The position numbers were made by a program, and so were the translations under genes. This document shows, piece after piece, positions 1 to 64,000 of a DNA stretch of 64,000 nt. Every line of letters begins with the position of its first letter. Position 1 is the stretch's first letter. The stretch covers positions 192,001 through 256,000 of the forward strand of contig CAWHAA010000005.1 in NCBI GenBank assembly GCA_963827275.1, read 5' to 3'. The notes under the pieces are model-generated. The model made no database searches. It saw nothing but the letters and a program-made list of their open reading frames with translations, and had not been told where the DNA came from. The stretch is from an uncultured Spirochaetota bacterium (GTDB lineage: Bacteria > Spirochaetota > UBA4802 > UBA5550).

Positions 1-488
1 GACGTGACGGTGCTGGCGCCCGGCTTCCTGACGCCCCGCATCTCCATGCACAGGTGACGGGCCTTCACCACCACGCCTACGCCCTTGGGCCTGACATGGG
101 TCATGATCGCGTCCGCGATCTCCGTCGTGAAATGCTCCTGTATCTGGAGCTTCCTGCTGAACACGTCTACGATACGGGCCAGCTTGCTGATACCGACGAT
201 CCGCCTGTTGTCCGGCAGATAGGCGATATGGCATACGCCGAAAAAAGGCAGCATGTGGTGCTCGCACATCGAGTAGAAATGGATGTCCTTGACCAGCACC
301 ATCTCGTCATGGTCAAGCTCGTGCGCCTTGCCGAGGATCTCGGCAACGTCCTGCCGGTCCCCGCCGAAGATGTCCTGGTACATGCGCGCCACGCGGTCCG
401 GGGTCCCCTGCAGGCCGGGACGGCCCGGGTCCTCGCCGATGGCTTCAAGCATCTCTGTCACGGCTTTTCTTATTCTTTCAGCATCCAC
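1..488 (-). CDS. folE: GTP cyclohydrolase I (3' end runs off the window)
   Basis: Not in the ORF track. Manual minus-strand translation from GTG at 488 (GAGGA upstream) gives [24 protein letters not shown]...[20 protein letters not shown]...[20 protein letters not shown], the FolE signature motifs. Confidence 0.95.
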
Positions 489-705
489 CTTGTATTCCTC
501 CTCGCGCGGCAGGTGAGCGCCCGCGCCGACGCTGCCTGTTCTGTTCTCACGTCGCATTCTGTAATGAACGATCTATTTTACAATAAAAAAAAGCAACACC
601 GCCGCATGAATTTTCATCCCGCTTCCCAAAAATGTCTTGATTTTCATGAAACCATCGGGGCAATTTTATTCATAAACAGGGCACTATAACACGGCAGGGA
701 TAAAC

Positions 706-1221
706 GTGGCCAGACATCCGTCAGACGGCAAAATACAGAAGGTGTTCATCGGCAACCACCTCGAGGAGGCGGAAGACGCAACGCGGCATGTCACCAAAAA
801 CCTCTCGAAGTTCATTTCGACGAAGACCGTCAATCTTGCCCGTATAGCCCTGCGCGAGATAATCATCAACGCGATCGAGCACGGGAACCTGGAGATCTCC
901 TACAACGAAAAGACCGACGCGATCATGGGCGACAGGTATTTCGAGCTGATCGCGAGCCGCTGCGAGGACCCCAGGTACCGCGACCGTCGCGTCTGCATCG
1001 AATGTGCGATCGACGAAAAAAAGGCCGTTTATACCATCACGGACCAGGGGAAGGGCTTTGACCACGCACGTGTTGTCCGGGGCAACTCCAGCAGGGCAAA
1101 CCGGGAGATGCACGCCCACGGGCGGGGCATCTCCATGGCGAGAAACATCTTCAATTCGGTAAAATACAATAAAAAGGGCAACCGCGTCACCCTCGTGAAA
1201 AAATTCAGTCCGCAGTCCTGA
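706..1221 (+). CDS. HATPase_c ATP-binding protein, RsbW/anti-sigma-factor kinase-like
   Basis: N-box EIIINAIEHGN, G1 box ITDQGKGFD, G2 box HGRGISM, C-terminal YNKKGNRVTL. Confidence 0.85.
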   Translation: MARHPSDGKIQKVFIGNHLEEAEDATRHVTKNLSKFISTKTVNLARIALREIIINAIEHGNLEISYNEKTDAIMGDRYFELIASRCEDPRYRDRRVCIECAIDEKKAVYTITDQGKGFDHARVVRGNSSRANREMHAHGRGISMARNIFNSVKYNKKGNRVTLVKKFSPQS

Positions 1222-1299
1222 TTTTTTTGCCTGTCCACGCCGCCCGTTCGTATCCCCTTCATGCAGGGCGGCTGATACTCACTACCGGCGGGAGGACCA

Positions 1300-1995
1300 A
1301 TGAAAAACAGAGCTGTCATATTGTTGAGCGGCGGGATAGACTCCGCGACCGCGGCGGCGATCGCGATCGACCGTGGCTTTGACCTGAGCGCCCTCACCTT
1401 CTCGTACGGCCAGAAGCACGGCATAGAGGTGCTGCGCGCGAAGCGACTGGCCGAATTTTTCGGCATCGCCGACCATGCGGTGATCGAAATACCGACGGGC
1501 ATCTTCAGGTCGGCGCTCACCACCGGCTCCATCGCGGTGCCAAAAAACAGGGACAACCTCGCGGATGAAATCCCGGACACCTACGTGCCCGCGCGAAACA
1601 TCCTCTTTCTCTCCTACGCCCTGGCGCTGGCAGAATCGATCGGCGCGCGCCACATATTCATCGGGGCCACGGCCGTCGATTACAGCGGCTATCCCGACTG
1701 CAGGCCCGAGTTCTTCCGGGCCTTCAAGGAGATGGCGGACTGCGGCACGAAAGCCGGCGTCAGCGGCAGCGGATGTATCATCGAGACACCCCTCATCGAC
1801 ATGAGCAAAGCGGCAATCATACGCACCGGCGCCGGCCTCGGCGTGGATTATTCCCTCACGCACAGCTGCTACGACCCCGACCCTGACGGGTCCGCGTGCG
1901 GCGCCTGTGACAGCTGCAGTATCAGGATCAGGGGATTCAGGGAAGCCGGGATACCGGATCCGACGCGCTACCGGCGCGGGAGCGCAGACCGTTGA
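1300..1995 (+). CDS. queC: 7-cyano-7-deazaguanine synthase
   Basis: LSGGIDS PP-loop, YVPARN, DYSGYPDCRPEF, SCY...CGACDSC; GGAGG RBS. Confidence 0.97.
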   Translation: MKNRAVILLSGGIDSATAAAIAIDRGFDLSALTFSYGQKHGIEVLRAKRLAEFFGIADHAVIEIPTGIFRSALTTGSIAVPKNRDNLADEIPDTYVPARNILFLSYALALAESIGARHIFIGATAVDYSGYPDCRPEFFRAFKEMADCGTKAGVSGSGCIIETPLIDMSKAAIIRTGAGLGVDYSLTHSCYDPDPDGSACGACDSCSIRIRGFREAGIPDPTRYRRGSADR

Positions 1996-2696
1996 CCGGC
2001 CTGCTTGTCGATACGCTCTTCCCCTCCCGCTGCGCCGGGTGCGGGAGTCCCGTGAGGTCGGCAGACCGCCACCTCTGCCGGTCATGCTATGAGCGCATTG
2101 CCTATTGCGGCGACTGCTGCCCCGTCTGTTCCGGCCCCCTCGCAGGCGGGTCCTGCGTGACCTGCCCTGACCGCCACTGGTTTTTCAAGAAGCACGTCGC
2201 CGTCGCTGAATACGACGGAACCATCCGGAGCGTGCTCCACGGCCTTAAATTCCAGCGGATACGCGACCTTCATGTCGTATGCGGCTCCATCGCGCTGAAA
2301 AAACTCTCCGCAAGCGGGATACGGACCGATTACATCACCTGGGTCCCCATGAACGCCAGGAAAAAATGGGAGCGCGGATTCAACCAGGCGGAGCTGGTGG
2401 CGCGCCACCTGTCGCGAAAGACCGGAACACCCTGCCGCGGGTTCCTGGTAGAGCGGAGGGGTACACGCACCCAACGGGTGCTGGGCCTCAACGACAGGTT
2501 CATCAATGCCCTCGACCGGTATGCCGCCCGGGGGACGAGTACCCTTTCCGGCAGGAGCGTCCTGCTGGTTGATGACATCTTTACCACCGGGGCCACCATC
2601 AACGAATGCGCCCGCCAGCTCCATTCTGCCGGAGCGGGCGATATATTTTCCCTGACCATTGCCCGTGCCGATATAAAAAGACTTGAAAAGATATGA
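1992..2696 (+). CDS. comF: ComF family protein (double zinc ribbon plus phosphoribosyltransferase domain)
   Basis: N-terminal CxxC pairs, ERGFNQAEL, LLVDDIFTTGAT; 4-bp overlap with queC. Confidence 0.9.
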   Translation: MTGLLVDTLFPSRCAGCGSPVRSADRHLCRSCYERIAYCGDCCPVCSGPLAGGSCVTCPDRHWFFKKHVAVAEYDGTIRSVLHGLKFQRIRDLHVVCGSIALKKLSASGIRTDYITWVPMNARKKWERGFNQAELVARHLSRKTGTPCRGFLVERRGTRTQRVLGLNDRFINALDRYAARGTSTLSGRSVLLVDDIFTTGATINECARQLHSAGAGDIFSLTIARADIKRLEKI

Positions 2697-2780
2697 TTTT
2701 AACCCCAAAATGGGTCTTGCAATCAATATTGTTATTGACCCCTGCACAATACCGGGCTATATATGATATCTTCTGGAAAT

Positions 2781-2806
2781 AAAAGCCGCTGACAGGCGGT
2801 TTTTTT
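2781..2806 (+). terminator. Putative intrinsic terminator after queC-comF
   Basis: GCCGC/GCGGT stem (AAAAGCCGC-TGACAG-GCGGTTTTTTT) followed by a T run. Confidence 0.55.
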
Positions 2807-2940
2807 GCCGGACGTTCGTGGACAAGGGGACATTCCCCCTGGTACGATCATATCGCAGCAGGAAAAATTCCGGGACGTTTCAGGATAGTTAACCGTATAC
2901 TATTCCCGATAACCACTACCACAGCGCATGGAGTACGGAT

Positions 2941-3270
2941 ATGAAGAGAAAGTCGACTGATACTGTTGAAATAATCATCCTGGACGGCCGGATCGACCAG
3001 GATGGCTCGGAAGAGCTCGAAGGACTCCTCCAGGACTGCCTGGACAAGGGCAAAAACAACATATGCATCGACCTGATGGACGTAAAGCATATATGCAGCT
3101 CGGCCCTGGGCGTGCTTGTCGCCATCAAAAGAAGGATCAAGGACAATGAAGGGGACATCAAGCTCGTCATAGTGAATGACAACCTGCTGCGGCTTTTCGA
3201 GACTACCATGCTGGACAAGGTCTTCGAGATATACGAATCACAGCGCGAATGCCTCTCCACCTTTGACTGA
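2941..3270 (+). CDS. STAS-domain anti-sigma-factor antagonist
   Basis: 109 aa; IDLMDVKHICSSALGVL motif carrying the phosphoacceptor Ser. Confidence 0.9.
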   Translation: MKRKSTDTVEIIILDGRIDQDGSEELEGLLQDCLDKGKNNICIDLMDVKHICSSALGVLVAIKRRIKDNEGDIKLVIVNDNLLRLFETTMLDKVFEIYESQRECLSTFD

Positions 3271-3283
3271 CAGCGGCGCGCCC

Positions 3284-4260
3284 ATGGGCAAAGACCTGAA
3301 AACCATACTCGCGCCGCTCGACCGGCATCTCAGGGATGTTGACCGCGAAATTGAAATGGCCCTGAAGACCGGGGTGCCGATCATTGACGCGAGCTCTCTC
3401 CACCTGTTCCTGAGCGGCGGCAAGCGCATCCGGGCGTCACTGGTCATTCTCACCAGCGGCCTGCAGGTCAGAGATCCCCGACGGCATCATCAAGCTCGCC
3501 GCCGCGACCGAAATTGTGCACGCCGCGTCCCTCATACACGACGACATCATCGACCAGTCGATGTTCCGCCGCGGCAATGTCACCGTCCCGCAGAAATGGG
3601 GCAACAAGGTCTCGGTGCTCGCGGGCGATTTCATGTATTCCGTCGCCCTCAACCTGGCGATCAGCGACGGGAACCCGGCCATCTTCCCCCTCATGGTGAA
3701 CGGCACGAAGGACATGGTCATGGGCGAGCTGTGCCAGCTCGAGTACGCCGATATCACGACCGCGTCGCGCGAACATTACTTGACCATCATCGAGCTCAAG
3801 ACCGCGCGCTTCATGGGCTCCTGCGCAAAGCTCGGCGCTACCAAGTCGGGCCTCGACAGGGCGGAGACGGAGCAACTCTACCGCTTCGGCCTCAACCTGG
3901 GATTTGCGTTCCAGATCATCGATGACACCCTGGACATCATGCAGAATGCCGACCATATCGGCAAGGACGCGGGGAGCGATTTCAAGGACGGCAAAATCAC
4001 ACTCCCCTTCCTCTACCTCATCGAGACCGGCGGCCCCGAGGCGCTGAAAACACTGAAGCGGTACATCGCCGGGCCCGAACCGGCGCTGTGGCAGTCGATA
4101 GTCAGGCAGCCTCGCCGATTCCGGCGCCATAGACTACTCGGTGCGATTTGCGGGCGCATACATCAATCAGGCCCGGGAAATCCTCGGGCAATTCCCCGAT
4201 TCACAATCCAGGAAAATCCTCTTCGAGCTGTCCGATTTTCTCCTGGACCGGACCTATTGA
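3284..4260 (+). CDS. Polyprenyl (hepta/octaprenyl) diphosphate synthase, frameshifted twice (about 3470 and 4105)
   Basis: GGKRIR in one frame, ASLIHDDIID...RRG and FQIIDDTLD...GKITLP in the next, C-terminus LFELSDFLLDRTY* ending at 4260. Likely assembly indels rather than a real pseudogene. Confidence 0.85.
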
Positions 4261-4403
4261 TCGTACAGGCCTGGCGGGAGTCATCCCGCCGATAAAAAAC
4301 ATCGCGTATTCAAACATATAATTTTTATAAATTTCAGTTGTAATTATTTGTACTCAAATTATACTTGAATCACGTGTTGAGTACCCGGCAGCGGAGAGGC
4401 GCT

Positions 4404-4626
4404 ATGATCACGAAAGAGAAAGAGGAACTTCTCAAGTATCTACAACCTCGGGCTTACCGCATACAAGCAGAGAAAGTGGGACGAGTCCATCAGGGCCTTT
4501 CAGAAAGCGCTCGAAATCGACCCGAAAGACGGACCTTCCGGCGAGTACCTGAAACGCTGCCGCGATTTCAAGGAGACCCCTCCCCCGAAAAACTGGGACG
4601 GCGTCTACGTGATGAAGACAAAATAG
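4404..4626 (+). CDS. Small TPR protein (about 73 aa; frameshift near 4440)
   Basis: MITKEKEELLKY then, one frame over, NLGLTAYKQRKWDESIRAFQKALEIDPKDGPSGEYLKRC...PPPKNWDGVYVMKTK*; GAGG RBS upstream. Confidence 0.7.
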
Positions 4627-4644
4627 CATACGGCGGACGGCATA

Positions 4645-5106
4645 ATGACTAAAAAAGTTATCCAGATAAACAAGAACCCGGTTTACGATGACGGGATGGT
4701 GACCACGGTATTCAGCAAGGACACCGAATTCTTCGGCGATCTTTCTTTTAAGAAGTCGCTCCAGATAAACGGCTACTTTGAAGGCGAGATCGTATCCGGC
4801 GGCTTTCTGGTCGTCGGCGAGGGGGCCGTGGTGAAAGCGAATATCCGCGCCAAGACGGTCATCCTCATGGGCACGGTGCATGGCAATATCGAGGCGTCCC
4901 AGCGCCTCGAAATACATTCATCCGGCAAACTCTACGGGAACATCAGGACCGCCAAGCTCCAGATCGCGGACGGCGTGGTGTTCGAGGGCACCTGCGAGAT
5001 GATCAAGGGCGACGCGAAAAAACAGGACAAGGAAGAGGACGAGAAAGAGGGCGCGGGGTCCCGGCAAAGGAGCAGCCGCGCAATCCTGACACCCGGGCAT
5101 GCCTGA
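4645..5106 (+). CDS. Bactofilin (polymer-forming cytoskeletal protein, CcmA family)
   Basis: Beta-helix repeats: LQINGYFEGEI, VGEGAVVKANI, GTVHGNI, GKLYGNIRTAKLQIADGVVFEG. The C-terminal tail may carry an indel. Confidence 0.9.
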   Translation: MTKKVIQINKNPVYDDGMVTTVFSKDTEFFGDLSFKKSLQINGYFEGEIVSGGFLVVGEGAVVKANIRAKTVILMGTVHGNIEASQRLEIHSSGKLYGNIRTAKLQIADGVVFEGTCEMIKGDAKKQDKEEDEKEGAGSRQRSSRAILTPGHA

Positions 5107-5107
5107 C

Positions 5108-6109
5108 ATGGAAAAGCACGAAGCAGCCTTCTATGAAAAACTGCGACCGGGGAAGCGTGCGATGCACGCTCTGCCCGCACAACTGCGTCATCCAGGAAGG
5201 CAAAGCAGGAATCTGCGGCGTCCGCACCAACAGCGGCGGCGACCTTCTCACCGGGATATACGGCCGTCTCACCGTCCATGGCGATGGACCCCGTAGAAAA
5301 AAAACCTCTGTACCATTTCCATCCCGGCGGCAGCATACTCTCAATCGGCACCAAGGGCTGCAACATGAAGTGCCCCTATTGCCAGAACTGGCACATATCA
5401 CAGGACCGCATGGCCCGCACCACCTATTACGTCACCCGAAAAAATCGTCGAGGCTGCGATCGCCGAGGGGTCCGTCGGAATCGCCTACACCTATTCCGAG
5501 CCGATCATCTGGTTCGAATACGTGCGCGACACCGCCATACTCGCACGGAGAAGCGGCCTTGCCAATGTGATGGTGACCAACGGCTTCATCAATCCCGGGC
5601 CGCTCGGACAGCTCCTTGACCATATCGACGCGATGAACATCGACCTGAAAACCTTCCGCGACGAGACCATGCGGCACGTGCAGAAGGCCCGCCTCCCCGA
5701 GGTGCTGGAAACGATCAAGACCGCACACGGGCGCGGCTGTCATATCGAGCTCACCACCCTGGTGATCACCGGGATCAATGACGACATGGATGAGATGAGG
5801 GACATCATCGACTTCATCGCCTCGGTCGACAACAACATACCCTGGCACATATCGCGGTACCACCCGAGCTACAAGTACGACCGCCCCGCCACCGATGTCG
5901 GGTTCATGATGAAGGTGCATGCTGAAGCCGAGAAAAAGCTCAACTTTGTTTACTGCGGCAATGTATCTTCGAGTGAAGGAGGCCACGACACCCGGTGCCC
6001 CTCCTGCAAAGCGACGGTCATCAGGAGGAGCGGGTATTCCACGCGTATCGACGGGCTTGACGGCGGCAGGTGCGCGCAGTGCGGCCGCGAACTGGGAATC
6101 ATCAGGTAA
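5108..6109 (+). CDS. amrS: AmmeMemoRadiSam system radical SAM enzyme, three frameshifts (about 5140, 5270, 5438)
   Basis: Pieces across frames: HEAAFYEK / VRCTLCPHNC...GICGVR / DPVEKKPLYHFHPG...GCNMKCPYCQNWHISQ / IAYTYSEPIIWFEY...NIDLK...PWHISRYHPSYK...TRCPSC. Confidence 0.88.
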
Positions 6110-6137
6110 ACGCGGGGGGATAGACCGCCGTACGGAG

Positions 6138-6512
6138 TTACGCCATGCTGTGTTCGAGCCTGCCTGATTTCAGCTTGAGGACGTACCGGTTTTCAAGCTC
6201 TGAACGGACAGTAATGGCGAAATAGCGGCTCAGGCGTGCGACCTCAAAGAGCCTCTGCAGCACCGGCTTGATATCATAAAAAATAAGCATGATATCGTTA
6301 TCAGCGGCGTAGTTTAGAAACTGGACGATAAACCCAATGGCGGAGGAATCGACCGAATCGAGCGCTTCGCACTTGAGCGCGATCGTGCGGGGGCCCCGCT
6401 CGGCCTGTTCGATTATGAACGACTTGACCTGCATCAGATTGTCCATGTTAAAGGACCCCCTGATGTGGATCACCGATATTTCACCTAATTGTTCTGCGTG
6501 GAGATCTATCAT
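6138..6512 (-). CDS. STAS-domain protein
   Basis: LDSVDSSAIGFIV and LFEVARL motifs; 124 aa. Confidence 0.85.
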   Translation of the reverse strand: MIDLHAEQLGEISVIHIRGSFNMDNLMQVKSFIIEQAERGPRTIALKCEALDSVDSSAIGFIVQFLNYAADNDIMLIFYDIKPVLQRLFEVARLSRYFAITVRSELENRYVLKLKSGRLEHSMA

Positions 6513-6676
6513 AATAACAACCGGAAACTGACACTTCAGTTCACACTATAACGCGAGCCGGCTTTGTCAAGTACTTCATGTTATTTTTATAAGTCCCGGC
6601 ATCCGGTTTTTATTCGACCCGCACCCCGGTTGCCATGCCAATTGCCAGCCCCGCGATACATCCCTGCGCCGATCAG

Positions 6677-6709
6677 AAAAAAAACGGCAGTGCTGTCACT
6701 GCCGTTTTT
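6677..6709 (-). terminator. Intrinsic terminator of the qrc-like operon (possibly bidirectional)
   Basis: AAAAACGGCAGTG-CTGT-CACTGCCGTTTTT hairpin with an 8-T run on the minus strand, about 20 nt after the 6732 stop. Confidence 0.8.
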
Positions 6710-6731
6710 GTCATAATCACAATAGCGAATA

Positions 6732-8048
6732 TTATGCGTGATGCTCCCCGCCCTCCTGGTGCGCATGCTCGGCATGGGGGAAGAGCGGCGTGTATTTCGC
6801 GAACCACATGTAGATGAGTATCATGACCGAGAGGCCGCCCAGGAATATGAACCATTCCTGTACGGTCGGGTTGTATCCGATGAACCCCTTCCAGGGGAAG
6901 TTCGGCACGGACGAGCCGTTCATCACGACGAAAATCTTGTTCACAAACAGGGCGCCGGCCGCGCTGCTGATGCCGATGAGAAACGTCTTTTCCTGTTCGC
7001 GGTTCTTCTTTATCAGCAGCATCGCGATTGCGACAATCATGAGAATGAATTCAATCGCGATCATCCACCAGCCGTAATATCCTCCCAGGAGGTCCGCGTA
7101 GGTCCTGTCAAAGAGCGGGGCCCACTTGGTCGCCAGCAGGGTGACATCGATCGCCCGCGCGATCATGTAGACGGTTATCATGATACCGGAAACCTTGGCG
7201 ATCGAATAGAAGCTCTCTTTGGGAACAACTTCTTTCTTCATGACCTTCCCGGCAATATAGGCGCACAGCGTCATGAAGGCCGTTCCGCCCGCGGTCGCAC
7301 CGATGATGACGACCAGGAAGTAAATGTGGTGCGCCCTGAACCATGCGGCCTTGCCGTACATGACGTCCCACATGCCGCCGCCCAGTGAGCCCTGGTGGAA
7401 GCAGGAGAGGAACGTGCCGGCCGCGGCGAAGATCCACATGAGCCGGTGGAGGTAGTGGCCGATATAATGAAGCGCGGGGATCGCGTCCAGGATCTTGTGC
7501 TTCAGCACGACCGGGATGAGCTCAACGCAGAGGATCATGAAATAGAGGGTCAGACACCAGACTACTTCTGTCAGCATCGACTGCGGCATCAGGTTCGGTC
7601 CCCAGTTGGGGTAGGTGTAGCCGAACCACGCCCGGATCGGCTGGCCGATGTCAAACACCAGGAAAACCAGGGTGAAGAGGTAGCACATGAACCCGATGAG
7701 CACCGTTGAATTGATGAAGGGCTCCAGCTTGTCGTTTCTGAAAATGTACAACAAAAACCCCGTGGTGAACGCGCCGCCGCCAAGGCCCACCAGGCCGAGG
7801 TCGCCGATGATCCACTGGCCGAAAGGATAGGCATTGCTCATGTCGGTGTACCCGAGCCCCCAGAACAGTATCTGAATGCCGAAGATGCCGAAGAGGACAA
7901 CCAGCAACACCAGTACCGCCAGGAAGACGCGGATGTTCCGTGTATAGCTCATATATTCATCCAGCAAGAATTTCGTCACCTTGTTCTTGCCCAGGAGGTT
8001 CCTCAGGGGAGCGAGTACCTTGTCAAGTGTATTGAATACTTTTTCCAA
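6732..8048 (-). CDS. qrcD: NrfD/PsrC-family integral membrane quinone-interacting subunit, QrcD-type
   Basis: About 10 TM helices; FGQWIIGDL, DIGQPIRAWFGY, SMLTEVVWC and FLSCFHQGSLGG closely match Desulfovibrio QrcD as recalled; last gene of a 4-gene operon. Confidence 0.85.
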   Translation of the reverse strand: MEKVFNTLDKVLAPLRNLLGKNKVTKFLLDEYMSYTRNIRVFLAVLVLLVVLFGIFGIQILFWGLGYTDMSNAYPFGQWIIGDLGLVGLGGGAFTTGFLLYIFRNDKLEPFINSTVLIGFMCYLFTLVFLVFDIGQPIRAWFGYTYPNWGPNLMPQSMLTEVVWCLTLYFMILCVELIPVVLKHKILDAIPALHYIGHYLHRLMWIFAAAGTFLSCFHQGSLGGGMWDVMYGKAAWFRAHHIYFLVVIIGATAGGTAFMTLCAYIAGKVMKKEVVPKESFYSIAKVSGIMITVYMIARAIDVTLLATKWAPLFDRTYADLLGGYYGWWMIAIEFILMIVAIAMLLIKKNREQEKTFLIGISSAAGALFVNKIFVVMNGSSVPNFPWKGFIGYNPTVQEWFIFLGGLSVMILIYMWFAKYTPLFPHAEHAHQEGGEHHA

Positions 8049-8087
8049 AGCTGTTCTCCTTCTATGAAATTATTGCATCAATCATGG

Positions 8088-8891
8088 TTATTTAAACTTC
8101 ATCATTTCCTTGATCCAGGCCTTGCTGGTGAGATAGTAAACTTTCGGATTCGGGAAATGCTTGACATGCATCATCTTCTCTTTCGTTTTCTCGTCCTTGT
8201 CGTCGATCGTATGGACCAGGCGGAACTTCCTGGCGCCCTCTTTCACGAGGAGCTGGCTCAGCTCTGAATTCGGGTCATCGAGGTCGCCGAACACCATCGC
8301 GCCGGTCGGGCAGGAAGCCACGCAGGCCGGGGTATAGAGGACGTCGTTGATGTCGAGGTTGCCGGCCGCCACCGCCTTGTCGCGCTCGCGTTTCCAGATA
8401 TGGCTGCAGAACTGGCACTTGACCACGGTCCCGCGGGAGGCCACCGATACGTCCGGGTTGAGGGAATTCTTGAACGATCCCTCGTATTTCGGCTTCCACC
8501 AGTTGAAGGCCCGCGCCTCGTAGGGGCACGACGCCTGGCAGTACCGGCAGCCGATACAGCGCGACCACACCTGGCTGACGACCCCGTCGTCGCCGACATC
8601 GGTCGCCACGACCGGGCAGACCGATACGCAGGGCGGTCTCGGGTTCTTCGGGTCATTGCCTTCGCACTGCTGGCACATCTTCGGTATAAAGCAGACCTCG
8701 ACGTCGGGATACTTGGCGTCGCGGTCATTGGTGACTTTCATGAGGTCGAGGAACTGCACGCGCTTCGGCAGATCGGAATCGTCCTCGAACACCGGCATGT
8801 TGTTCTCCTGCGCGCAGGCGATGGCGCAGGTGCCGCAGCCCGTGCACTTGTCCAGATCTATTGCCATTCCCCATCTTCTTTTCATTTTCAT
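8088..8891 (-). CDS. qrcC: 4Fe-4S ferredoxin-type electron-transfer subunit (NrfC/PsrB family), QrcC-type
   Basis: WGMAIDLDKCTGCGTCAIACAQENN, CQQC..PPCVSVCPVVAT, RCIGCRYCQASCPY, KCQFC, ACVASCPTGA. Confidence 0.88.
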   Translation of the reverse strand: MKMKRRWGMAIDLDKCTGCGTCAIACAQENNMPVFEDDSDLPKRVQFLDLMKVTNDRDAKYPDVEVCFIPKMCQQCEGNDPKNPRPPCVSVCPVVATDVGDDGVVSQVWSRCIGCRYCQASCPYEARAFNWWKPKYEGSFKNSLNPDVSVASRGTVVKCQFCSHIWKRERDKAVAAGNLDINDVLYTPACVASCPTGAMVFGDLDDPNSELSQLLVKEGARKFRLVHTIDDKDEKTKEKMMHVKHFPNPKVYYLTSKAWIKEMMKFK

Positions 8892-8906
8892 ATCCGTGTA
8901 TACCTC

Positions 8907-10874
8907 TTAGCTGATTTTGACCCTGGTGAGCCACCAGTTCGCGGCCCCGGTCAGGGGATCGATATCATTCGCCATTATCTCCTTGGGATTCACGCCTTTC
9001 TTCTTCGCATACTTCGTGTAGGCCTTGTGCCCGAACCCCAGCGGGATCGCAATCGTATCCGGGGCCACCGTGTCCGTCAGGTGGGCGCGGACGCTGCCGA
9101 TTTCGCCCCGGGATGATTCTATATCGATCCGCTCGCCTTCGCTGACGCCCTCTCTGTCCGCGGTCTCGCGGTTGATCTGGACCCAGAGCTTGCCTTCGGA
9201 GAAGGTCTTATCGTCGATCGTCTTGAGCACATAGGGGAAGGCCATCCCGTCGCCGTCGCCGACAAAGGCCAGCTCGGTCGGGATGAGCGAGAGCGTAAAT
9301 TCCCCCGTGTCCTTGAGGGTCTTTTCCAGGAGCGCGAGCTGGTCTTTCAGCACCTTCGCGTTATAGACCGTGCCGCCGATTCCGACCGCCGCCCCGTAGT
9401 TCTTCACCAGGTCAACGTAGCCGGCCCAGTTGAAGCTCCCCTTGATGTCGTCAACCTTCCTGGCGAGGCTGATGATTGCGTCGCCGGCGTGGACCGCCTT
9501 CATGTACGGTTTGAGCGCCGCGTCCCCGCCCGGGTTGGCCGATTCGAGGAAGCTCAGCGAGGGGAATATATAATCGGCGTACATTGCCGTGTCGTTGAGG
9601 AGCGGCATGATGCCCACGACAAACGCCTTTTCCATCTTCTCGATCAGCTCTTTGGCATACACGCTGCGGTACGCGGGATCGGCCTCGTTTACAAACAGCA
9701 TTTCGAAAGAGCCGTTCTTGATGAAATCGTCGAGCCCGGCGTGCTTTTTCGCCGCCTGCAGGGACGCCGCCGCGTTCGCGGAGAGGGCCGGTTCGCCCAG
9801 GCCCGGGTTTTTCTTCAGGGCGGCGGAGCGTGAGTTCACCAGTTGGTTGAGCGCGTACACCGCCATTATTTCCGCGGATGAAGAGGAGACCCCTTTGCCG
9901 CCGCGGCCCGCGACCGCGACCGGGTTCCCCGCGCGGGAGAAGGCTTCGGCCACGTCTTCAATCTGCTTCGCCTTCAGGCCGGTCAGGGCCGCTACTTTTT
10001 CCGTCGTATAGCTGCCGACAACCGCCATCCAGTCGGCGCCGCCGGTGGCCCGGCCTTTCTTCATTAAATAGTTCGCAATGCCCAGGGCAAGGATCAGTTC
10101 CGTGCCCGGCTTCACTGCGAGCCACTGGTCCGCGATTGAGGCAGTCCGCGTGCGGACCGCATCGACCTGGACGAGCTTCGTTCCCTTCTTTTTCCACTCG
10201 ATGAACGCCTTGTTCATTGAGCAGGAGGAGCCCCAGCCTTCCAGGAGGCGGGCGCCGAAGCTCAGGATGAAGTCTGCATTCTGGAAGTCGTAATCGACAT
10301 ACCCGCCGAGGGCGGCCTGGGTGAGGGAATTCAGTGAAGGCTCGTAATATGCGTTGCCGCTGCCGGCCGCCTTGACCATCCGGTCCAGGAGCGCCGCCGC
10401 GAGATTGTCATTCTTGTTGATGCCGGCGATGAGGTTCCCCTTCTTGTCGGCGATAAGCTTGTTCATCCGTTTGGAGATGTCGGCAAGGGCCTCTTCCCAG
10501 GAAACCTTTTCAAACGCCGACGCCTTTGCGCTCCCCTTGCTGCCGGTGCGCTTGAGGGGCGTGTCGATCCGCTCCGGGTGGTACACCAGCTGGAGCGCGT
10601 TCTGGCTGAACGGGCACCCGCTGTTCGATGATTCAATCTTCACCGCGCGGTCGCCGATCATCCGTATGGACATCTCGCATTTTTCACGGCATGCCGCGCA
10701 CATGGTCTTGAGATACTCTTCCTTGCCGGGCACGGGCACGTACTGGTCCTGCGTCCACTCAACCAGCCACTGCAGGCCGAGGAACGGGGCGCCGGAAAAC
10801 ACGTAGCCGGTAAGACCGCCGACAACCGCGCCGCCGCCTATCTTAAGAAAGTCTTTTCTCTCTATCTTTTTCAT
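8907..10874 (-). CDS. qrcB: Molybdopterin-oxidoreductase-fold periplasmic subunit, QrcB-type (probably non-catalytic)
   Basis: Tat-like leader ERKDFLK, CxxCxxxC..C, YHPERIDTPLKR, VSWEEAL, ADFILSFGARLLEGWG, VKPGTE, C-terminal Molydop-binding-like region (IAIPLGFGH); operon context. Confidence 0.8.
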   Translation of the reverse strand: MKKIERKDFLKIGGGAVVGGLTGYVFSGAPFLGLQWLVEWTQDQYVPVPGKEEYLKTMCAACREKCEMSIRMIGDRAVKIESSNSGCPFSQNALQLVYHPERIDTPLKRTGSKGSAKASAFEKVSWEEALADISKRMNKLIADKKGNLIAGINKNDNLAAALLDRMVKAAGSGNAYYEPSLNSLTQAALGGYVDYDFQNADFILSFGARLLEGWGSSCSMNKAFIEWKKKGTKLVQVDAVRTRTASIADQWLAVKPGTELILALGIANYLMKKGRATGGADWMAVVGSYTTEKVAALTGLKAKQIEDVAEAFSRAGNPVAVAGRGGKGVSSSSAEIMAVYALNQLVNSRSAALKKNPGLGEPALSANAAASLQAAKKHAGLDDFIKNGSFEMLFVNEADPAYRSVYAKELIEKMEKAFVVGIMPLLNDTAMYADYIFPSLSFLESANPGGDAALKPYMKAVHAGDAIISLARKVDDIKGSFNWAGYVDLVKNYGAAVGIGGTVYNAKVLKDQLALLEKTLKDTGEFTLSLIPTELAFVGDGDGMAFPYVLKTIDDKTFSEGKLWVQINRETADREGVSEGERIDIESSRGEIGSVRAHLTDTVAPDTIAIPLGFGHKAYTKYAKKKGVNPKEIMANDIDPLTGAANWWLTRVKIS

Positions 10875-10916
10875 GGATTATTTATCTCCTCTGACGATTT
10901 TCATGATACCGGGATA

Positions 10917-11492
10917 TCAATCGTGGCATACGGCGCACTTGTTGCTCAGCTGCAGGGCGGTGTGGCAATCCATGCACTGTCCCATGAGCATCTTGCCGCT
11001 CAGCATGTCCATGTTCCTGGAGCTCGCCTTGTCGCCATGGCATGATCCGCAGCGGGACTTCTGCCTGCCGTCTTCATATTTCGCGGTCATGACGACCTTG
11101 TGGCTGAAATAGACCAGGTCGGGCTGTTTCGCGTAGGAGCCCCACGGCTTGTCCGTGTCCGCGTATTTATCGAACATCGGCTTTCTGAGGGCCGTTCCCG
11201 GAGCGGCGTCCTTGGAGGAAGCGTTCCGGTCATGGCACGAGGTGCAGTCGCCCACGGTCGGGACGCCCTTGAACCTGCCGTTTTCATGATAGCCGTGGCA
11301 GACTTCGCAGTCGTCCTTGGCCATGCCGTTCTCCGGGAAATATTTGGTTAAATGGGACTGGTGGTTAAATACAACCGCTTTCTCCGGATGGTTTGCCATC
11401 ACGTAAGAACAACCCTTCTCGGAAGCTATAAAGGAAGCATAGAAGGATAAAATAAAGGGGATTCCGATAAGAAGTACTGTACGTTTCACCAA
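10917..11492 (-). CDS. qrcA: Membrane-anchored pentahaem cytochrome c, QrcA-type
   Basis: N-terminal TM helix; five CxxCH motifs (CEVCH, CTSCH, CGSCH, CMDCH, CAVCH); FNHQSH and QPDLVYFSH; TTG start with GGAG RBS. Confidence 0.85.
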   Translation of the reverse strand: MVKRTVLLIGIPFILSFYASFIASEKGCSYVMANHPEKAVVFNHQSHLTKYFPENGMAKDDCEVCHGYHENGRFKGVPTVGDCTSCHDRNASSKDAAPGTALRKPMFDKYADTDKPWGSYAKQPDLVYFSHKVVMTAKYEDGRQKSRCGSCHGDKASSRNMDMLSGKMLMGQCMDCHTALQLSNKCAVCHD

Positions 11493-11765
11493 GCTTCTCC
11501 TTTTTTCCAGTATATATAAGGCAAAAATTGGTATATTGCCACACTGTCAATACCCTGACGGAAACATCCGTTTCCTCTCCTCCGCCGCAGGGGCCGAAAA
11601 AGCGATCAGGCATGAACAATCATGAGGAATTAACAGTACAATTATCAAAAAATCAGCGGCTTCTCACGTCACTTTTTAGTTGATTTATATATTTTTTGTA
11701 ACAAGTTTTATGTCAACAAAATAATAAAAAATTCTTTTCAATTTAAAACGCCATAATTGCTCTGT

Positions 11766-13307
11766 TTATCCCTGTATCTGCCGCATCGCGATACCAAGAC
11801 AGTCCTGATCGGCGCCAGGCATATCGATCGAGGCAACTCCTGTCCGGGGGGCCATACTGACCGTTGTATCAGCGTTGATTCTTATCCTGAACCTTCCAAG
11901 CAAACCCATTATCCCGAGCGCCAGGCCCCTGGCCTTCCTCTGGCCGGTGTCATGCAATATAACCGCCACATAGTCATCATACCGGCAGATAACGCCCCTG
12001 CTTTTTATCCTATCCGCCAGCGCCGGGGCGACAAGCCTGATGACCGTGTTCTTCTGAGCATCATCGATGTAACCGATGGCATCGAAAAGACCGATTAATA
12101 CTATTGAAAAGATTTTGCCGCCGCCCTTCCATGATTTTCTGCTCTCGTCGAACGTGAGGTTGAAATAGATTTTATTATAAAGCCCCGTCGCGGCATCGAC
12201 CATCAAGTCATTGACGGCGAGGTAATCATGGATGTCCTTCATGATGCCCGCCATGGCGGTCTTTAACTCGCGGATTTCGGCACCCTGCAGGCCCGCCTGC
12301 TTCAGCATCATCACGCACCCGAGGAACACGCCGTTGTACACGAGGGGGACAAGGACCCTGCGGCCGTCTTCCATCACCATGGTCGCACCGCCGCGCATCT
12401 CATGACCCGCTTCATCCTCCGCATCTATCGCATCGAAGCTGGTCGAATTGATTCCGGTGAAGACGGTGCCGTTCAGCTCCATGGCCTTGAGCAGCCTGCC
12501 GGAGGAATGGGAGAGATACAGCGAAAGGCTGTCGGCGCCGTAGGCCCTGGCGGCCTTCCTGAAAAGCTCGTGCACGTATCCGCCCAGCGTGTCGGACGCG
12601 GCCGCCGGCGCGTCGCGGGAGACGACGCCGTCCCCGCGCGATGCCGGCCGGTCCCGCAGGTCAAGGTTGATGGTATAGCGGTCCCCCTTCTCCCGCCGCG
12701 ACGGCGTTTTTGTCAGCGCGATGTACAGGGCGGCGAAGATGACCACGATGCACGCGACTACCAGCGCGACCTCGAGCGCGGTGCGCACCAGGATCTTCCC
12801 GCCGAAGAGGTACGGGTACACGACCAGGAGCCGGTATGGCCCCGCCCTGCTGATGAAAACATAGAACTTGACCTGCCCGGCGCCGCGTCCCGTTTTTTCA
12901 TCATAGTACCTGACCGCGTAGGGGTTTTCCCGGCTTATATTGAAGGCGTCCTGTGTGAAATCCTTGAGGATCGCCTCGAACAGCTCCGAGGACCTGATGA
13001 ACCGGTCGTTCTTGCTTGAGAGCCGCACGGTGAGCCCCGGATCGGTAATGGCCATGAGCGCGATATCGCGGTTTTTCTCATGGACGCGGGCGAGGAACCC
13101 GGACAGGTCGTCCTGCCCCGGGGCCTTCTTCTCTCCGGCCAGGCGCTTTTCCATGGCGCCATATTCGCCCACGATCCGGTTGGTCTTCACGACAAGCGAG
13201 GCGATGATATCGCGCTCGACGTAGTTAAACCGCACGGTGAAATAGAGGAACAGGCTCAGCGCCAGGAACACGGCCCCCGCCGCGATAACTCTGAATTTCG
13301 TCGTCAT
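11766..13307 (-). CDS. Two-TM membrane protein with GAF-like and degenerate GGDEF-like domains
   Basis: Two TM segments; DAATGLYNKIYF (typical GGDEF N-terminus), but the active-site region reads CRYDDYV. Confidence 0.6.
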   Translation of the reverse strand: MTTKFRVIAAGAVFLALSLFLYFTVRFNYVERDIIASLVVKTNRIVGEYGAMEKRLAGEKKAPGQDDLSGFLARVHEKNRDIALMAITDPGLTVRLSSKNDRFIRSSELFEAILKDFTQDAFNISRENPYAVRYYDEKTGRGAGQVKFYVFISRAGPYRLLVVYPYLFGGKILVRTALEVALVVACIVVIFAALYIALTKTPSRREKGDRYTINLDLRDRPASRGDGVVSRDAPAAASDTLGGYVHELFRKAARAYGADSLSLYLSHSSGRLLKAMELNGTVFTGINSTSFDAIDAEDEAGHEMRGGATMVMEDGRRVLVPLVYNGVFLGCVMMLKQAGLQGAEIRELKTAMAGIMKDIHDYLAVNDLMVDAATGLYNKIYFNLTFDESRKSWKGGGKIFSIVLIGLFDAIGYIDDAQKNTVIRLVAPALADRIKSRGVICRYDDYVAVILHDTGQRKARGLALGIMGLLGRFRIRINADTTVSMAPRTGVASIDMPGADQDCLGIAMRQIQG

Positions 13308-13316
13308 GCCGTCTCG

Positions 13317-15281
13317 CTATTTTTCCCCGCCGGGCGTCATATCATACATCCGGTCTTCCTCCCACACGTACATCCCCCGTCCGTTTTTCGCCCGGTCGGG
13401 GCAGATCTTCATGATATATTTTTTCTCGTTCGGCCAGTAGGCGTTCTTCTGGCTGTGGTAGTAGCTGTCAAGGTCGCTGACATACTTCAACCCGTCCGAC
13501 CATATCTTCACGCCCCTGCCGTCGCGCTCCCCGTCCTTGAAGCGGCCGATATAGCGCGAGCTGTCAACGTAATACCATACCCCTTTCCCGTCGATCTTCC
13601 CATCGCGGAATTCCCCCACGTACTTGTCGCCGGAGGGGAGCATGAGCGAGCCCTGTCCGTGCATGCGGTCGTCCTGAAAATACCCGGTGTACCGCGCGCC
13701 GAACCACTCCGATTTCTTGCCCCAGGTGTAGGTGCCGAGCCCGTGCTTCCTGCCGTTCTTCCAGTCGCCCTCGTAGGAATCGCCCTCGCCCACTGTGAGC
13801 TTTTTCTCCTTCAGCATCACGCCGTTCGACCATGCCGCGGAATACTTCGCGATGACGGCGCCCTTTTCATCGTACTCGAACAGGGAGCCGTCGCCATGGC
13901 GCTTCCCGTCGAAAAACTGGCCGATATATTTTGACTTGATCCTGCCGTCGCGGTCATAGAGGATCAGCGTGCCCTCCCCGTTCGCCTTTCCGTCGATCAC
14001 CTGGCCGATGTAGTGGGAGAGGAGCACCCCGTTTTCATCATAGGTCAGGATCGACGCCTCCCCCGTCTCCTTGTCGCCGATATACATGCCGAGATATTTC
14101 CGGACCACCTTCCCGGCCTGGTTGTACACGAACTCGGTCCCCTGGCCGTCGCGCCGGTCATTGGCGAATTCCCCGATAAACTTTTTGAGCAGGCGGCCGT
14201 TGTCGTCATAGGTAAGCAGGACGCCGTCGCCGTGCTTCATCCCGTCCTTGAATTTTCCTTCATACTTCCGCACCATCACGCCGCGGTCGTTGTAGGTTAT
14301 GAGCGTGCCGTCGCCGTCGGGCTTCCCGTTCCTGAAATGCCCCTTGTATTCCTCGATCACGCCGCCCTGCTTGTTGTAGGTGACGAGCGTTCCCTCTCCC
14401 TCGGGAACGCCGTTGCTGAACGTCCCGGTATACTTGCTGAGGACCTTGCCGTCCTTGTCATACGTGATGAGCGTTCCCTGTCCCTCGGGCCTGCCGTTCT
14501 TCACCTTCCCGGTATACTTCGTCTTTTCCTTCCCGTCGCTGTCGTAGGTGATGATGGTCGCCTCGCCGTCTATGGAACCGTCGCGGTATTTTCCCGATAT
14601 TTTTTCGACCAGCTTGCCGTTTTGATCATACTTGAACACATCGACGAGGCCGCTCGGTTTTCCCTCATAAAATGTACCGACGATCTTCGATTCGATTTTA
14701 CCGTCCCTGTCATAGGTTATGAGCACCCCCTTGCCGTCCGGCACGCCGCTGGAGAAAAATCCGGAATACTCGCTCCTGAGCACGCCGCGTTCATCGTACG
14801 TTTTCATGACGCCTTCGCCGTCGAGACGGTTGTCCCGGAAGAAGCCGTCCTGTACGCTCTGTATCTTGCCGTTTTCGTGGTAGGCGGTCAGGGTGCCGCG
14901 GTCATACGCGCCGTTTTTCATCGTCCCCCTGAACTGGGCGGTCAGCCTCCCCCGGGAATCGTATTCCGACACCACCACCTCGCCGACCGGCACGCCGTTT
15001 TCAAACATGCCCTCGATCTTCTTGATGACATTTCCTTTGTCATCCAGCACATACAGCACTCCCTTGCCATGGGGCTTGCCGTTTTTCGTTTCCCCTACAT
15101 ACCGGTGGTTGTCCCAGACCAGCGCGCCCTTGTCGGCCGGCAGTTTGGCCGCCTCCTTCTGCGCCGCCCGGTCGCCGGCAACGGAGCTGTCTTGTTGCGT
15201 GCGGACCTGCTTTTTGCTCATATCGCAGGCCGCCACGCTCGCGGCAATCACCACCAACAGGATCAGACTCACCCTTTTCAT
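13317..15281 (-). CDS. MORN-like repeat lipoprotein
   Basis: MKRVSLILLVVIAASVAA|C lipobox (second Met of the ORF, GAGGGGG RBS); about 15 tandem 28-aa repeats, then about 4 canonical MORN repeats (YEGDWKNGRKHGLG). Confidence 0.85.
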   Translation of the reverse strand: MKRVSLILLVVIAASVAACDMSKKQVRTQQDSSVAGDRAAQKEAAKLPADKGALVWDNHRYVGETKNGKPHGKGVLYVLDDKGNVIKKIEGMFENGVPVGEVVVSEYDSRGRLTAQFRGTMKNGAYDRGTLTAYHENGKIQSVQDGFFRDNRLDGEGVMKTYDERGVLRSEYSGFFSSGVPDGKGVLITYDRDGKIESKIVGTFYEGKPSGLVDVFKYDQNGKLVEKISGKYRDGSIDGEATIITYDSDGKEKTKYTGKVKNGRPEGQGTLITYDKDGKVLSKYTGTFSNGVPEGEGTLVTYNKQGGVIEEYKGHFRNGKPDGDGTLITYNDRGVMVRKYEGKFKDGMKHGDGVLLTYDDNGRLLKKFIGEFANDRRDGQGTEFVYNQAGKVVRKYLGMYIGDKETGEASILTYDENGVLLSHYIGQVIDGKANGEGTLILYDRDGRIKSKYIGQFFDGKRHGDGSLFEYDEKGAVIAKYSAAWSNGVMLKEKKLTVGEGDSYEGDWKNGRKHGLGTYTWGKKSEWFGARYTGYFQDDRMHGQGSLMLPSGDKYVGEFRDGKIDGKGVWYYVDSSRYIGRFKDGERDGRGVKIWSDGLKYVSDLDSYYHSQKNAYWPNEKKYIMKICPDRAKNGRGMYVWEEDRMYDMTPGGEK

Positions 15282-15450
15282 CGCGTCCCCCCTCAGGATT
15301 TTCATGGATTCCCCGGGCAGCGCCGCCAGAACACCCCCGGAAAACTGTACAGATAATGATGAATAAACCTCATTGTTCCGGTGATTGTCAAGATTTTTAG
15401 CTTTTAGCCCTAAATTTCTTCTCCCCCGCCCGCCGGGGAGAAACAGTGTT

Positions 15451-15477
15451 TAAGAAATAGCAATTCCCGGCCGATAC
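15451..15477 (+). promoter_or_regulatory. Putative sigma28 (FliA) promoter
   Basis: TAAG-N15-GCCGATAC, about 50 nt upstream of the ATG at 15527. Confidence 0.55.
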
Positions 15478-15526
15478 TATACCCAAACATGTTACATACA
15501 GTTAAAACCCTTTATATGGTGATGCC

Positions 15527-16435
15527 ATGATACCCGATAAACACCTGGCCTTTATATCAATCCTGACGCTCTGCCTCGTCGCAATGACCGCAACGGGCAT
15601 AGGGTCAAAAGAGTATCCCTACCTCCCGATCGACGTGAGCAGGGTGTCGAGCTATGAAACCGACCGGGTCGTGTTTCAGCGCATCGAGCATTTCAGCGAC
15701 CTGTCGCTGGACCATTCGATGGAATCCCTCCTGATCATCGAGGACAAGAAAATGTTCCTGATGATAGACGGGTATGACAATCCCCTTGACGCGAACGCGA
15801 GAAAATTCAGGGCCGAAGTCAGCAACCTGTACGGGGAGAACGCCGAGGACCGGATGTGGACCAATAAAATCAACGGCAAGCCCGATTTCGTCCAGATCAT
15901 GGAACGGCGGGCGCCGATCATGATGAACGCCAATGAAGAGTATGTTTCACAGAACTTCGGCACCTTTTACAAATCCATCCGGGACAAGTTCATCCAGGAG
16001 CACGTGGACAAGTACCGCCAGATACTGAGGAGCCGCAAGGACGCGGGCGTACATATCGAGCGGAAGCGCATCCCCCGGCCGATGTCCGTGGGGGACAACG
16101 AAGAGTATAAGGACAAGTACTACACGTCGGCGCAGGCAAAGGCATTCGACGGCACGATGTACATTTGCGAAGACGCGGACGGCGACGGCGTCACCGAGAC
16201 CTTCATCGCAAAGGCGCGCGACGGTTTCAACTGGGGCTACAAGTCAGGGCCCGACCTGGTCATCATATTGAAAAACACCGACAAGGACATCGAGACCCTT
16301 ATCGGCAAGCTCGTCAACGAGGCGATGTACGGCAGCGTCGATGACGAAAAGGCCATGATCGAGACCTTCCCGAAAGAGAAGGACATATCCGATCTGCTCA
16401 AATGGCTCACGCCGAAAGACCCCAACAGCAAATAA
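15527..16435 (+). CDS. Uncharacterised secreted protein
   Basis: 302 aa, hydrophobic N-terminal signal, host-like codon usage; no family recognised. Confidence 0.75.
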   Translation: MIPDKHLAFISILTLCLVAMTATGIGSKEYPYLPIDVSRVSSYETDRVVFQRIEHFSDLSLDHSMESLLIIEDKKMFLMIDGYDNPLDANARKFRAEVSNLYGENAEDRMWTNKINGKPDFVQIMERRAPIMMNANEEYVSQNFGTFYKSIRDKFIQEHVDKYRQILRSRKDAGVHIERKRIPRPMSVGDNEEYKDKYYTSAQAKAFDGTMYICEDADGDGVTETFIAKARDGFNWGYKSGPDLVIILKNTDKDIETLIGKLVNEAMYGSVDDEKAMIETFPKEKDISDLLKWLTPKDPNSK

Positions 16436-16456
16436 CAACGAGAAGGAGCGCCTTCC

Positions 16457-17152
16457 ATGAAACGTACCGGCATGACGCCATACTGTGCCCTTATCGCCAT
16501 GCTCATGCTCGCACCGGCCTGCTCAGGGCCCGGCGGCGGGCAGGGGGCGGAGGTGCCGGACCTGGCTAAAGAATGCATGGAAGGACGGTGTGTGGAGGGA
16601 CAGTTCGAGACCGCCTATCAGCGCTTTGTCGTCGTCACGGGGAACGTCGTCAATCTCCGGTCGCGCCCCGACCTCACCTCGCAGGTGCTGGCGAGGCCGG
16701 CGGTGACCCGCAAGGTCACCGTCCTGTACGTCAGGCCCGGCGAAGAGACGATCGGCGGCATGAAGGGAAGATGGGCATACATAAAGGACGGCGCCGACAT
16801 CAACCTCAGGGGATGGATCTTCGATTACTTCCTCGGATACGTCAGCTGCTTTGCCAGGCCGGAGCAGTGGAAGATACGGGAGATCCGCGTCATACTCAAG
16901 GGGAAGCTCACCGTGTACCGCTGCACCGCGGACCGGAGGTTCGAGGTCGTGCAGGATGAAATGATATACAAAAAGGACGGGAATAAAAAAACGGACGCGG
17001 TGAGCGGCGACATACTCCAGTGCAAAAACGTCATCTGGCTGAAAAAGGACAGGCCTGACGACTACCCCGTATTCTTCCACATATCGGACAACGGCGCCCT
17101 CGCGCTTCCCGACCAGTACCGGGACATGCGCGGAATCATCATGACACGTTAA
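16457..17152 (+). CDS. SH3_3-domain putative lipoprotein
   Basis: LAPA|C lipobox; VTGNVVNLRSRP...KGRWAYI...RGWIFDYFL bacterial SH3 pattern. Confidence 0.75.
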   Translation: MKRTGMTPYCALIAMLMLAPACSGPGGGQGAEVPDLAKECMEGRCVEGQFETAYQRFVVVTGNVVNLRSRPDLTSQVLARPAVTRKVTVLYVRPGEETIGGMKGRWAYIKDGADINLRGWIFDYFLGYVSCFARPEQWKIREIRVILKGKLTVYRCTADRRFEVVQDEMIYKKDGNKKTDAVSGDILQCKNVIWLKKDRPDDYPVFFHISDNGALALPDQYRDMRGIIMTR

Positions 17153-18030
17153 TCACCCGGCGCCCGGCCCTCCCGCCCCGTCGCGGGATCGTGCCCGGTG
17201 ATATCGTAACGGCCGGGATCGGCCGTCACGGGCAGGGCCAGGAGCCGCGGCAGCGAAAAACCGGAGGGGTCGCGGTACTGCGCCAGGCCGAGGGCCATGC
17301 CATCGAGCCCGGCGGCCGGCGACTCCCGGTACGTGCCGAACAGCCGGTCCCACCACGAAAAACCGAGCCCGAAATCGCTGTTGGTCTCACCCGCGAGGGT
17401 TGAATGGTGCACCCGGTGCATATCCGGCGTGACCGCGATGCGGCGGAGGACCCGGTCCGCGGCCGCGGGCAGGCGCACGTTGCCATGGATGAACAGGGCG
17501 GCGCCGCTCTGGAATATCTCGAAGATAATGACCGCCAGGGGTGACGGCCCGATTACCGAAACCGCGGCAAGCTTTACCGACATGGCGATGACCGCCTCGA
17601 GCGGGTGGTAGCGCACGCCGGTGGTAAGGTCAACGTCGGTGTCGGCGTGGTGGACCAGGTGGAGCCTCCAGAGCGGGGGGAGCATGTGGAACATGACGTG
17701 CTGGAGGTACACGACCAGGTCGAGCAGCGCGACGCCGATGGCGGCGTTGAGCCAGGCGGGGGCGCCGAAGGTGTTCAGCAGGCCCCAGCCGTTCGCCCGT
17801 GCGAGCGCCGCCATCGCGACCGGCACCGCGGAGAAGATGAGCCGGATCGCCACCGTGTTGATGAACATGAGGCAGAGGTTCGAAAACCACCTGCCGGCCC
17901 TGCCCGCGAGGAGTGAACGCCGCGGCGACGCGATCTCAGCCGCCGCCACGGCGGCGAAAACAGACAGGAAGATCGTGAGGCGCAGCGCGGATCCGCTGAA
18001 CTGGAACTGGGACAGGAACTGTTCGGTCAT
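17149..18030 (-). CDS. Sterol desaturase / fatty acid hydroxylase family protein
   Basis: His boxes YLQHVMFH, LHLVHH, RYHP, FIHGN, HRVHH, WWDRLFGT. Confidence 0.92.
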   Translation of the reverse strand: MTEQFLSQFQFSGSALRLTIFLSVFAAVAAAEIASPRRSLLAGRAGRWFSNLCLMFINTVAIRLIFSAVPVAMAALARANGWGLLNTFGAPAWLNAAIGVALLDLVVYLQHVMFHMLPPLWRLHLVHHADTDVDLTTGVRYHPLEAVIAMSVKLAAVSVIGPSPLAVIIFEIFQSGAALFIHGNVRLPAAADRVLRRIAVTPDMHRVHHSTLAGETNSDFGLGFSWWDRLFGTYRESPAAGLDGMALGLAQYRDPSGFSLPRLLALPVTADPGRYDITGHDPATGREGRAPGD

Positions 18031-18056
18031 ACGTGAAACCCCTTACTCATTCAGGA

Positions 18057-19139
18057 TCATATTTTTTCAATCATGGCGACGAGCCCGGCGAGGACCCTCC
18101 GGCTGCTTTCGCCGACGTTCAGCCGCGCGAGCCCCTTCCGGGACAGGGCGACGAGCTCGCCGTGCCTGCGGCGCGCCGCGTCAAGGGAGCCGCTTTCACG
18201 GATCAGGGCCCGTATATGCGCCACATCCCTCTTTTCCTTTTTTTTCTTCGTGAAGAGCGCGATAAACCGCTCCCGGTCCCGGCCTTCGAGGCGCTCGATG
18301 GCGCCGTCCACCAGGAGCGTCATCTTCCCCTCCAGGATGTCCGAATCGGAAGGCTTGCCGGTGGAATCCTCGTTGCCGAAGATGCCGAGGATATCGTCCC
18401 TGACCTGGAAGGCAAGCCCCGCGGGCAATGAAAACTCCCGAATGAGCCCCCGCTCGCGCGCGGAGTCCCTGCCGGCCAGGGCATACCCCATGAGCATCGG
18501 GAAATACACGGTATAATAGGCGGTCTTCATCGTCGCGATGCGGAGCGCGGTCTCGCCCGGCGAATGGATCTTCCGTGAAGCGGAATTGAGAATATCGAGG
18601 ACCTGTCCCCAGGAGGTGATCTCGTAGGTCTCGGCGAATATATTCAAGAAGCGGTCTTTCGCGCGGGGCGGAATTTTGGTGCCGGCGATTATGCCGACGG
18701 CCCCGGAAAAAAGCACGTCGGACAGGATCAGCGCCAGGCTGCTCCCGATATCCGGATTGTGCGAGCCGCGGCCGTAGCGCACGCCGCACACGACATGAAG
18801 CGCTTTCCCGCCGCGGCGCAGGGTGGAGCGGTCGATGATATCGTCCTGGATCAGCAGGAATGAATGCATCATCTCTATGACCGCGGCGATGCGGATCATA
18901 TCGGCGGAACGGGCGTCGCCGCCGTAGCCGAAACAGGAAGCAAGCATGACCAGGGGACGCACCCGCTTGCCGTCCCTGCCGCAGTATTCCGCGAGGAACC
19001 GGTACATCTCGCGCATCTCCGGGAGTTCCGCGCAGTCCGCCCTGCTGTCGAAAAATTCCCTCATGAACGCGTCGATACGCGGGACGTACCCCGCGCTGAA
19101 GGTTCGGAACCGGTCAACCGGCGATGATGGCGTTCTCAT
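18057..19139 (-). CDS. Polyprenyl synthetase (GGPP-synthase-like)
   Basis: GKRVRP, LIQDDIIDRSTLRRG, GQVLD, KTAYYT, FQVRDDILG, DILEGK. Confidence 0.9.
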   Translation of the reverse strand: MRTPSSPVDRFRTFSAGYVPRIDAFMREFFDSRADCAELPEMREMYRFLAEYCGRDGKRVRPLVMLASCFGYGGDARSADMIRIAAVIEMMHSFLLIQDDIIDRSTLRRGGKALHVVCGVRYGRGSHNPDIGSSLALILSDVLFSGAVGIIAGTKIPPRAKDRFLNIFAETYEITSWGQVLDILNSASRKIHSPGETALRIATMKTAYYTVYFPMLMGYALAGRDSARERGLIREFSLPAGLAFQVRDDILGIFGNEDSTGKPSDSDILEGKMTLLVDGAIERLEGRDRERFIALFTKKKKEKRDVAHIRALIRESGSLDAARRRHGELVALSRKGLARLNVGESSRRVLAGLVAMIEKI

Positions 19140-19395
19140 GGGTCAGGGCCCGCTCCGGAGTGGTGCCGCCGGGCGCGGTGCGCCCGCCCGGCGGATTTGA
19201 TGCATACTTTTACCCGGAGAACGGGCATGTCAATAAGATTTTTGGGGACGCGCCGGAGGCGATACCGGGCGCGCCGCGGCGCCGTTTCACTTCCCCGGAA
19301 TGTAACATCCCCGCCATACGCCGCACTAAAAAATTGATTGCTAAATATGCGGGATGATTATCCTGACACCATAATCAACCGGGGGACATATACCC

Positions 19396-20160
19396 ATGCT
19401 GGCCAAGCGAATCATACCGTGCCTTGACGTGGACAAGGGACGCGTCGTCAAGGGCGTCAACTTCGTCAACCTGATCGACGCGGGCGATCCCGTAGAGAAC
19501 GGCACGTTTTACGACAACGAGGGCGCCGACGAGCTGGTCTTCCTCGACATCACCGCCTCCTCCGACCGCCGGGACATCATCCTCGACATGGTCAAGAGGG
19601 TCGCGGAGGAGGTGCACATCCCCTTCACCGTCGGGGGCGGCATCAGGACGATCGAGGACGTGCGGCTCATCCTGGAAAACGGCGCGGACAAGATCTCCAT
19701 CAACACCGCGGCGGTCCAGAACCCCGCCCTGGTGACGGACGCGGCCCGCCGGTTCGGCTCGCAGTGCATCCTGGTGGCGATCGACGCGAAACGGAACGCG
19801 GGCGGCGGGTGGACGGTTTACCTGCACGGCGGCAGGACGCCCGCCGGCATTGACGCGGTCGAATGGGCGAAGCGCGTCGAGGACCTGGGCGCGGGGGAGA
19901 TACTCCTGACCAGCATGGACCGGGACGGCACGAAGATCGGCTACGACATCGCGCTGACACGGGCGATCGCTGACACGGTACGCCTCCCCGTCATCGCGTC
20001 GGGAGGCGTCGGCACCATACAGCACATGTACGAGGGGCTCACCGAGGGCGGGGCCGACGCGGTGCTCGCGGCGTCGATATTCCATTTCCGGGAGATCTCG
20101 ATAGCCGAGGTGAAGCGGGAGCTCGCGGCCCGCGGCGTCCCGGTGCGGTACCCGTTTTAG
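19396..20160 (+). CDS. hisF: Imidazole glycerol phosphate synthase cyclase subunit
   Basis: [51 protein letters not shown]. Confidence 0.98.
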
Positions 20161-20185
20161 CGCGGCCGGCGGCCGACCGGGCAGG

Positions 20186-21262
20186 TCAATTGACCATAAA
20201 ATAAATGACGAGCGCCAGCAGCGCGATGAAGGCGACCGCCAGCCCGATGATGGCCCCCACGGATGCGCGCGACATGGAATCCCTGCCGCTGTCGGGCCCG
20301 AGATCGGTCATGTCGATGGCGATCTTGATGTTCTCTTCAAGCTCCTCCACCTTAACGAAGATCCCCTTGGCCACGATGGCGTATATCGTGTAGCCGCCGT
20401 CCTTCCGGTGCCTGATGGAAACGATCCTGCCGAGTATGGGCTGCGGCCCGTCCGGCGTAATCGCGTTGAAGGCGTTCAGCACCTGTATCGCCTTTTCATG
20501 GGTGTCGATGATTTTCAACTTCAGCCGGTCGCCCTGGACGAGAAGGCCGATGTCCCTTCCCGAGATGGGGGAGAGGATGAGGGCCCCGCGCAGGATCAGC
20601 CGGATCTCCCGTCCCTTCAGTACCTCGCGGTCGTCTTCTTCGGAATCGACCACGATTTCCGGGTCGAACTCCTCCTGCTTTTGCTTGAATTCCTGGATAT
20701 CGGATATCTTCCGGCTGCTGAGCGAATGGAGCTCCATGTCAAGGGAAGAGATGATCTCGATATCGACAATCGAATTTACGCTCTGCAATCCCATGCGGTC
20801 CAGCACGACCTGCTGGAAGAGCCTGTTGATCTCGATATCGCTCTTATCCTCAACGAGCTTGTTCAGCTCGCCGGCGAACTTGAGGGTGAACGCGGTGTTC
20901 AGCGAATTCCTGAATTGCCTGGCCAGACCGTCATCGTGCTGTATGGTGCCGATCAGGTCCGAGATGTCTTTTTCGAAGTCGATCCAGTTCCTGCTGGTTT
21001 TTATATCCTTCAGCACGAAGTCATCCGATATGATCGCGTATATGCTGTTGACAGTGAGGTAGTAATGGTTGAAGAAAATCATAAAGGCGCCGAAATGCGA
21101 GGTCGATGAGAACCGGCCCTTTATGACGTAGATATCGTTGAGAGAGCCGGCGATCATCTGACGGGCGCGGCCTTCGTCGCCATTTGTAAAAAACTTCGCT
21201 ATTTCAAGCTTTCTGGTAAAATCCGACAACGATTCAGAAGCAGTTTCAAGTGTATCCGGCAT
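20186..21262 (-). CDS. Conserved hypothetical protein with C-terminal TM anchor
   Basis: 358 aa; ILSPISG...L.QGD motif before a C-terminal hydrophobic helix. Confidence 0.7.
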   Translation of the reverse strand: MPDTLETASESLSDFTRKLEIAKFFTNGDEGRARQMIAGSLNDIYVIKGRFSSTSHFGAFMIFFNHYYLTVNSIYAIISDDFVLKDIKTSRNWIDFEKDISDLIGTIQHDDGLARQFRNSLNTAFTLKFAGELNKLVEDKSDIEINRLFQQVVLDRMGLQSVNSIVDIEIISSLDMELHSLSSRKISDIQEFKQKQEEFDPEIVVDSEEDDREVLKGREIRLILRGALILSPISGRDIGLLVQGDRLKLKIIDTHEKAIQVLNAFNAITPDGPQPILGRIVSIRHRKDGGYTIYAIVAKGIFVKVEELEENIKIAIDMTDLGPDSGRDSMSRASVGAIIGLAVAFIALLALVIYFMVN

Positions 21263-21304
21263 TATCGCTCCACGCCCAATGTATGCCTCCCCGACAGGGA
21301 GGGG

Positions 21305-21338
21305 AAAGGGCCCCGTCTCCGGTTCCGGAGGGCCCTTT
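21305..21338 (-). terminator. GC-rich hairpin downstream of the CheY-like gene
   Basis: AAAGGGCCC...CTCCGG-TT-CCGGAG-GGCCCTTT inverted repeat. Confidence 0.45.
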
Positions 21339-21364
21339 GCATCGCGCTGTTAGTTAAGAATAAT

Positions 21365-21823
21365 CTACTCCTGGGAAGCCAGTCTCTGCTTCTGCAACGC
21401 ATTTTTAACCCGGTAGAGGACCGTCCTCCTGTCAATCGGCTTAAGTATATAGTCGCTGACGCCCAGTTTTATCAGGTCAGCCATGACGCCCTTGGTGGTC
21501 TCCTCGCTGATAAACACCACGAGCGGCCGGTTGGGCCTTTTCAACAGCTCGTGCATGAAGGCGTAACCGTCCATGATCGGCATATCGAGCGTCGTGGTCA
21601 CAAGGTCGATCTTGCCTTCAATCTTGGACATCTTGTCGAGCGCTTCCTGCCCGTTCGATGCGGTGGCGACCACCATGTAGCTTTCAGACTCGAACAACTG
21701 GACGAGCTGTTTCCGTTGAAAATCCTTGTTCTCAATAACCACGAGCTTATACGGCCTGCCGCCCGGCCGCAACCCATCAGGGGTTTTCGTATTTAAGCTT
21801 GGAAATTCTCCTCTTCCCTTCAT
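21365..21823 (-). CDS. Single-domain CheY-like receiver protein, spirochaete-type, lacking the phosphoacceptor Asp
   Basis: Starts MKGRGEFPSLNTKTPDGLRPGGRPYK (resembles the Treponema CheY extension); ATASNGQEAL, DLVTTTLDMPIMDG, DYILKPIDR. Confidence 0.85.
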   Translation of the reverse strand: MKGRGEFPSLNTKTPDGLRPGGRPYKLVVIENKDFQRKQLVQLFESESYMVVATASNGQEALDKMSKIEGKIDLVTTTLDMPIMDGYAFMHELLKRPNRPLVVFISEETTKGVMADLIKLGVSDYILKPIDRRTVLYRVKNALQKQRLASQE

Positions 21824-22099
21824 CCATCCCTCCCCGCGGGATTCAATTACACGCGGAATACAAACGAATCTGACGTCAACATTGAGATTGTTAAGAAAAC
21901 ACAATAACGCCGGCATTATGAAAAAATCAAGGTTTTTTTCTTAACCAATAACGAGTCTCCGCCCAGGCAGGTTAAAAAAGGCTTGCAAATTATTTAAATA
22001 TTTTAACTTATATAGTAGCATATAGCATAAATGCCCAATGAAGTCGTTGCGAAACAACGGCCAGGGGGCATTTATTGAGAAACCCAGGAGAAGTCCCAC

Positions 22100-23608
22100 G
22101 TGGAAAGCGGCACAGACAAAAACTATTCCATACACCCGCAGGACTACAAGAAGGCTATCGCGAACGATACAGACTTCTATATTCAATTCCACACCTTTAC
22201 CCACGACGTGGAGGGCGCCATCACCAGGTGTGTCCACCGCTACCTGGAGCACAACGACCTCCACTATATCAGGAACCAGATCATCAACATCGTGAAAGAG
22301 CTGGTCAATAACGCGATAAAAGCAAACCTGAAACGGATCTATTTCAAGACCAAGGGCTTTGACATAGAAAAAACCGAGGACTACCGCGTCGGCATGGAAA
22401 CGTTCAAGGATGACGCGTATGTCGGCGACAATTCCGCCATGCTCGAGATGCTCGAGAAGTCGAACCTGGTGGTGCGGATCTCATTCAGGACCGCTGACGA
22501 ATACCTCTACATCAATGTCATCAACAACGTCCCGATCCTGGACGGGGAGCTCTTCAAGATAAACGCGCGGGTCAAAAAAGCATACAAGTACCGGGACATA
22601 TCCGAGGCATTCGATGAGGTCCTTGACGATTCCGAAGGCGCGGGCCTGGGCCTTATCATGGCAATGATGATATTCAAGAACATCGGCATGCCGCCCGAGG
22701 CCTTCAAAATCTACCGGAAAGACAACCTCACCATCTCGGCGATAGCCATCCCGCAGACCATGGACAGGGTACGGACGCGGATCAGGATAGCGGATGAGAT
22801 CATGCGCGAGATTGAAGAGATCCCGGCCTTCCCGGAAAACATCATCCGGATACAGAAGCTCTGCGCCAACCCCGACGCCACGCTGAAAGAGATAGCGGGG
22901 GCCATCTCCCTTGACCCCGGCCTCACGACTTCGATCCTGAAGCTGGCCAACTCGGCCGGGTACATCACGGCAAAGAAAACCGAAACCATCGAGGACGCGG
23001 TGAAGATCATCGGCGTCAAGGGGATCAACACGCTGCTCATCGCGACAGGCGTCTTCAAGGTAATGGATGCGCGCTACAAGCGGTCCGAATCGATCTGGAA
23101 GGATTCCTACAAGAGGGCCGCCTACGCGTACAAGATCGCGATCCAGCTCCGGAAGTCAAAGGCGAGCGATTTCACCTACCTGGCGGCGCTCCTTTCCGAC
23201 ATCGGCTATATCGTGATGCTCTCGCTCAAATCGAAGATACTGAAACGGCTCCACGAGATGGCGGGGTTCAAGGGGGTGGATGATTACAATCTCCTCGAAG
23301 AGATCAGCCTGGGGCTTTCTCACAGCGCACTGGGCGGCATGATATTCAAGAAATGGAACTTCAACGAGTCTCTGGTACAGATCATCGAAAACCACCACCG
23401 GCCCCACATGGCGCCGACCAACCTGAAGCAGATAATATACATCGTGTACCTGGCCGACTGCATGGTCGAGATCGAAAAAAACCGGTTTCGCTACGAGCTC
23501 ATCGACGAGGACGTGCTTGAATACTTCAAGCTTGAGGAGAGGGCGTCCTTCGACATGCTGAGCAAAATCCTTCAAGAGGCGTACGAAAACCAGCTTGTAA
23601 TGCCGTAA
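22100..23608 (+). CDS. HATPase-like plus HDOD domain protein
   Basis: [10 protein letters not shown] and EGAGLGL in the N-half; [43 protein letters not shown] in the C-half. Confidence 0.85.
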
Positions 23609-23748
23609 CAGAAGGCGGAGACCGCTTCCGCCGGATACTTCAAATAAATTACTTGACGAAAAACATTTTCCTGATGACCGTATTCTACTTCCCGGCGTTC
23701 CCGGGGCATAGTCTGCGCGCGGAAGACCGCAACGGTCTCAAGGAGCTC

Positions 23749-24652
23749 ATGATGTATTTTCAGGACCTGATCGCAAAACTCAACCAATACTGGGCCGACA
23801 GGGGGTGCCTCATCATACAGGGGTACGACCTGGAGGTGGGCGCCGGCACCTTCAACCCGGCGACCTTTCTCAGGGTCCTGGGCCCGGAGCCGTGGCAGGT
23901 GGCCTATGTCGAGCCTTCGCGCCGGCCCACGGACGGCCGCTACGGCGACAACCCGAACCGGCTCCAGCACTACTACCAGTACCAGGTGATCCTGAAGCCC
24001 TCCCCCGTGGACGTGCAGGACCTCTACCTTGATTCGCTCCGGCACCTGGGCATCAGGCTCGAGGAGCACGACGTGCGGTTCGTCGAGGACGACTGGGAAT
24101 CGCCCACCCTGGGCGCCGCCGGCCTCGGCTGGGAGGTGTGGCTTGACGGCATGGAGATCACGCAGTTCACCTACTTCCAGCAGTGCGGAAGCATGGACCT
24201 CTCCCCCATCTCCGTGGAGCTGACCTACGGCCTCGAAGCGCATCTGCATGTACCTGCAGGGCGTCAACCACTTCACCGATATCATGTGGAACGAAACCGT
24301 GCGGTACGGCGACGTGCACCGCCAGAGTGAATTCGAGTTCTCGCACTACAATTTCAACATAGCGGACACCGACCTGCACTTCAGGCTCTTCGACCTGTAC
24401 GAGAAGGAGTGCCTCGCGATACTCGACAACCCGAAGCAGAAGATCGTGCTCCCGGCGTACGATTACGTGCTCAAGTGCTCGCACGTCTTTAACATGCTCG
24501 ACGCGCGGGGGGCCATATCGGTCACCGAGCGGGTCGGGTACATCACCCGCGTGCGGAACATTGCCCGCCGGTGCGCCGAGCAATACGTGGCGATCCGGGA
24601 AGAGATGGGGTTCCCCCTCCTCAAAAAAAATCCGGCCGGTGCCGCCAGATGA
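23749..24652 (+). CDS. glyQ: Glycine--tRNA ligase alpha subunit (frameshift at about 24238)
   Basis: [56 protein letters not shown]; one extra A breaks GLERICMYLQ; continues [27 protein letters not shown]. Confidence 0.95.
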
Positions 24653-25635
24653 AAGAAGACTATGGCAGGCTCGACGCCTTCCTCGCAAAATACGAAAAGT
24701 TCGTGATATCCACCCACGAAAGCCCGGACTGGGACGGCATGGGCGGCGAGATAGCGCTGTTCGAGCTTTTAAAGAAGCTGGGAAAAAAGCCGCTCATCAT
24801 CAATTCCGACCCGACCCCGGACAATTTTCTCTTCCTTGACCTTGAACACGACATTCACGTGATTGACAGCTCGTACTCGCTGCCGGACGACATCGACGAA
24901 TACGCCCAGTTCGTCCTCGACACGAATGACTACGACAATATCGGGGCCGCCGCTTACAACGCCCTCAAGGACAGGGTGCGCGAGGTATTCATAATCGACC
25001 ACCACGAAGGGGACGGCGGCGGCAATGACTCGAACATCATAAAGGCCGACGCCTCGTCGGTCTGCGAAATCATCTACCACATCATCGAGCACTACGGGCG
25101 CCCGTTCACCCTCCGGGCGGCGCAGGCGCTCTTCGGCGGCATCGTGTTCGATACCGGCTCCTTCAAGTACCCGAAGACCACGCCGGAGACGTTCCGGATC
25201 GCGGCGCGCCTCGTGGAGCTCGGCGTCACCCCGTTTTTCATCCATGAGCAGATCTACGAGCAGAACGCCCTCACCAGCTTCGAGCTCAGGGGGCGCATCC
25301 TGTCGAACATGCAGGTGCTCCACGGCGGGAAGATGATAGTCCTGAAGCTCACGCCCGACATGCTGAAGGAGACGGGCGCCGCTTTCTCCGAGGGCGAGCC
25401 CGCAATCAACCTGCCCCTGACCGTCAAGGGCGTGATCGCGAGCATACTCGTCAAGCAGGACACCGACGGCCCCGTGAAGGTGAGCATGCGCACCAAGGGA
25501 GAACTGGACGTGGCGAAGATCGCCATCGATAACGGCGGCGGGGGCCATAAAAACGCGGCCGGGTACAAGTCCAGGCTGCCATTCGAAGAGGCCTACGAGC
25601 AGGCCGTCCGCAACATGGACAAGCTTTTCACGTAG
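24649..25635 (+). CDS. DHH/DHHA1 phosphoesterase (NrnA-like oligoribonuclease / pAp phosphatase)
   Basis: [40 protein letters not shown] overlap with the glyQ stop. Confidence 0.92.
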
Positions 25636-26092
25636 CGCCGGGGCCGGCGCCCTTTGCCCTGATCTTCGCCGCGATGAGGTCCCCGTGGTGGACATGGAGA
25701 AGGTTCGCGAGCTTGTGGACAAGATAATCCTCGTTCTGGTCCAGGCTCCCGTCGGCGTAGGCGACCTCCCATATCATTTCGACAAGCCGTAGTTTTTCCG
25801 TGTAGGTGAAGCTTTCGTTGACGAGATTGGTATAGGTCCAGAGGTCCGCCGACGCGTCCCGGTCTCGCCCCGCTATCGAGAGAATTTCCCCGACCTGATC
25901 GTCCTGAAGCCCGAGCCGCGTCACGAGGATGTCCCTGATCCTCCCGCTCTCCGAGGAAGAGAAGTAGTCGTCCGCGTGCGCCATTTCGAGCAGGAGGACG
26001 CAGGTCGCGATGGTTATCCGGTCTTCGCGGCCGGTCGGCGTCGCGCCGGCAGGGGCCGCCCCGGTAAGCATCGATGCGATACGTTTCAGCAT
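25628..26092 (-). CDS. TerB-family protein
   Basis: LLLEMAHAD, WEVAYADGSLD..E..LVHKLANLL. Confidence 0.88.
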   Translation of the reverse strand: MLKRIASMLTGAAPAGATPTGREDRITIATCVLLLEMAHADDYFSSSESGRIRDILVTRLGLQDDQVGEILSIAGRDRDASADLWTYTNLVNESFTYTEKLRLVEMIWEVAYADGSLDQNEDYLVHKLANLLHVHHGDLIAAKIRAKGAGPGAT

Positions 26093-26109
26093 ATCTTGCC
26101 ATCCATGGA

Positions 26110-27675
26110 TCAGCGGAACTTCACTTTATAACCTTTCGGGACTATCCGGTCTTCCCGGTAAAGGTTGAGATAGAAGCCTATCAATTTCTTAGTCTTCGCG
26201 ATTTCATCCGCAGACATCTCTTTTTGCATGTCGCTTCCCTTCGATGCGTTCCCTTTCGATGCGTCCGCCCTTTTATAGTACTGCCGTTCCGAGAATATCG
26301 AGAGGCCCATGAAGGGATTCGCCAGGTCAAGGCGCATCATGTCAAGGAGCGTCGGAAGCAGGTCCATGCTCACGCACGGCATATCGTTCCTGCCCCCCCG
26401 GTGCGCGCCGCCCGGGAAATAGAGCAGGCACGGGATATAGTCGAAGAAGGGCCGGTAGTGGTCCTCGAAATTTTTCACAAAGCTGATGTACTCCTTGCTG
26501 TTGCCCATCGCATGGTCGGCGGTAAGTATCACCAGGGTGTTATTGCGGTACTTCGATTTCTTGAAATAGTCCCAGAATTTTCCGAAGGCCCGGTCGGTCG
26601 AATGCAGGGCATTGAGCATGTCATTGCCGCCCGCTTCGGGAATGGTGTGCTTGACCTTGAAGGGCGGGTGCGAATTGATCGTCGATATGGTCAGCAGGAG
26701 CGGCCTGTTCCCCGGATATTTTTCCATCCATTCGATGACGTAATCGAAAACGGTATCGTCATCAACCCCGAACCCCCTGTCCATGCTGCGGATATTATCA
26801 ATCGCAAGGCTCTCGCTCCCGTAAAAGTAATCATAGCCCTGCCGCTTCATGAAAAAGTCCTTCATGCCGATGAACAACTCGCTGCCCGCCTGGACGTGGA
26901 TCGTCGTGTAATCCATGGCCTTCGCGATGTCCGAGAGGAAGAGGAAGCGGCACGGTATGGGGATCCGTGTCCCGCCGACATTTTCATCGAGGAGGTAGAT
27001 GGCGGAGCCGAGAGCGGCGATGAGCCCCTTGATCGTGGGGAAGCTCGTATTGAACATGTTCGTGAAGGCGTAGGATTCGCGCTCCATGCCCCTGATGTTC
27101 GGCATGAGACCCGTCAGCCCGTGGATATCGTCCCTGAGAAAAAACTTCGAGAGGGACTCGACGAATATTATGATGATATTGGTGCCGGGCGCGACATACG
27201 GCTTGTTTGCCGCCCTGCGCGCCGGGTCGATATAGATGCTCTGCTTCATGAACGGGTAGTTTTCATCCATTGAATAGAGGAGTGTCCCCCCCTTCCTGAA
27301 TTCCTTTATCATATCCTCATCGAGCTTCTCCGCCGAGGCGCTCATGATATGCGAGAGAAAATAATAACCGATGAGGGAATTGAAAAACTCCTTCTCCGGC
27401 AGGCGGGTGTATATCAGCGGGTCGTCGTTCTTGAGCTTGAAGAACTGCTCTTTCATGGAGTCGAGGGACTTTTTGGTCTTATCGCGGTCCATCAGGGTCT
27501 TTTTTTCAAAGTCGATCCCGGTTTTGCCTCCCGGGCCCGCGCCGGCTGTCTTCGATTCGAGCGCGGCATCCCGCACAAGGCCCCCGGCAAAGACCAGGGT
27601 GATCACCGTCACCCCGACACAGAGGGCAACGAGGAAATTTACGGCGATGACGACGGCAAGCAGTTTCTTTTTCAC
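26110..27675 (-). CDS. LTA-synthase / sulfatase-family protein, catalytic part
   Basis: NIIIIFVESL, catalytic Thr region (SFPTIKG), TINSHPPF, LTADH, DLLPTLL; in frame with the upstream membrane ORF. Confidence 0.82.
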   Translation of the reverse strand: MKKKLLAVVIAVNFLVALCVGVTVITLVFAGGLVRDAALESKTAGAGPGGKTGIDFEKKTLMDRDKTKKSLDSMKEQFFKLKNDDPLIYTRLPEKEFFNSLIGYYFLSHIMSASAEKLDEDMIKEFRKGGTLLYSMDENYPFMKQSIYIDPARRAANKPYVAPGTNIIIIFVESLSKFFLRDDIHGLTGLMPNIRGMERESYAFTNMFNTSFPTIKGLIAALGSAIYLLDENVGGTRIPIPCRFLFLSDIAKAMDYTTIHVQAGSELFIGMKDFFMKRQGYDYFYGSESLAIDNIRSMDRGFGVDDDTVFDYVIEWMEKYPGNRPLLLTISTINSHPPFKVKHTIPEAGGNDMLNALHSTDRAFGKFWDYFKKSKYRNNTLVILTADHAMGNSKEYISFVKNFEDHYRPFFDYIPCLLYFPGGAHRGGRNDMPCVSMDLLPTLLDMMRLDLANPFMGLSIFSERQYYKRADASKGNASKGSDMQKEMSADEIAKTKKLIGFYLNLYREDRIVPKGYKVKFR

Positions 27676-27678
27676 GGA

Positions 27679-28197
27679 TCACTTCTCCCGGCAGGAATAC
27701 GCATACATTTTTTTCAGTATCCGCACCATCCCGACGAAGAAAAGGATGAAGGCGGCATAGAGCGCGAAAGACTCTTTGGCGACAAGAAAGACCAGCCCGT
27801 CGGTATAGAAGGCATGCGCCCAGAAATTATTATTGATGTGCATACCGCTGAAAAAAAGCGCTCCCCAGTCGAACATGCGGATGATCCCGGAAGCGGTAAA
27901 GACCGCCATCACCAGACCGATGAAAATTTTTTTCACGACCGGCCGTTCTGCGGAGATCATTACCGCGCAGATGACGCCCGCGAAAATAAAGCTCTCCGCA
28001 AGGTAGTACGCGGTACGGGCCAGGAACGGGCCCCGTACGTCAAGCACCGAATAGAACGAGCCGAATGTTATGATGGTATAATGCCACCCGATAAAATAAA
28101 CGGCCAGCAACAGCGTGAGGGCGGCCCCCAGCAGGACCATTGTCCGCTGTTCCCGGAAGACCAGCCGCAGATCATTGATTAATGCGTTCATTATCAC
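27679..28197 (-). CDS. Membrane N-terminal part of the LTA-synthase-like gene (separated by an in-frame TGA)
   Basis: About 4 TM helices; the junction reads ...CGG GAG AAG TGA TCC GTG AAA AAG..., in the same frame as 26110-27675. Confidence 0.7.
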   Translation of the reverse strand: MIMNALINDLRLVFREQRTMVLLGAALTLLLAVYFIGWHYTIITFGSFYSVLDVRGPFLARTAYYLAESFIFAGVICAVMISAERPVVKKIFIGLVMAVFTASGIIRMFDWGALFFSGMHINNNFWAHAFYTDGLVFLVAKESFALYAAFILFFVGMVRILKKMYAYSCREK

Positions 28198-28313
28198 TAC
28201 CAGGACCAGTATATTTTTCCCTGTCAGTTCGCACCTGCTTCAGCAAAAGCGGCGGTTGCCGACACCGGTTAACATGGCCAGGCCATGGACCGGGCGGCAG
28301 TCTGACAAATAAG

Positions 28314-28345
28314 TTGACCACCTTTAACCAGCTGGTTAATATAAT
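28314..28345 (+). promoter_or_regulatory. Sigma70-like promoter with a perfect 16-bp palindromic operator
   Basis: TTGACC (28314-19), TTAACCAGCTGGTTAA (28324-39), TATAAT (28340-45). Confidence 0.55.
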
Positions 28346-28539
28346 GCAAGAAAAAAATGCGGGGGCCGTGTGCACCGTACCCCGTTTACTGCGACCATTC
28401 CCCGAACGTGTTGTCCAAAAAAATGATTTGCTTTATAATACCGTTGTGCTATGCTTTTCTTCGAATTGCACAGCGTATCCACGCCTGCAGCAATGCGCGT
28501 TGTCGATACAGCGGCAACAGCGCAAACGGGAACCCGGTG

Positions 28540-28932
28540 ATGGAATACCTCTATACCGTCGAAAACATCAAAATGGCCCTGGGCACCCGGGAGGACCCCG
28601 GGATACCGCTCGCCGCTTGCAGCATATGCAGCGCCCTTCCCGCAAATGTAAGCAAGGTGAATGTTCCGGCAAAGAGCGAGTTCGGCGCATTTCCGAACGA
28701 AGTGGCGAAGCTTGAAGAATTCATCCTGGTAAAATACACCTGGCAGATACTGAAATGTCCCATCTGCGGCAGACTGTATACCGACGAATACCACTACGAA
28801 TCCCTCGTGGGCGGCGGAGAGGACGAGTATCTCATTTCCCGGATAGAATACAATGATGCCCTGGAGCTGTTGAAGGGAATAAAGGCCAAAAAACTGATCC
28901 GGGAGGGCTCACGGTGGCTTGTCTCCTGGTGA
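28540..28932 (+). CDS. Small hypothetical protein with two CxxC motifs (putative zinc-binding)
   Basis: MEYLYTVENIK..., CSIC and CPIC; 130 aa from the ATG at 28540. Confidence 0.65.
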   Translation: MEYLYTVENIKMALGTREDPGIPLAACSICSALPANVSKVNVPAKSEFGAFPNEVAKLEEFILVKYTWQILKCPICGRLYTDEYHYESLVGGGEDEYLISRIEYNDALELLKGIKAKKLIREGSRWLVSW

Positions 28933-28987
28933 CAGCCGCCAGCCGGCGCGCAATCAATTGAAGCAGAGAAAAACCCGCACACCCCTG

Positions 28988-29404
28988 TTATAGGTTGTAG
29001 TCGCCCGCGGCTTCCGGCTGATACAGGATCTCCTCGATAACGAAATACTGGTCTCCGGATGGATTGTTTTTGATCACCGTGCCGATGGTACTGCCGAGTA
29101 TCTGCGCGCCCAAACCGGACAACACGTTGATTTTCTCCTTTTCGTCTGCGCAGTCATTGGGGAAAACAAGGGAATATACGTACTTCTTTCCGTTGCCGAT
29201 ATTTTTCAGGCGAAACTTCGTGTTCATGGTAACGACATTGGGACGAATCTCATGGGGGTCCACAAGATGCGAATGCTTGAAATCCTTTTTGAGGACATCG
29301 GCATTTTGCACTTCCTGGGTCGAAACAGCGCCCCTGTTCTGGATAATGTCAAAAAGACGCTCGAAATCATAGCGGGAAAAAATTTTACCTTTAGCCTTGC
29401 GCAT
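28988..29404 (-). CDS. GreA/GreB-domain protein (Rnk-like)
   Basis: DFERL, VVTMNTK, LVFP, INVLSGLGAQILG, EEILYQPEAAGD; GGAGG RBS. Confidence 0.85.
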   Translation of the reverse strand: MRKAKGKIFSRYDFERLFDIIQNRGAVSTQEVQNADVLKKDFKHSHLVDPHEIRPNVVTMNTKFRLKNIGNGKKYVYSLVFPNDCADEKEKINVLSGLGAQILGSTIGTVIKNNPSGDQYFVIEEILYQPEAAGDYNL

Positions 29405-29656
29405 ACCCTCCTCCAAAAAAATCACGCCGGTGTAGATATAAATGGTTGATCATAGAATCGGGAACACTCTGAAGTGCACCGAATAGGTTTGCGCAATATG
29501 ACGGTTCTGTCAACTGGAATATGAAAAAATGGCGATAAAATTCATGGAGGCGGTTAAATTTTACAGCACAGCCGGATTGAAATAATGCGACATAGTGCGG
29601 TACATACAGACGGCCCGGTTGGCCGGGCCGTCATCTGCTGTCACGGCATCGACTGT

Positions 29657-30274
29657 TTATTTCATGATGATAAAATCCGCTGCCGGCACGCCGCAGATGC
29701 CGCAGTTGTCCGGCGCCGTACCGGCTATGGTATTGCCGCACACGGGGCAAACAGCATACGAATCGGCAAGACCGGCAACATCATTTTTCTCCAGCGCGGC
29801 AAGGGCCCCACGGTACAGGACAAGGTGCACCTTTTCGACCTGGAAGGCATAATCAAACGAGCCGGCCGCATCATCCTTTCCCTCATCCTTTGCTTTCTTG
29901 ATGAAATCGGGATACATGCTGTCAATTTCATGGGATTCGCCCTTTATGGCGTCCATCAGGTTTTCTTTGGTGGATTTGACGGTAACTTGCGGGGTTATGG
30001 GATCCATCGCGGCGCCCATCTTATCGAGGACGGCGGTATGCTTCTGCGCATGGATCGCTTCAGCCTTTGAAGCGGCTTCAAATAGTTTTGCGATTTTTTC
30101 AAGTTTCTCTTCTTTCGCCTTTTTCGCATAGGCGGCGTATTTCGCGCTCGCCGTTGTCTCTCCCGTGATTGCGGCTTTCAGGTTTTCAACCGTCCCCGCC
30201 TGTTTTTTGCATCCGGAAACGGCCATCGCTGCGACGGAAAAACAGACAAGGCTGATCAGCAGATAGTTCTTCAT
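29657..30274 (-). CDS. Rubrerythrin with N-terminal lipoprotein signal
   Basis: MKNYLLISLVCFSVAAMAVSG|C; TVENLKAAITGE, EAIH, GESHE..MYP, EKVH; C-terminal CPVCG...CGICG; GGAGG RBS. Confidence 0.9.
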   Translation of the reverse strand: MKNYLLISLVCFSVAAMAVSGCKKQAGTVENLKAAITGETTASAKYAAYAKKAKEEKLEKIAKLFEAASKAEAIHAQKHTAVLDKMGAAMDPITPQVTVKSTKENLMDAIKGESHEIDSMYPDFIKKAKDEGKDDAAGSFDYAFQVEKVHLVLYRGALAALEKNDVAGLADSYAVCPVCGNTIAGTAPDNCGICGVPAADFIIMK

Positions 30275-30425
30275 GGTATCCTCCAATATAGTAGAATTGC
30301 TGCGAGACCCGGATCCAGCGCCCGTGAAAGCCCGCCAGGGCCCCCGCAAGGGACCTCACCCGTGGTCCGCACAAGAACAGGATCAACATATAATTGTACT
30401 GATATTATTACAAACAAAAAGGCGT

Positions 30426-31056
30426 TCAGGTAAGCATTTTTTTCAGATTATCCATGATATCGGGAATGGGGTCCTCACGATTGCGGGAAAAATGGACCCG
30501 GTGCTTCGATTTCTGGAAATCTGACATGTTGTAGCGCAGTAACTGGGCCGCAATCGCGTTCATCATGAAGGCGATCACATCTATATCGATGTCCTTGCGG
30601 ACCTCCCCCCGGGCGATTCCTTTTTTCAGCACGCTTTTCCATTCAAGCACGCCCTGCCGGTACAGCTCGGACGTGTGATCTGAATACTGGGCATTATACG
30701 GCAGGCTGCTCTCATGCCATAGACAGATCAGCTCCGGCTGTTCACGGCCGATTTTCAGGGACCGCTCAAAGATCGACCGGATATGCGAAAACGTGTCGCC
30801 GCAGTCGCCGAGCGGCTCGAAGGTCTGTGCGCTGCAGATCAATGCCCATCGTTATGATGGTATGGACAAGGTCTTCCTTGGTGGCGAAATAGGTGTAGAT
30901 GGAACCATACGAGACGCCCATCTCCTGCGCGATGTCTTCGATTTTTGCGTTCGAAAACCCCCTGCTCCCCAGTACCTTGACTGAGGCCCCGATAAGCCGC
31001 AGCCGCTTTTCTTCCGGGATATTATCGAAGGTATCCTTGTGGTATTTCTTTTTCAT
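30426..31056 (-). CDS. TetR/AcrR family regulator (frameshift at about 30830)
   Basis: TFDNIPEEKR...IEDIAQEMGVSYGSIYTYFATKEDL HTH, continuing one frame over as QTFEPLG...GIARGEVRKDID. Confidence 0.85.
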
Positions 31057-31285
31057 ATACGACGGATATCACCCTTTTGCGTTGAATGCCACCTCACAAT
31101 TTGAGCGACAACCATATATTGTCAAGACATTTCACGCGGCGTGGCGGCCGCCTGTTTACGCCCGGCGGAGATCCGGCAATCGCCGCAGGGGGGAGAATAT
31201 ATTTTCTTGACAAATACCCGTGACGTTCATAGCGTTTCCGGACATTCAGAACTGGGAATGAAAGCATCGCCGCCGGGAGGCCTCA

Positions 31286-31927
31286 TTGGAACTATTGATG
31301 ACATTCGTGGATATTATCCTCCATGTGGATAAATACCTTGACCTAATAATCAAGACGTTCGGCGTCTGGTCGTACGTGATCCTGTTCGTCATCGTCTTCT
31401 GCGAAACCGGGCTCGTGGTGACGCCCTTCCTGCCGGGGGATTCCCTGCTCTTCGCGGCGGGCGCGCTGGCGGCCATCGGGTCCTTTGATGTTACGCTGCT
31501 GGTCGTGCTGTTCGCCTCCGCCGCAATCATCGGCGACAACGTGAACTACTGGATAGGCCACTTCGTGGGGCCGAAGATATTTCACAAGGAGAACGTCCGG
31601 TTCCTCAACAGGAAGCACCTGGACCGTACGCATGAATTCTACGAAAAACACGGCGGCAAGACCGTTATCCTGGCGCGGTTCATACCCATCATCCGGACCT
31701 TCATGCCCTTCGTCGCAGGGCTGGGCAGGATGAAATACCCGCGTTTTCTCGCCTACGATATTACCGGCGGCATCCTCTGGCCTGCGATCTTCGTGCTCTC
31801 GGGATACTATTTCGGCAACCTGGCTATCGTAAAAAAATATTTCTCGCTCGTGGTGATCGCGATAATACTGATCTCCGTGATGCCGATCCTCTACCATGTA
31901 ATCCGCATGCGGCTTAACAAGGAATAA
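31286..31927 (+). CDS. dedA: DedA family membrane protein
   Basis: FCETGLVVTPFLPGDSLLFAAG, GDNVNYWIG, HGGKTVILARFIPIIRTF. Confidence 0.95.
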   Translation: MELLMTFVDIILHVDKYLDLIIKTFGVWSYVILFVIVFCETGLVVTPFLPGDSLLFAAGALAAIGSFDVTLLVVLFASAAIIGDNVNYWIGHFVGPKIFHKENVRFLNRKHLDRTHEFYEKHGGKTVILARFIPIIRTFMPFVAGLGRMKYPRFLAYDITGGILWPAIFVLSGYYFGNLAIVKKYFSLVVIAIILISVMPILYHVIRMRLNKE

Positions 31928-32150
31928 CCGCGCGCCGTCCCCGTCGGTCCGGATACGCGGACCAATTACCCGCACCGCTACAAGATGATTATCACCCGTC
32001 CCGCATTGTCCGGGACACCGGCGCCGTCCATGCGGCCGCATAGTTATAACTTGACAAATAACATTCCCGAATATACAAGGTTGAAAGTTACGCAAGGCAT
32101 TGCCGGATGTTGCAAGCCCAGATTAATAAAATTACACGCATCTAACATTT

Positions 32151-33092
32151 ATGAAGCCGGGAAACAACAACATCACCGGGGACCAGGCGAGCGCCGATCA
32201 TGAAAAGCGGACGGCAGCCGCGACGTCAATGATCGCCGCCGTCGGCCTCACGGCGTTCAAAGTCATTGTCGGCGTTTCAACCGGAAGCCTCGGCATACTG
32301 GCAGAAGCGGCGCATTCGGCGCTTGACCTGATCGCGGCGATCATCACCTACCTGGCCATCCGCATCAGCTCCCGGCCCGCCGACAGGACCCACCTGTACG
32401 GCCACGGAAAGGTAGAGAACCTTTCGGCCATGTTTGAAACGATACTCCTGCTGGTGACCTGCGTCTGGATCATCTACGAAGCGGTCAACCGCATCTTCTT
32501 CACAACCGTGGCGGTCGAGGCGTCAGTCTGGGCCTTCCTCGTCATGGGAACATCCATCATCATCGACTATTCCCGGTCGCGGGTCCTCTACCGCGCGGCA
32601 CGCAAGCATAACAGCCAGGCGCTGGAGGCGGACGCGCTCCACTTCAGCACCGACATCTGGAGCTCATCGGTGGTCATCATCGGGCTTATACTGGTGAAGG
32701 TGGCGGAAATCAAAAAGGAGTGGTTCTTTCTCGAAAGGGCCGACGCGATCGCCGCGCTGTTTGTGGCCGTCATCGTTATCTACGTCAGCGTCCGGCTCGG
32801 CATTCGCACGGTGCAGGCGCTCCTGGACGCGGCGCCGCGGGGGCTGTACGCTACCATCAAAAAGACCGTGGAGGAGGTCCCCGGGGTCATGGACTGCCAC
32901 AACATCCGGTTCCGCTCCTCCGGGCCGAGGATCTTCATCGATATCCATATCCTGACAGACGGCACCCAGAGCCTTAACAGCGCGCACGAACTGACCGAGA
33001 TAATCGAACAAAAGATACAGGAGTCCCTGCCCCAGGCGGACATCATGGTGCATCCCGAGCCCGGAACTAATGACACCGCCACTGATGACTGA
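32151..33092 (+). CDS. Cation diffusion facilitator (FieF-like) transporter
   Basis: EAAHSALD, HLYGHGKVE, ADALHFSTD, C-terminal ZT-dimer domain ending VHPEP. Confidence 0.93.
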   Translation: MKPGNNNITGDQASADHEKRTAAATSMIAAVGLTAFKVIVGVSTGSLGILAEAAHSALDLIAAIITYLAIRISSRPADRTHLYGHGKVENLSAMFETILLLVTCVWIIYEAVNRIFFTTVAVEASVWAFLVMGTSIIIDYSRSRVLYRAARKHNSQALEADALHFSTDIWSSSVVIIGLILVKVAEIKKEWFFLERADAIAALFVAVIVIYVSVRLGIRTVQALLDAAPRGLYATIKKTVEEVPGVMDCHNIRFRSSGPRIFIDIHILTDGTQSLNSAHELTEIIEQKIQESLPQADIMVHPEPGTNDTATDD

Positions 33093-33179
33093 CCGGCCCA
33101 TGCGGAGGCAGAAACAGCACACACCCTGCTATCATTTTCTCCGCAATCCGGGAACCGCTGCGCGGAGAAGCATGCCCCG

Positions 33180-34799
33180 ATGAAAAAAACCGGCACAACA
33201 CTGCTCATCGCCCTGGCGCTCATCTTCGTCCCCGGCCCATTCTGTCTTCGTCCCGGTGAAATACCCGCTCACGGCCGCGCCGGGTGGCACGATGCAGGGG
33301 GACACACCCTGCTGGCCGTGGAGGCCCCATCAGGAAAGAAGGCAGGGGACGCGCGCTGCATCCGGATAACGATTCTCTTTTTTAACGATCTCCATGGCAA
33401 CCTTGCGCCATTCAAGGTCACGACGGCCGATGGTTCCTCAGAGTATATCGGCGGCATCGCGGGGATGGCCACGCTGGTGAAGGAGATCCGGGCGCAGAAC
33501 ACGCGGCAGGGAATCCGCACCTTCCTGCTTGTGGCCGGGGACGTGCTCCAGGGCACCCCCATGTCCACACTGTTCAAGGGCAAACCGGACATAGAGATAT
33601 TCAATAAAATGGGCGTCGACGCCATGACGGTGGGCAATCATGAGTTCGATTTCGGGCTCGATAACTTTCTCGCGTTGAAGCAGGCGGCGCGATTCAAGAT
33701 TATAAGCTCGAACATCATCTGGAAAGACACAAAAAAGCCGTTGAATGACGCCACGGCGGCGTTCCCCCTGTCAGGAAATGCGGTCCTCACTGTCATAGGG
33801 GCGACCACCACCGAGCTCCTCACCACCACGGCGCCGGGGAACGTCGAGAAGCTCGAGGTCCTTGATCCGGTGGCCACCGTTGCCGGGAAGGTCGGTCCCG
33901 CCGCCCGGAAGGGGCCGGTGATCCTGCTTTCACACAGCAGGTTCCGGACCGATGCCGCCATCGCCAGGGCCAACCCGCGCCTCACCGCCATCATCGGCGG
34001 CCACGACCAGATCCTCTTCGACCCGGTGAAATACGCCTCGGGCGTGCCGGTGTTCCAGGCGTTTGAAAAGGGCCGGTACCTGGGCAGGCTCGATATATCC
34101 TTCGATCCCGGCGCGAGGAAGGCGGCCATCACCGGGTCACGCTATATTCCCGTTACCGCCGGGACCGCGCCGGACCCGGAGATAGCGAAGATCGTCGCCG
34201 ATTATGACGCCCGCCTCGGCGCGATGTACAAGCGGGTGATCGGGGAATCCATGACCGCGATGGACGGCGAGCGGGGGCGCATCCGCTACGAGGAGACGAA
34301 CCTGGGCAATTTCGTGACCGACGTGATGCGGGCCTGCACCGGGTCCGACATCGCCCTCCTGAACGCCGGGTCCCTCCGCGCCGGCCTGGACCGCGGCCCG
34401 GTCACCATCGAGGGCATATTCAGGGTGATGCCGTACCCGAATGAAATCATCGCGGTAACGATGACCGGCGCCGGGATCATGGAAGCGCTTGCCCGCTCCG
34501 TGCGGGGCGCGCGCGAGGACGAGGACGGCGGCTTCCTTCATGTGTCGGGAATCAGCTTCACCATACGGGAAAGAAAACCCGCGGATGTCCTGATCGGCGG
34601 CGCCCCGCTTGAACGGGGGAAAAACTACACGGTCACGATAACCGATTTCATGCATACGGGGGGCGACGGGTATACCATGTTTATCGACAAGCCGGCGACG
34701 AAAACCGGCCTGCCGCTCAGAGAGCTCCTTGTGGACACGGTAAGAAAAAGGGGCAGGATCGACGCGTCCGTGGAAGGACGCATTAAAAGAGAGGAATAG
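33180..34799 (+). CDS. Secreted bifunctional 5'-nucleotidase / UDP-sugar hydrolase
   Basis: Signal peptide; NDLHG, AGD, GNHEFD, LSH, GGH, ETNLGN, NAGSLR, GGDGY. Confidence 0.93.
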   Translation: MKKTGTTLLIALALIFVPGPFCLRPGEIPAHGRAGWHDAGGHTLLAVEAPSGKKAGDARCIRITILFFNDLHGNLAPFKVTTADGSSEYIGGIAGMATLVKEIRAQNTRQGIRTFLLVAGDVLQGTPMSTLFKGKPDIEIFNKMGVDAMTVGNHEFDFGLDNFLALKQAARFKIISSNIIWKDTKKPLNDATAAFPLSGNAVLTVIGATTTELLTTTAPGNVEKLEVLDPVATVAGKVGPAARKGPVILLSHSRFRTDAAIARANPRLTAIIGGHDQILFDPVKYASGVPVFQAFEKGRYLGRLDISFDPGARKAAITGSRYIPVTAGTAPDPEIAKIVADYDARLGAMYKRVIGESMTAMDGERGRIRYEETNLGNFVTDVMRACTGSDIALLNAGSLRAGLDRGPVTIEGIFRVMPYPNEIIAVTMTGAGIMEALARSVRGAREDEDGGFLHVSGISFTIRERKPADVLIGGAPLERGKNYTVTITDFMHTGGDGYTMFIDKPATKTGLPLRELLVDTVRKRGRIDASVEGRIKREE

Positions 34800-34832
34800 C
34801 GTTTATCACACATTCATATTCGTTATCATGAT

Positions 34833-37343
34833 ATGCACCCGGAAGACCTACAATCACTCCCCGTTTATCCCCGGCTCGACGAGATAGCCGACGCCCTCGC
34901 CCGCGACAGGATACTCATGCTCAATGCCGAGACCGGCGCCGGGAAAACCACGCTGGTACCATGGAAGCTGCTCAGCCATGCCGCGTTCTCCGGCTCAAAG
35001 ATCCTGCTCCTCCAGCCCCGCAGGATCGCCGCGCGGGCGGCGGCGGACCGTATCGCCAGCATCCTGGACGAACGCCCGGGGCAGACCGTGGGCCTTCGCA
35101 CCAGGACCGAAACCGCGACAGGGAGATCAACACGGCTCGAGGTAATCACCGAGGGGGTCCTCACGCGCATCATCCAGAACGACCAGGCGCTCGAGGGTTA
35201 CGGGACAATCATCTTCGACGAGTTCCACGAGCGCACCATACAGGCCGACCTGGCCCTGGCCCTCGCGTGGGACTGCCGGAGCACGATCCGCCCCGACATG
35301 AAGCTACTTTTCATGTCCGCGACGCTGCCCGATGCCACGCTCCGTTCGGCCCTCGGCGACATGGAACTCATTGCCGTTCCCGGACGGACCCATCCGGTGC
35401 GGGTGCACTACCGCCCGCCCCTTCCCGACGAAAAACCATGGAACGGGGCCGCGCGGCTTGCCGCCGAAGCGAGGGGGATGGCCGACCTGTCCGGCAGCGG
35501 CGACGTGCTCGTGTTTCTGCCCGGTTTCTACGAGATCAATCGCACCCGTGAAGCCATCCGGCAATCATTCCCCGGCCTGAACGACGGTATCGCCATACTG
35601 CACGGCCAGATCCCGCCCGATGAACAGCGCAGGGTGCTCAATCCCCCGCCGGGAACCGGAAGCCGCATCATCCTGTCAACAAATGTCGCGGAATCCAGCA
35701 TTACGCTGCCGGGAGTCCGCGCCGTTGTGGACATCGGGCTTGAGCGCCGCGTACGGTATCAGCCGCGCACCGGCATGGACCACTGGGACACGGTGATGAT
35801 CAGCGCCGCCTCCGCCGAACAGAGGAGAGGCCGGGCGGGGCGCACGGCCCCCGGCATCTGCCTGCGCTGGTGGAACGAAGCCGGGCGCCGCGAGGCATTC
35901 GCCCCCCCGGAAATACTCGAATCCGACCTCGCGCCCCTCCTCCTCGAAACAGCCCTGTGGGGCGCGGCGTCGCCGTACGACCTCACCTGGATCACCCCGC
36001 CGCAGCAGGCTTCCATGGAGAGGGCATCGGCGCTTTTAAAAAACCTCGGCCTGATCGACGACTCGGGCCGGATAACCGCGTCAGGCCGCAGCGCCGCCGC
36101 GATCGGTCTCCACCCCCGACTGGGCCGCATGGTGCTGGAAGCGGCCAGGAGAGGCTGGTCAGCGGCCGCGGCGGTGACCGCGGCAATAATTGAAGAAGAC
36201 GTGACGATGGGCGGCGATGACCCTGATTTCCGTGACCGCCTCGCCGCCTGGGCGGCATGGGCCGACGGCAGGCGCGGCGCGTTCCCGGACGGGACCGCCC
36301 GCCGCATTTACGACGAAGCGCGCAGGATACTGGGCCGGGCGGGGTCAGAGCACGCACCCGTCACCGGGAGGGACATTGATCCGGACCTGGCGGGAAAGCT
36401 GCTCCTGCTCGCCTTTCCTGACCGGGTGGCCAAAAAGACGTCTACCGATAACTATCTGTCAAGATGGACGCTCGCGACCGGCCGCGGGGCGCGATTGTCA
36501 GGCCCCCTCGGGTCCCATGAATTCATCGCTATTGCCGATCTGGATGGCGGCGAAACCGATGCGCGCATTTTTTCAGCTGCACCGATAACTATCGGGGACC
36601 TCGAAAACGGCCTGGCCGGACAGCCGATAACCGAACATATTGTTGAATGGGACGGCTGGACACCCCATGTCCGCACGATTGAGCGCCTGGATCGTCTGAA
36701 GCTGCGGGACAGACAGGGGAGCCTTCCGCCGGAGGATGTTTTGCGGCAGCATACTATCAAACGCATCGAACAGGAAGGGATTCTTATACTGCCATGGAGC
36801 GATGCTGCACGGCATGTATGCGCACGATCAGCTTTCATACAAAAAAACGGGGGTCAGAGCAACTGGCCCGATCTATCGCCCGAAATCCTTGCCGCTGAAG
36901 CAACAGAATGGCTTATTCCTTTCGGGACCTTCACCGGCGGCCCCATTTTCAGTAACGGGAGTCTCCTTAAGGCGCTGGAATACCGCCTGGGACCGGAACG
37001 ACGGCGCATACTCGCCGCACTGGCCCCCGAACAGATACGGCTTCCCTCCGGGACGATGAAGTCGGTCGATTACATGAGCGGCGACATCCCAGTAATTGCT
37101 GCCCGCCTGCAGGAGTTCTTCGGCTGCGTGGAAACACCGCACCTGTGCGGAATACCCGTACTGCTGCATCTCCTGAGCCCCGCCGGAAGGCCTGTCCAGA
37201 TAACCCGCGACCTGCGGGGATTCTGGGAACGATCATATCCGGATGTAAAAAAGGAGCTCATGGGTCGTTACCCCCGTCATTACTGGCCGGATAACCCGCT
37301 GGCGGCGGAGCCGACGAATCGTGCAAAACCAAAAAAACGGTAA
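34833..37343 (+). CDS. hrpB: ATP-dependent RNA helicase HrpB
   Basis: AETGAGKTT, DEFHER, MSAT, STNVAESSIT, QRRGRAGR, C-terminal LLSPAGRPVQITRDLRGFW...YPRHYWP. Confidence 0.96.
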   Translation: MHPEDLQSLPVYPRLDEIADALARDRILMLNAETGAGKTTLVPWKLLSHAAFSGSKILLLQPRRIAARAAADRIASILDERPGQTVGLRTRTETATGRSTRLEVITEGVLTRIIQNDQALEGYGTIIFDEFHERTIQADLALALAWDCRSTIRPDMKLLFMSATLPDATLRSALGDMELIAVPGRTHPVRVHYRPPLPDEKPWNGAARLAAEARGMADLSGSGDVLVFLPGFYEINRTREAIRQSFPGLNDGIAILHGQIPPDEQRRVLNPPPGTGSRIILSTNVAESSITLPGVRAVVDIGLERRVRYQPRTGMDHWDTVMISAASAEQRRGRAGRTAPGICLRWWNEAGRREAFAPPEILESDLAPLLLETALWGAASPYDLTWITPPQQASMERASALLKNLGLIDDSGRITASGRSAAAIGLHPRLGRMVLEAARRGWSAAAAVTAAIIEEDVTMGGDDPDFRDRLAAWAAWADGRRGAFPDGTARRIYDEARRILGRAGSEHAPVTGRDIDPDLAGKLLLLAFPDRVAKKTSTDNYLSRWTLATGRGARLSGPLGSHEFIAIADLDGGETDARIFSAAPITIGDLENGLAGQPITEHIVEWDGWTPHVRTIERLDRLKLRDRQGSLPPEDVLRQHTIKRIEQEGILILPWSDAARHVCARSAFIQKNGGQSNWPDLSPEILAAEATEWLIPFGTFTGGPIFSNGSLLKALEYRLGPERRRILAALAPEQIRLPSGTMKSVDYMSGDIPVIAARLQEFFGCVETPHLCGIPVLLHLLSPAGRPVQITRDLRGFWERSYPDVKKELMGRYPRHYWPDNPLAAEPTNRAKPKKR

Positions 37344-37482
37344 TGCTAATATATAATTTTGAATACCGATAACTATCGGCTTCCCAATTATCATTTTTCC
37401 ATAAATATCACCAATGGAGCAATAAGCCTCAGCATCAACCGGAGAACCAACGGCCTTGATGCCATCATTACCGATAACTATC
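36444..37482 (+). repeat. Cluster of four ACCGATAACTATC(GG) motif copies (36444, 36581, 37365, 37470)
   Basis: Exact 13-mer read at each position; two inside hrpB and two in the downstream intergenic region. Confidence 0.85.
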
Positions 37483-37534
37483 AAAATATTATTTGACATC
37501 TCCCGGTAATACAATTTTTTGAATCAAACCAACC

Positions 37535-38596
37535 ATGATACGAAGGACCATAAAATATTACACCGAAGGCATCCCGCCCCGCAACGACTACCCCCGGGGA
37601 ATGCGCGGATTAAGCAAATACCTCGCTGCCATATTTGACATCTGGCCGGTGGGCATACAGCGCATCATGAAGCTCCAGCCCGTCTTTTCGCTGGCCACCA
37701 GCCTTGTCGTTATCCTTCTTTTCAAAAAGGGGTTCGAGTATGTGCCGATTGTAATTGTTTCGGTGATATTCGCCTTTTTTTATATTACCTTCCGGTTGTA
37801 CCTGCTAAAACAACGATCAAACATACTTACCTCATTATGGGATACGGCGCTTATCTTCATCCTCAACAACATGCTCCTGTTTGTGCTACCGTTCTATTTT
37901 GAATCAATGACATTCCCATCCCGCAACATTCTCTTTGCGCCGATCATCGTTATCATTGCCGTAATCGCCGGCTGGTATGAACTCTACCAGCGACTTGTTG
38001 CGCGACACCCCTTGAGAAGCTCATTCTTCTATGCCCTGACGTTTTTTTGTGTCCTGAACCTCCTTCTCCCCATACTCTTTGGCGTGAGAAATATCTGGAG
38101 CCTTTTAATTTCCGGGGGAATTGCCGCGACAGCGGTCATCGTTTTCGTATATCCTCACATTGACATGCTCAAGAACAGGAAAAACACCGCCATTTTTATC
38201 ATGGGAATCGCGCTCTTCTTCGTGCTGTTATGGTTCGGCAGGAGCCTTATACCCCCGGCACCCCTGAAGCTGACACGTGCCACGGCATGTCGCGGGATTG
38301 AAGACTTCCGCCCCATGGACGCCTTCAAAGCAGAAGAAGCAGCCTCGATACCGGAGGTCTATTTCTACTCATCCATCTTCGCGCCACGCGGACTCGCCGA
38401 AAAGATCAACCATGTATGGTCCATAAATGGGCAAAAGCTCCTCACTATTTCATTAAGCGAAATTCAGGGGGGCAGAAAAGGGGGATTTGGAACGTGGTCA
38501 CGCCGTACCATACTGGAGGGACCGGGCAGATATACCATAGAAGTCTGGACCGCAGGGGGCCAGCTATTGGGGACAGGAACGTTTATACTGCATTGA
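37535..38596 (+). CDS. Multi-pass membrane protein with C-terminal DUF2914-like domain
   Basis: About 8 TM helices, then IFAPRGL..KINHVW...IQGGRKGGFGTWS...VEVWTAGGQLLG. Confidence 0.8.
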   Translation: MIRRTIKYYTEGIPPRNDYPRGMRGLSKYLAAIFDIWPVGIQRIMKLQPVFSLATSLVVILLFKKGFEYVPIVIVSVIFAFFYITFRLYLLKQRSNILTSLWDTALIFILNNMLLFVLPFYFESMTFPSRNILFAPIIVIIAVIAGWYELYQRLVARHPLRSSFFYALTFFCVLNLLLPILFGVRNIWSLLISGGIAATAVIVFVYPHIDMLKNRKNTAIFIMGIALFFVLLWFGRSLIPPAPLKLTRATACRGIEDFRPMDAFKAEEAASIPEVYFYSSIFAPRGLAEKINHVWSINGQKLLTISLSEIQGGRKGGFGTWSRRTILEGPGRYTIEVWTAGGQLLGTGTFILH

Positions 38597-38740
38597 GAAC
38601 GGCGAGGACCATACCGTGCCCTTCTCTTCTATTTAATGGCGTCCCGGCAATAAAGATTGTTGACATTTTTAATTGCAATTGTTATAATTCTCTAAATTAT
38701 GAAATTAAAACAAAAATTGTAGATTCACCCAGAGGATACA

Positions 38741-39031
38741 ATGAAGATAAAAATAAACCAGACGAGTGACATTGTAAAGGTCGTAATTGAAGGGAACCTT
38801 GAGGCCACCACCATAAAACCCTTCAGTGACAAGATTGCAAATATACCCGGGTATGACAAGGACGTCGAGATTGACCTGGCCCTTGTTGACTACATCGATT
38901 CTTCCGGCATCCGGGCCCTGCTTACTTTAAAAAAGAAGCTCAAGGAACTGGACAAGAACCTTACCATAGCAAACTCATCGGAAAATGTAAAAAGAATACT
39001 GCAGCTTTCATCACTCCAGGGCGTACTGTAA
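38741..39031 (+). CDS. STAS-domain anti-sigma-factor antagonist
   Basis: IDLALVDYIDSSGIRAL. Confidence 0.9.
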   Translation: MKIKINQTSDIVKVVIEGNLEATTIKPFSDKIANIPGYDKDVEIDLALVDYIDSSGIRALLTLKKKLKELDKNLTIANSSENVKRILQLSSLQGVL

Positions 39032-39196
39032 ACTGGACATTACGGCATTCGGGCCGGAATTCTTAAAGCACCCGGGATCATGCATGTCCGACGCCGCCTT
39101 TACAATAACGATACTGATGCCGTCACAATGCGTATTTAATTTACGTGAATAGCTGGATCCTTGATTATACACATACAGATCGAAGAGGTACGTTTC

Positions 39197-41296
39197 ATGG
39201 AAAAACTTTTTTATCCCGAATCGCTTGTCATCATGGGGCTTTCATCAAAGCCCAACAATATTCCGAAGCTGGTGCTCGAAAACCTCATCAGGTGGGGCTA
39301 CAAGGGCCGCATCCTGGGGGTCAATCCCCGTTCGGACGACCATGATGTTAACGGCATCCGTATGTACAAGTCGATACGGGAACTCCCCGTTGTACCGGAC
39401 CTTGTATACGCACTGGTCCCCGCCCGGCTTATCCCGGACGTTGTTGAAGAATGCGGCGAATTCGGCGTCAGGTGGATGGCCATCCCCTCGGGAGGCTTTA
39501 ACGAGCTGAGCAATGAAGGAGGCAAGCTTGCAGACCTGCTCCTTGAAAAATCACGCAAATACGGCATCCGCTTCGTAGGACCCAACGGCCTTACCGTCGC
39601 CAATACCGCGAACGGCATGTGCCTGCCTTTCATCCCGTCGTTTCCTCCCCCCAAGGGAGGGTTTTCCATCATCGCACAGAGCGGCGGCGTTGGCATCATG
39701 CTCTGGAACTTCATGATGGATGAAAACATCGGGATGGCAAAGTTCGCGAGCATCGGCAACAAGCTCGACCTGGACGAGGTGGATTTCCTTGAATACTTCG
39801 GGCGCGATCCGGAGACCAAGATCATCGGCATGTACCTGGAGAGCATCCCCCGCGGCAAAGAGCTTCTGGCGGCCGCCGCCAGGATCAACAAGCCGATCGT
39901 GATCCTCAAATCCAATACCACCTCCGCGGGACGAAAAGCGGCCATGAGCCATACCGCGGCACTGTCAAACGATGACGAAATCATCGACGCCGCCTTTGAC
40001 CGGGCCGGCATTATACGGATATCCCACTTCAACGACTTCATATCGGTGGCCAAGGCCTTCGATCTTCCCCCCATGCGTGGCAACCGGCTCATGATGATGA
40101 GCCCCGCCGGCGGCATCACCGTCATGATGGCGGACCTGTGCGAAAAGATAGGGTTCAAATTCGCCGATCCCGGGAAGGAGTTCTTTGACGGCCTGAAGGG
40201 CTTTTCCAACGCGGGCGTCATCAATTTCTCCAACCCGCTCGACATGGGGGACATCTACGACCCGAACCTGTACGCAAAGATATTCTACGAGGTGATGCAC
40301 AACGACAATGTCGACGGTGCTGTGTACGTCACCCAGTGGCCCCAGATGCCGAAGGGACCGGACGTCTTTTTCAAGATGTTCCATACCGACCTTTCGAAGG
40401 AAGCCACCGGGACCATGCTTTCATCGGGCAAACCCCTGGGCGTGTGCGTCTTCGGCCTGTCGGCAACCATCGCGACCATGAAGAAAAACATAAACTTCCC
40501 CCTCTTCGACAGCTTCGAAGAGATGATGTTCGCGCTTAAAAAGCAGAGCGACTACAACATGAGAAGGCAGAAAAAAGGATCGGAGCCGCTTCCGATCGAC
40601 AGCGCCGACATCGACGCGGCCTCGCGATGGATACAGGCGAATCCCGGCGATACCGGCGAAGAATCCATGGAACTGCTGGCTGCGTTCGGCGTCCCGGCGG
40701 CAGGTTCCGCGATTGCGTTGAAGGCGGACGAGGCGGCGGTCCAGGCGCGAAAGATAGGATACCCCGTGGTCCTCAAGGTAATATCGCCCGACGCGCTCCA
40801 CAAGTCCGAGGCGGGCGGTGTCATGGTCGGCCTTCGCGACGACGAGGCGGTTAAAAAAGGATTCGAGACCATCCGGAAAAACCTGTCGGCCTACAAGAAG
40901 GACGCGCGCTTCGACGGCGTCAGGGTGGTGAAAATGGCGGATGATGGATACGACATGTTCATCGGCGGCAGGCAGGACCCCTCCTTCGGGCCGGTGATCT
41001 TCTTCGGGTTCGGCGGGATATACATCGAGGTGTTCAGGGACGTCAAGCTCCTGCTCTGCCCGGCCGGCCGCGAAGAGATCACGGAAAAAATCAAAGAGCT
41101 GAAATCCTACAGCGTCCTCACTGGGGCACGCGGGAAACAGGCAGGGAACATCGACGCGTATATCGCCATGATCGAGCGCGTATCGCACCTTTTAGCCCGG
41201 TTCCCCGAAATACAGGAACTGGACGTAAACCCGGTGCGGATTCTCGCTGACGGCTCCGGTGCGGTGGCACTGGATGCAAGGATTCGTATCGGATAA
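39197..41296 (+). CDS. Acetate/acyl-CoA ligase (ADP-forming), fused alpha-beta
   Basis: LFYPES, VGPNG, AQSGG, SIGNKLD, AAMSHTA (phospho-His), NPLDM, YPVVLK, HKSEAGGV, DVNPV. Confidence 0.92.
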   Translation: MEKLFYPESLVIMGLSSKPNNIPKLVLENLIRWGYKGRILGVNPRSDDHDVNGIRMYKSIRELPVVPDLVYALVPARLIPDVVEECGEFGVRWMAIPSGGFNELSNEGGKLADLLLEKSRKYGIRFVGPNGLTVANTANGMCLPFIPSFPPPKGGFSIIAQSGGVGIMLWNFMMDENIGMAKFASIGNKLDLDEVDFLEYFGRDPETKIIGMYLESIPRGKELLAAAARINKPIVILKSNTTSAGRKAAMSHTAALSNDDEIIDAAFDRAGIIRISHFNDFISVAKAFDLPPMRGNRLMMMSPAGGITVMMADLCEKIGFKFADPGKEFFDGLKGFSNAGVINFSNPLDMGDIYDPNLYAKIFYEVMHNDNVDGAVYVTQWPQMPKGPDVFFKMFHTDLSKEATGTMLSSGKPLGVCVFGLSATIATMKKNINFPLFDSFEEMMFALKKQSDYNMRRQKKGSEPLPIDSADIDAASRWIQANPGDTGEESMELLAAFGVPAAGSAIALKADEAAVQARKIGYPVVLKVISPDALHKSEAGGVMVGLRDDEAVKKGFETIRKNLSAYKKDARFDGVRVVKMADDGYDMFIGGRQDPSFGPVIFFGFGGIYIEVFRDVKLLLCPAGREEITEKIKELKSYSVLTGARGKQAGNIDAYIAMIERVSHLLARFPEIQELDVNPVRILADGSGAVALDARIRIG

Positions 41297-41325
41297 AGTC
41301 AAATGAGCGGCCTCCGGGTACAATC

Positions 41326-43512
41326 ATGAATCCGTATATCATACTCCCGGTCCTTGCATTCCTCATCAATTTCTTTATGATGTCATACGCGATGGCGTTG
41401 AACATACGGAATCCCGTCAATCGTTCATATGTGATGCTTTCAGCCGTCATTTCTCTCTGGGTCCTCTGCAGCGCCGCATTTCATCTTCCTCTCGAAGACG
41501 CGGCCATAGTCCCCTTCAGCAAATTCTCTTCAATTTTCTGGTATCTGACCGGATTTTTTTTCACAAATTTTACCTACATGTTTTTGCAGCGGCAGCGCGA
41601 CCTGTTTTACTATTCCATCCTGGCCATATCGCTTACTGCAATCATCACCGCAACAACGACTGACTTGATCATTTCCGGGTTTGCGCGTTACGATTGGGGC
41701 TGGCGCTTCAACGAGGGCGTCCTTTTCTCCCTTGTCACCGTGATTGCCATCATCATGCCCATCATCGTTTCCTGGGCACTGGCCTTCCGCCACAGGCAGT
41801 CAACCGGCGACCCGGTCAGGCGGAGACAGATTGCGCCGCTCCTTGCGGGGGTCCTGATCTCGCTTCTATTCTCAGGAATCAACCAGTTCATCATACCGAA
41901 CCTTACTGGCTTCGAAAACAGCGTCCGGTATACCGCCTCATGGAGCGTTATCCTCAGCCTGTTTGTCTTCTACACGACCATCAGGTACCGCTTCCTGACC
42001 CCCGAAATACACGATATCGCCGACGAGCTTTTCGCCTCTTCCAGGGAAGGAGTCGTTATACTCAACAGCACCGGATCCGTGCTGAACATGAATGAAGCCG
42101 CCATTACAATACTGCATGTCGGCGATGCAATGACGGCGTCGCTCCGCATCGAAACGCTGGTTGACAAGTATAGCGCTGAACATTCCTACAGCAATTATAT
42201 AACCACGACCTCGCACCCAGGGTGGAAGCGGACGATTCTGCTTAACCAGTCTGTCATTCGCGCGGGGGACATGACCATCGGCAAAATCCTTATCATCAAC
42301 GACATCACCGAGATGGCCCGCATGAACGAGGCGCTGAGGGAGTCAAATGAGCTGTTCAAGCTCATCACCAACAATGTGAAGGACGTTATCTGGATCTTCG
42401 ACCTGGCGTTATTAAAATTCAGCTATGTGAGCCCGTCGGTGACGGCAAGCACGGGCTGGAGCCCGGGTGAATTTACCAGCCTCACGCTCACCGATCTGCT
42501 GGACGGTGATGACCTCAGGACCCTGACAGCCATACTTGGCGATGAAATAGCATCGGACGGGATGCGCGAACAGGGCAGATCACGGTCGCACACGCTGAAA
42601 GAACGCTCGAAAAACGGTGCGATGATTGACATCGAGATCAACACCTCCTTTATACGGGACACGACCGGAAAACCTGTCGCCATCCTCGGAGTAACCAGGG
42701 ACATCACCGTGCAGAAACGTCTCGAAAACGAGCTGCGGACGAGCGTCTTACAGCTGAAAGAACGCAACGAGAGCATTGAAAAGGACCTCAAAACCGCGCA
42801 AGTCGTCCAGCGGGCGCTCCTCCCCGCGGAAGCACCTTCGTGCGAACGGCTCGCTATCGGGTTTCGCTACAACACGCCGGAAGCCATCGGCGGAGACTTT
42901 TTCAACATCCAACCGCTGGCCGAAGGCGGCCTGTCAATCTTCGTCAGCGATGTCACCGGGCACGGTATTACGGCCGCACTTTTTCTTTCCCTGCTCAAAT
43001 CGATCAGCACCGCCCATCTCCGCAGATATGCCAGCGAGCCGAAAGACTACCTCGCCGCGCTCAACGCCGACCTTTATGAAAACATGCACACGTATTTTGT
43101 TTCCGCGGTGTACGGCTTTTTTCATTGCGGGGGCATTGAAGATATCATGCGGCTTACGGTATCATGCGCGGGGCACCCCGCTCCCATCATACACCCTTCC
43201 GGAGGGGGACCGGCACGGTACCTTGATATCCAGGGCAAAGTCATCGGATTGATGAGAGACACTTCTTTCCCATCACTTGAATTGTCCCTCAATACCGGGG
43301 ACCGCGTCTATTTCTACACTGACGGCCTTCCCGAAATGACCGATGCGGGCCACGAATGCCTGGGGTATGGGCGCTTTCTCGAAATAATCGGCGGCACCGG
43401 GGCACTGTCACTGAATGAAGCGCTGGATTCAATCATAGCGGCGGCGAACCGTTTCCGCTGCGACGAGCCTATTACTGACGATCTTGTCATCATCGGGGTA
43501 GAGGTCCTCTGA
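41326..43512 (+). CDS. 7TM-PAS-PAS-SpoIIE (PP2C) protein phosphatase
   Basis: About 7 N-terminal TM helices, two PAS regions (INDITE, TRDITV), IGGDFF, SDVTGHG, AGHP, YTDG, DDLVI. Confidence 0.9.
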   Translation: MNPYIILPVLAFLINFFMMSYAMALNIRNPVNRSYVMLSAVISLWVLCSAAFHLPLEDAAIVPFSKFSSIFWYLTGFFFTNFTYMFLQRQRDLFYYSILAISLTAIITATTTDLIISGFARYDWGWRFNEGVLFSLVTVIAIIMPIIVSWALAFRHRQSTGDPVRRRQIAPLLAGVLISLLFSGINQFIIPNLTGFENSVRYTASWSVILSLFVFYTTIRYRFLTPEIHDIADELFASSREGVVILNSTGSVLNMNEAAITILHVGDAMTASLRIETLVDKYSAEHSYSNYITTTSHPGWKRTILLNQSVIRAGDMTIGKILIINDITEMARMNEALRESNELFKLITNNVKDVIWIFDLALLKFSYVSPSVTASTGWSPGEFTSLTLTDLLDGDDLRTLTAILGDEIASDGMREQGRSRSHTLKERSKNGAMIDIEINTSFIRDTTGKPVAILGVTRDITVQKRLENELRTSVLQLKERNESIEKDLKTAQVVQRALLPAEAPSCERLAIGFRYNTPEAIGGDFFNIQPLAEGGLSIFVSDVTGHGITAALFLSLLKSISTAHLRRYASEPKDYLAALNADLYENMHTYFVSAVYGFFHCGGIEDIMRLTVSCAGHPAPIIHPSGGGPARYLDIQGKVIGLMRDTSFPSLELSLNTGDRVYFYTDGLPEMTDAGHECLGYGRFLEIIGGTGALSLNEALDSIIAAANRFRCDEPITDDLVIIGVEVL

Positions 43513-43924
43513 CGCCGCCAAGCCGTTCCCTGATCGCGGGCACGCACCGTCCCATCAGCATGATCTTTTTTTTCCCGGCGAGGGTAAAGGTCATATAATG
43601 GAACAGAAACCTGCCATACGCGACATCGGTCATGGCGTCAAACCCGATATATATCGGATCATGAAACATTTTAAACAGGATGATGGGCACCATCCCTATC
43701 CCCTGCCGGTACACGGTGACGTTCACGGTTGAATTATAATTCCCCATGAGGCCGAACCGCACCGATTGGAACGAATAGACTTCGCCGGTTTCATGCAGCG
43801 CCGGGGGCGGAGGGTTCGATTGCGCGACGCCCCGCCATCCGCCCACGAGCGAGATAAGGCCGGCAACCCCGACCCAGAGCAATACGAATAAAGGAATGAA
43901 CACGAAGGGTATCAATGCTTCCAT
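43490..43924 (-). CDS. Hypothetical membrane protein
   Basis: 144 aa with an N-terminal TM helix; GAGG RBS. Confidence 0.65.
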   Translation of the reverse strand: MEALIPFVFIPLFVLLWVGVAGLISLVGGWRGVAQSNPPPPALHETGEVYSFQSVRFGLMGNYNSTVNVTVYRQGIGMVPIILFKMFHDPIYIGFDAMTDVAYGRFLFHYMTFTLAGKKKIMLMGRCVPAIRERLGGVRGPLPR

Positions 43925-43944
43925 GGTGCCGCCCTCTGATGTTA

Positions 43945-45802
43945 TTATTCATTGCCCGGGGGGCCGGACAATTCTCCAAGCTCCCGGTCAAACTGCCGTG
44001 TCTTCTCCTCGAGCTCGCAGATGAGAATTTCGAGCTCGTCGAAGAGCGCGTCGACCTCTGTCCGCGACGCATGGATCTCCTTCGAGAGCCGGGCTATTTT
44101 TTCACCGCCGCCCGTTCCTGACGCTTCGATGATATCATTGTTCAGGCCGGACAGGCGCCTTTCTTTTTCATCGATCCCGGCCTCGAGTTTTTCTATCTTC
44201 GCCTTGAGGGGATTGATTGTTTTCGATTTTCTCGCCAGGATGTCGGCGCGCAGCTTTCTCTGGTCTTTTTTGTTCACGCTGTCCCTCGACGGCCCCGCGG
44301 CGTCCGCCGAACCGTCCGTCTCGCGCTCATCCTCCCACCCGACCTTGTCGAGAAATGCCTGATAGGTCCCCTCGAAGACGGATATCCCGCCGCCCTGGAA
44401 GACGATAAACCTGTTTGCCAGCGTGTGAAGGAACATCTCGTTGTGGGTGACGATTATTGCCGCGCCCCCGAAATCGTCGATGGCGGCAAGGAGCGCGTCG
44501 CTTGACTCCATGTCCAGGTGGTTCGTCGGCTCGTCAAGGAGGAGCAGGTTCGACTTCTGCGCGAGTATCTTCCCGAGGAGCACCCTGCTCTTCTCGCCCC
44601 CGGAGAGCACCTCGATTTTCTTCAGGGCCATGTCGCCTTCGAACATCATGGCGCCGGCGATGTCCCTCGATTTCTGCCGGTCGCACCCCGAGAGCATAAT
44701 CTCCTCCTCGATGGTATATGCGGGTGATGAGGCGAAGGACATTCGTCTGGGCGAAATGGCCGACCACCGCATCGCCGTGCATGGCGATGGAACCTGCCCG
44801 GGGACCGAGCTCGCCGGCCAGCAGGCGCAGGAGCGTGGTCTTCCCCTTGCCGTTTTTCCCGATCACGCAGATGCGGTCGTCCTTTCCGACGGTGACGCTG
44901 AAGTCATGGATCAGGTCCTCGCCGTCATAGGAAAAGGAAAGGCCTTCCACCCGCATGAGTGTCTTCGCCGGGAAGGGCTGGTAGCTGAATGAAAAGTCCA
45001 GGGTCTTGATCTTATCAAGCCGGTCGAGCTTCTCCATCTTGTCCAGTGCCTTGATGCGCGACTGCACCATGCCGGCAAGGCGCGCCTTTGCCCGGAAGCG
45101 GGTTATGAAGAGCTCCGCCTCCTTCCGCTTTTTCTCATCGTTGACGCGGGTGTTCTCGTAGATCTCCTCTTCCTTTAATATCTGCTCGTAGTACTTGTCA
45201 GTGCCCCCCTCGATCTTGCGGACCCTCCGCCGGTGTATGCCCATCGTATGCGTGGTAACGCTGTCCATGAAGGCGCGGTCGTGGGTGATGACGACAAGCT
45301 CGCTCTTCCACTGGCGGAGAAATTTTTCCAGCCAGCGGATCGATATGATGTCAAGGTAGTTTGTCGGTTCGTCAAGGAGGAGGAGGTCCGGCTCCGACAC
45401 CAGCACCCGGGCGAGGCCCAGCCGGACCTGGTACCCCCCGGAAAACTCGGAGGTCTTCCGCTCCATGTCCTGCTTCGAGAACCCGAGGCCGGAGAGTATC
45501 TTCTCCGCCATCCAGGTTTCACCATGCAGGTGTTCCGGGAGCCCGCGGCAGGCCTCGGACAGCACCGTCTGCTCCGCAAAGAGGAGCTGCTGGGTGACAT
45601 ATCCGACGCGATAGTTCCGCGGTATCGATATTTCGCCGGAATCCCCCTGCTCCTCGCCGATGATGATGCGGAACAGGGTGGTCTTGCCGTGCCCGTTGCG
45701 GCCGACCAGCCCTACCCGCTCCTTCGGATTGATACTGACATTCACGTTTTCAAACAGGAGCTGGGTGCCGAACGATTTCGATAGATTGATTATTTTTATC
45801 AT
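43945..45802 (-). CDS. ABC-F family ATPase (frameshift at about 44720)
   Basis: Two ABC domains: GRNGHGKTT/FSGG/LDEPTN and GKNGKGKTT/LSGGEK/LDEPTNHLD; C-terminal coiled coil; no TM segments. Confidence 0.92.
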
Positions 45803-45937
45803 AGCATGTTAATGCCGACAATAATTGGAGCTGCGCGTTTAAATTTCAACAGGAAAAATTCCCGCCCCGGTCCCGCCACTTCCATGAACCGCACCAGACC
45901 TGATTCAAAGTGATCTGCCATGCTATTGTATCCCGGG

Positions 45938-47635
45938 TTACTTCCTGGCGGCCGGGCGGCCAAGCGCCTTCTTCTGTTTTTCCCTTCCGGCGCTGTTTCT
46001 TTCCACGAAGACGGGTTTTCCGGTAAAGGGGTTGCGGCCCGTGTAATACATGACCGCCGACCAGGTCGAGGGCAGCGGGGTGAATATCTGCACCTGCTCC
46101 GGGTCGATATGCAGCTCCTGCCGCATAAAGCCGCGCAGGTGCTTCATGTCGTCAAGCGTGCTCCCGGGATGGGCCGCGATAAGGTAATAGGTGAGATACT
46201 GCCTTTTCCCGTGCTGCCTGTTCAGCCGGTTGAAAAGGTCGCGGAAGGCGAGCAGGCTGTCGACGGACGGTTTTCCCATGAGATCGAGGACGCGCTGCAC
46301 GCAGTGCTCCGGTGCGACCTTCAGCTGGCCCGATACGTGGTGCCGTACGATCTCGGACAGGTATTCCTCCCCGGCGTCGCGATCGGCCATGACGAGGTCA
46401 TGGCGCATGCCCGATGCGACAAAGGCTTTCCTGACACCGTGAATCTTCCGGATCTTCCTTAGGAGCGCCACCTGGCTCTTGTGCGACACGCTCATGCTAC
46501 GGCATACATAGTCACCGAGGCATTGCCGGTCCGTGCACGGGCCCTTCCCGGCCCTCATCCTGCATCCCATACCGTACATGTTGGCAGTGGGCCCGCCGAT
46601 ATCGGCGATGATGCCCCGAAACGCCGGGTCGGCCACAAACCGTTTCGCCTCCCTTATAATGGACGCCTCGCTCCTCGAAACAATGAAACGACCCTGGTGG
46701 ACCGCTATGGAGCAAAAATTACACCCCCCGAAGCACCCGCGGTGCGTGGTGATTGAAAACCGTATGGTATCAAGGGCGCGCGCCTCCCCCATGCTTTTAT
46801 AATAGGGATGCAGATCGCGCTCATACTCGTGCTCATAAACGCGGTCCAGCTCTTCCGAGGTAAGCGGCATGGCGGGCGGATTATGGATAAGATACCGGTC
46901 GCCATGCTTCTGCGCCATGCCGCTGCCGCCGGCCGGGTCACCGTTTGCGAAGAAGAGCCGGCTCATGGTGATAAACGCCCCGTGGTCCTTTGCGGCGCGC
47001 TCAAATGACGGCAGCTCGATGTAGCCGGGAACCGCGGCAGCGGCAATATGGCATATGCCCCGGGTCCCGCGGTGGTCCTTGTTCTCTTTCAGCCTGCCGG
47101 CAAGCTCCAGCACCGCGCGCTCGCCCATACCGTACACCAGGATATCCGCCTTGGCGTCAAAAAGCAACGAGCGGCGCACCCCGTTGTCCCGGAAATCGTA
47201 ATGGGCGATACGGCGCAGGCTTGCCTCTATCCCACCGATAACTATCGGTACAGTATCCTTATAATGCTGACGGATCAGGTTAACGTATACAATGACCGCC
47301 CTGTCAGGCCTGCGGACGTTCCTGCCGCCCGGCGTCAGGTCATCATGCGTCCTTTTCTTCCCTGAGGCAGTATAGTTCGAAACAAGCGAATCCACCGAGC
47401 CCGAGCTGACGCCCCAGAAAAGCGCCGGCTCGCCAAGACGGGCAATGTCCCGTCCGTCCCTGATATCCGGCTGGGCTATGATACCGACCCGGTACCCTGC
47501 GTCCATCAGGACATGGCCGATAACAGCTATCCCCATATAGGGGCTATCGATATAGGTGTCCCCCGTGACGAGTATCACATCAAGCCGCTCCCAGCCGAGG
47601 GCTTTTACTTCTTCCATGGTGGTGGGTATGAACAA
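45938..47635 (-). CDS. YgiQ (UPF0313) radical SAM protein
   Basis: TTG start FIPTT, GDTYID, RPDRA, IGGIEASLRRIAHYD, HRGCFGGCNFC, KVAPEH, AAHPG, QVQIFTP. Confidence 0.93.
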   Translation of the reverse strand: MFIPTTMEEVKALGWERLDVILVTGDTYIDSPYMGIAVIGHVLMDAGYRVGIIAQPDIRDGRDIARLGEPALFWGVSSGSVDSLVSNYTASGKKRTHDDLTPGGRNVRRPDRAVIVYVNLIRQHYKDTVPIVIGGIEASLRRIAHYDFRDNGVRRSLLFDAKADILVYGMGERAVLELAGRLKENKDHRGTRGICHIAAAAVPGYIELPSFERAAKDHGAFITMSRLFFANGDPAGGSGMAQKHGDRYLIHNPPAMPLTSEELDRVYEHEYERDLHPYYKSMGEARALDTIRFSITTHRGCFGGCNFCSIAVHQGRFIVSRSEASIIREAKRFVADPAFRGIIADIGGPTANMYGMGCRMRAGKGPCTDRQCLGDYVCRSMSVSHKSQVALLRKIRKIHGVRKAFVASGMRHDLVMADRDAGEEYLSEIVRHHVSGQLKVAPEHCVQRVLDLMGKPSVDSLLAFRDLFNRLNRQHGKRQYLTYYLIAAHPGSTLDDMKHLRGFMRQELHIDPEQVQIFTPLPSTWSAVMYYTGRNPFTGKPVFVERNSAGREKQKKALGRPAARK

Positions 47636-47727
47636 AAAACCGTCTCCGTTTACCTTTTTTATTGCTGCTCGGGGAGATATAGCCCAAAATCCAGGGGTCA
47701 GAGTAAAAATCAACCGATAACTATCGG
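47234..47727 (+). repeat. Two further ACCGATAACTATCGG copies (47234, 47713)
   Basis: Exact 15-mers; the 47713 copy lies between GGGGTCAG (47694) and CTGACCCC (47735). Confidence 0.85.
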
Positions 47728-47783
47728 GACCGCCCTGACCCCGGGGTCAAAGCACCCCTCATGTATCAACAAACTAGTCAGGA

Positions 47784-48617
47784 TCAGGGAAAGTCCGGGT
47801 CTTTTTTAGACAGAAACGCCGATATGCCGTGCACGCATTCGCCTGACGCGATCAGGTCAGATGCGATGGATGTTTCACCTTTCAGGGCTTCAAGCAGGGG
47901 CTGGTCCGCCGAGCCCCGTATCACCTTCAGGGCGGCCTGAACCGCGCGGGGACCGTTCTTCGAGATGGCTTCGGCAACTTCAAAGGCATCTTCAACGACC
48001 TTCCCCGGTCTGCTTACGCGGTTCACCAGGCCCAGCCTGAAGGCTTCCTCTGCCCCCACCTTCCGGGCCGTCAATATCAGGTCAGCCGCTATCGACCTGC
48101 CCGCGAGCCGGGCCAGGGCAACGCCGCCGCCCCAGTCCGGCATCAGGCCCAGCCGTGTTTCGGAAAAGCATATGACCGCGCCGGGGTCCATCAGCCTCAT
48201 ATCGCACCTGACGGCGAGTTCCGCACCGCCGCCGTAGGCGAGTCCGTTTATCGCCGCGATGACCGGCACCGGGAGGTCCACAAGCCTGTCTACAGTGTGC
48301 CGTATATATTCGATCAGCTTCTCCACCGGTCCCCGGGTATGGTTCCGGACCGCTTCCATCAGGCTTGCCACCTGCGGATTTGCCGGGTTTACATCGAACC
48401 CGGCGCTGAATGCCCGGTCGCCCGCACCCGTCACGACTATGGCGCGGGGCATTTTTTTTATGATCTGTCCCACTGCCGATTCAAGCCCGGCCCACATATC
48501 CTGGTCAAAGGCGTTTCTTTTATCCGGCCTGTTCAGTGTGATAACGGCGCAGCGGCCCCGGAACTCCAGAAGCACAGAATCGCCAACCCTGCCGCCATCG
48601 CTGTCATGAACGGACAT
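47784..48617 (-). CDS. Enoyl-CoA hydratase/isomerase family protein
   Basis: ITLNRPDKRNA, AFSAGFD, PVIAAINGLAYGGGAEL, ETRLGLMPDWGG. Confidence 0.93.
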   Translation of the reverse strand: MSVHDSDGGRVGDSVLLEFRGRCAVITLNRPDKRNAFDQDMWAGLESAVGQIIKKMPRAIVVTGAGDRAFSAGFDVNPANPQVASLMEAVRNHTRGPVEKLIEYIRHTVDRLVDLPVPVIAAINGLAYGGGAELAVRCDMRLMDPGAVICFSETRLGLMPDWGGGVALARLAGRSIAADLILTARKVGAEEAFRLGLVNRVSRPGKVVEDAFEVAEAISKNGPRAVQAALKVIRGSADQPLLEALKGETSIASDLIASGECVHGISAFLSKKDPDFP

Positions 48618-49167
48618 ATTTTTCACCAAAACAATCCAGGTGTGTAAAATCCGCCACGTTTTTGCGGGGCGGTCCCTGCCGGTCAGGTACCGCGGGTTTC
48701 CCGACAGGAATCACGGTCACCGCCTCATACCCCTCCGGCACCGAAAGCGCCTTCTTCAGCGCCCGGTGGTCAATAAGGCTCACGATAACAGTCCCCAGTC
48801 CGAGATCATGCGCCCTGAGGCATATATTCTGTACCGCAAGCGCCAGGTCGAACAAGAACCATTCGTTGAAAATTGTCAGGTTTTTCCCGTCATGGGCGCC
48901 TGAAACTCCGGTTTTAGCGCACCCCACGATAACAGCCGAAGCCGCCTGGGTGCACTTGACCGCCGGATTATTCTGGGAATAGGTCCCGGCGATCTTCTCC
49001 ATGACCTGCGGGTCCCTGACGACAATGAATTCCCACACCTGGGTGTTCGCCCATGACGGGGCCCAGCGGGCCGCCTCAAGGAGCTGGGCAATCTCATCAT
49101 CGGTAACCCGGTAATCGGTGAATTTCCGCACGCTTCTGCGCTTGATAATGGCTTCTTTTACTTCCAT
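48604..49167 (-). CDS. Nitroreductase family protein
   Basis: RRSVRKF, APSWANTQVW, AHDLGLGT; GGAGG RBS. Confidence 0.92.
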   Translation of the reverse strand: MEVKEAIIKRRSVRKFTDYRVTDDEIAQLLEAARWAPSWANTQVWEFIVVRDPQVMEKIAGTYSQNNPAVKCTQAASAVIVGCAKTGVSGAHDGKNLTIFNEWFLFDLALAVQNICLRAHDLGLGTVIVSLIDHRALKKALSVPEGYEAVTVIPVGKPAVPDRQGPPRKNVADFTHLDCFGEKYVRS

Positions 49168-49318
49168 AATAACCTCCGGTAGATCATTACCCTGTATCAT
49201 CTGATTGACAGTATTAATAAGACCCGAATCATAAATGCAATACATTTTCATAGCCATATCAGCCGAGGGACTTTTAAAAAAATTCTTGCCATCCGCGCCA
49301 TATCGCTATCGTTAAGCC

Positions 49319-50512
49319 ATGCGGCGATATACCCGATTATTCTATTTCCTGGCCCTGGCGAATTTCCTGTTCTTCCTCGGGAACTCGCTCTATATTCTCC
49401 TGCCGGTCTTTCTCAAGAACCTTGGCGCCTCAGAATCATACATTGGCGTCATGAACAATATCGACAAGATATTTACCATCATTACCGCCGTGGGGATCGG
49501 ATCGATCATGCACGGAAGGGACCGGATACGACTGTTACGGATAGGCTACCTGGTCCTTGTTGCCGCCTATGCCGCGTATCTCCTCGTGTCGTCCCTCACC
49601 TGGCTGCTCCTCCTTATACGGGTGCTGCACGGCATCGGGTTCTCGATTGCGATGATCATGGGCACCTCCATCATCTTCGACATCGTCCCCATGGAAGATG
49701 CGGCCGAGGCCATCGGCATCTACGGGGTCACCGGCGCCCTCAGCAATGCCCTGAGCCCCTTCTTCGGCGAGATGCTCCTCTCCCGGGGCCATTCGCACCA
49801 CCTGATTTTCGCCCTGTCGGTCCTCCTGGTCTCGCTGAGCCTTGCCATTACCTTTATCATGCCGCGTGGGGAGCGTCCCGGCCCCGCCCCCGACGAGCCG
49901 GCGCGGCGCGGCTCGCTCCGCCTGCTGGCAGAGCCGCGGTATCTGCTGACGACGCTGGCAACCATCATCTTCGGCGGCGGCTTCGGCGTCATCGTCACCT
50001 ATCTCCCCAATTTCATCAGGACAACGACAAGCTTCAGGTTCTCGTACTTTTTCATCATTTATATCTGCGTGCTCATCATCATACGCTTCACCTTCATCAA
50101 GATCGTTGCGCGCATCAACCGCAACAACCTTCTCGTGGCCGTTTTCGCCATCGGCGCGCTCATGAACCTGCTGATGAACGCCCTTGATTCACTGGCGATG
50201 CTGATGATAACCGCCGTCCTGTACGGCGTGACGCACGGCATACTCTACCCGGTCCTGAACACCACGGTGGTCAGCCTGGTGCACATGCATGACCGCGGCA
50301 AGGCAAACGCGCTCTTCACCGCCTCGTTCAATGGCGGCATGATGGCCTTTGCGCTCGCCCTGGGGTTCCTCATCGACCGCTTCAACACGTACCTGGCGGC
50401 CTTCAATGTCTGCGCGGTGATGTTCTCGGTGGCGATCGGATTGATCATCATCATGAAGGTTAAATACCCGACGCCCGACATAACAATCGACCCGGAATTA
50501 AGCATAGAATAA
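49319..50512 (+). CDS. MFS transporter
   Basis: About 12 TM helices; RVLHGIG, DRGKANA. Confidence 0.88.
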   Translation: MRRYTRLFYFLALANFLFFLGNSLYILLPVFLKNLGASESYIGVMNNIDKIFTIITAVGIGSIMHGRDRIRLLRIGYLVLVAAYAAYLLVSSLTWLLLLIRVLHGIGFSIAMIMGTSIIFDIVPMEDAAEAIGIYGVTGALSNALSPFFGEMLLSRGHSHHLIFALSVLLVSLSLAITFIMPRGERPGPAPDEPARRGSLRLLAEPRYLLTTLATIIFGGGFGVIVTYLPNFIRTTTSFRFSYFFIIYICVLIIIRFTFIKIVARINRNNLLVAVFAIGALMNLLMNALDSLAMLMITAVLYGVTHGILYPVLNTTVVSLVHMHDRGKANALFTASFNGGMMAFALALGFLIDRFNTYLAAFNVCAVMFSVAIGLIIIMKVKYPTPDITIDPELSIE

Positions 50513-50566
50513 CATGCAGACCTGAAAACGAGATCGGGGTAATGTGATAAAAACCGGAAAAAATTG

Positions 50567-50594
50567 TAATGTTATGTCTCATTACTGCCGATAG
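50567..50594 (+). promoter_or_regulatory. Putative sigma28 promoter
   Basis: TAAT-N16-GCCGATAG, about 36 nt upstream of the ATG at 50631. Confidence 0.45.
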
Positions 50595-50630
50595 TATGAT
50601 ATATATTATCCGCATTGAAGGGATGCCGAC

Positions 50631-51119
50631 ATGAAACGATTAATAGCTTCATTATTCATACTCGCATTATTCTGCACCGCCTCAGCCGCACGAGCCGCGG
50701 ATGCCGCAGGCGAATCCCGAAGCATGGAAGTACTCGCCGATGACCTGAAGTTCCAGAACGGTGTGGCATTTCTCAAGCTGAAGATGAACGACAAGGCCCT
50801 CGAAACCTTCAATGAATACCTTGAAATATACTACAACGGGACACACCGGCACGAGGCGTACCGCCATATTGCGGAAATATACTTTAACAAGCTTGAATAT
50901 CTCAAGGCGATCGAGCATTACAGGGCCCTTTACGAGGAGTTCAGCAACACGGAAAGCGGCGTGGAGGCATACTACAACATAGGCATCTGCAACATAAAAA
51001 TGGGGGATGAAAGCAAGGCGGCAGCAATATTCAACGAAATAATAGAGCGCCACCAGGAATCCTCCTACCGCCAGCAGGCGGAGCTGCAGCTTGACATGCT
51101 GAACATCCTTCAGGAGTAA
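50631..51119 (+). CDS. Secreted TPR protein (YbgF/BamD-like repeats)
   Basis: Signal peptide ending ARA; three TPR-like repeats. Confidence 0.8.
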   Translation: MKRLIASLFILALFCTASAARAADAAGESRSMEVLADDLKFQNGVAFLKLKMNDKALETFNEYLEIYYNGTHRHEAYRHIAEIYFNKLEYLKAIEHYRALYEEFSNTESGVEAYYNIGICNIKMGDESKAAAIFNEIIERHQESSYRQQAELQLDMLNILQE

Positions 51120-51236
51120 CGGGCCGGGTATTGATAAAAAAAAGTATATAATTCTATTGACAAAAGAAAGCCTCAATAGAATATGCCCTTTATTTTGAAA
51201 AATGCCATCTGCTCACTACGACCAGTGCAATAATTG

Positions 51237-51270
51237 ACAGGGACGGCATCATCAATGCCGTCCCTGTTTA
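51237..51270 (+). promoter_or_regulatory. 13-bp hairpin in the fusA leader (attenuator or terminator candidate)
   Basis: ACAGGGACGGCAT-CATCA-ATGCCGTCCCTGT followed by TTA, about 40 nt before the fusA ATG. Confidence 0.55.
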
Positions 51271-51306
51271 TACATAGAAGATAATAATGAAAATCGAGGA
51301 ATTAAT

Positions 51307-53382
51307 ATGCCGTTACAGAAATTAAGAAACATCGGAATCGCCGCTCATATAGACGCAGGCAAAACGACGTGCACCGAACGCATACTCTTCTTTACCGGGA
51401 CCACGCGAAAGCTGGGCGAGGTGCATGACGGCGAGGCCACCATGGACTTCATGAAACAGGAACAGGAGCGCGGCATCACCATCGCATCCGCCGCCATAAC
51501 AAGCTTCTGGAACAACCACATCATAAACATCATCGACACCCCGGGCCACGTCGACTTCACGGTTGAAGTCGAGCGCTCCCTGCGGGTCATTGACGGCATG
51601 GTCGCGGTCTTCTGCGCGGTTGGCGGCGTGGAGCCCCAGAGCGAGACCGTATGGAACCAGGCTGACCGGTACCATGTGCCCCGCATCGCTTTCATCAATA
51701 AAATGGACCGCGTGGGCGCCGACTTCAGCGAAGTGGTAAAGCAGATGGACAAATACCTGGACGCCAACCCGGTGCCGTTCCAGGTGCCGATCGGCATCGA
51801 GGACACGTTCGAGGGCAATATCGACATCATTCGGAGAAAGGCGATTTTCGTCAAAGACATGGAACTGTCGGTCGAGGAGATACCCGATTCGATGAAGGCT
51901 GCCGCTGAAGAAGCACGCGGCTTTCTTGTAGAAAAACTCGCCGATTTTAATGAAGAGATCATGGGACTCTACCTCGACGGCAAGGCGGTCCCCGACGATC
52001 TCCTTAAAAAAGCGGCGCGGGAAGCGACGATCAAGATGAACATCACGCCGGTATTCTGCGGCTCGGCCTACAAGAACAAGGGAGTGCGCCTCCTCCTGGA
52101 CGCGGTGGTGGACTACCTCCCGTCGCCGGTGGACATCGGCGCCGTGGTGGGCATCGACATCAACGACCCGGGAAAGTCCCACACCCGGCACCCGTCGACG
52201 AAGGACCCGTTCGCGGCGCTCGCGTTCAAGCTGATCCACGACCCGTATGTCGGCCAGCAGACCTTCGTCCGCATCTATTCGGGCGAACTGAAGAGCGGCA
52301 TGCAGGTCATGAACAGCACAAAGTCGAAACCAGAGCGCATCGGCCGGATACTCAGGATCCACGCCAAGGAGCGCGAAGAGATAGAAACCGCCGGCCCGGG
52401 GGACATCGTTGCCCTCATCGGGATGAAATACACGAAGACGGGCGACACCCTGTGCGATCAGGACCACCCGCTCTTCCTTGAGAACATCTTCATTCCTCCC
52501 TCCGTCATAGAGATGAAGATAACGCCCCCATCAAAAAAAGAGGAGGAGAAGCTCGGCGCGGCGCTCCGCAAGCTATCCATGGAAGACCCCTCGTTCAAGG
52601 TGCGGTTTAATGACGAAACCAACGAAACGATCATAGCGGGGATGGGAGAGCTCCACCTGGAGATCATTGTCGACCGGCTCAAGACCGAGTTCGGCGCGGT
52701 CGCCGAAGTCGGAGCGCCGTCGGTGGCCTTCCGTGAGACCATAACCCGTGAGGTTGAGAACAACTACAAGCACTCGAAGCAGACCGGCGGCCGCGGCCAG
52801 TATGCCCATACCGTCCTGCGCCTCGAGCCCAACGAGGGCAAAGGCTTCGAATTCGAAGACCGGATCAAGGGCGGCGCGATCCCCACCGAGTACATCCCCT
52901 CCGTGCGCAAGGGGATAGAGGCTGCCATGGCGGAAGGGATCCTGTCCGAATTCCCGGTCGTAGACGTCAAGGTAGTGCTGCTCGACGGCACGTACCACGA
53001 GGTTGACTCCTCCGACATGGCGTTCAGGACCTGCGCGTCCATATGCTTCAAGGAAGGCTTCCTCAAGGCGAACCCGATACTGCTCGAGCCGATGATGAAG
53101 ATAGAGGTCAACACGCCGGACGATTACATCGGCGAGGTCGTGGGCGACCTGAACAAGCGCCGGGGCAGGATAGAATCAATGCGCCGCTACCGCAAGGGGT
53201 CCCAGAAGGTAATCGGGTTTGTTCCCCTCCAGGAGATGTTCGGTTACGCGACCCAGCTCAGGAACATATCCAGCGGCAGGGCCAACTACTCCATGGAGTT
53301 CTTCAAGTACGTCCCCGTCAACAAGGATATCCAGGAAAAAGTCCTGAAGCAGATGCAAGAGAAGAAAAACAAGGCAAGCTGA
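51307..53382 (+). CDS. fusA: Elongation factor G (stand-alone copy)
   Basis: [55 protein letters not shown]. Confidence 0.97.
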
Positions 53383-53445
53383 CAGCAGCGACGCCGTTCA
53401 TTCTATATCATGGAAACCGGATCGGGCGCCGCGAGGCGCCCGATT

Positions 53446-53892
53446 TCATTTAAGGGCTTTTTTGAGGCGCGCCACCCAATCGCTGCCCGACGCTTCCTCT
53501 GCCTTGTAAAAATCGAGGAACTTGTGTATCTGCGAGCAGGTGTCAGGCTGCAGGTCATGCTCCACCCTGCAGGCCTCGCCTTCAGCGTTGCTGCAGTCAA
53601 CCTGGAGAACGTTCGCGAAAAAGTCTATGAGGCAGTTATGGCGCTTCAGAACGCGGTCGGCCAGTTCATTTCCCCTGCCGGTAAGCTCGACATATCCGTA
53701 TTTCTCATAATCGATGAGCTCCATCTCCTTTAAGCGGGCGAGGGCCGCGGATACGCTGGGCATCTTGATATTCAGCTTCTTCGCTATGTCCTTGACACGA
53801 ACCACCTTGTTGCTGGCGGCGAGCATGAATATCGCCTCCACATAGTCTTCCATGTGCGGCGTGAGGCCGGTGTCCCGGTAGCTGTATTTCAT
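53446..53892 (-). CDS. DtxR/MntR family metal-dependent regulator
   Basis: MEDYVEAI, VRVKDIAKKL..PSV, RH, EACRVEH. Confidence 0.92.
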   Translation of the reverse strand: MKYSYRDTGLTPHMEDYVEAIFMLAASNKVVRVKDIAKKLNIKMPSVSAALARLKEMELIDYEKYGYVELTGRGNELADRVLKRHNCLIDFFANVLQVDCSNAEGEACRVEHDLQPDTCSQIHKFLDFYKAEEASGSDWVARLKKALK

Positions 53893-53920
53893 TTTAGCCT
53901 GGTCGACCATTGCCGGGCCG

Positions 53921-54841
53921 TCACTTTTCCATCCGGAAATACATCTTTTCTATGCGCTGGAGGTCTTCCTCCACCCGTTTTTTCAGAGGCGACGTGCCGA
54001 AGCGGTCGTCCGTCTCGCCCTTTTTCAGGAACTGCCGGTAAATCCTTCGTGCCGTTTCCACGTCCTTGAGCCGCGGGTCCTTCTCGTAAATCTTCCCCAT
54101 CAGATAGTAGGCGTCATCGACCGTGGCGCGGTCCTTGTAGTACTTGATGATCCTCACCGCCGAATCAAGGGCCTGCGTCCCCTTCTGCTGGTTCAGGTAG
54201 AGCATACCCGTGTTCAGGAGCGCCTTGTCCGCCAGCTCGTGCGAGGGAAACTGGGCCTGCACCCTCTGGTAATACTCGATCGAGGCGATCTGGTCCCCCT
54301 TCATCTGGCTGCTCTCGCCTGCGTAGAACACGGCGGCGGGGTAATCGCCCGATTCCGCGCTCACCGCGGCGAATTCCCTGATGGCGTCGTCGTAGCGGTA
54401 CTGCTTCATGTATATCTTGCCCATCCAGAAGCGGGCGCTGTCCCTGTACAGCCCGCCGGGGTACTTCGCCGACAGGTCCTGGAACTTGCGGAGTGAATGG
54501 TCATAGAGGCCGTTGTTGTAGAAATCGATGCCGGTCTTCAGGAGGAGCTGCTCCTCGCCGGAGACCCGCGGCGATGACTCTTCTTTCGCCTGGACGGCGC
54601 TGCCCGTGCGTCCGGTGATGACCCGTGCGGGCGCCGCCTTCTTCTCCACGGTTGACGGGGGCTGCGCGGACTCCTGCTTCGGAGCGTCCTGCGCCGCGGG
54701 CGGCGCGCTCCCGGTCTTCCCGGCCGGCGTAGCCTGCTCGGGCGCTTCAAGAATGGTGTTTATTATCTCCTCGGGCTTCGGCACGTCGCTTGCGGCCGCC
54801 GGAACGGCGAAGATCAGCAGGGCCAACAGTAGTGGTTTCAC
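53921..54841 (-). CDS. Secreted TPR protein
   Basis: Signal peptide, Pro/Ala-rich linker, multiple TPR repeats. Confidence 0.82.
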   Translation of the reverse strand: MKPLLLALLIFAVPAAASDVPKPEEIINTILEAPEQATPAGKTGSAPPAAQDAPKQESAQPPSTVEKKAAPARVITGRTGSAVQAKEESSPRVSGEEQLLLKTGIDFYNNGLYDHSLRKFQDLSAKYPGGLYRDSARFWMGKIYMKQYRYDDAIREFAAVSAESGDYPAAVFYAGESSQMKGDQIASIEYYQRVQAQFPSHELADKALLNTGMLYLNQQKGTQALDSAVRIIKYYKDRATVDDAYYLMGKIYEKDPRLKDVETARRIYRQFLKKGETDDRFGTSPLKKRVEEDLQRIEKMYFRMEK

Positions 54842-55686
54842 TCTCCGATTATACCTTCCTCGTGGGTAAGCGGTTCGGGGGAGCGGACATCGGCCCCCCC
54901 GCTCCGTCTCTTTTTCTCAAGGGGCCTCACCTCCGCCCCGGACCTCCGCTGCGGCGGCGACTTCAACAATTCCCGGTCGCGTGCCGGCAACAGACCGCCG
55001 GAGCCGCTCTCCATGAGGGCGCCTTCTTCAGCCGCGGGACGCGGCCGCATCCTCTCGGGAGGCCCGGCCACGGAATCGGGCGCGCCGCTGTCCGGAACGA
55101 GTTCCCGCTCCCGGTCCATGATCCGCGGGATGTCCCTCTTCTCGCTCTCGACCAGCGATTCACGGTCTTTTTCGGCCGCCCCGCTCCTCTTCCCGATGGG
55201 CCGCACGTCCGATTTCAGTCCCGGCGTTGTGCCGTAATCACCCTCGAAGAGCGGGTCCTGGACCCGGACCCCGGGTGTTTCCTTTATTTTCCGGTGTGAC
55301 TCCGGCTCGATAATGCCCTTTTCGGTATCCGGCTCCAGGTTGGTCTGCGACGGGAAACGCACCTTTTCCATGTCTATCTTCTTCATCTCGTTGACCACTT
55401 CCGAATCAAGCATCGCGGTAAAGCTCCCGTCACGGCTCTCACGTTTGATATCCAGGTCGAAGGCCTCGTTCGTATTCTCGATTATCGGCGCGCTTTTTAT
55501 CTTTGCGGCCTCCTTGCCCCTCGTGACACCGTACACGATCCCGCCTATCAGCGAAACGAATATGAGAAGAAAGAAAACGCCTTTTATCGTCATCTGGGTC
55601 TGGGCCGGTATCATGCCGATCATCCGGTCGATGCCCGAGACCGCTCCCGATGCGGCCCGCGTTACGGTTTCCTGCGATACTTTCAT
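54838..55686 (-). CDS. Single-TM hypothetical protein with low-complexity C-terminus
   Basis: One TM helix (FFLLIFVSLIGGIVYGV); 4-bp overlap with the downstream TPR gene. Confidence 0.7.
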   Translation of the reverse strand: MKVSQETVTRAASGAVSGIDRMIGMIPAQTQMTIKGVFFLLIFVSLIGGIVYGVTRGKEAAKIKSAPIIENTNEAFDLDIKRESRDGSFTAMLDSEVVNEMKKIDMEKVRFPSQTNLEPDTEKGIIEPESHRKIKETPGVRVQDPLFEGDYGTTPGLKSDVRPIGKRSGAAEKDRESLVESEKRDIPRIMDRERELVPDSGAPDSVAGPPERMRPRPAAEEGALMESGSGGLLPARDRELLKSPPQRRSGAEVRPLEKKRRSGGADVRSPEPLTHEEGIIGE

Positions 55687-55748
55687 ATCAATCTCTCTTG
55701 TCCGGGTACCGGCGCCTGACGCCCGGCCCCCGTACTGTCAATATATCA

Positions 55749-56585
55749 TTATTTATTGATTTTATCAATAATAAATATTACCCGGCATCTTTTCAGCTGC
55801 GCCACGGTCTCGGGACTGCTCAATATTTTCCTGACATCACGGTCCGCGATGACCGGGCACCCCTTCATCTCGCGCAGCGCCACGGTGTAATAGGGACGGT
55901 CGCCGGCCAGCCGGTTGTTCATGGCCTCGTCCTGGCTGGTGGCATAGGCGACGATGCCGTACTTCGTTGAATGACGGATGTCCACCCTGAAGCGGCCGTA
56001 CACCTCGAGCCCCTCCTCGCTGAACACCGAAGGCAGGATCATCGGCTCGACGCGGAGCCCCCGCGTATCGATGACCAGGCTTGAATAGCGCGTCGGGATG
56101 GGATTGTCGAGGCGCGTCGGGAACTCGTCTCCCGGGTAGGTGTAGGGGACCGCCTGAAGGATGTCCCCGATACGGAGCTCCGCCCGGCATGCCGAGGTGA
56201 TAAAGTCGAGCGGGTATTCGCGCACCTTCACCCTGCCGTTGATGACGCCGACGATGCGAGACCGGGCGGCGTCGCTCTGCTCGATCAGTTCTTCGAGTGT
56301 GGTGTCCGCATCGACCCTTATCCCCCTGACCAGCCGGACCATGTTTTCAACCGCATTCTCGCGCGCCTTGCGGTAGGCGCTGACCCGGCCCCGGTTTATT
56401 GAAATAACTTCACCGCCCTGGTCGACCGGCCTGCCGGTGTCGCTCAGCGGCACACGCCAGGTCCCGTGGGTGATAATGAGGCCCCTGCTCCAGTCCACCT
56501 CGTCCTGCCCGGGCCCGGTTACAAGCGCCGCGCTATCGAGCATCGAAAGAAGAATGATCACGACCGCCAATGAAAAATGTTTCAT
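55749..56585 (-). CDS. Conserved secreted hypothetical protein
   Basis: Signal peptide; VDWSRG, YSSLVIDTRG, P.ILPSV, L..CRVIFI motifs typical of a widespread uncharacterised periplasmic family. Confidence 0.75.
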   Translation of the reverse strand: MKHFSLAVVIILLSMLDSAALVTGPGQDEVDWSRGLIITHGTWRVPLSDTGRPVDQGGEVISINRGRVSAYRKARENAVENMVRLVRGIRVDADTTLEELIEQSDAARSRIVGVINGRVKVREYPLDFITSACRAELRIGDILQAVPYTYPGDEFPTRLDNPIPTRYSSLVIDTRGLRVEPMILPSVFSEEGLEVYGRFRVDIRHSTKYGIVAYATSQDEAMNNRLAGDRPYYTVALREMKGCPVIADRDVRKILSSPETVAQLKRCRVIFIIDKINK

Positions 56586-56675
56586 AATCGAATGTGTCCT
56601 GTTCCGTGTAAGGCTGATATGTTGTAATGAGCGCATAATGACCGTATTGTAATGAACAGTGGTTCATTACTACAA

Positions 56676-56704
56676 TTATCGGATGGTGGCGCATGATATC
56701 TTTA
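56676..56704 (-). promoter_or_regulatory. Putative sigma28 promoter
   Basis: TAAA-N17-TCCGATAA on the minus strand, upstream of 56585; spacer 1-2 nt longer than consensus. Confidence 0.4.
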
Positions 56705-56715
56705 GGATGTTATTT

Positions 56716-58437
56716 TCAGGGCCTGCCGGCCGCGTTTCCCAGTTCCCGTATGCTTTTTTGGAGGGCCGGGACGAGCTTCCCGGCCGCAGACCGGATGTCC
56801 CGCAGCATCATCCGCTCCGCCTCCTCCGCGGCGGCGTCGTACCGCGCCAGGAAGGTTTGCGCCTTGCGCAGAAACGGCCGCAGCAGTATGCGCAGGTCGG
56901 GGCCGTTCAGCATCTCCTCCACCGCAGGGGCCCCCGCGCGATCGTCCAGCGCCCGGGCCGCCGCCTCACCTATGCGTCCGAGGTCCAGGACCGCCTGCCG
57001 CATGGCGCCCGCCAGCCGCTCCGGGTTGCCCCGCCCGGCCTTTGACAGTGCCCTGGAGAGGAGATCACCCGGAGAAGGCGTACGGACCGGGCACTCTTCG
57101 ACCAGGGACGACAGGGTGCGCTCCACGGCATTGGCGATACGGGCGCCGCTCTCCGTCGCGTTGATTACCGGCACGCCGACCCTCCCGGCCGAATCCTCGA
57201 ACCAGCCCCGGTACAGGTCGAAGACAAAATCGGAAATGACCGTCCCGGCGCCGCCGAAGGCCGGGACCCGCTTGATCTTCCGCCGGCGCACGACGCCCTG
57301 GTTTATCGTGTCAAGGTTCATGAACCTGGTGATGCGGGTCTGCCATTCATCGTTATGGTGCGTCCCGCTGCAATGTATCTCCCTCCCGGTATACGCGAGG
57401 TCCTGCCCCACCAGTATGATGGGGCTGCAGCCCAGGTTCAGGAGCAGGTCAAAGGCGCTGGTGGCGACCGACCCTCCCGACTGGACATCGCCGACCGGGC
57501 CTGCGTACCGCTCGATCCAGTCCATCAGGGGCGACGCCTCGCGCTTCGTCCCGCCGTCCGGCGGCGTGTAGAATTTCGACGTGGTGCTCACGATCCGCGG
57601 GCCGCGGTAGGAGCGGAGCACGTGCGGACAGCACACCATGTCCGCCAGGAGGACCGCGCCGTCGTCGCGCTGGCCGAGGAAATGCTTGATGCTGTAATTC
57701 TGCGCGTCGATGGTCATTATGATATGGGGGATGATATTTTTCTTCCGGAGCACGGGAGCGGCGGTATCAACCGCGACAATGAGCGCGCGGTCCCTCATCC
57801 GCGCCAGCACGTCCGCGTTCGCGCGAAGGCCGGGCCCGGCCGAGACGATGATCCCCGGGCAGCCGGCAAACGCGCCGAAACAATTGCCGACCCGCGCCGA
57901 GGAGAACAGGTGGCCGGCATTCGCCAGGATGTTCCAGGCCCACCGCTCCTCGAACTCCACGCGGGTCAGGAGGTCGCTGATCTTCGACGACACGTACTGG
58001 CCCATCTCCCGCATGATGGAATCGTAGAATTCACGGTAAAGGAGGTATGAGGGGCGGTGCGTGTAATGCGCAATCCCGCGGAAGCCGGAGATGTCGATCT
58101 CATCGAAGATCCCCGGGAGCCCCGCCGCCGACGTGACCACGGCCACACCGTCGAGGTGGCGCGGACAGGTCGCGCGGGCGATGTCCACCACCTCGGGGTC
58201 GTGCTCGACCGCCACGATCGGCATGCCGGGGAACTTCCGCCTGAGGGAATCCAGGTGGTAGCCCAGGCCCATGCCATACACCGCTATCAGCGAGGCCCTC
58301 CCGACCGAAAAGCCATCGACCGCGCGTTGCGCTTCGCGGTCAGGATCATAGGCGGAATGTATCCGCACCTCGCGTGAATTTTTATACAGGAGCGTATGCT
58401 TCCCGCCGGGTATTTCCTTTACTATGTACGAACCCAT
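56716..58437 (-). CDS. DUF115 / MptE-like motility-associated factor (Maf) family protein
   Basis: IHSAYDP.REA, GMGLGYH, IVSAGPGL, AVDTA, GGSVAT, PIILVGQDLAY, INATESGARI. Confidence 0.88.
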   Translation of the reverse strand: MGSYIVKEIPGGKHTLLYKNSREVRIHSAYDPDREAQRAVDGFSVGRASLIAVYGMGLGYHLDSLRRKFPGMPIVAVEHDPEVVDIARATCPRHLDGVAVVTSAAGLPGIFDEIDISGFRGIAHYTHRPSYLLYREFYDSIMREMGQYVSSKISDLLTRVEFEERWAWNILANAGHLFSSARVGNCFGAFAGCPGIIVSAGPGLRANADVLARMRDRALIVAVDTAAPVLRKKNIIPHIIMTIDAQNYSIKHFLGQRDDGAVLLADMVCCPHVLRSYRGPRIVSTTSKFYTPPDGGTKREASPLMDWIERYAGPVGDVQSGGSVATSAFDLLLNLGCSPIILVGQDLAYTGREIHCSGTHHNDEWQTRITRFMNLDTINQGVVRRRKIKRVPAFGGAGTVISDFVFDLYRGWFEDSAGRVGVPVINATESGARIANAVERTLSSLVEECPVRTPSPGDLLSRALSKAGRGNPERLAGAMRQAVLDLGRIGEAAARALDDRAGAPAVEEMLNGPDLRILLRPFLRKAQTFLARYDAAAEEAERMMLRDIRSAAGKLVPALQKSIRELGNAAGRP

Positions 58438-58449
58438 GGAACGCCCTTC

Positions 58450-59925
58450 TCAAATGAAGCGCTGCTGCTTCGCATACATGCCCTCGAGTCTTCTGCAGAA
58501 TGCCTCGTATTCTTCACGGCTGGTTATGCCGAATTTCCCCAGCACATCGGATTCCAGGAACAGCAGGTCGGCGTGGCGCGCATCCCTGTTGCACATGTGG
58601 TTGGCAAGATACACTGTCATGACAAGGTCGCGGTTTTTAATCCCCGGGTCAAGCGGCGAGTGGTGGTGCCGGATCGCATCGACCAGTTCCTCGGGGAAGT
58701 TCCATTTTTCAGCGATGAGCCCGCCGATGGTGGCATGGCTTATGCCGATAGAGAGCTCTTCGAGGATCGCCGTGGTCCTGATGCGGCGGTTCTTGACCAG
58801 GTCGGATATCTGGTCAAGCAGCCGCGCGTCCAGGGACAGGAGCACGATCTTCCCGATATCATGCAGGAGCCCGGCGATGAATGCGCTCTCCGCGATCCGC
58901 GTCTCTCCCGTCTCCAGCGCGATGCACCGGGCGAAGTAGGCGGTCCTGCTGCAGTGATCCCATATCTGCTCGAACCTGGCGTACCTTGATTCGAGGATCT
59001 TGCGTGACGCCGCTGCGGCAAGGATCAGGTCAAGGTTCTTCATGCCGATGATGATGACGGCATCGTTGATTTTCCTGATCCTCTTACCGGTAATGAAGCC
59101 CGCCGAGTTTGAAAGCTTCAGGACATCGGCGGTCACCGACGGGTCCATGCCTATCTTCTCGGCTATTATCTCAATGGTCGATTCCGGGTCGTTGCAAACC
59201 GAGCGGAGGGCCACGATGTTTTCAGGGAACGTCGGCAGCGACACGACCTCTTCCAGTATGCGCTTTTTTACGAGGGTGGTGATCTCCCCGCCCTTCAGCA
59301 CGCCGGGGATGAAGAGGGAAACCCTGACCGTATCCCCTTCCGGCAGGATCTCGAACATGCCCGCCGAGAGCCCGGAGTTCTTGAGAAGCATCATCGACAG
59401 GATGATGCCGAGTCCCGCTCCCTCCGTCGCATCGTACATGTTTTCATAGGCCTCGGTGAAATTGATGCAATCCAGGGCCTTGTGCATCCGGTTTGTCAAT
59501 CGCTTGAGCTCGCCGGGCACGATCCGGGCATTGTTGATTATATCGATGCCGAACCCATCGGCGCGCCGCTTCATCTTGATGACAACCCGGTACGGGCTTG
59601 CCAGGAGATTGTCCCTGAGGAACTCGGGGTGGTACGCCACGTTTCTGAACTTCGACATGCCGGCGCGGTAATCGGCCTCATTGTCGATGTCGAGCCCCAT
59701 CTTCTTGAACCACACCCGCTTCATGTTGGCTTTCATGGCGTTCTGGAGAAGCTCCCGGAACACGGGCTCGAGAATATCATACATGTATCCCATGTCGAAG
59801 CGGGACAGTATCTTGACAAGAAGCGAATTAATATCAAGCTCGATATCCCTCGTGAGATACTGAAAACTGAGATATATCTCCTGTCCGTTATCGAACTGTT
59901 TTGCGAGATCTGATGAATCAAACAT
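58450..59925 (-). CDS. HATPase-like plus HDOD domain protein (paralogue of 22100-23608)
   Basis: ELLQNAMKAN, EGAGLG, LPTFPE, DPSVTADVLKLSNSA, GLLHDIGK, HATIGG..KWNFP..IRHHH. Confidence 0.87.
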   Translation of the reverse strand: MFDSSDLAKQFDNGQEIYLSFQYLTRDIELDINSLLVKILSRFDMGYMYDILEPVFRELLQNAMKANMKRVWFKKMGLDIDNEADYRAGMSKFRNVAYHPEFLRDNLLASPYRVVIKMKRRADGFGIDIINNARIVPGELKRLTNRMHKALDCINFTEAYENMYDATEGAGLGIILSMMLLKNSGLSAGMFEILPEGDTVRVSLFIPGVLKGGEITTLVKKRILEEVVSLPTFPENIVALRSVCNDPESTIEIIAEKIGMDPSVTADVLKLSNSAGFITGKRIRKINDAVIIIGMKNLDLILAAAASRKILESRYARFEQIWDHCSRTAYFARCIALETGETRIAESAFIAGLLHDIGKIVLLSLDARLLDQISDLVKNRRIRTTAILEELSIGISHATIGGLIAEKWNFPEELVDAIRHHHSPLDPGIKNRDLVMTVYLANHMCNRDARHADLLFLESDVLGKFGITSREEYEAFCRRLEGMYAKQQRFI

Positions 59926-59997
59926 CCTGTCACACACCCAGATTGGCAGGGACCGCGGTGCCGCAATCGCCTTTTCACCAGTTTAATCGGCGTTTCA

Positions 59998-62094
59998 TTA
60001 ATGTAAAGTTAAATATCTGGTGTGGTTATTTTTCATTTCCCGTAGCGGGGCGCGCTCCCGGGCGGCTCCCCGCGCATACAGGCGGCAGGCCCCGTCCCCC
60101 GGGCACGACGGGCCGCAGTCATGAATGACAAGATCGGCGCCGTCCCGTTCAAGGGTGTCGAAGAAGCGCCGTATGAAGCCGCGCAGCCTGAAGCTGCCGG
60201 ACAGGTAGCACCGGCTGACCGGCAGCCGCCGCAAAAGATATGTACAGCAGGACACGTCTTGATAATCGGCATGGGGAAGATACAGGACGATTTCCCGGCA
60301 CGACGCGGAAGCGATCTCCTTCGCGAGTCGCTCCCGGTGGCGCTTCTCCGGGTACCGGCCTATGACCGAGAGGGTGGTGCCGCGTTTCACCAGGAGGACC
60401 GAGCCGCGGCTGTGCCGTACCTCCGTAACCGTGTCCCGGCCGGCCGCTCCCGGCCCTCCAAGGGAGAGCCAGGCCGCCAGGACCGCCGCCGGGATGGAGA
60501 GCCACGCTATCCGCTTCCGCCGCGGCGGCAGGACCAGCGGCGCCGCGAGCAGCACAAGGGCCGCCGCCAGTTGCGGAGGCGGGGCGGCGACGTAAAAATG
60601 TCCGCCCGCCGCCGACAGGGACCGCACGATGCCGTCGGCCAGAGAATAGATCACATCGGTGAATCCGCCGGCGTACGCCGCGGCGGCCGGTACGAACGAC
60701 ACGGCATGCGCGGCCAGCGACACGAGCAGGAGGAGCGACATGAGCGGCACCACGATGATGTTGGAGGCCAGGCCCGAGAGATTAAGCTCGTTCACACGCA
60801 AGAGGATCACCGGAAGCACCAGCAGCTGCGCCGAGAGCGTCAGCGCGATGGAGTTGGCGATAACCGCAGGCAGGCGCGGCAGTATTTTACGGTACCTGCC
60901 ATGGAAGAGGAGTATCCCCAGCGTGGCGCCGTAGCTGAGCTGGAACCCGAGCCCGAAGATCTCGGCCGGGAACAGCACCAGGATGGCGGCCGCGGAGAGG
61001 AAGAGCGCGTTGAAGACGTTCTGCTCCCGGTTTGCCAGGCGCTGCGCGGCATATATGCAGAACATGACGCACGATCGGAGCAGGCATACCGGCATGTCGG
61101 TGATCCAGAGATAGGCGAGGACCGCCAGGGACGCCGCCACCGCGATGACCTTGCGGTTCACCCTGACAAGGCCGAGCAGGAAGATCGGGACCGCCGCCAC
61201 CACAGCCACATGCAACCCGCCGGCGGAGAGAATGTGGAACACTCCCGCGCGCTTGAAATCGTTCATCGTCAGCTTGTCGATATAGTCCTGGTTCCCGAAA
61301 TAAAGCGCCTTGACCATCGCCGCGGTCTTCCGGTTGAACAGGGAATCGCAGTTCGCCGCAAGTCGCTCCCGCGTCTTTTCCCTGAACGATGCCGCGTCGC
61401 CAACGACCGCGACAGCGCGCGCCTCAAGATAAAAATCATACCGAACGCCCGCCATCAGGTCCGACATGGCCGCGTATGGCCGCGGGGCATCCCGCGCGTT
61501 CAGCGCGACCGGGGCCCCGGAAAACCGTATCGTGTCGCCGGCGCCGAAGCTCCCGCCGGGGACCCGCACGATACCGCCGCGCCACGCCTCCCTTCCGCGC
61601 GGCCCTTCGCCAGGCGCTCCTTCGCAGCGGAACCTGACAATGGCCTCACGGCAGTAGCGCCCGTCAACCACGCTCTCGACCTGCGCGGTCCACGTCCCCT
61701 TTCCGAGGGCCGGAATGCGCTCCGTCAGCACGCCGTAAACACGCCCGCCGGCGTAAAGCGCGCAGGAAAGCGCCACGAGGAGAAGCACGGCAAGACGAGG
61801 CGCGCGCCCCGAACGCCGCGGATGGCGGGGACCGGGCCCCATCCTGAGCGAAACCCGGTACACGAGGGGGAGCGAAAGGAACGCGAGCATGAGCGCGCCC
61901 GCGCCCCAGGCGCCCGCCGGTCCACCGATGGCGAGCGCGCATGCGACAAGAATTGATGCGCCGACTGAAAGGAAGATGAACAGCGACGGAACGAAAATTT
62001 TTTGCGCAGCGGGATTTTTCAGGCACCGGGAGACGTGTCGTTCAAGGCAGGCACTCCAGGCGTGAAACGGTATCTGTAAGCGGGATAAAATCAA
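59998..62094 (-). CDS. comEC: ComEC/Rec2 competence protein (degenerate C-terminal beta-lactamase-like region); start uncertain
   Basis: FKRAGVFHILSAGGLHV, LRS, GFQLSY, SNIIVVP. Confidence 0.88.
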   Translation of the reverse strand: MILSRLQIPFHAWSACLERHVSRCLKNPAAQKIFVPSLFIFLSVGASILVACALAIGGPAGAWGAGALMLAFLSLPLVYRVSLRMGPGPRHPRRSGRAPRLAVLLLVALSCALYAGGRVYGVLTERIPALGKGTWTAQVESVVDGRYCREAIVRFRCEGAPGEGPRGREAWRGGIVRVPGGSFGAGDTIRFSGAPVALNARDAPRPYAAMSDLMAGVRYDFYLEARAVAVVGDAASFREKTRERLAANCDSLFNRKTAAMVKALYFGNQDYIDKLTMNDFKRAGVFHILSAGGLHVAVVAAVPIFLLGLVRVNRKVIAVAASLAVLAYLWITDMPVCLLRSCVMFCIYAAQRLANREQNVFNALFLSAAAILVLFPAEIFGLGFQLSYGATLGILLFHGRYRKILPRLPAVIANSIALTLSAQLLVLPVILLRVNELNLSGLASNIIVVPLMSLLLLVSLAAHAVSFVPAAAAYAGGFTDVIYSLADGIVRSLSAAGGHFYVAAPPPQLAAALVLLAAPLVLPPRRKRIAWLSIPAAVLAAWLSLGGPGAAGRDTVTEVRHSRGSVLLVKRGTTLSVIGRYPEKRHRERLAKEIASASCREIVLYLPHADYQDVSCCTYLLRRLPVSRCYLSGSFRLRGFIRRFFDTLERDGADLVIHDCGPSCPGDGACRLYARGAARERAPLREMKNNHTRYLTLH

Positions 62095-62125
62095 GGCAGC
62101 CCCCGTGAAGTATAATCGGGGCCCC

Positions 62126-62695
62126 TTAAATTCTCCCTACTTTGAAGATAAATCCAAGGTCGACCCCGTACGACATCTTTTCCCCACTATCTCCCTTGCC
62201 GTACCAGCCGTACATGAACGAGCCCTCTATGAACAATTTCGTGTCGAATGTCGTATTGAACAGGAACGCGAGCGGGACTCTGAGCCCCGCGCCCCCGTTG
62301 AACATTTTGTTTGCCGGGGGCGTTTCAATATATATCCCGATGCCCGGCGCCAGTATGGCCACGGAACCGAGCGGGATCCCGACCCTGCCGGTTATCGTAC
62401 AGTACAGATGGTGCAGCTCGCCCTCGGCGTTAAAGTTATTGTACCGGTAACAGAGGGCGACATCGCCTATCAGCCATTTTGACACCACCCAGAAGGAAAA
62501 GCCGCTGTCCACTGAATAACCGGAAAGAGTCTGTTCCCGGTACAGCCCCTTCCAGTCGGCATACACGATCCTGTTCATGCCGGCACCGACAACGGGGCCG
62601 ATGAAGGTGTAGACCGGGTCCCGCTCTGCGGCAACCGCTCCCAGGGGGGCGCCGCAGATTACCGCGGCCAGCACAATGTTCTTCCAGGTTGACAA
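62126..62695 (-). CDS. Putative small outer-membrane beta-barrel protein
   Basis: Signal peptide; alternating aromatic/Gly beta strands; ends YGVDLGFIFKVGRI. Confidence 0.6.
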   Translation of the reverse strand: MSTWKNIVLAAVICGAPLGAVAAERDPVYTFIGPVVGAGMNRIVYADWKGLYREQTLSGYSVDSGFSFWVVSKWLIGDVALCYRYNNFNAEGELHHLYCTITGRVGIPLGSVAILAPGIGIYIETPPANKMFNGGAGLRVPLAFLFNTTFDTKLFIEGSFMYGWYGKGDSGEKMSYGVDLGFIFKVGRI

Positions 62696-62701
62696 TTTGT
62701 A

Positions 62702-63310
62702 TTATCGCACATTCAAAGGAGTATCGACCATCTTCACGCCCTTCGGGACCCTGAAGTTAAAAAGCTTGGGGCTCACCGCCGCATCGGTGGTCGCCTCTGA
62801 TATCGAGAAACTCATGACCTTTCCGTCGTCCCGCTTGAGGATCGCGCCCTTCAGTAAAAAGCTCCGATCGACGCTCAGGATGATTTCACGATACATCTTC
62901 GTATCGTCCTTGAGCTTGATGGCATACCCCGCGTCCCCCTCGGAGGCTATTCCGTCGTACCCGGCCACAAGCCCGACGATACCGCCTGACGTTGTCCCCT
63001 TCTCCAGCTGGTGCGTCCCGCACGTCCCGGTGCCCGGGGTGTAGACCCAGAGGGTCCTCCCGTTTGACACCAGCACCTTCTCCATCGGGCTGGTAAATTT
63101 TACATATATCTTGTCCGGTCCCAGGTACTTGAAGCTCCCGGAAAAGGACTGCCCGTCGAACGAAGTCCAGGAGATGACGCCGGTCAGCTTTTCCAGCCGG
63201 TACATACGGATGCGGAATTTCTCCACCGCCTCCTCGCCGGTAAGAGAAAAAAGGGCCGTGCCGCAAAGCAGCGTAAAAGCAAAAACAATAAATATTCTGA
63301 GACGTCTCAT
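62702..63310 (-). CDS. LolA-family outer-membrane lipoprotein carrier
   Basis: Signal peptide; VLVSNGRTLWVYTP, C-terminal LFNFRVPKGV. Confidence 0.85.
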   Translation of the reverse strand: MRRLRIFIVFAFTLLCGTALFSLTGEEAVEKFRIRMYRLEKLTGVISWTSFDGQSFSGSFKYLGPDKIYVKFTSPMEKVLVSNGRTLWVYTPGTGTCGTHQLEKGTTSGGIVGLVAGYDGIASEGDAGYAIKLKDDTKMYREIILSVDRSFLLKGAILKRDDGKVMSFSISEATTDAAVSPKLFNFRVPKGVKMVDTPLNVR

Positions 63311-63540
63311 CAGCGTGTCCTTTGCCTGGTATAACGAACGGAATTATTAAACCATAAAATATTTTTCTTTTGATATTAAAAATACACGCTATCCGCTGGA
63401 TTGATATATTTCAACCAATTTTTAAGCCTCCCGGATACGGGAAACGGCGCGGCATCGTTCACCCGGGAGGTGTCAGAGTAAAAATATTGTACTTGAAATT
63501 ATCGCCCATCGGGCATGTATAGAATGCAGGAGGCCCACCC

Positions 63541-64000
63541 ATGCCGAAAAAGCGGATCAGGCTCGGAAATTACCTGGTTATCATCCTCATTGCCGGGGCC
63601 GGCGCAGTTTCCTATTTCCACAGCCAGGAAGTTTACACCTGGTACATGAGGACCTACTACGAAAAAATACGCGGCATGAGCCTCGACATGCAGATACGGA
63701 AGGCCGAAGACATGTACCGGGCGGGCGAGTACGAAACGCTCCTGAAGTCCCTGAAGCCCCTTGCCATGACCTATCCGGAAAACCCGGAGCTGAAAAAACT
63801 CGAGGGACTCTGCCTTATCAGGCTGGGCAGGCCGAGAGAGGGGGCCGACATGATCCTTACCGCAACCGGCGGCGGGCGCCTGACGGGACAGGTCCTGGGG
63901 GAGACAACGGGGGCCCTGTTCGAAAAAAAGATGTACCGCGATATTACGAACCTTTTCAGCAAGAACTCGCCGGGCGATAATCCCCGCCTGCTCTACATGC
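63541..64000 (+). CDS. Membrane-anchored TPR-like protein (runs off the window)
   Basis: Not in the ORF track. GGAGG RBS, then open to the window end: MPKKRIRLGNYLVIILIAGAGAVSYF...AEDMYRAGEYE...YPENPELKKLEGLCLIRLG. Confidence 0.7.
   Translation, partial: MPKKRIRLGNYLVIILIAGAGAVSYFHSQEVYTWYMRTYYEKIRGMSLDMQIRKAEDMYRAGEYETLLKSLKPLAMTYPENPELKKLEGLCLIRLGRPREGADMILTATGGGRLTGQVLGETTGALFEKKMYRDITNLFSKNSPGDNPRLLYM

What the first reader, a model, noticed from the sequence alone, without database searches (positions are those of the whole stretch)
6732..11492. Complete QrcABCD-type quinone-reductase complex in an apparent spirochaete
Seen: a tightly packed minus-strand operon of pentahaem cytochrome c, Mo-oxidoreductase-fold protein, 4Fe-4S protein and NrfD-type membrane protein, ending in a clean terminator. 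Established: this order and these motifs (DIGQP.RAWFGY, SMLTEV, FHQGSLGG) define Qrc, the electrogenic cytochrome c3:menaquinone oxidoreductase characterised in Desulfobacterota sulfate reducers and related to alternative complex III. Inference: neighbouring genes look spirochaetal, so this may be a Qrc-based respiratory or reverse-electron-transfer (syntrophic) chain in a lineage where it is not well described. The fatty-acid-type enzymes and polyprenyl synthases in the window are compatible with this but do not prove it.
Basis: partly seen in the sequence, partly recalled or inferred. Interest (0 to 1): 0.72.

Follow-up and report, generated by a model that had tools for sequence, protein, structure and literature searches.

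The report
Spirochaete Qrc wired to formate dehydrogenase
An uncultured spirochaete in which no sulfite-reductase gene was found carries a divergent copy of the four-gene Qrc membrane complex of sulfate reducers, and in its relatives these genes go with formate- and hydrogen-converting enzymes that have no membrane anchor of their own, so Qrc likely is the link that would let these cells export electrons from fatty acids as formate or hydrogen to methane-making partners.

Summary
Observation confirmed: four intact minus-strand genes and a strong terminator encode a Qrc-type complex. It is a sister clade of Desulfovibrio-type Qrc: QrcD is 33% identical, all five essential residues are kept, and every subunit is below the NCBIfam cut-off. 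The host is a spirochaete, probably class UBA4802. QrcD is in 91 of 122 class genomes and 0 of 288 other Spirochaetota sampled. It goes with an EMO-like protein (78 of 91) more than with dsrA (24 of 91). Differences from known Qrc: a second qrcA inside periplasmic formate dehydrogenase operons (24 of 32 extra copies), fdh-qrc and hydrogenase-qrc gene runs, c3-type cytochromes with lipoprotein-like signals, and a retained four-cysteine site in QrcB. Most likely Qrc replaces the cytochrome b subunit of the syntrophic reverse redox loop; direction is inferred, and uptake respiration is a strong rival. Qrc outside Desulfobacterota is already in print (Acidobacteriota, Ca. Lernaellota). This scan found spirochaete Qrc before on other DNA (e1-714903, e1-5216390).

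The parts
10917..11492 (-). qrcA-like gene: pentahaem cytochrome c with an N-terminal membrane anchor (191 aa, TTG start)
   Evidence: 5 CxxCH; hydrophobic helix at residues 5-23; NF041781 QrcA 77 bits, cut-off 180; 28% identical to the N. vulgaris-type QrcA; 57% identical to a second copy at G000:C5:375705-376259
8907..10874 (-). qrcB-like gene: Mo-bisPGD-fold subunit with a twin-arginine-like signal (RK in this copy); the Mo-ligand cysteine is replaced by Asn (655 aa)
   Evidence: NF041783 QrcB 307 bits, cut-off 440; alignment to ArrA; model pLDDT 85.9, best folds ArrA and PsrA; 28% identical to N. vulgaris-type QrcB
10614..10700 (-). Four cysteines of QrcB (C59, C62, C66, C87) in the spacing of the FS0 iron-sulfur site of molybdoenzymes; cluster binding is predicted, not shown
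   Evidence: All four kept in 24 of 33 spirochaete QrcB against 3 of 52 Desulfovibrio-type QrcB
8088..8891 (-). qrcC-like gene: iron-sulfur subunit with four 4-Cys groups; Y117 equals the essential Y113 of N. vulgaris QrcC
   Evidence: NF041782 QrcC 276 bits, cut-off 400; CIGCRYC motif in both; 40% identical to N. vulgaris-type QrcC
6732..8048 (-). qrcD-like gene: NrfD/PsrC-family quinone-reactive membrane subunit; D83, Y123, D133, S157, Y169 equal D70, Y110, D120, S138, Y150; K371 stands for R358
   Evidence: NF041784 QrcD 295 bits, cut-off 570; 33% identical to N. vulgaris QrcD, E 1e-62; residues kept in 119-120 of 120 relatives; tree
6680..6709 (-). Intrinsic terminator-like hairpin with U tail directly after qrcD
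   Evidence: 13 pairs; -23.9 kcal/mol, z -5.11, 0 of 200 shuffles

Best explanation
The four genes encode a Qrc-type membrane complex that likely serves as the only menaquinone interface for this cell's anchor-less periplasmic formate dehydrogenases and hydrogenase, and it likely runs mainly in reverse, from menaquinol to formate or hydrogen, during fatty-acid oxidation with a partner organism. Shown in sequence: the operon and its essential residues; an EMO-like protein, ETF and many acyl-CoA dehydrogenases; two twin-arginine formate dehydrogenases and one periplasmic NiFe hydrogenase with no membrane subunit gene; c3-type cytochrome genes beside the hydrogenase; and a second qrcA closing one formate dehydrogenase operon. 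Inferred path: acyl-CoA dehydrogenase to ETF to EMO to menaquinone; QrcD/QrcC oxidise menaquinol at the outer face and release its protons to the cytoplasm, which lets the proton gradient drive the step; electrons pass through QrcC and QrcA to the second QrcA and formate dehydrogenase, or to c3-type cytochromes and hydrogenase. Qrc would thus do the job that the cytochrome b subunit of the membrane-bound formate dehydrogenase is recalled to do in Syntrophus. The complex is expected to be reversible, so uptake of formate or hydrogen would use the same wire.
For: Identity. Partners in G000: fdhA (Fdh-N alpha over cut-off, TGA in frame), fdhB, fdhE, qrcA2 in one run; c3-protease-c3-hydrogenase run; EMO-like protein with 5 hydrophobic segments, H109/H249/H267 against H87/H233/H251 of Syntrophus EMO, and E 1.5e-109 to PDB 9ojn, the mycobacterial EMO; ETF and 20 acyl-CoA dehydrogenase domain matches. 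No dsrA. Class-wide: of 91 genomes with QrcD, 78 have the EMO-like protein, 74 the hydrogenase and 24 dsrA; 77 of 79 genomes with this hydrogenase have qrcA or qrcD; family f3 has 0 of 12 for qrcD, qrcA, EMO, c3, this hydrogenase and MqnA/D. Gene order: 24 of 32 extra qrcA copies directly follow fdhB or fdhE. The whole qrc operon follows fdhAB-fdhE in G071, G081, G116, G119, G120, G121 and follows the hydrogenase in G022, G023, G028. 30 of 30 fdhB loci from Qrc-bearing genomes have no multi-helix ORF within 1.5 kb downstream, whereas 4 FDH and 3 hydrogenase loci from five Qrc-less genomes carry their own NrfD-type subunit. Papers: UBA4802 members expressed butyrate and isobutyrate oxidation with formate generation (PMC7382037); Qrc acts reversibly in syntrophy (PMC6303296) and is more abundant in syntrophic Syntrophobacter (PMC5947623).
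Against: Direction cannot be read from sequence, and the same gene set serves uptake. G000 also has electron sinks: NrfHA, cytochrome bd, a DsrMK/TmcBC-like pair and a haem-copper family enzyme. No methylmenaquinone methylase candidate was found: the proxy family NF006385 had 0 of 122 over its cut-off, without a positive control. Syntrophus uses methylmenaquinone for this loop. G000 has MenA-like (64 bits, cut-off 102) and UbiE/MenG-like genes but no MenB or MqnA/D, so its quinone supply is not shown. 13 of 91 QrcD genomes lack the EMO match and 12 EMO genomes lack Qrc. In the PMC7382037 supplement, rows for two species of genus RBG-16-49-21 score 0 for butyrate and isobutyrate in the 22 of 56 places I saw, though they score lipases, H2 generation, cytochrome bd and multihaem cytochromes in some reactors. 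The Qrc-less loci were fetched because they held an NrfD match, so that contrast is partly selected; G068 and G115 have the anchor-less hydrogenase type with no Qrc match. Relatives are not independent samples.
Confidence: 0.55

Rival explanations
1. Forward, uptake role as in Desulfovibrio: periplasmic H2 and formate are oxidised, and Qrc reduces menaquinone electrogenically. Menaquinol then feeds nitrite reductase, cytochrome bd, an NO reductase, sulfite reduction in dsr-bearing relatives, or EMO running towards enoyl-CoA reduction.
For: This is the measured direction of Qrc (PMC13059093). The same partner genes are needed. NrfHA and cytochrome bd are in G000. Enoyl-CoA respiration through EMO is described (PMC8805022). 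Ca. Lernaellota Qrc was read this way without sulfate reduction (PMC9324843). No methylmenaquinone methylase candidate was seen.
Against: No single terminal acceptor tracks Qrc across the class: dsrA in 24 of 91 QrcD genomes, haem-copper family in 38 of 122, against EMO-like in 78 of 91. Class members expressed fatty-acid oxidation with formate generation in digesters. G000 has no FeFe hydrogenase as another H2 outlet. The two directions are not exclusive.
Confidence: 0.3
2. Qrc belongs to a sulfite-respiring chain (Qrc to menaquinol to DsrMK(J)OP to DsrAB), and G000 either lost the dsr genes or holds them in the unassembled part of its genome.
For: dsrA matches in 27 of 122 class genomes (26 over cut-off), 8 of 16 in the own genus. 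The 4 of 10 fetched dsr loci whose ORFs I listed carry dsrAB, dsrC and dsrMKOP-like genes. 26 of 27 dsrA genomes have qrcA or qrcD. G000 is 92% complete.
Against: 67 of 91 QrcD genomes have no dsrA, including all 13 of family f6. qrc sits in a conserved housekeeping neighbourhood while dsr is patchy. No aprA in 0 of 122, though no control rang; two UBA4802 genomes in PMC10591310 Table S1 also lack sat, apr and qmo. Essential residues are intact in dsr-less genomes.
Confidence: 0.08
3. It is a minimal alternative complex III or a Psr/Arr-type reductase that oxidises quinol for an oxidase or reduces a sulfur or metal substrate.
For: The B subunit folds most like ArrA and PsrA and keeps the FS0 cysteines. 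G000 has a haem-copper family gene.
Against: The Mo-ligand cysteine is Asn. B and C are separate genes and nothing follows D but a terminator. QrcD has no match among solved chains, which include PsrC and ActC by the papers read, at E 0.001, but E 1e-62 to QrcD. Full-length matches at about 450-480 bits, typical of cytochrome c oxidases, occur in only 6 of 122 genomes and not in G000.
Confidence: 0.04
4. The operon is contamination or a recent transfer from a sulfate reducer and is not part of the spirochaete's metabolism.
For: Qrc is classically a Desulfobacterota complex; contamination estimate 3.9%.
Against: It lies on an 810-kb contig; operon GC 0.58 against 0.56 for the contig. It is present in 16 of 16 other genomes of the genus with the same flanks, and the spirochaete QrcD form their own clade outside the Desulfovibrio-type sequences.
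Confidence: 0.01

Closest known systems
QrcABCD, type I cytochrome c3:menaquinone oxidoreductase of Nitratidesulfovibrio vulgaris and other Desulfobacterota (PMC13059093, PMC6303296)
   Same: Gene order; membrane-anchored multihaem A; Mo-ligand-less B; four-cluster C with the Y113 equivalent; NrfD-type D with D70, Y110, D120, S138, Y150 equivalents; periplasmic hydrogenase and formate dehydrogenases without membrane subunits; sister position in the QrcD tree.
   Different: 28-40% identity and below all curated cut-offs; R358 is Lys in 120 of 120 and E413 is not kept (both non-essential in N. vulgaris); B mostly keeps four FS0 cysteines; a second qrcA sits in formate dehydrogenase operons; c3-type cytochromes carry lipoprotein-like signals; no link to sulfate reduction.
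EMO / methylmenaquinone / membrane-bound formate dehydrogenase reverse redox loop of Syntrophus aciditrophicus (bioRxiv 10.64898/2026.08.18.745454, PMC8805022)
   Same: EMO-like protein with three matching haem-ligand histidines, ETF, many acyl-CoA dehydrogenases, periplasm-facing formate dehydrogenase.
   Different: The formate dehydrogenases here have no membrane subunit gene; Qrc is inferred to fill that place; no methylmenaquinone methylase candidate was found.
Qrc reported outside Desulfobacterota: Acidobacterium MAG CO124 (PMC10564751) and Ca. Lernaellota (PMC9324843)
   Same: Complete qrcABCD in another phylum; in Ca. Lernaellota with anchor-less FdhAB and no sulfate reduction.
   Different: Those are one or two genomes read as uptake systems; here it is a near-core trait of a whole class with gene-order links to FDH and hydrogenase. 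I did not compare their sequences.
Alternative complex III (ActABCDEF) and Psr/Arr molybdoenzymes
   Same: Shared modules: pentahaem cytochrome, Mo-bisPGD fold, iron-sulfur subunit, NrfD-type membrane subunit.
   Different: No B-C fusion, no ActD-F genes, no Mo ligand, no detectable sequence match of D to solved chains.

Membership tests
QrcABCD | Four genes in the order multihaem cytochrome, Mo-bisPGD-like, Fe-S, NrfD-type | tested here: met
   23 of 26 titled loci, 3 cut by contig ends
QrcABCD | QrcA: membrane-anchored penta- or hexahaem cytochrome c | tested here: met
   5 CxxCH, helix 5-23; 41 of 52 Desulfovibrio-type QrcA also have five
QrcABCD | QrcB: separate Mo-bisPGD-fold subunit without the metal ligand | tested here: met
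   Ligand Cys of ArrA aligns to Asn; no Cys at that place in the rows shown; fold
QrcABCD | QrcB carries no redox cofactor at all | tested here: inconclusive
   Four FS0-spaced cysteines kept here and in 24 of 33 spirochaete QrcB, against 3 of 52 Desulfovibrio-type; cluster binding untested
QrcABCD | QrcC: four Fe-S clusters and the essential Tyr113 | tested here: met
   Four 4-Cys groups; Y117 in CIGCRYC
QrcABCD | QrcD: essential D70, Y110, S138, Y150 | tested here: met
   D83, Y123, S157, Y169; kept in 119-120 of 120 relatives
QrcABCD | QrcD: conserved but non-essential R358 and E413 | tested here: not met
   Lys in 120 of 120; E413 position mostly Leu or Ala; alanine variants still work in N. 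vulgaris
QrcABCD | QrcD: ten membrane helices | tested here: inconclusive
   Nine segments by a crude hydropathy scan; full-length alignment to N. vulgaris QrcD
QrcABCD | Scores above the NCBIfam QrcA-D cut-offs | tested here: not met
   77/180, 307/440, 276/400, 295/570; 0 of 49 class matches over the QrcD cut-off
QrcABCD | QrcD groups with Desulfobacterota QrcD, not with HybB/HmcC or DsrP | tested here: met
   Sister clades, SH-aLRT 100, quick tree of 63 rows; same with 26 partial sequences added; ActC, PsrC and TtrC were not in the trees
QrcABCD | Soluble type I cytochrome c3 as redox partner | tested here: inconclusive
   Class III cytochromes in G000 and 93 of 122 genomes; all four in G000 have a lipobox-like Cys after a hydrophobic stretch; partnership untested
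QrcABCD | Menaquinone as substrate | tested here: inconclusive
   MenA-like and UbiE/MenG-like only in G000; MqnA/D in 65 of 122 class genomes, none in the own genus
QrcABCD | Electrogenic activity, one proton per electron | not testable with these tools
   Needs proteoliposome assays as in PMC13059093
QrcABCD | Part of sulfate respiration | tested here: not met
   No dsrA in G000; dsrA in 24 of 91 QrcD genomes; aprA 0 of 122 without a positive control
Alternative complex III | Fused ActB, plus ActD, ActE and ActF genes | tested here: not met
   B and C separate; terminator after D
Psr/Phs/Arr molybdoenzymes | Cys ligand to molybdenum in the catalytic subunit | tested here: not met
   Asn at the aligned position
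Syntrophus-type reverse redox loop | EMO: NarI-like haem b domain plus Fe-S and CCG domains | tested here: met
   G000:C2:142659-144821; 93 of 122 genomes
Syntrophus-type reverse redox loop | Formate dehydrogenase with its own membrane subunit | tested here: not met
   0 of 30 fdhB loci from Qrc-bearing genomes
Syntrophus-type reverse redox loop | Methylmenaquinone as carrier | tested here: inconclusive
   Proxy family NF006385 (its link to MenK/MqnK is recalled) 0 of 122 over cut-off, no positive control; only HemW among HemN-like radical SAM ORFs seen in G000

The most novel reading that the evidence does not exclude
Class UBA4802 spirochaetes run a second design of the syntrophic reverse redox loop: EMO reduces plain menaquinone, and a Qrc complex, hard-wired to formate dehydrogenase by a dedicated QrcA paralogue and to hydrogenase by lipid-anchored c3-type cytochromes, carries most of the uphill step, with an extra iron-sulfur cluster in QrcB. 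The electron export chain of a widespread uncultured fatty-acid-degrading lineage would then be a membrane-tethered wire with no soluble cytochrome c3 pool and no methylmenaquinone.
Probability: 0.35. Interest if true: 0.75.

Novelty: new variant of a known kind. Interest (0 to 1): 0.52.

Why it matters
How electrons from acyl-CoA oxidation reach formate or hydrogen is the hardest energetic step of methanogenic fat and fatty-acid breakdown. It has been worked out biochemically in Syntrophus. UBA4802 spirochaetes are reported as fatty-acid degraders in digesters, but the papers I could search name no quinol-oxidising half for them. A near-core Qrc with gene-order links to formate dehydrogenase and hydrogenase names that half and makes it testable, because a N. 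vulgaris qrc deletion strain and a proteoliposome assay exist. It also shows Qrc as a general quinone adaptor for anchor-less periplasmic enzymes and not a marker of sulfate reduction. The complex itself is a known kind, so the surprise is moderate.

Tried and rejected
Complex prediction of QrcA2 with FdhB: no verdict, score 0.00, counts neither way. Expression: no RNA holder listed; two runs of uncertain type gave only short, shallow contigs, not used. Promoter scan: not above chance. PDB sequence search with QrcD: no match; no Qrc structure appeared in the fold search of QrcB. The careful QrcA tree did not finish; the quick tree was used. No donor or order of events is claimed: no rooted clade test was run, and most Desulfobacterota-side sequences are unnamed or Desulfovibrio-like. 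Five of the 16 rows labelled spirochaete come from sources that name no organism (P0085, P0121, P0123, P0128, P0129). aprA and methylase searches lacked positive controls. PMC9397102 (long-chain fatty-acid degraders) and PMC2906268 (first Qrc paper) are not held, so I know them only through citing papers. Rejected: ACIII hybrid, Psr-type reductase, contamination, and the window's fatty acid hydroxylase and polyprenyl synthases as evidence. Rows dropped before counts: L031 (cut start), L089 and L091 (duplicates), QrcD counted only for strong matches plus G086 (contig end), leaving out 6 genomes with weak NrfD matches among the 97.
Full report
Observation. The four ORFs are as described: 10917-11492, 8907-10874, 8088-8891 and 6732-8048, all on the minus strand and unbroken. 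A 13-pair hairpin with a U tail follows the last stop and folds far better than shuffles. The first protein has five CxxCH motifs and one N-terminal helix. Pfam gives molybdopterin oxidoreductase, 4Fe-4S and NrfD domains for the others. No promoter could be picked out.

What it is. The best NCBIfam family of each protein is the matching Qrc subunit, well ahead of PhsA, DsrO, HybB and HmcC, but each score is below the curated cut-off. I obtained N. vulgaris QrcD as P0302 and the A, B and C subunits from a metagenome locus whose QrcD is 100% identical to it. Identities are 28, 28, 40 and 33%. A 2026 mutagenesis study (PMC13059093, parts 1-3 of 7 read) found five essential residues: QrcC Y113 and QrcD D70, Y110, S138, Y150. 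All five are kept here, the QrcD four in 119-120 of 120 relatives. The non-essential R358 is Lys in all 120 and E413 is not kept. In a quick tree of 63 membrane subunits the spirochaete clade is sister to Desulfovibrio-type QrcD with SH-aLRT 100, apart from HybB/HmcC-like and DsrP proteins. Adding 26 partial sequences left it outside that group. The B subunit folds like ArrA and PsrA but has Asn where ArrA has its Mo-ligand Cys (that this Cys is the ligand is recalled). It keeps four cysteines in FS0 spacing, as do 24 of 33 spirochaete QrcB against 3 of 52 Desulfovibrio-type QrcB. So it works like Qrc and is its sister clade, but it fails the curated cut-offs and the link to sulfate respiration, and I file it as a variant.

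Host and spread. All 26 titled loci with close QrcD are Spirochaetota, and five flanking genes of the window recur in 21 of them. One of these records is titled RBG_16_49_21, and the PMC7382037 supplement places a genus of that name in class UBA4802, family UBA5550; the class name is therefore inferred, not read from G000. QrcD is strong in 91 of 122 genomes of the class, including 16 of 16 others in the genus. In an even sample of the phylum it was in 49 of 63 class members and 0 of 288 others.

Partners. G000 has no dsrA and no FeFe hydrogenase; it is 92% complete. It has two twin-arginine formate dehydrogenases and a periplasmic NiFe hydrogenase, none with a membrane subunit gene. Two c3-type cytochrome genes lie beside the hydrogenase and two more elsewhere; all four have a hydrophobic stretch ending in a lipobox-like Cys, so they are predicted lipoproteins. 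One formate dehydrogenase operon ends in a second qrcA, 57% identical to the first. Of 32 loci fetched for extra qrcA matches, 24 directly follow fdhB or fdhE, 3 follow MobA/FdhE-like genes, 1 lies near a convergent fdhAB, and 4 are other cases. In a quick tree, the 24 rows that follow fdhB or fdhE and are not operon heads fall in one clade of 26 (SH-aLRT 94), next to the qrcA of genomes where qrc follows fdh. The whole qrc operon directly follows fdhAB-fdhE in six genomes and follows the hydrogenase in three, with G110, G118 and G027 cut or interrupted. These are a minority, and some loci were chosen because coordinates suggested the link. None of 30 fdhB loci from Qrc-bearing genomes has a multi-helix ORF just downstream, whereas in five Qrc-less genomes 4 FDH and 3 hydrogenase loci carry their own NrfD-type subunit; those loci were fetched for their NrfD match, so the contrast is partly selected. 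77 of 79 genomes with this hydrogenase type have qrcA or qrcD.

Inner side. G000 has ETF genes, 20 acyl-CoA dehydrogenase domain matches and an EMO-like protein with three histidines spaced like the haem ligands of Syntrophus EMO and a strong match to the solved mycobacterial EMO. The EMO-like protein is in 93 of 122 genomes and in 78 of the 91 with QrcD. Against expectation, 27 of 122 genomes have dsrA, 8 of 16 in the genus, in islands with dsrC and dsrMKOP-like genes (4 of 10 fetched loci listed). No aprA was found (no positive control), and PMC10591310 Table S1 lists two UBA4802 genomes with dsrA but no sat, apr or qmo. Only 24 of 91 QrcD genomes have dsrA.

How it most likely works. In Syntrophus, electrons from acyl-CoA (about -10 mV) reach formate (about -290 mV in syntrophy) through EMO, methylmenaquinone (-156 mV) and a membrane-bound formate dehydrogenase, driven by the proton gradient (bioRxiv 10.64898/2026.08.18.745454, part 1 of 6 and passages; its supplements were not seen; PMC8805022 passages). 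[quoted passage not shown] Run backwards it would release quinol protons to the cytoplasm and so supply the second coupled step of the loop. That is my inference. UBA4802 members expressed butyrate and isobutyrate oxidation with formate generation (PMC7382037 passages) and are listed as candidate butyrate and long-chain fatty-acid syntrophs (PMC13248872 passages). Against it: no methylase candidate for methylmenaquinone was seen, so with plain menaquinone (about -74 mV, recalled) the Qrc step would carry most of the uphill and need a strongly reduced pool. G000 has only MenA-like and UbiE/MenG-like genes, which suggests precursor salvage; MqnA/D occur in 65 of 122 genomes but not in this genus. 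Rows for genus RBG-16-49-21 score no short-chain fatty-acid oxidation in the places I saw. G000 also has NrfHA, cytochrome bd and a haem-copper family enzyme, which fit uptake respiration. I give the reverse role 0.55 and uptake 0.30; that the operon is a Qrc-type quinone-cytochrome link is about 0.9.

What is known. A 2021 survey found QrcD only in 35 deltaproteobacterial species (PMC8076601 passages). Qrc has since been reported in an Acidobacterium (PMC10564751 passages) and in Ca. Lernaellota, there with anchor-less FdhAB and no sulfate reduction (PMC9324843 passages). I found no paper placing Qrc in spirochaetes, and none describing a qrcA paralogue in an fdh operon, in searches (listings; only the papers named here were opened); 'qrc' has 0 hits in the main texts of PMC7382037, PMC13248872 and PMC10591310 and in the supplements of the first and third. 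Subscription journals are not searched, and PMC9397102 could not be read. This scan noted spirochaete Qrc twice before on other DNA; those notes, as far as shown, do not mention the second qrcA, the EMO link or the dsr-bearing relatives.

Verdict. A real, native, functional-looking Qrc variant that is near-core to one spirochaete class. The complex is a known kind; the wiring to formate dehydrogenase and its likely place in fatty-acid syntrophy are new and testable. Interest 0.52.

Noticed in passing
27 class genomes; loci L171-L180: dsrAB islands with dsrC, a dsrN-like gene, dsrT, dsrMKOP-like genes and a second DsrM/K-like pair, with no aprA found in the class. PMC10591310 lists only two such UBA4802 genomes, so sulfite-type respiration may be much commoner in this class than reported.
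   Followed up: partly
G000:C6:74382-76601 (L216): Two-subunit haem-copper family enzyme in which subunit I has Asp where the first CuB histidine is expected and subunit II lacks CuA cysteines; this resembles the gNOR nitric oxide reductases (family recalled, not tested).
   Followed up: partly
G000:C5:577195-578145; C7:37933-38256; C7:38883-39278; C4:525148-525570: A 12-haem c3-type cytochrome and three small c3-type cytochromes, all with lipoprotein-like signal peptides; relatives beside hydrogenase in L080, L194 and L214 look the same.
   Followed up: partly
G000 and its genus: No MqnA/D in any of the 17 genomes of the genus and no MenB in G000, but MenA-like and UbiE/MenG-like genes in G000: possible dependence on a menaquinone precursor from neighbours.
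   Followed up: partly
L079 (G080); L083 (G089); L084 (G065): G080 has a very divergent qrcABC run with no qrcD match; G089 and G065 each have a second, 43-44% identical qrcD without the other subunits nearby.
   Followed up: no
L181-L188 (G076, G088, G113, G059, G068): Qrc-less class members carry FdhAB plus NrfD-type and HybOABC-type operons.
   Followed up: partly
window 3176-4295 and 5133-6109; G000:C7:40375-41943; G000:C5:386794-389167; G000:C5:405000-412000: Several genes are split across reading frames (polyprenyl synthase, a radical SAM gene, the hydrogenase large subunit, the second formate dehydrogenase, an Ech-like hydrogenase cluster). This looks like insertion or deletion errors in the assembly; the four qrc genes are not affected.
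   Followed up: no
G000:C5:113879-115816; C6:103617-105949; C8:133522-135494; C6:108267-109586; C10:139562-141385: NrfHA nitrite reductase, cytochrome bd, a DsrMK/TmcBC-like pair, an ExtKL-like multihaem protein and a QmoC-like membrane Fe-S protein next to glycerol-3-phosphate dehydrogenase-like genes.
   Followed up: partly
window 11766-13307 and 13317-15305: Upstream of qrcA: a membrane protein with a weak GGDEF-like domain, present in 14 of 26 related loci, and a long MORN-repeat protein with a lipoprotein-like start.
   Followed up: no
L055, L068, L069, L070, L076; L023, L028: QrcB in the five fdh-qrc loci aligned has lost the first FS0 cysteine, and two other relatives keep only one of the four, so the site is variable.
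   Followed up: partly
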